Part shown: one piece after another, positions 1-20,000 of the stretch
Numbering within the stretch: position 1 is the first letter of the stretch
Layout: every line of letters starts with the position of its first letter
Assembly (NCBI GenBank): GCA_000934665.2
Contig: KZ538417.1
Location: 59,728-79,727, forward strand
DNA length: 20,000 nucleotides
Origin: Catajapyx aquilonaris
Taxonomy: Eukaryota
Direction of reading: 5' to 3'
Position numbers and translations under genes: made by a program
The notes under the pieces: model-generated
Told to the model about the DNA's origin: nothing
What the model saw: only the letters and a program-made list of their open reading frames with translations
Database searches by the model: none

Positions 1-1
1 T

Positions 2-120
2 TTATTAGCGGTGATTATTAGCACTTGTCGGTGGCTACTAATCGCAGATATTGTTAATAGCGGTGATTAATAGCAATTTTGAGGTGCTTCTAATCGCAGC
101 TACTTTTCAGTAGCTGTGAC
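2..120. repeat. Degenerate ~52-bp tandem repeat (about 2.3 copies visible, may continue left of the window)
   Basis: TAGCGGTGATTA occurs at 6-17 and 58-69, and TAATCGCAG at 39-47 and 91-99, both with period 52. A third partial unit TAGCTGTGA starts at 111. Confidence 0.75.
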
Positions 121-2675
121 CGATTTTTGGAGATCTCGCGTATAAAGGGGGATGCACAACAACTCGTTAACGAGTGTGAAATGTGGGTGGAGTTGGGAGG
201 AGACCAGCCAGCATTTGGCTGCAGATTAACACTGGAAGGTTGTCCCGTTAATTACGCAATAATGGGACAAACCACTTTTGGGTGGGTAGCCGCCTTTCAT
301 CGAGTTTTGGGAGGGGGAGGACATTCCTTATTCATTTGGCGGGGAAAGGCTGCAGCAGCCAGCCCACCCTACTCTCCGCTCGATTTTCCATCCGGTTCCC
401 TCATCCTAACTTGTTGGGTTAAATTGGGTCAGATCTGCCCCCTAATGAGTGAGACTGGGGCAATTTGGCCCCGGGCAAAGGCCCCCTCTCCAACTCCAGG
501 CTGCCTGATTACTCAGACATGCGTTAAGAAGACTGACTCGTTTTGGCCTCTTCCTTGCTCCTCCTATTCCGATATTCAATTTGGCTCAAACATCGCCATT
601 TTCTCGAGGACGAAACCCTTCCCACACCCACCCAACCACCCTTTGAAAATCGCCCAAAATGAAATGATGCTCGTTTTATTCGCTGATATTGGCCCCACGG
701 TTTTTTTGAGAGGAGAGTTGCGAGGTTTTCAAAGGATAGGAGGGAGGCTGGGGGGAGGATAACATGGTTATTTGCATACAACTTTGTTCAAGTCGACGAA
801 GGGCCCAACAATTGCGAGCGGTATCGGCCTGAGCCCCGAAATATACTGGAGCGAGTGAGGGTAATGGAAAAGTACTGCATTTACTTTTTGCGAGACGATC
901 AAAGGATGAAAATTTTAAAGCCCGATTGACTTCATCACTTTCTTTTCAAATATTGGCAGGTTATATGATACAATATTTGGAAAATGGAAATTTTGGCAAT
1001 TTTGGCCAATTTAGTAATATTTGCACAAGTAATAAATTTGTACTCATAATATTAGAAAATGTACAATATTAGTAAAGGTATACCTTTCCACTTCGACGTT
1101 GTTTCATCCTGGCATGATGCAACCCAAGAAACACGCTTTGCATTTTGGAATATTTGGACATTTTGCAACAGTTGGAAGTTTGCAGAGACGAAATTGTGAT
1201 TTATTTTGATAACTAAAGCTAGAGTTTGCATTTGATTGCCAGGAATGTGTGCGCTTTATGCGTGAAGCATTTCGCAATATTTTGCATGGCTCGTCCTGAA
1301 ATTTTGTGCAAATGTAGGCGATTTAACACATGCTTGCACAAGGAACTTGCATGCGGGCAAAAACTTAATACTGTGTCCTGTGTTTGTCGCCCTTGAATGC
1401 CGGCCATGAGCCATTTTGCATCCTGAAAAGTGAATTACACCACATTCCTTACCACAATTTACGAACATGTGTCCTCAGGCGTATTTTCCGCAAAAACTTT
1501 TCTTCATACACAGCACTCTTTTGTCATCTTTTTGCAAATTCGCAGGCTTGCTCTGATTACAATTTGTTTAATAACAATTAGGGTGCGGTCAATATTTGTT
1601 CTTGAAACCACCTGAGGCAAAGTAACTCATCATGTTAAAATTGGCAGCTCATGCAATTAGTTTAAAATCTTCAAGATGGACTATAAACCCAGCTGCTGAC
1701 TGAGCTCCGGCGGTGCTGCAATCCATTTACTTAAAGACAGAGTAATCTCGTGTTGGCTCATACTGCTGATCAAAGACAAGTCTGAGATGAATTTCTGGAC
1801 AGCACTATTTTGGCACAAACATATTATTTACTCTCAGAAATATCCGTAGCTCTTACTCTAATGATTTCGCGCAAAATTTTTGCGAATAAATTATAATCGG
1901 TCTGGATCCAGAAAGTGTAATTTTTTCTGCCTCCATGTTAGATACTCCTGTGCAATACTCCAGCACTAAATCAATGGAGCTGACACCGGGTGTTCATTTC
2001 GTTAAAGGAGGCTAAAGGAGCTGGCTTTTTTGTTACGAAAAGATAGCACTTTTCGCAGTTAAGAGATCAGCAGGCGTAAATCACCTGTGTAGTGTCAAGC
2101 CTGGAAATTGCAGACTTTTGAACCCTTTTCTGGCTTTATGCTAGGGTATCGGGTGTCGTCGTCCGGCGTTCAATTTGCGAACCAATTGGCGGGGAGGGGC
2201 TGCAATGTGAACGCGTGCAAATTGCCTTTTAATGGAACAATGGAGTGGAGGAAATACTTTACAATCCCCGCAGGTGCCAGGGGAAATTCCGGCTCAAATT
2301 CCGCCGAACAAACCCAGCTAGCAGCATGCAGGTCCGTGCAAATCCTTTTCCTTTTTTTTCTACAAGCTAGAGCGAGAACGGAAAGTCCGCTTGATTCAGC
2401 CTGGAGAAAAGCCCTCCCAGTCCTGTTTTCCAGAACAAGCCAAAAGCTTCAGGCTCCCACTGATGCTTTCCAGTCCCATGCTTCGATTCAAGCTGGAGAG
2501 AAAGACCTGGTTGTGTGCAAGGGGTTAAATTTCCTATATAGGGAACCCTCAGGGGACCGTTCAGACGCCCCCGCTTTCCGAGGAGACAACCACGACAGGT
2601 GTCATATCAACTGTGGAGAGGCCTCCAGACACTATTTCGCCTTCATGAATATTGCGAGAGGACTCAATTTCAGAT

Positions 2676-2759
2676 ATGACAATGCTGTGAAAGACGGCTT
2701 TTTTTCAGGCGGCCAATCAGCTTGAGCTATCCGCTCTGAGTGGCCAACAGCGTTGCCAT
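2676..2759. repeat. Nested inverted-repeat module, copy 1 (probable MITE relic)
   Basis: Outer arms are ATGACAATGCTGT (2676-2688) and ACAGCGTTGCCAT (2747-2759). Inner arms are GGCCAATCAG (2711-2720) and CTGAGTGGCC (2736-2745). It shares CTCTGAGTGGCCA..CAGyGTTGCCAT with copy 2. Confidence 0.5.
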
Positions 2760-2916
2760 TTAGAGGAAGAGCATATGCCTTGTTTTAATCACATTTTCTG
2801 TTTTCTGAGAATGTGATATCAGTATATCCTACACCCTACACAATGATTCAATAGTACAGTAGGCTACCTAGAAACTTTGGCTTGTAGGAATCACCTTGTC
2901 CAGTGTGCAACCGAGC

Positions 2917-2987
2917 TGGCAATGCAGCACTTGCACTGGCCAATCCCAAACATGTTTGCTCTCTGAGTGGCCACCGCAGTGTTGCCA
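2917..2987. repeat. Nested inverted-repeat module, copy 2 (probable MITE relic)
   Basis: The order TGGCAATGC ... TGGCCAATC ... CTCTGAGTGGCCA ... GTGTTGCCA matches the motif order and symmetry of 2676-2759. Confidence 0.5.
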
Positions 2988-3800
2988 TATTGAGCCAGCC
3001 CTCATTTCTAATTGCACGAAGAGTGTCAGCATGAGTGGTCAGGATTATCCATGCCGTTGGGCGTAAACAGGGCAGGTGTGTGGAGGATATGGGTATATCC
3101 TGACATTTGGCGCAATTCCCATGCCTTAACTAGACTGCAGAGGGGCTCGAGGATGGGTAAAAATATCTATCTCTCTCACTTTGTCGTTTTGCAACTCATC
3201 TCTGGGGAGTTTCATTTTAATCCGTGTGTCATCCATAATGGAAAGAGTTGGTATCCTGGGCAAGGGGTTCGATCGGAATGGGATGAAGGTCCGGTTTTTT
3301 GGGGGGGAACATGAAAGCACCACATGAGTTGGGATTGGTTGGAGGAGCTAAAAAAAAACGAGTATGTAGAGCGGAGATAGGGGAGTGAGAGTGTGTAGTA
3401 TATGTGTGGCGGGGGTATGTCATGCGTCACGCACCATAGCCGCATGCGAATGGAGCCCCGTGTTACTATTAAAAGAGCCTTCACAAACACGGGTACAAAG
3501 TGTGGCGGACACGACATATGCATTTGGCAACATTAACCCCCACGGTTGCTGTCATGTAAATGTTGAGATGACCGTGCACCGACGAGCCTTGTCCCGGATC
3601 AGAGTGCCCGCTTTGATTATTGTGTGTCTGATTAAATGGGCTAACCGCCGGAACAAGTTGGCCGAGCAAATGTTTTTAGAGTTGTTTTTTTTTTTACTGT
3701 ACGTGGGGGTTGCGGGTACGGAGCAATGTCCGACCTTATTTTTAGGTCGACTTGAAGGATAGAAAATTTCATCAAAATTTGGCAGCTAGTGTAAGATTGT

Positions 3801-3835
3801 TCTTAACTGAATATTTCTTTCTCTTGCAGGTAAGT
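3801..3835 (+). other. Recursive splice site (ratchet point): 3' splice site directly abutting a consensus 5' splice site
   Basis: The sequence is TCTTAACTGAATATTTCTTTCTCTTGCAG|GTAAGT. It has a branch-like CTTAAC (3802-3807), a pyrimidine tract with no intervening AG, CAG at 3827-3829 and a perfect GTAAGT at 3830-3835. Confidence 0.7.
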
Positions 3836-3900
3836 GTTGTCGGCCATAACTTCGTTGCTCAAGGGGTTCTCCATGTGGAATTTTTTTCCAATTTTGTCAG
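3830..3900 (+). other. Cryptic 71-nt recursive-splicing exon ending at a second YAG|GTAAGC junction
   Basis: It begins after the CAG acceptor at 3829 and ends at TTTTTTTCCAATTTTGTCAG|GTAAGC (donor 3901-3906). Its 71 nt are not a multiple of 3, and TAA stops occur in two of three frames. Confidence 0.6.
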
Positions 3901-6900
3901 GTAAGCAATTTTTTGACAGTACTTTTCTCGTACAGTACCAGTATTATTTAACAAAACGAAGCAGCAATTCCTCCAGTTCTCTCGAGTTACAGTCGGTATA
4001 TAGCAAAAGAGAGGTGGTGCTCATCGATTCCTGGGAATGGGAATTGGTGAAATGGTAGCTTCATCATCATCAAGCACCAATTTTCCTCTAGAGGAGCATT
4101 TGGCGAATTGGTTTCTCGATTCTCGCCTTGCACAAGTCAGCCCTGTCTTTCTCTACAAAGAGTACAAAAAAAAAGATCAGGACGAGGTAGAACTGGAGGC
4201 GGGAAAAAAATAAGTGGTAGGGAACTTTTGGGAGCAACATTTTTTTTCTCTCTTACTCTCTTCCTAAGGGCCAGAAAACAAACGGTGGGAAGGAATCGGT
4301 TTTGGTAGCAAATGTATAGCCCCTGCTTGATGAATTCATTGGGGAAATTTGCCACCAGAATGCTCATCAGATACGAGCTAAATGGATTCTCCGCAAACTC
4401 TCATTGAATTGAAGCCACGTCGACCTCAGAGAGCAAGCGAGAAGAGTCTGAAAACTCAAAAATCTGGGTCGGAGAACATGTTGTTGGGCGTGGAATAAAA
4501 AGAATGTGGAAGTGGCTCCCGAAGGCTCGTCTAAACTGTCAGTTGGGCGAGGTTGGAAAAGTGATCAATCATCTTTTCCAAGAGGAAGTGAAATGAATGC
4601 TCCTGACTTTCAGTCTGCTTTTCAACTACACGGCTTTTGCAAATTGCCAGTCGCGCCTCTCACCTTGCTAGTTTTTTTTCTTCAAATTAATTATTATGAG
4701 CAATGTTTTTTTGGGGGTTGTCTTGTCTTGTATTGTCAGAATTGTGCTGCTTTAGTGTCACATGCTTTGCCAACCACCGAGTTGTTGTCGAGTGGTATGA
4801 GAGTTTGCCGCTTCTCAAGTATATGCCTGGAGAGAGGGATTATTCCACTCCTCCAAATAGGGATTAAAAGTTTACTTTTCGACAACCACTCTTTCCTTTT
4901 AATAGGGCTAAAAGTCTAGAGAGCCCGCAACCTACACGAGGAATCAACTATTATTTTGTACCGGTACGTAAAAAATTAATATAGGGCCAAATTTTTGTCC
5001 CACTGTTAAGCAGTACCAATGTTTGGGAGTTGTTACTATACTAAGTTAGCAGTACAGTAGTGGGGCGAACGACGAAAATTCCATCCATAGGCCTACATTT
5101 TTTTATTCGCAATACTCGTTACTATGGGACAAATTGGTCAACCATCTTTTGGGTCTGTCCAATCAGGGATCTTGACGTCCTTAAAGTTGGAAAAACGAAA
5201 CCAAAGTGTATCAGATTCGGCCATTGCCAACCGGATCCTTCCTGAGTCATCATTAGACCACACAATCATTTTCACTTTAGAACTTTACGACAGCATTCTA
5301 AACGCGGATCTTTCGAAGCAGCTAGGAGGCACCAAAAAAAAGTACAGGGAGTATCCCTTTTCGATGAAGAGGTCTCATCTCTTTCCTGGATAAGAAAAGA
5401 GGTGGAAAAAAAGGTTGATTCGGTTGGTGCGAAGAGGTTGACCCGATCGTTCCTGGAGGCTTCCGGAGGGTCCGTTTCCATCACAATCGGCCGCTCAGAG
5501 ACGATTGCAAAGCGATTGGACCAGTCGACTGGAGCCACACTGTAAATAGATGGGAAGGGATGGGGAGTGGGAGACCACAAAAACCAAGCCTTGTTCAGCA
5601 GGCAGGGAGATAGAGCCATGGATCACAGATCAGAATACGACCGGATATATCAAAGAATAAGAAAAGAGAGAGAGGAATTCGTGAGGCTGAATATATTTTT
5701 TGGCTGCACCCCAAAGATCTCAACAATACTGTTAAAGTATGATTGCATTTTGATGTGATGATAATGATGGGGAATTGTTGTTAGTCTCTACTTTATTGCC
5801 AGAACCTGCGCATTGAAAAGTGAAAGCGGTTTGTATCCTTAGCGCTTTAATTACCTTATAAATCAAATTTCATAAGTCTCGCCGGAACCCTTTTTTGCAA
5901 GCGGTTTTTTTTAACTGCTCCCTCCTCCCTCAGGCTCTGAACCCATTAAAGTTCGATGCAGGCATTGACTAAAACCCGTCCTAAAATCTGGTTGGCAGAA
6001 CAGAAAACGTGTCATCGCATTATAATGAAACGGGGCGTAACGGCACACTTGCCAACCTTGTAAGTGGCAGTTGACCGTTTAAGGCGAATAAATATCACGC
6101 TTTTGTTTCCAAAATTTACGGGCCCGTCCCATCATATATATATAGCTCTCCGGTTTTATAAATGCGAGTTTGTAGCCTACCCCTCCCCCCCCCCAAAAAC
6201 CCAGCCATCTTTTAGTGTCCCCCACATTTCATGATCCATTTCTAAGCCTCGGATTCGGAGGCTGTAGAAAAGCAATTACGCGTCCCAGTGATGAAAGGAA
6301 AAGCGTCCACTGTAATCACCTCTACTGCGCCAAATATTGTCACCTCCAATGGCCACCATAACCTGCTGAAATATTTTAAAATAAAAATTATAAATAGAGT
6401 ATATTTTTCTGGTGGTGACGTCATACGTTGCGGACATAATTATTTTTCGGTTGGAAGACCCTGTGTCCCCACACGATGCAAATGGGTGTGACAGATTGGG
6501 TTACGCGGAGGTGAGGCGGATCAAAGTGATGTGCTCAAATTGCATTGGGCGTGATGGATTTTTTTTTTTTAAAGTTATTTATTTTTGCCATCACGCGTTT
6601 AAAAAATATAACTGGCAGGTCGACCGGAAAATGGGAAGTTTTTTAAACCCCCTATCCTGGGATCCTGCGTGTATGATGGAGAGGATCATACGCAAAAACG
6701 TGTGTGCCAATCAACAAAATGGAGCGCAAATTTTTTTTTTCGCTGAGGCATATTCGCACGTTCAAATTCGATGTGATCGAGTCAGTGGACGGTTGAAGCT
6801 CGCAAATTTTATTACGGTTCAGGTCAACTAACCTTGTCAAAAATTTGCACACCCTCCGAGGTGCATGTTCGCGTTCTTCGTTAAAATTAAAATCCACTAC

Positions 6901-7183
6901 CATCAGACACTGAATTAAGTACCAGCAGTATTGTATTTTTAAAAGATCCCTGCACTTGCTCAATCAATGCCTATACATATAAGGTGCCACACAAAAATTC
7001 GTAAAGATTCCATGGCTTCAGCAAGCTTCCAAATTATACGACACCGGGCGTGTGGAACCTTTCAACCCACGGCTGATCGATAGTGTGCCGAACTTGCCGG
7101 TACCGCCTCCATATTCATGACAGCCTGAAAATAAAAAGTGAAAAACGGCCCCGGTTTTTTGAGGGGTGGGTGGGTGAGTAGGT

Positions 7184-7206
7184 GAGAGAGAGAGAGAGAG
7201 AGAGAG
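7184..7206 (+). repeat. (GA)11 microsatellite
   Basis: Uninterrupted GA dinucleotide run read directly from the sequence. Confidence 0.95.
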
Positions 7207-9670
7207 GCTGTGGGGGGGACATGGGAACCAGTGGACCGAGAGGTCGAGCCCATGCACGCGGATACGTTTTCCACTCGTAAATCTCTCAAAAACTGCGAGG
7301 ATTCCCATCCCACTGATACAGAACTGAGCCATAAACCCTAGTTTTTTTTTGCGAAGATAGAAACTGGCCGGTGCAAAAAAAATTGTAGCAGGGTGTGTGA
7401 ATTGGGTGTTAATTTGAACGCTTGTTAAAAATCCAGGGACTTGGTTGTGAGTCAATTGGTGCGGCATCGATTCTTCTTGTCCTGTACCCCAGCAGATAAT
7501 CGTGGAGACTCTGCTTCATGTCCAGGCCTCATTCGGTGTCGGATCGTTTCGAGTTGGGGGCGTCCGAGTGCGTGCTTGCCGCTGATTGACGCTGCTCGAG
7601 CGCGACAAATTGTCGGGTCAAGTGTCGCCACAGGCGTTTGATGGGCTGGAGGACACCTGAAGAGCATGTGTCGGATGTCTTTTTTTTCGGTTTGTAAACA
7701 AACCGCTCATATTTTTTTTATACGTTGCCAAAATGTCACTCGCTCGTTAGCAACTTATTAGCAAGAGTTTGAGGAATTTCGGATGCGGATCTTTCCCTCG
7801 GGTACGGGCTCTTCGCCCAGATTATCATCATTTATGCTCCAGACTCCTGCAATTTAGGCGCAGAATCTCCGCCAATGTGATAGATGCTCTTTCGATCCCA
7901 GAGTTCTGCATTATTATATTATCAGGTACGGAATAAGATTCATTACCTGTCACGCTCATGAACCTTGCGGATTTTTGTCTGATTATTTAAATCATGAAGA
8001 CGTATAGAGTATATAGAGGGACCAACATGTGAACAAAATTATTTGTGTCAAAATGTCATAGGTTAAGGTATTATTTTATCAAAATGTGATAGCTTGATGG
8101 TACTTTTTTTCCAATATAATTTTTATTCTCTCAAATTAGACGTAACCGCTCCAATCGTCTCTGTCGTCCTTCGTTAGCCTTCGAGAATAAAATCGGATGA
8201 ATCGGATGTGTCAATCGAACAAAAGGATGGGAAACGCGCTTTCGAGGTCTAATGATCAAATTAAAAGGTGGGTTGGATCCAGTTCAGACGGAAATTCGGT
8301 TCAATTAGCAAGTCAGTCCTATATGCACGAAAAAAGTCTGAAAATCATTGCAAGTTTAGCTCTAATAAAACCGCATTAGAGTGACACATTTTTGGGATAA
8401 AAATTTACACTCTGTTCTCCACCCACTTATTGCAAACTATACGAGAGCTTATTTCACTTAGGGCTATGCGGTTTTTGCACCGATTTTTTTTTACAAACTT
8501 CCAGTACTTTTTTTGTTAGTTGCGTTGCTGGGAAGCTCTCGTGATGCAGTATAATTCGATGATGTAGGCCTAACAGGAAAAAAGGGTACATCCCATAATT
8601 GTGGGTCCCCCCTGGGCTGTCGACCACCGTTAAAACAGTTGGCAATTATGGTTTATGGTTGCGGAATTTCTCTCGCCAGGGAACAACACTGCTATTCAAC
8701 TAATAATACTAAAGGCTGCCAGTAGTTGTTTTTTGTTGGTATAGCCTCGGGCCTATTTGCATTAAATTATTCACGAGAGTGACCTGACAAAAAATGTGGG
8801 GGCCTTAATGGCACTCGGATGTTTCTTTTATAATAAATGCCTTCGGGAGGGACGTTTATTGTGCGGGGAAAAAATAATGGGTGGTCTTTCTATTGAATTG
8901 TTGTACACTCTATTTGAAAGTGCATCCGATTATTTTTACTTTTTTAAAAAATTTGCTACCGACCAACAAGGCTGCATTTCAAAGGTTATGTGGATTCAAA
9001 TTTGTGTGGACAGGGTCCGGCCTGTAGGTGTTAAAACTCGGGTTCGTAATGGACCAGTAAACGTCAGTGCAGTGAAAATTTTAGGCAACTTCTGCGAGAG
9101 CCATTGGATGCAACGCGGGACATTTACAGGCCAATCCTGACGTTCGGCGTGTGATGACCATCATATCAAAGGCTAATAGCATAACCGACAGGGAACTGGC
9201 GACGTGTATGTTGCATTTATTTTTATTGCCACGTGCTCTCCCAAAAATTATGCCCCCACATTTTGTCGAGTGTATGATGCAAAAAGCACAGTTAATGAAG
9301 ATGGCCTCTAGCAGCTGGGCGAAATAATTCGTCTTTTGTGGAGTAAATGCATTGCTTCATGAACATATGTACTATGTAACTCTGAGAAGTTTAGAATATT
9401 TAAGCACGGGCTGCAAATGTCCAGACTTCTGTTTGCTTTTGTACAGTATAACAAGCCTGCAGTTTCCATGTAGTTAAACGGTATTTTTATATTCAAAGTC
9501 TTGTGTACATAGCTTGCGGGGCGAAGTACAGTATCACAGCAGCTGGTGGTTTACCTTGGGAAAATTTGGAAACGGTCGCGGTCCTTAGATGCGTTAGACG
9601 GCCCCAAAAAATTGGCATAACGTGCTGGCCACAGGGGCAGATAAATATTCATAGTCGTCAATGTCACTAA

Positions 9671-9766
9671 GGCCTGTTTACGCCCTTACGATTTAAGCCT
9701 CGGTCGCACGATCAGACTCTTTGCGACCGACCGTCTGGTCGTGCGACCGATGCTCAAATCGTGAGG
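9671..9766. mobile_element. Palindromic MITE-like fragment (possible PIF/Harbinger-type end)
   Basis: 34-bp inverted arms at 9684-9717 and 9733-9766 (30/34 complementary) surround a 15-nt loop that holds another TGCGACCGA copy. Upstream TAA|GGCCTGTTTAC resembles a TWA target site plus a G-rich TIR. No matching right TIR was found nearby. Confidence 0.5.
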
Positions 9767-11013
9767 TTTTACATGTTGGTTTTTCGACATTTTGTGCCTC
9801 TACATTTTAGACTCGTTTCGGTCATATTTATCAAATGATCCTGCTCCCCCGAGTTTCTTACTTGCAAGAAAGCTCCCTCAGCTGACAAAGGCCCCGTTTT
9901 TGGTGGGTCCAGCAGGCACAGCTTCCGTCCCGACTAATTCACCATCACCCTGTAAAAGCCGCAAGGGTAAGTGCAGCATGGGGTTGAGTAACGAGCTGGG
10001 TCCGCAGTCCCTGCCGCGAGTCCAACCGAATGAAAAGCGACAAGTGCTTGAGCAGGTGAGAAAGTGTGTGGTGGCTGCTCAAGATATAAAGACAAGCGTA
10101 GGAGGCGCCTTAGAGAAACCCGGGGTAGGGGGGGGGGGCAGCCTTTTAGAAAGTGTTAGCTTTTGGCTTGAGGAGCAATCTGCAAGGCCAATCCGTCCTG
10201 CGGCCATGTTTCTGCTAAGTGAGGGCCAGATGTTGCCACCAACTTACAGGGACTCCTTTCTCTGGGAGTCGAGCAAGGGGCTTGGAAACCCCCCACAGAC
10301 ACATCCGGATAGACTTGTAACCTAAACTCTCTCTCTCCAAAGCGCGTCATTTGCACTGTCAGAAAGTTTTCCCTCGACAGCAACAGTTTGGCAAATATCC
10401 TCAGCTGTCGTGTGAAAGGGAAAGGGGGCAGTAATCAGCATTGTGCCAGTTGACATTTTGTGTAAATCCATTTTTTTTGGGAGGGGTGTCTGATGTCTGC
10501 CAGTGCGAATTTAAGCGTTTTTTTAAAAAGGGGGTCGGGCTGTAAGTGTTGACAAGCGCAGATTCATCTGTCTGCTGTGTGTGTATTGAAACAGGTTGCT
10601 TTGTTGAATATTTTAAAGCGGACAGTCGTTGGGCTTTTGTTGCAGCAGGCCATTTGTTATAATTTGCCTGGGCCGGATAGGGGAAGGTTGGTGATGATTA
10701 ATTTTTATTTTTTCAAAAAAAGTAGCCGCTCTGGGATAATTAAAGCTCGAGACCGTCCACACTGTGAGTTTAGTCTCATACAATGTCAGTGTGCAATGTG
10801 GATATTTTTGACGGTTTAAATAGTAAGTCATTGGCAGTAAATATTTTGCCAAAAGGCATTTTCAATCTACACTTGCACATCAATATATTCGAAATAGCAG
10901 TAATCGTTTGTTGGTTTTATATAACGATGGAGTGGGTAGATGAAGGAGGGTGGAAGGGTCGAGATGTGTACTCATCGACCTCCAGCAAACGACTGAGGAG
11001 TTCCTCCACCCAT

Positions 11014-11060
11014 TGCGCATGCGCGGATAGTCGCGGTAACAACAATATGCGGCCAATCGG
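11014..11060. promoter_or_regulatory. Motif cluster: NRF1-type TGCGCATGCGC, RFX-like half site GGTAAC, NF-Y CCAAT box
   Basis: TGCGCATGCGC at 11014-11024, GGTAAC at 11035-11040 and GGCCAATCGG at 11051-11060 lie in a locally CpG-rich patch. This is a motif match only. Confidence 0.3.
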
Positions 11061-12218
11061 AATGCACAACCACACAACGAAGGATTTTAATCTGATAGAT
11101 GCCCGATTTTTTCCCCGCAAAATATTTTGAAGCATTGCCTGATGTAGCTTCTGGGACATTCACTTCAAAAAGCGTCAAAAAGTCACTTGTTAAGTAATTA
11201 TTTTTTTGAACTAATTGACGTCGTTAATTAAACTGCCCCTAAGTTTGACGTTTCAACATTATATGCATAACTAGTTCTGCTATATTTTAGCAGACTTTCA
11301 AAACTTTTTTTTTGCTATTTTTGCCTGCCAGTCGCACAACCCACTCTATTCTCATGTACATGTCGCAGCCCTTGACGCACAAACTGTAAATACAGACAGG
11401 GTAAGCCCCGTCATAATTGCTGAAAGTTCAGTTAATAATATTTTCATGCTAAAATGACGGGTTTTTTTTTTCCCTCCCCTGCTCTTCTAATCCGCCCTTT
11501 TCACTCTAAAACCTCCAATCTCTATTGAAGTTACCGTGTAATCCGTCTCTTCAAAGCGGATTCGTATATACAGTACGAGGAAACAGGTCTCTTGTAGAGC
11601 TGCAGACTATCTTTTCTGGCTCGTTCTCTCAAAGGCAGAGTGACGTGTGCTCAACTATTTTGGCGTGAAAAGCAAGCTCGCAATTTTTTTTTTAAAGCGA
11701 GGCATGGGCTTGCTGGTGGATGAGGACTGGAAGGTATAGTACAGTGCATATGCGAGCAGTGTACTAAGCCTGTCGGCCATTGGAAAGCCATTTCCAGCAG
11801 CCAGCAAGATTGGATTCTCGCCACTAAATTGCGGGTCGGTGCCAACACTGCGAGTTGCACCAAAACAGGCATAATGAAAGGAGAGGAGGGGGAGGGGGTT
11901 GTATCGGAGGGGGTGAGCCCAAAATTCTATTGGAAAAGTTTTAAACTCTGGTCCTAAAGCGGCTTATGGTGACCACTTTCCATGCAGTACAAGATAAGGT
12001 GCGACTCGCATTGAGCGATGTGGTTGGTAATGAATGATTAATGAATTATTGATTACAATGTCTAGCGTACTATATAAGACACTACTTGTGCAGTCGTTAG
12101 ATTTTTAGCTATTGTATTATCAATGAATTATTTTACCAGCGCAACCTAGTGCTCACCCACACTCGCGCAGCTACACTGATGTGACAACAACGTTGCTAGA
12201 GTTACTCCCCAGGGGTCT

Positions 12219-12505
12219 ATGAGGTTCGTTCCAGAGCTTTTAATGTCGGCCATTTTGTTATCCTACAACCCTAAAAGTATGACCAGGTTCAGAAAGAGAC
12301 GTGACGTATGATGACGTTTCATGAAGCACCAATCAGAGGCACGATTCCTGCTGCCCAATGATCTTCAAGTATCTCATCTGATCGTGCCTCTTATTGGCGC
12401 TTGATGAAACGCCATCATACGTCACGTCCCTTTCTGAAAGTTGTTTTACTATAGCGTTGGAAATACTGAAATACAGAGCAGCACACCCACTCTAGAGAAC
12501 TTAAT
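12219..12505. mobile_element. Foldback/palindromic MITE-like element with 58-bp near-perfect inverted core
   Basis: Arms at 12288-12345 and 12381-12438 are 53/58 complementary around a 35-nt spacer. Weaker symmetry continues outward (CAACCCTAAAAGTA vs rc CAACGCTATAGTA; AGGTTCGTTCCAGAG vs rc AAGTTCTCTAGAG) at near-equal distance from the centre. Outer limits are approximate. Confidence 0.7.
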
Positions 12506-13007
12506 AGCAACTATCATTCATAATTCCAATCATGGACTTGGGGCGAACTGTGGGTCGTTTGCGTTCGTAAAAAATGCATATAGTTCAATTACTAATGAAA
12601 ATAAAATATATATTTATAAATAAACCAAAAATCATTCAGGCATAATATCTGGGTTGCAATGGCAATCAATTTTATCATGAAAATGGCTTCGATTCGTTTT
12701 GAGGAGATCCGAGAGTCGCTGAACATTTTGCGAAAGAGCAGAAAATCATCCTGTAATATTCCTCCATTGGTTGGTCTGATCTGAATGCGATTTTCCCTTC
12801 CCAGTTTATATCCACTGCCAAGTCCGGACACATTTAAAATTTGCGAAGAGCAATAACATTATTGGGAACCGTTGGCCTAACCAATCAAGCAATCCCATCT
12901 CTGAGAATGGAAAAGATGGGAAGTCCGCGAATGTGAATTTTGCTATTTACTGGCGGCACAAGGAAGCCGTAAAGGTCCTCCTTTTATGGCCGGCTTTTTT
13001 CATAGAT

Positions 13008-13041
13008 GGGGGGAGGGGGGGGGGGGGGGNNNGGGGGGGGG
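13008..13041. repeat. Poly-G tract containing a 3-nt assembly ambiguity (NNN 13030-13032)
   Basis: Read directly. The true length is uncertain because of the Ns. Confidence 0.9.
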
Positions 13042-14635
13042 AAGGCCTCTCGCTTCATTTCTTCTTCTTTTTTTATCCTTCTTTAGGGGAGGGGGGGATG
13101 ATCCAAGACCCAAGAGACTCCGTCTTGGCATCGCCTCCGCTCTATTCACTTATTCAAATAAACTTAAGAGGATTTCACGGCTAAAGCAGCAAACGGCTAC
13201 ACCCAAGTTTTATAATTCTTGTTGGCAGCGGCATTAAGACTAAGGAGAACTCAAATATTTCACCGGGGCAAAGGGAAGCCCCCTGCGGGCGTGGAAAACT
13301 ACACTGCAAACTGCTATACTTATGATCTAAGAAGAAAGAGAGAGAAAAAAAAGGGGGGCAGAAAAAGAGCAAAAATCTGTGTGGCCTGCGAGAGGGGAAA
13401 AAAATCCAGAAGAAAAATCTGTAATATGGTTCAGCTGGAGTGAGCCGAAAAATTATAACCGCCCATTGTTATGGGAGACACTACTTGTTGTTTATGTGAG
13501 CAGTTGAGCAATGGTCACCAATTTTCCATGGCTATTAACAGATTGCAAGAGCCTGTTTTTGAGTGTTTTTTTTGCTTCAAATAATTGTGTGAGCCTAGTG
13601 TGACACGCTTCTGATGGCAGCCCAATAGCGCGAGGCACAATAATGGCATTACCCCTCCAACAATAGCAGCGCAAACCGTTTATAAAACCGGTTGGAGCTG
13701 CAGTATTAATCTATTAACTAATTGAGGGCAAACGTGAGCCCGATAAATTGTATCGAGCACTCCGATATATATATAGCAATGCTGATCAAAGCGACGATCC
13801 TGTCTCATGAAACATTAGGGTATATGACATTATTATTTGCAACCCCTGACAGCAGTAGTGAAGAAACTATTTTTAATTAATTAATCTGTCAATTAATATC
13901 ATAAGTTCATTCGTGTCGGTTTCACAGAAAGACTTTATGTTTGTTCCTTCCCGAGAGCCATTTAGAGTTGAATCTGCAGGCAATTAGTCCCCGGACGGAG
14001 ACATCCTCAAGCCAGCTAATAATCATTATTGGATTCATTAGTGACGAATTTGGGCGCCTTTGACAAGCAAGGCAGCCCGAGTCCTCCGGATTCCGCATCC
14101 GGAAGGCTGCTCACGAGCCAAGGTCGGCACTTGACTCCGACAAAGCCTCCACTTTTCCATCACCTCGCCGCTATTAATCCTAATCTGGGGCGCAATGTTT
14201 GATCATTACCCAGTCCCCAAATTGCAGGAAGGAAGGGGGGGAGGGCCTTCTTCTCAATTAAGCCTAAAGGGATCGGGGCTGACTTTTGGGTTCCTGAGAA
14301 AGGATCTTCAGGACATTTAGTGCGTGTGACACCTTGACTTTTGGATGCTCCCAAGAGGATCTGTTCCCCCCCATCTTATGTGGGGCCTGCTTCAAACTCG
14401 TAAAACACACCCAAATCTAATCTCCTACATCTAATCTGATGTGGCCCTAACGACTGCTTTACTTTCAGGGATGGCCTAATAAAAGCCTTTTATTTCCAAC
14501 CCCTAGCCGCTGGCTAATGGAAATTCAGCCCTCATCCGGGAAAAGTTTAAGGTCCGGAATTTCCAATTGTCTCTCACCTCTGCGCAAGATCTAGTCGTCT
14601 CTATTGTCAAATTACAGCTCAATGTGCACTCTGGA

Positions 14636-14667
14636 CGTAGTACCAAATCGTTCACATAGATGGCGCA
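14636..14667 (+). promoter_or_regulatory. Bipartite CTCF-like binding site (upstream motif + AGATGGCGC core), copy 1
   Basis: CGTAGTACC-aaatc-GTTCACATAGATGGCGCA is 26/32 identical to 17130-17161 with identical spacing. Confidence 0.55.
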
Positions 14668-14936
14668 TCATCGTGGACAAACAGAGGCCTGCTCTATATG
14701 CGATGAGTATATGTGTATGGATCCTCCCAGCATCCCATGGACCAAGCCCAGCTTTGAGCTTTGAGCTGAGACACGCACTGTGGCTTTCTGTTTACCTCTT
14801 TCCCCTGGACCCCCTTAGCCGTGGGAATGCTGCTTCCAAGCCTTGTAATCAATACAAGGCTTTTCCCTACCCCATCCCCTGGCTTGCATTCGAGTCATGC
14901 GGGGGATAGGAAGCTTGTATCGGGCCTGCATTGAAA

Positions 14937-14951
14937 GTGTGTGTGTGTGTG
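14937..14951 (+). repeat. (GT)7 microsatellite
   Basis: Read directly. Confidence 0.9.
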
Positions 14952-15003
14952 CGACGAACTAACCTATACATTACACAAGAAGACATTCATATTACATAAT
15001 ACA

Positions 15004-15527
15004 ACTTACATTAATAAAGCAGAAAGTTTGTCTGTTTGTGTATGTCCGGGCTACCTAACTAAGACTAAGAATGATAAAACTTGCACATTAATGGCTTATA
15101 CAGCTGACACAGGGAAATGTTTTAAAGTCTGAATACCTCATATTTCGGATATTTTTCCCATCAAATCAGACTACTAATTCCCTTATTCTGTCTGTCTGCT
15201 TATATGATGCCCCTGTTGACTCATCGCCTACAGCTGGCCTACAGGTAGTAGTTACCATAGCTTTCACTTTCCCCGTTCAACAATTAGAGGTCATATAGCG
15301 GCCAGATAGGGTGGGACCCTATGGAGGCGAGACACGTACTGGTGGGCTTTGTCCTAGGGGTGACTCATCACCAACGTGCATGTAGTACTAATTTTTCCCT
15401 GAGAATGGCAGGAGTGTGCAGAGGGACAGCCTGTGCGCCAACTGGTAGTGGCTTATCGTACTATGTCCAAGTTGTGGGGGATGGGTCAGGCAGTGTTGCC
15501 AAAATTTGGCAACGGGTCCGCTACTAG
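15004..15527 (+). mobile_element. Non-autonomous Helitron-like (rolling-circle) element, ~520 bp
   Basis: At the 3' end, the hairpin GTTGCCAAA-A-TTTGGCAAC (15495-15513) is followed by 10 nt, CTAG (15524-15527) and T. The 5' end (a)CTTACATTAATAAAGCAGAAAGTTTGTCTGTTTGTGTATGTCC resembles the TC...ATAAA..GAAAGTTTGT(N-TGT)n start of non-autonomous invertebrate Helitrons, but the terminal TC reads AC. No TSD, TIR or transposase ORF is present. Confidence 0.7.
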
Positions 15528-16012
15528 TATGCACTATAGAGAAAAGAGCTAAAGGCCAGATGTTGGTTATGCAGGGTTCGTCCGTCATAAGCGCTGGATG
15601 ATGCGTGCGGTAGATAAAAATCCAATATCGGAGCAGCCTTTGGCCGATACACGTCTGTTAGCGCGGGTTATCAAACCCTTTGTCTTGGTCCCCGTCGACC
15701 CAAAGGCAGGGGGGCCCCCTCGGTTGAAAGAAAGGAAAAAAAAAAATACACCATAAGTTTCGAGTTCCCTCCGCCCTTTTCCTCCCCCCCCCCCCCTCCA
15801 AGTCTCCCTTGGCTTTAAATGAGAATGTGACTCTCCATCCGATTTCCAAGACACGTAGCCCGGAAATTGACGGCCATCAATTCCGCCCAGTTGATCGCGA
15901 GAAGCGGTGAAATCTCAGATTGGAGTCGAGTCCGCACGCAGGCACCCGGATCACTGCCTGGCGATCCGGACTGCCAAGCTCCATTCTCATTTCCAACCCT
16001 TCCCTATAATAC

Positions 16013-16028
16013 TATATATATATATATA
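16013..16028. repeat. (TA)8 microsatellite
   Basis: Read directly. Confidence 0.9.
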
Positions 16029-17129
16029 CACTCATACTACATATAGACGAATCTATACGATTTTTTTAAAACAAAATAATTCCGGATTGGTGCAATTTTC
16101 TAATTAAGTGTACGTCACTACTGCTTTTCATTTGCACGTTAATTGCTGAATATTTGCATAATGTGAAAGAGGATATAGTAAGGGAGGGGAAAAAAAAAGT
16201 AATTTGGCGGCGTGCTTCATGAAAAGTGCAAGTACTTGGGCTTGTAATCAGCGGAAGGAAGTGTGTAAAGCATCGCTTTAATAAGCAAGGCGACGTCCTC
16301 TGCCAGCCTGCAATAGCCTATCCGGAGGAGCCAATTTCTTAGAATCACGGCACCAGGGGTTAATAAGAAGGCCAACTTGCAGTACAGTACAGCTCAGACG
16401 AAATTGTTAGCACCAGCAAAGATTGCGAGTAATTACACTAGTTGCGAGTAGTTCATACACATCAATCAATTGAACTCTTCAGGGGGGGGAAAAGCACACA
16501 GCGGAACAACTTTTTTTTTAAATTGAGTAACACGAGGGGCTTATATGTTCCAAAATCCGGAATTAACAACTAAAATCATAATGTAGGCTATAAACATGAT
16601 GGTCCTCGTTTAATTGGGTAAACGTCGCGAACTATTTAAAACGAGTAATTCATGTTACCAACCGCCATTCAGTGCCATTAATATCAACATGGGCATCACG
16701 AGTGCAATTATATCACTTAATTAATCATCAAGTACTAATGTTACAGGGTGAAAATCTGTTAATTCCGGGGTTTAATGTAGCACTGGGAGAGTGGACTGTC
16801 ACATTGTACACACAAACACAGCAATGAGCGTCTGATTCAATCTGCTTGTACATGTTTTATAAATTAATTGGGTTTGAGTTGTGTTATTAAATAATATTCC
16901 AATATTTGCTATACGAAACCTGACAACACTGCCAAACGGTTAGGATTGAATCTGGATATATCGGCTGATTTCTTTGGTACTGACTAATTTACGGGTGGGC
17001 TAATTTTGCATCTTTGTGGATAGTTTCATTAATAAATAATAAATAAATATTCGTTGCAAAAGTGTCGATTTGGCTCTAACAAACATACTTTTCCCCTGTC
17101 CCTTTAAGTATGTTATATCCGTAGTCAAC

Positions 17130-17161
17130 TGCAGTACCAACTGTCTCACATAGATGGCGCA
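17130..17161 (+). promoter_or_regulatory. Bipartite CTCF-like binding site (upstream motif + AGATGGCGC core), copy 2
   Basis: In TGCAGTACC-aactg-TCTCACATAGATGGCGCA, TGCAGTACC matches the CTCF upstream (ZF9-11) motif at the 5-bp spacer and TAGATGGCGC matches the core. Confidence 0.6.
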
Positions 17162-19065
17162 CACTACTGATGACTCACCGCGGACAAAGGACCTGAATGA
17201 CCTTATGCTGCATTTTTTTAACAAACTGTGACCTCTAGGCCACAAAAGGTCACGGTTAATTTGTAATTCATTGCGATCCGGCGGAAGTGGCCTGCAAAAT
17301 GGAGTGTAGCACCCGGAGGCTCATATATTTCTGGTGCTGGCTGGTTGGAGTTGGGGGGTTGGGTTGGGAAAGGTGTGGGGGGTGGAGGAGAAGCATTAGG
17401 GAATAGGGAAATAGCATTACACACGGGAGGAAAAGCAGGCCTCGTGTTCCCCGCCATTCAAGTGATGCTTTATGGCCGTCACGCTCATTTTTATTAGCCT
17501 AGAGTGGAACAAGCTGGATGAAAATGGAATATTTTTTTTTCTTCTTGGTCTGCTGTGTGTGTGTACGGAAAAGTCTGCGGTGCGCGTGTAAAAAGCTATA
17601 GTTGCGGAATGTAAGAAAAAATGTGTGACGTCAGGTTGACACAATAAAATGCAGAAATATTTATGTACATTTATCATAAAAAATATGAACATTTCACGCC
17701 ACATAGCATCAGTTTCAGCACTATCAGTAGTCCAGAAGTTGGTTATGTAATCCGGACAAACCCACAAACTTTCCTGTTTATACAGTACTATTATAAGATT
17801 GTGATTATATGCGTTCCACTGCCTTGTTTTTAGTGCGGCACTTGCGAAATCGAGTTTGGAATTGACCAATTGGGTATTAAATGCAGGTCTCTCTCTTTCT
17901 TTCTTTTTTGTACAGTCGTCTTGAGCTTGTCCTGTGGAGAAATGTAGCTCTGAGGCGGGTTTAGGAGCCAGACAAATAAATTTAGTTCCGTCCGATAAGG
18001 CAGGAGTTATTGGACTTGGGACTGACATTGTTTGCAAGGGACTATCTTTATTGCCTGGCGATAGGCAACTAGGAATATGTCGCTAAGCTTAGCTCGGTTA
18101 GCCGGCAGCAGGGCTTCTCTTTTTCTCTGGGAAAGTTGTAAGACCGTCAGTGATTCGTCAACTGCAACTGCCAATATACAGTACAATGCAAAACGGAAAA
18201 TATTTAGTCGAAAAATAATTACGACCAAGATTTTTTTTGTGTAAGTTCGTAAGAGCAATATTTGCAGCACTGATTATAATTCACTAATATAATAGGGCAG
18301 CTCTTTTCAATAGCCTCGGTCACTATAGAACTCTTCGTAAACACAATTTTCCGAAAAATAATAGCCGACTATGTACCGCAGATGAACATGTGATTAGATG
18401 CTCAAACTTGGCTTTGAGGTGGGATGGCAAACATATTTTTTTTTCATCCTTAAAAAAAAAAAACACGGACGAAATTCGCTAATGAAGTCCGGTAATTACT
18501 CAAAGCAAGAGTCGTTAGTATGGAAATTTCTGTGTTTCACCGGGAACGATCCTTTTGATAATGGTTGATAAAAAAAGTTGGACGGAAAAGTTTTTTTTGT
18601 TTTTTTTTTGGGGGGGGGAGGGTAAAAAACAGAGCAATGCTCATTACCAGCTACCGGGCGCCTTTGATATTTCATTTTTGGGTCTTTCAACACTGCCTGA
18701 AGCTTGGCTTGTAGGTAAATTCAGCGGACATTAACCGCAATAATTTTGCAGGTTAAAAAACACAGCTTGAATGCGGCACAATTATTTTTCCTGTAGGAAC
18801 TACTACCCGTTTAGCTTTACCATTTTTGACTTACTGCTGAGAATTGATTGTATGCATTCCAAATGATCACAAAATGTTGTGCGAATTCTGCGCATTTCTC
18901 GATTTATAGTCGTCAACGTTCTGAAAAATTGTTGTGAAAAAAAATATGGGAAGAGGAAGCGTGTTTGGCGATTCGGAAGCACCCTGAGGAAAACCTGCGA
19001 AGGAATTTTCTTTGATCTCTTCCTCTTCGGGTCCTGGAATCAACCTGGCGGAAGAGTATGCGTCT

Positions 19066-19110
19066 CCGATCCTTTCCGAACCCCACCGAACTGAACCGAA
19101 CCGTGCCAAA
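19066..19110. repeat. Degenerate pentamer array (CCGAA)9
   Basis: The units ccgat ccttt ccgaa cccca ccgaa ctgaa ccgaa ccgtg ccaaa keep strict 5-bp phase. Confidence 0.6.
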
Positions 19111-20000
19111 GCCTGCATGAATCAGCCCACAATATTTTGGAGTCCACATTTTAGGGTGAAAAGCTGGCCCGACGGATCGATCCCCAGCAAGAGAGAAGAA
19201 GAAGAGTCGACAAGTGACAAATAAGTTTTCCTTATCCAGGCACGTGGCAATAGGAAGGAAAGGTCCGGCTTGGGCTTGGGGGAAAAGCGGAGGCCATTTG
19301 CATGCTTAGTTGCATTTCCGTTTATCTCCTTCCGGGCTCTGAATAAGGCTTGGCTCTTGCTTCGTCTGGCGAGGGAAAGGAGCCTTGATTCCGGGTCCAA
19401 ATTACGCGTGCAATAGGGGCTAATAATCACTCTGCCCCGGAGGCAAAGAGGGTACAAAGCGAGCAATTTCGTTCCATATATTGTGCAATTCTAGTGTGAG
19501 AGAACGTGGCCATATTGTTTTCGAATCTGCGCCGTTCAAATCGATACATCTTTCCCTAAACTGTCATGGCTGCCACTCATTGATCTGGCAACATGATAAT
19601 CGTAATGTTTGCAGTTTTGTAAGCTTACAGCAATTGGCCGGCAGTAATTTTCCATTGCACTGTGAGCATATTGTTCAGCATGTTGTCGACAATCCAATTT
19701 TTGTGGTACCGTAATTACAATAATGTTTTGCGAAAAATGTCATACTGCATTTTATCTCGTAATGAATTTGATCGATCCGCATTCCAAGTCTTAGTGTGAA
19801 TTTGAGTGAATCCTGATCGTAATTGCACATGTCCCGCTAGAAATTCACGCACGGTTTGACCCGCATGAAAGGTGATGAACAGCACACTCGCCAGTGGGCC
19901 ATTCCAGATTTTTTTTTTTTTCAAATTCATTACTTTCGGTGGAAAGACGCGTCTCCAACGTGCAGCCTGATTGCGTCCTTTCATAAAAATGAACCTGGAC

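Follow-up and report, generated by a model that had tools for sequence, protein, structure and literature searches.

Is the juxtaposed splice acceptor and donor at positions 3829/3830 a point from which a long intron could be removed in steps, or is it an unused look-alike, the end of an ordinary exon, or the start of an exon that is kept in some transcripts? The question was raised by the initial annotation of the stretch of DNA analysed here (20,000 nt, called the window throughout), in which a ratchet-like motif had been described that consists of a branch-like CTTAAC, an AG-free tract and CAG/GTAAGT. A reading of the sequence bears this motif out on the plus strand, with no AG present between 3807 and 3827. 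The same reading brought up a feature that was absent from the annotation, namely a second composite, CAG/GTAAGC, which lies 71 nt downstream on the plus strand and has its junction at 3900/3901. The elements of both sites and of the unit between them are collected in Table 1. The observation is confirmed, and its interpretation as recursive splicing is partly supported by the sequence criteria considered below.

Table 1. Elements of the two acceptor-donor sites and of the unit that they delimit, in positions of the window
Feature	Positions	Strand	Description
Branch-point-like CTTAAC	3802-3807	+	The second A, at 3806, is the candidate branch point and lies 23 nt upstream of the G at 3829; direct reading
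AG-free pyrimidine-rich tract	3808-3826	+	13/18 pyrimidines; unbroken 12-nt run at 3815-3826; TT at -6/-5 corresponds to 3824-3825
Acceptor-donor core CAG/GTAAGT	3827-3835	+	CAG at 3827-3829, GTAAGT at 3830-3835; junction 3829/3830
Candidate 71-nt recursive exon (RS-exon)	3830-3900	+	Starts with GTAAGT; length not a multiple of three; stops in 2/3 frames
Second pyrimidine-rich tract	3881-3897	+	T-rich, 14/18 pyrimidines, no AG; within the 3' portion of the 71-nt unit
Downstream 5' splice site CAG/GTAAGC	3898-3906	+	8/9 consensus bases; candidate RS-exon donor; itself an acceptor-donor composite

Expectation by chance

The core at 3829/3830 agrees with the donor consensus at 9/9 bases, and its site received the top composite score among the 97 AGGT sites found on both strands. 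When a composite was defined as AG/GTRAGT placed after at least 13 pyrimidines in 18 positions without AG, scanning of both strands returned a single instance in the 20-kb window. The core also fits the consensus published for ratchet points, (Y)nNCAG/GTAAGT, which speaks for the recursive reading (PMC2773006). A YTNAY element with its A located 18-40 nt upstream is found at 34.5% of all window positions, and the CTTAAC therefore adds almost no weight. A qualifying tract precedes 5.8% of plus-strand positions, and of 2584 such tracts 507 (19.6%) carry TT at -6/-5. This dinucleotide is found at the first site and not at the second.

Shuffled sequences were used as a measure of chance. The 8-mer core, AGGTAAGT, occurs once in the window and at least once in 79 of 200 shuffles, and YAGGTRAGT, which also has one occurrence, was present at least once in 62 of 200; taken alone, the 8-mer core is in no excess over chance. 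The full composite arose in 88 of 2000 dinucleotide shuffles of the whole window. When the shuffling was done block-wise, in blocks of 250 nt that preserve the local composition, it arose in 51 of 1500, and this number fell to 15 of 1500 with TT at -6/-5 added; these figures are approximate, as shuffles miss some properties of real DNA. The lone motif is to be expected in roughly 1 of 25 windows of 20 kb, and meeting it in the course of a large scan is unremarkable. On average the shuffles gave 0.036-0.045 sites in 40 kb of strand, which is in agreement with the background published for the antisense strand of long introns, where about 0.07-0.12 such sites were counted per 100 kb (PMC2773006).

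The second site

The locus rises above chance through the second site, which lies 71 nt downstream. By the simple composite score this site is second-best among the same 97 AGGT sites. Donors with at least 7/9 consensus bases number 13 on the plus strand and 9 on the minus strand, none of the latter reaching 8, and the only donors on either strand that share at least 8/9 bases with CAGGTAAGT are those at 3829/3830 and 3900/3901. Two tract-plus-AG/GTRAG sites no more than 300 nt apart on one strand were obtained in 1 of 2000 whole-window shuffles and in 1 of 1500 block-wise shuffles. Within the unit that the two junctions delimit, the third frame has no stop and forms part of an open frame of 52 codons extending over 3746-3901. 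Judged from the sequence, the downstream donor would raise by a large factor the odds that 3830-3900 is a real exon-like splicing unit. It does not separate a recursive exon that is skipped from a poison exon that is included, and it leaves some probability to an ordinary exon with its end at 3829 and an alternative donor.

These counts bear directly on the reading in which the locus is a pseudo-exon, a look-alike formed by chance or neutral sites in intergenic DNA, on the antisense strand or within an intron, and never productively spliced. Such a reading would be at ease with an 8-mer core that recurs in the proportion of shuffles given above, and with a composite present in 3.4-4.4% of shuffled windows, a rate that makes it frequent once many windows are scanned. 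Functionless sites do exist, as is indicated by the published antisense and intergenic background of about 0.1 per 100 kb (PMC2773006), and the local T-richness of the region (T-A skew of 0.17 at 3501-4000) makes tracts cheaper. The pairing of the sites is harder to accommodate, given the single shuffle in each series that placed two of them so close on the same strand, as is the fact that the only two donors with at least 8/9 consensus bases in 40 kb of strand are this very pair. The TT at -6/-5 contributes an extra factor of about 5 against chance, from its background of 19.6%. Weighing both sides, the reading in which the two sites are unused is considered rather unlikely, without being negligible.

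A candidate splicing route

The reading that is tentatively preferred is that of a Drosophila-type intronic ratchet point with an RS-exon on a plus-strand transcript, and its likelihood is placed a little short of even. What we infer comprises transcription of the plus strand, a position inside a long intron and each of the splicing steps. The 71-nt unit would be recognised as an exon, with a 3' splice site composed of CTTAAC, the tract with TT at -6/-5 and CAG, and with CAG/GTAAGC at 3900/3901 as its 5' splice site. An upstream exon, located outside the window, would then be ligated to 3830, while the first intron segment would leave as a lariat. The end of the upstream exon followed by GTAAGT would rebuild a strong 5' splice site, which would have to compete with the GTAAGC at 3901. 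Should the rebuilt site win, the 71 nt and the remaining intron would be removed together and the mRNA would bear no trace of the event; should it lose, a frame-breaking exon of 71 nt would be included.

A strong downstream 5' splice site and TT at -6/-5 are both expected under a recursive-splicing model, and both predictions hold. What characterises fly ratchet points, that is, the tract/CAG/GTAAGT core, the TT at -6/-5 and a 5' splice site within 100 nt downstream, is found at this locus. The initial annotation had regarded the juxtaposed sites as a signature of recursive splicing; this signature stands and has been extended by the downstream donor at 71 nt, the out-of-frame unit and the TT at -6/-5, and the functional part of the claim is a proposal. 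The agreement with the sequence criteria, three of which were absent from that annotation, constitutes the main argument for the recursive reading.

Donor competition appears to favour the recursive reading mildly. The intronic part of the candidate regenerated donor agrees with GTAAGT at 6/6 bases and that of the downstream donor at 5/6, a difference whose direction favours skipping of the 71-nt unit. Skipping would not be assured, however, since the strength of the regenerated donor is set by the last bases of the upstream exon and the downstream donor has a full CAG.

If the downstream donor prevailed, 3830-3900 could be a cassette exon that some transcripts retain without re-splicing at its 5' end. 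Its inclusion would break the frame and lead to decay, as in a poison exon, or the unit would act as a decoy that engages splice sites and holds the intron. Strong splice sites at both ends, a length of 71 nt and stops in 2/3 frames are all compatible with such a role, the full CAG of the downstream donor could win the competition, and both expressed RS-exons and poison exons are present in the literature (PMC8605326; PMC6224609). Against this, the perfect GTAAGT at the start of the unit would rebuild a strong donor on most exon ends, and in published mutagenesis a stronger regenerated donor led to skipping (PMC8605326; PMC6224609). Pure inclusion without re-splicing is on these grounds the less likely outcome, and a role as poison or decoy exon is regarded as distinctly improbable.

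Under the preferred recursive reading, the tract at 3881-3897 is more than a simple RS-exon model requires. With this tract the downstream donor is also a composite, and it is possible, if on balance doubtful, that a working ratchet with a cryptic 71-nt recursive exon, probably from a non-vertebrate animal, is built here as a tandem of two ratchets spaced by 71 nt. The upstream exon could then be joined at either AG, with a donor being rebuilt in each case. If true, and speculatively, tandem ratchets would provide a built-in fallback in the removal of a long intron.

Coding potential and base composition around the site

The window contains 139 stop-to-stop frames of at least 55 aa, of which 137 were scanned against Pfam, the 2 frames with N being excluded. 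None of the 137 passed the curated cut-off, and the 8 weak matches below it had E values of 0.005-0.074, in accordance with the earlier statement that no recognisable coding exon is present.

The window has 44% G+C and a CpG observed/expected ratio of 0.79. On the plus strand, G exceeds C and T exceeds A in each of the four 5-kb quarters, and runs of six or more nucleotides comprise 49 T-runs and 27 A-runs. The sense strands of animal introns tend to have more G than C and more T than A, and the strand asymmetry, which is weak, would weakly fit transcription of the plus strand. Just upstream of the site the GC skew reaches +0.27 to +0.28 (3001-3750), and the CpG observed/expected ratio is about 1.0 at 3251-4000 vs 0.39-0.46 at 2501-3250. 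From this composition, the patch at 3001-4000 could be an unmethylated promoter-like region.

A third AG/GT junction is located at 3745/3746, with a moderate tract (12/18 pyrimidines) and a poor donor half; together with the donor at 3829, it would delimit an open unit of 84 nt. Both the patch and this junction are relevant to the possibility that CAG/GTAAGT does no more than serve an ordinary exon ending at 3829 as its 5' splice site, with the donor at 3901 being alternative or cryptic and the tract coincidental. The exon could be a non-coding first exon derived from the upstream patch, whose CpG ratio and GC skew resemble those of an unmethylated promoter with a rightward direction, or an internal one, for example 3746-3829, for which the acceptor-like 3745/3746 would give a length that is a multiple of three and one open frame. 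The plus strand, however, has 50 acceptor-like sites comparable to that at 3745, or about one per 400 nt, and at such a frequency the one at 3745 is no evidence. No relative of the 52-aa frame at 3746-3901 was found at E <=0.001 when 1.84 billion representative proteins were searched, though short exons may be missed in this way, and no core promoter element was identified on reading the sequence by eye. An AG-free tract would also have to precede both donors by coincidence, at about 5.8% each. This possibility is held to be improbable.

RNA searches, copy number and variation

Rfam returned no match at gathering score over the window, and at E <=1 no family covers the site. The sole match within 3400-4300 was MIR2275 (4185-4269), which at 21.8 bits vs a gathering score of 60.5 and with an E value of 0.29 is at chance level. 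ARAGORN found no tRNA in the window, and the RNA fold of 3780-3930 was no better than that of shuffles (z of 0.09). The motif is the complement of the 5' end of U1. A U1-like element on the minus strand was also considered as its source and was rejected for lack of an Rfam match.

A repeat origin of the site was likewise rejected, the depth being equal to that of the single-copy flanks and no repeat family of the window covering the site. In DNA contigs from three runs of one sample, the word depth at the site is 22-35, equal to the flanks, which indicates a single copy. Among the DNA contigs, no variants are listed at 3801-3906. Four DNA runs, all of a single sample and study, contain 94-98% of the words of the window. 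A fifth run from the same species, of unspecified kind, contains next to no words, and its 13 short pieces fall on repeats and away from the site; its near-absence is uninformative on expression in either direction. An exact 22-nt pattern across the ratchet core had no match in metagenome contigs.

Elsewhere in the window the copy number is higher. The summed word depth reaches about 2400-3850 in the bin at 15342-16008, vs 15-35 in single-copy parts, and 160-1100 in the bins at 12007-12673, 16676-17342, 668-1334, 9339-10005, 14675-15341 and 10673-11339. Many contig breaks at 15243 and at 15528-15530 suggest an element of about 285 bp (15243-15530). Inverted repeats are found in 12276-12450 (70-nt arms, 86% complementarity, 35-nt spacer) and at 9684-9766 (34-nt arms, 88% complementarity, 15-nt spacer) and, as both are within high-copy bins, these hairpin-like repeats are probably small foldback or MITE-like elements. 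The start of the window (2-105) carries a 52-nt unit in two tandem copies with 77% identity. A gap of three N at 13030-13032 is situated between G-rich runs, accompanied by a 27-nt direct repeat 76 nt apart (12995-13097), and this segment probably marks where low-complexity sequence was joined during assembly.

Runs from the same sample also differ in places. One run carries seven substitutions at 4478-4760, and at 18842-19615 the runs are separated by numerous substitutions and short indels. Between 708 and 4477 no between-run differences are listed. The two clusters look like a second haplotype.

Significance

Recursive splicing is well known in flies and vertebrates, and a confirmed site at this locus would join a known kind. 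If used, the site would represent a further case of stepwise long-intron removal outside these two well-studied groups, with the full build of a recursive exon, and would support the view that the mechanism is old and widespread in animals. This view had already been suggested by the motif enrichment described in 2009 for insects and sea urchin (PMC2773006), and a single candidate site therefore adds little to it. A feature that is apparently undescribed, speculatively and within a limited comparison with the accessible literature, is an RS-exon donor that is itself a full acceptor-donor composite. The practical value of the locus lies in the precise and cheap targets that it offers, namely the junction 3829/3830, the donor at 3901 and the 71-nt unit.

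Comparison with known systems

The systems compared here are those described in the accessible parts of the sources cited. In rat tropomyosin, a zero-length exon, or pseudo-exon, was reported by Grellscheid and Smith (2006, as described in PMC2773006), and this arrangement is thought to remove a non-productive exon, not to subdivide a long intron (PMC2773006).

Among invertebrates, Shepard and others described that the motif is enriched on the sense strand of long introns in mosquito, bee, beetle and sea urchin (Shepard et al., 2009; PMC2773006). In the invertebrates studied, sites on the sense strand of long introns reached 4 to >20 times background, and the corresponding values for vertebrates were 0.9-1.5 (PMC2773006). 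In locust, a site predicted in an intron of NPF1 obtained partial experimental support through a U2AF65 pull-down (PMC8892266). In light of these reports, the proposal in the initial annotation that recursive splicing could here be extended to a new lineage is overstated. Both studies dealt, as in the present case, with motif-based candidates in non-model animals; they had gene models that give strand and intron size, whereas here a single site is proposed from sequence alone (PMC2773006; PMC8892266).

Vertebrate recursive exons are mostly annotated and are retained in the mRNA through the exon junction complex (Sibley, 2015; Blazquez, 2018; PMC6224609), and only about ten efficient cryptic intronic recursive sites were described in humans (PMC6224609). 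The candidate shares with them the logic of exon definition, in which a partial donor at the start of the exon rebuilds a 5' splice site on ligation. It also shares the logic of the outcome, which is decided by competition with the downstream donor of the exon itself. What sets it apart is the CpG observed/expected ratio of 0.79, which we take to argue against a vertebrate source.

The closest likeness is with the intronic ratchet points of Drosophila, for which Ubx, kuz and Bx are known cases (Hatton, 1998; Burnette, 2005; Duff, 2015; Joseph, 2018; cited in PMC8605326 and bioRxiv 10.1101/006163). These points are not truly zero-length and need a cryptic RS-exon of short length (about 50 nt) that is flanked downstream by a donor, shows poor conservation in its interior and is "generally out of frame", and whose skipping requires that the regenerated donor outcompete the downstream donor (PMC8605326). 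TT at -5/-6 was found in 196 of 197 Drosophila ratchet points vs 43.76% of all introns (bioRxiv 10.1101/006163). The locus described here resembles them in its juxtaposed acceptor and donor, in the TT at -6/-5, in an out-of-frame unit that bears stops, and in having no coding sequence nearby. It differs in that its downstream donor is preceded by a tract and forms a second composite, and in being a candidate read from its nucleotide sequence. In the majority of fly ratchet points a 5' splice site follows <100 nt downstream (PMC6224609), and with a downstream donor at +71 nt, compared with about 50 or <100 nt in Drosophila, the candidate keeps to the spacing of the fly system.

Follow-up and report, generated by a model that had tools for sequence, protein, structure and literature searches.

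A candidate insect-type ratchet point, a predicted 71-nt cryptic RS-exon and an acceptor-like tract before the downstream donor

Genuine intronic ratchet points are marked by a deeply conserved AG|GT core. Those with cryptic RS-exons are known from Drosophila, e.g., from kuz, Bx, Ubx-RP and chinmo (Joseph et al. 2018, 2021), and carry a juxtaposed acceptor and donor of the type (Y)nNCAG|GTAAGT. In the model, as given in the available sections of PMC8605326, a ratchet point is followed by a short, out-of-frame and stop-bearing cryptic RS-exon, whose downstream donor serves exon definition, and the donor of the ratchet point is stronger than that of the RS-exon. The lengths of the RS-exons vary but are small, in the order of 50 nt (53 nt in Ubx-RP and 56 nt in chinmo), and the risk that they act as poison exons was pointed out by Joseph et al. 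In long introns of fly, mosquito, bee and beetle, the sense strand was found to be enriched 4–22-fold in RP-sites, whose background density in intergenic sequence and on antisense strands is about 0.1 per 100 kb (PMC2773006, available part).

Several related systems have been described. Expressed RS-exons (Ubx m1 and m2, 51 nt each; sm, msi, heph) have a regenerated donor at their 5' end, and their fate depends on which of two donors is used; according to the accessible text of PMC8605326 they keep the reading frame, are ultraconserved and are present in mRNA, and they number fewer than 50 in Drosophila, compared to more than 500 intronic ratchet points. In the rat tropomyosin pseudo-exon (Grellscheid and Smith 2006; PMC2773006, in part), a single intronic element leads either to inclusion of an NMD exon or to zero-length splicing. 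For RS-exon sites of vertebrates (Sibley 2015; Blazquez 2018), exon definition, competition between donors and poison-exon inclusion are reported in the portions available of PMC8605326 and PMC6224609. Dual-specific splice sites, finally, possess AG|GT cores which are fit for either role, and the tandem array in human UBC is a precedent for their close succession (Duan et al. 2024; PMC10809524, available part).

The window, i.e., the whole stretch of 20,000 nucleotides that was analysed, contains two acceptor|donor junctions on the + strand. Junction 1 reads tttctttctcttgcag|gtaagt, with CAG closing at 3829 and GTAAGT opening at 3830; junction 2 reads tttttttccaattttgtcag|gtaagc, with TTTTTTTCCAATTTTGTCAG closing at 3900 and GTAAGC opening at 3901. 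The features discussed below are the following:

3803..3807, + strand: candidate branch point TTAAC, branch A at 3806, the AG at 3828-3829 lying 23 nt downstream
3807..3829, + strand: polypyrimidine tract and CAG acceptor of junction 1, 15 of 20 nucleotides being pyrimidines
3830..3835, + strand: candidate ratchet-point donor GTAAGT, the sole 9/9 match to CAG|GTAAGT
3830..3900, + strand: predicted cryptic RS-exon, 71 nt, frame-shifting, TAA in two frames
3881..3900, + strand: acceptor-like T-rich tract (T7, CC, AA, T4, G, T) with CAG, role unproven
3901..3906, + strand: putative RS-exon donor CAG|GTAAGC, the sole 8/9 match in the window, 71 nt downstream of 3830

Sites were scored by consensus matches, U1 duplex energy and pyrimidine counts. 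At junction 1, the 70 nt upstream of 3829 contain a single YTRAY, namely TTAAC, with no AG between it and 3828, and the tract, which is AG-free for 34 nt, includes an unbroken run of 12 pyrimidines. By these measures, which are crude, the acceptor has a joint rank of 1.7% among the 2268 AG sites of the window. The donor at 3830 has the best U1 duplex energy of the window (-14.0 kcal/mol), and positions 3820-3835 on the + strand are the single match in the window to the strict ratchet pattern YYYYYYNCAGGTRAGT. An exact copy of the 16-nt core TCTCTTGCAGGTAAGT is present in two of the 539 listed recursive sites of D. melanogaster, both of them high-confidence.

The arrangement is beyond chance. 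A match to YYYYYYNCAGGTRAGT was absent from each of 200 dinucleotide shuffles, and when the 2058 GT sites of both strands are compared with CAG|GTAAGT, 3830 alone scores 9/9 and 3901 alone 8/9. When the window was simulated with Markov models, 0.13–0.20 ratchet-point-like sites were expected per 20 kb, compared to two observed, and a ratchet-like pair within 100 nt was obtained in none of 1000 simulations at order 1 and in none of 1000 at order 3. Since only three GT sites occur 40–80 nt downstream of 3830, the probability of finding the runner-up donor there by chance is about 0.001–0.002. These values have to be set against the view that the motifs are non-functional, being located in untranscribed DNA, antisense to a gene or in a place where they are never used, and that their appearance is a coincidence of T-rich sequence. 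It would be in keeping with this view that the site was chosen post hoc, from many windows, and that neither the 20-mer across junction 1 nor a pattern joining both junction cores over a gap of 50–70 nt had a match in metagenome contigs or genome contigs. Besides the low chance expectations from shuffles, donor ranking and simulations, the low background density of RP-sites given above argues against it, as does the fact that four independent features (a branch point 23 nt upstream of the AG, a pyrimidine tract, a perfect donor and another strong one at +71) are all in register. We therefore regard non-functional motifs as rather unlikely.

The interval 3830-3900 is open throughout in frame 1, where it reads VSVVGHNFVAQGVLHVEFFSNFV (23 residues); frame 2 opens with TAA, and frame 3 has TAA at 3847-3849. 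The interval, having a length of 71 nt and TAA in two of three frames, is thus out of frame and stop-bearing in the manner of cryptic RS-exons, and the sole 8/9 donor at +71 provides junction 1 with a canonical donor tens of nucleotides downstream. The downstream donor of a recursive site reportedly lies within 40–80 nt, a range ascribed to the 2018 work of Joseph. The first-pass annotation had placed 71 nt between two acceptor|donor junctions, had noted a T-rich tract without another AG for about 35 nt upstream of the second one, and had described the exon as shifting the frame, with TAA in two frames and the third frame open; all of this was borne out by the coordinates (3829|3830 and 3900|3901), by an AG-free stretch of 37 nt and by translation. 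Its statement that recursive sites are recognised by exon definition through a short cryptic exon with a downstream donor agrees both with the RS-exon model, as far as it is presented in the sections available of PMC8605326, and with the anatomy found here.

The locus resembles the Drosophila ratchet points with cryptic RS-exons in its juxtaposed core, in its short, out-of-frame segment with a canonical downstream donor and in its long non-coding setting (PMC8605326, available part); judged by the genomic context, the ratchet-point donor may also be the stronger of the two. It differs from Ubx-RP and chinmo in the greater length of the putative RS-exon and in the acceptor-like tract before the RS-exon donor, of which no discussion was found for Drosophila RS-exons in the same sections. 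The fates of the tropomyosin pseudo-exon are the very set of outcomes that had been proposed for the present locus; that element, however, is from a vertebrate and contains a single AG|GT, whereas two are present here. The sites of human UBC bound coding repeats and give rise to variable repeat numbers, in contrast to the non-coding spacing of 71 nt (PMC10809524, accessible portion). The observed/expected ratio of CpG in the window is 0.79, which argues against a vertebrate genome, and the NCAG|GTAAGT core, being strong and T-rich, corresponds to the insect type, unlike recursive sites of vertebrates.

On balance, junction 1 probably represents an intronic ratchet point of the Drosophila type, located in a long intron on the + strand, with the following 71 nt as its cryptic RS-exon and GTAAGC at 3901 as the donor of the latter. 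How the sites would be used, and in which order, we infer from this anatomy as follows. The exon of 71 nt would be defined jointly by U1 at 3901 and by U2AF and U2, bound at junction 1 to the AG, the pyrimidine tract and the branch point (A 3806), the donor at 3901 being the presumed exon-definition partner of the ratchet point. The upstream exon would then be joined to 3830, which would place GTAAGT directly behind it, so that a donor would be regenerated. This donor, being the stronger one, would outcompete that at 3901 and would be spliced onward to the next acceptor; the 71 nt would be removed with the remainder of the intron, and the mature mRNA would thus keep nothing of the site. If the donor at 3901 were used instead, a frame-shifting, stop-bearing segment would be added. 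In genomic context the donors at 3830 and 3901 have 9/9 versus 8/9 matches and U1 duplex energies of -14.0 versus -11.0 kcal/mol, but after the first step the three exonic positions of the former come from the upstream exon. With a poor end of the upstream exon, the donor at 3901, which has its own CAG, could win, and the 71 nt could be included.

Such inclusion might also be regulated. The 71 nt could be present in some transcripts as an alternative UTR exon or poison exon, with a regulated choice between 3830 and 3901 as in Ubx m1 and m2, where an exon likewise starts with a regenerated donor. The near equality of the two donors (9/9 and 8/9), the exonic CAG which belongs to 3901 itself and the one frame that is open throughout would be suitable for this purpose, and reporters have shown that donor strength alone is not decisive and that exonic elements can drive inclusion (PMC8605326, part available). 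A length which is no multiple of three and TAA in two frames speak against an expressed exon, since the expressed RS-exons keep the frame and are few in number, as mentioned above; furthermore, no protein relative was found for the overlapping ORF at 3834-4055, which is in a frame different from the open one, and the open frame of 23 residues is too short for a search. An expressed RS-exon appears distinctly unlikely to us. A structural switch was also considered and dropped, since the predicted RNA fold of 3790-3940 was ordinary, i.e., no more stable than those of shuffled sequences (z = -0.42; 69 of 200 shuffles were equally stable).

The preferred reading, a ratchet point at junction 1 with 3901 as helper donor, assigns to junction 2 the role of a donor, although it has features of an acceptor as well. 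Its tract has 14 pyrimidines in 20 nt, 12 of them T (T7 and T4 runs), and the AG preceding that at 3899-3900 is located at 3862-3863, which leaves the 37 AG-free nucleotides. Its joint acceptor rank is 2.6% among the 2268 AG sites, or 0.6% when T is counted, and about 97% of the AG sites in the window are less acceptor-like. Both AG|GT junctions could therefore be zero-length recursive sites in a true tandem ratchet, the upstream exon being joined either to 3830 or to 3901. In a variant, the exon would first be joined to 3830, after which the 71 nt would be cut out as a mini-intron (donor 3830 to acceptor 3900) and GTAAGC would be regenerated. Both routes would yield the same clean mRNA, so that the pair would be a fail-safe or a switch. 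Besides the rank of the tract and the lack of close pairs in the simulations, it would favour a tandem ratchet that one high-confidence recursive site of D. melanogaster has the identical GTCAG|GTAAGC core and that CAGGTAAGC is present in 36 of the 539 listed sites; in addition, human AGGT donors double as acceptors 3.1 times above expectation, about 12% of them at >10 reads (PMC10809524, available part).

Compared to junction 1, however, junction 2 is without three features, namely T at -5, a consensus branch point 15–45 nt upstream and a downstream donor of its own. Its G at -5 is uncommon among the 539 listed D. melanogaster sites, of which about 12, one of them high-confidence, contain GNCAGGT, compared to 211 with the two commonest contexts, which have T (TGCAGGT and TTCAGGT). 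There is no YTRAY 15–45 nt upstream; the sole TRAY is within CATAAC, its A (3849) lies 51 nt before the AG, and AAG at 3861-3863 intervenes. This A is only 19 nt from the donor at 3830, which, considering the minimum distances in splicing, is too close for a mini-intron of 71 nt. No donor with at least 6/9 matches occurs within 235 nt downstream of junction 2, the nearest being a 5/9 match at +95. With U1 bound at 3901 for definition of the RS-exon, the AG at 3899-3900 would be blocked sterically, a point which Pai et al. raised for recursive sites generally. The recursive segments of D. melanogaster average 9.1 kb, and nearly all are longer than 1 kb (PMC6110457). An origin of the two junctions by duplication was rejected, since 779 of 2000 shuffles aligned equally well. 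A tandem ratchet is thus possible but unsupported, and we consider it unlikely; the same holds for the regulated switch with three outcomes (zero-length splicing at 3829 or at 3900, or inclusion of the 71 nt) which had been suggested in the first-pass annotation, with 3901 as a second ratchet point.

Judged by its sequence, junction 2 is a strong donor (U1 duplex energy -11.0 kcal/mol) and a middling acceptor. A T-rich, AG-free stretch of its quality precedes 2.6% of AG sites, and some chance cases should thus be expected among the hundreds of such sites in a genome. Most likely, its acceptor-like look is due to CAG, the exonic half of the donor consensus, lying within a T-rich stretch, and most likely junction 2 is not a second obligatory ratchet. 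It may be used occasionally as an acceptor; the joint ranks of 2.6% and 1.7% for junctions 2 and 1, obtained with crude measures, make some use of this kind conceivable.

If so, the donor of the RS-exon would be a working dual-specific site and the ratchet point would be self-correcting, which we hold to be decidedly improbable. An upstream exon landing on 3900|3901 rather than on 3829|3830 would have its donor regenerated all the same, and 71 nt included by mistake, being flanked by GTAAGT and by a pyrimidine tract with CAG, could be excised again. In this way, the site would carry its own protection against the poison-exon risk. A description of a self-correcting ratchet point was not found in the literature texts searched, and a phrase search on tandem, adjacent or consecutive recursive sites and on tandem or adjacent ratchets yielded no paper on splicing. 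The acceptor-like tract before 3901, if conserved and used, would show how a ratchet point can guard against its own frame-shifting exon being included by accident.

The site probably belongs to a known type, an insect-type recursive splice site with a helper donor, and the whole case can be taken as a good sequence-based prediction. If the site is used, it would add to the well-formed cases of recursive splicing through a cryptic exon, probably as one beyond the listed D. melanogaster set, and by its two near-equal donors it would lend itself naturally to tests of donor competition. A 20-mer of the window was absent from the 539 listed D. melanogaster sites (nine supplementary files, PMC6110457) and from the full texts searched, which points to another locus or another species. 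The 13-nt identity of junction 2 with a site in FBgn0013759 may be mentioned; the other listed site of that intron is 2030 nt away, and the two are thus not a tandem pair.

Concerning the surroundings, 83 stop-to-stop ORFs of at least 70 aa are present in the window. The Pfam scan comprised 81 of these, two which span a run of N being left out, and yielded no credible match among the 81; a match to Rota_NS6 with 17.5 bits (cut-off 28.5) was taken as chance. No Rfam families were found in the window. Transcription of the + strand is presumed, and the excess of G and T on this strand is a weak hint in the same direction. The window, being without a Pfam-supported coding ORF and having the CpG ratio given above, would fit a long invertebrate intron.

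Two AG|GT junctions lie on the forward strand, the second 71 bases past the first. Read directly, the sequence is ...ttcttaactgaatatttctttctcttgcag|gtaagtgttg... at junction 1 (AG 3828-3829, GT 3830-3831) and ...ggaatttttttccaattttgtcag|gtaagcaatt... at junction 2 (AG 3899-3900, GT 3901-3902). The 71-nt interval is translated as VSVVGHNFVAQGVLHVEFFSNFV in frame 1, and TAA is present at the start of frame 2 and at 3847-3849 in frame 3. The last AG upstream of 3899 is located at 3862-3863, leaving 37 nt free of AG before junction 2. The first-pass annotation had described the junctions, their spacing and the stops exactly, and had put the AG-free stretch at ~35 nt. Neither junction context is a copy of the other: 779 of 2000 shuffles aligned equally well. 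Local RNA folding was not notable (z = -0.42); the minimum-energy fold places the second donor in a small hairpin at 3895-3918 (GUCA paired with UGAC), within a stretch whose fold as a whole is not significant.

Junction 1 is complete in both roles, acceptor and donor, with these features:

3806 (A of TTAAC), forward strand: candidate branch point, 23 nt from the AG of junction 1
Upstream of 3829, forward strand: acceptor tract with an unbroken run of 12 pyrimidines, 15 pyrimidines in 20 nt, and 34 nt free of AG
3830, forward strand: donor, perfect GTAAGT

Four sequence features of an insect-type intronic ratchet point (a juxtaposed acceptor and donor, i.e., a zero-length recursive splice site) were tested for and found at junction 1; junction 2, treated as a separate ratchet point, lacked two features of that class. 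The 16-nt core of junction 1, TCTCTTGCAGGTAAGT, is identical in two of the 539 recursive sites of Drosophila melanogaster tabulated by Pai et al. (PMC6110457), both of high confidence; a longer 20-mer of junction 1 had no match in that table. A 19-nt run, CTTTCTCTTGCAGGTAAGT, within 3811-3835 is common to junction 1 and a high-confidence site (S1 Table, row 80; FBgn0035533, 3L:4338182-4363026:-), which could be orthologous, or the two could simply be near-consensus pyrimidine tracts.

The strict ratchet-point pattern YYYYYYNCAGGTRAGT matched once in the window, at 3820-3835 on the forward strand, and in none of 200 dinucleotide shuffles. When all 2058 GT dinucleotides of both strands were compared with CAG|GTAAGT, only one reached 9/9 (3830) and only one 8/9 (3901), and the next best scored 7/9. 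Only three GT are situated 40-80 nt downstream of 3830; by our own arithmetic, the probability that the runner-up donor is one of them is about 0.001-0.002. Markov simulations, requiring AG|GTRAG, at least 13 pyrimidines in 20 nt and at least 30 nt free of AG, gave an expectation of 0.13-0.20 sites per 20 kb, while the window contains two; none of the 1000 simulations run per Markov order produced a pair within 100 nt of each other. For comparison, Table 2 of PMC2773006 gives the number of ratchet-type sites per 100 kb: 2.2 (fruit fly), 1.0 (mosquito), 0.8 (beetle) and 0.5 (bee) for long introns read on the sense strand, versus about 0.1 for antisense strands.

The element is most likely, judged from its sequence, an intronic ratchet point of insect type accompanied by a cryptic RS-exon, i.e., a short exon downstream of the ratchet point. 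In the model of Joseph, Lai and colleagues for Drosophila, as set out in PMC8605326, the RS-exon is recognised first; the ratchet-point donor then usually beats the RS-exon donor, and the exon is thereby discarded. The arrangement found here matches theirs. Since the ratchet-point donor is the stronger one in its genomic context and the exon is 71 nt long and frame-shifting, 3829|3830 would act as the ratchet point, 3830-3900 would be its cryptic RS-exon and 3901 the exon-definition donor; these splicing steps are inferred.

By sequence, junction 2 is strong as a donor and middling as an acceptor. Its donor, CAG|GTAAGC, forms a U1 duplex of -11.0 kcal/mol in genomic context, versus -14.0 kcal/mol for junction 1. 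CAG before GT belongs to the donor consensus, and therefore only the T-rich, AG-free tract (T7 and T4, 14 of 20 pyrimidines, 37 nt without AG) is extra. The first-pass annotation had proposed that the RS-exon donor doubles as a second ratchet point, in what could be a regulated switch. Genuine use of junction 2 as an acceptor is in our judgement improbable. Its joint acceptor rank, within the top 2.6% of 2268 AG sites (0.6% with T counted; junction 1, 1.7% and 1.2%), is suggestive, but such tracts are expected by chance, considering the more than 500 ratchet points per fly genome stated in PMC8605326, and the site was chosen after the fact. In favour of the proposal, the core GTCAG|GTAAGC recurs in one high-confidence fly recursive site, and GTAAGC is a frequent ratchet-point donor among the sites tabulated by Pai et al. 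(CAGGTAAGC 36 times, CAGGTAAGT 27 times). The G at -5 counts against it and is rare in that table: GNCAGGT is present in 12 of 539 sites, only one of these centred and of high confidence, versus 139 with TGCAGGT and 72 with TTCAGGT. Again in favour, about 12% of AGGT donors double as acceptors in the human data of PMC10809524, 3.1 times the expectation.

Against acceptor use, a mini-intron from 3830 to 3900 (71 nt) would require a branch point at about 3868-3885, where no consensus-type one is present; no YTRAY was found 15-45 nt upstream of junction 2. The sole TRAY before it is CATAAC (A at 3849), 51 nt away with AAG intervening at 3861-3863, and just 19 nt from the 3830 donor, which would be too close by the usual minimum distances. 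Fly recursive segments are nearly all longer than 1 kb (mean 9.1 kb), as stated in PMC6110457. Moreover, if U1 sat at 3901 for exon definition, it would cover the AG which an acceptor complex requires, a steric objection raised in PMC6110457 for recursive sites in general. No donor of at least 6/9 was found within 235 nt downstream of junction 2 (nearest match 5/9 at +95). The RS-exon part of the earlier interpretation is well supported by sequence; a second obligatory ratchet or switch at junction 2 is unsupported.

Known systems related to this element are the expressed Ubx RS-exons, the pseudo-exon or zero-length exon of rat tropomyosin (as summarized in PMC2773006) and dual-specific splice sites, including a tandem array in human UBC (PMC10809524). 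A literature phrase search, PMC8605326 and PMC6110457 yielded no description of an RS-exon donor doubling as a ratchet point, although supplements of the key 2005, 2015 and 2018 papers may well include such cases. The locus is probably another example of an already known class, the insect-type ratchet point with RS-exon.

In the 20-kb window no convincing coding sequence was found, stop-to-stop ORFs resembling noise; of 83 ORFs with a length of 70 aa or more, 81 were searched and none matched a Pfam family above threshold, and no Rfam family was detected. GC content is about 44%, and CpG observed/expected is 0.79; the genome is therefore not that of a vertebrate. Across most of the window the forward strand is richer in G than in C and richer in T than in A, a weak hint that this may be the transcribed sense strand. 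The setting would fit a long invertebrate intron, in all likelihood that of an insect gene.

Several other elements were noted. Two fair donors (each 7/9) are present on the forward strand within 9940-10060, AGG|GTAAGT at 9967 and CAG|GTGAGA at 10056, where the GC content of the window is highest (about 0.51 over 9501-10500); they might mark an alternative exon, first or internal, of the same forward-strand gene, or nothing. Reading by eye showed, in a locally GC-rich stretch at 9700-9751, an inverted repeat with perfect 12-nt arms, tcggtcgcacga ... tcgtgcgaccga, and 28 nt between them. Runs of 15 and 9 G separated by NNN at 13015-13041 look like an assembly gap within a homopolymer. At 7160-7215, G-rich GGGTG repeats are followed by a (GA)n tract some 12 units long, from which several spurious "donor" matches arise and which could be a GAGA-type element.
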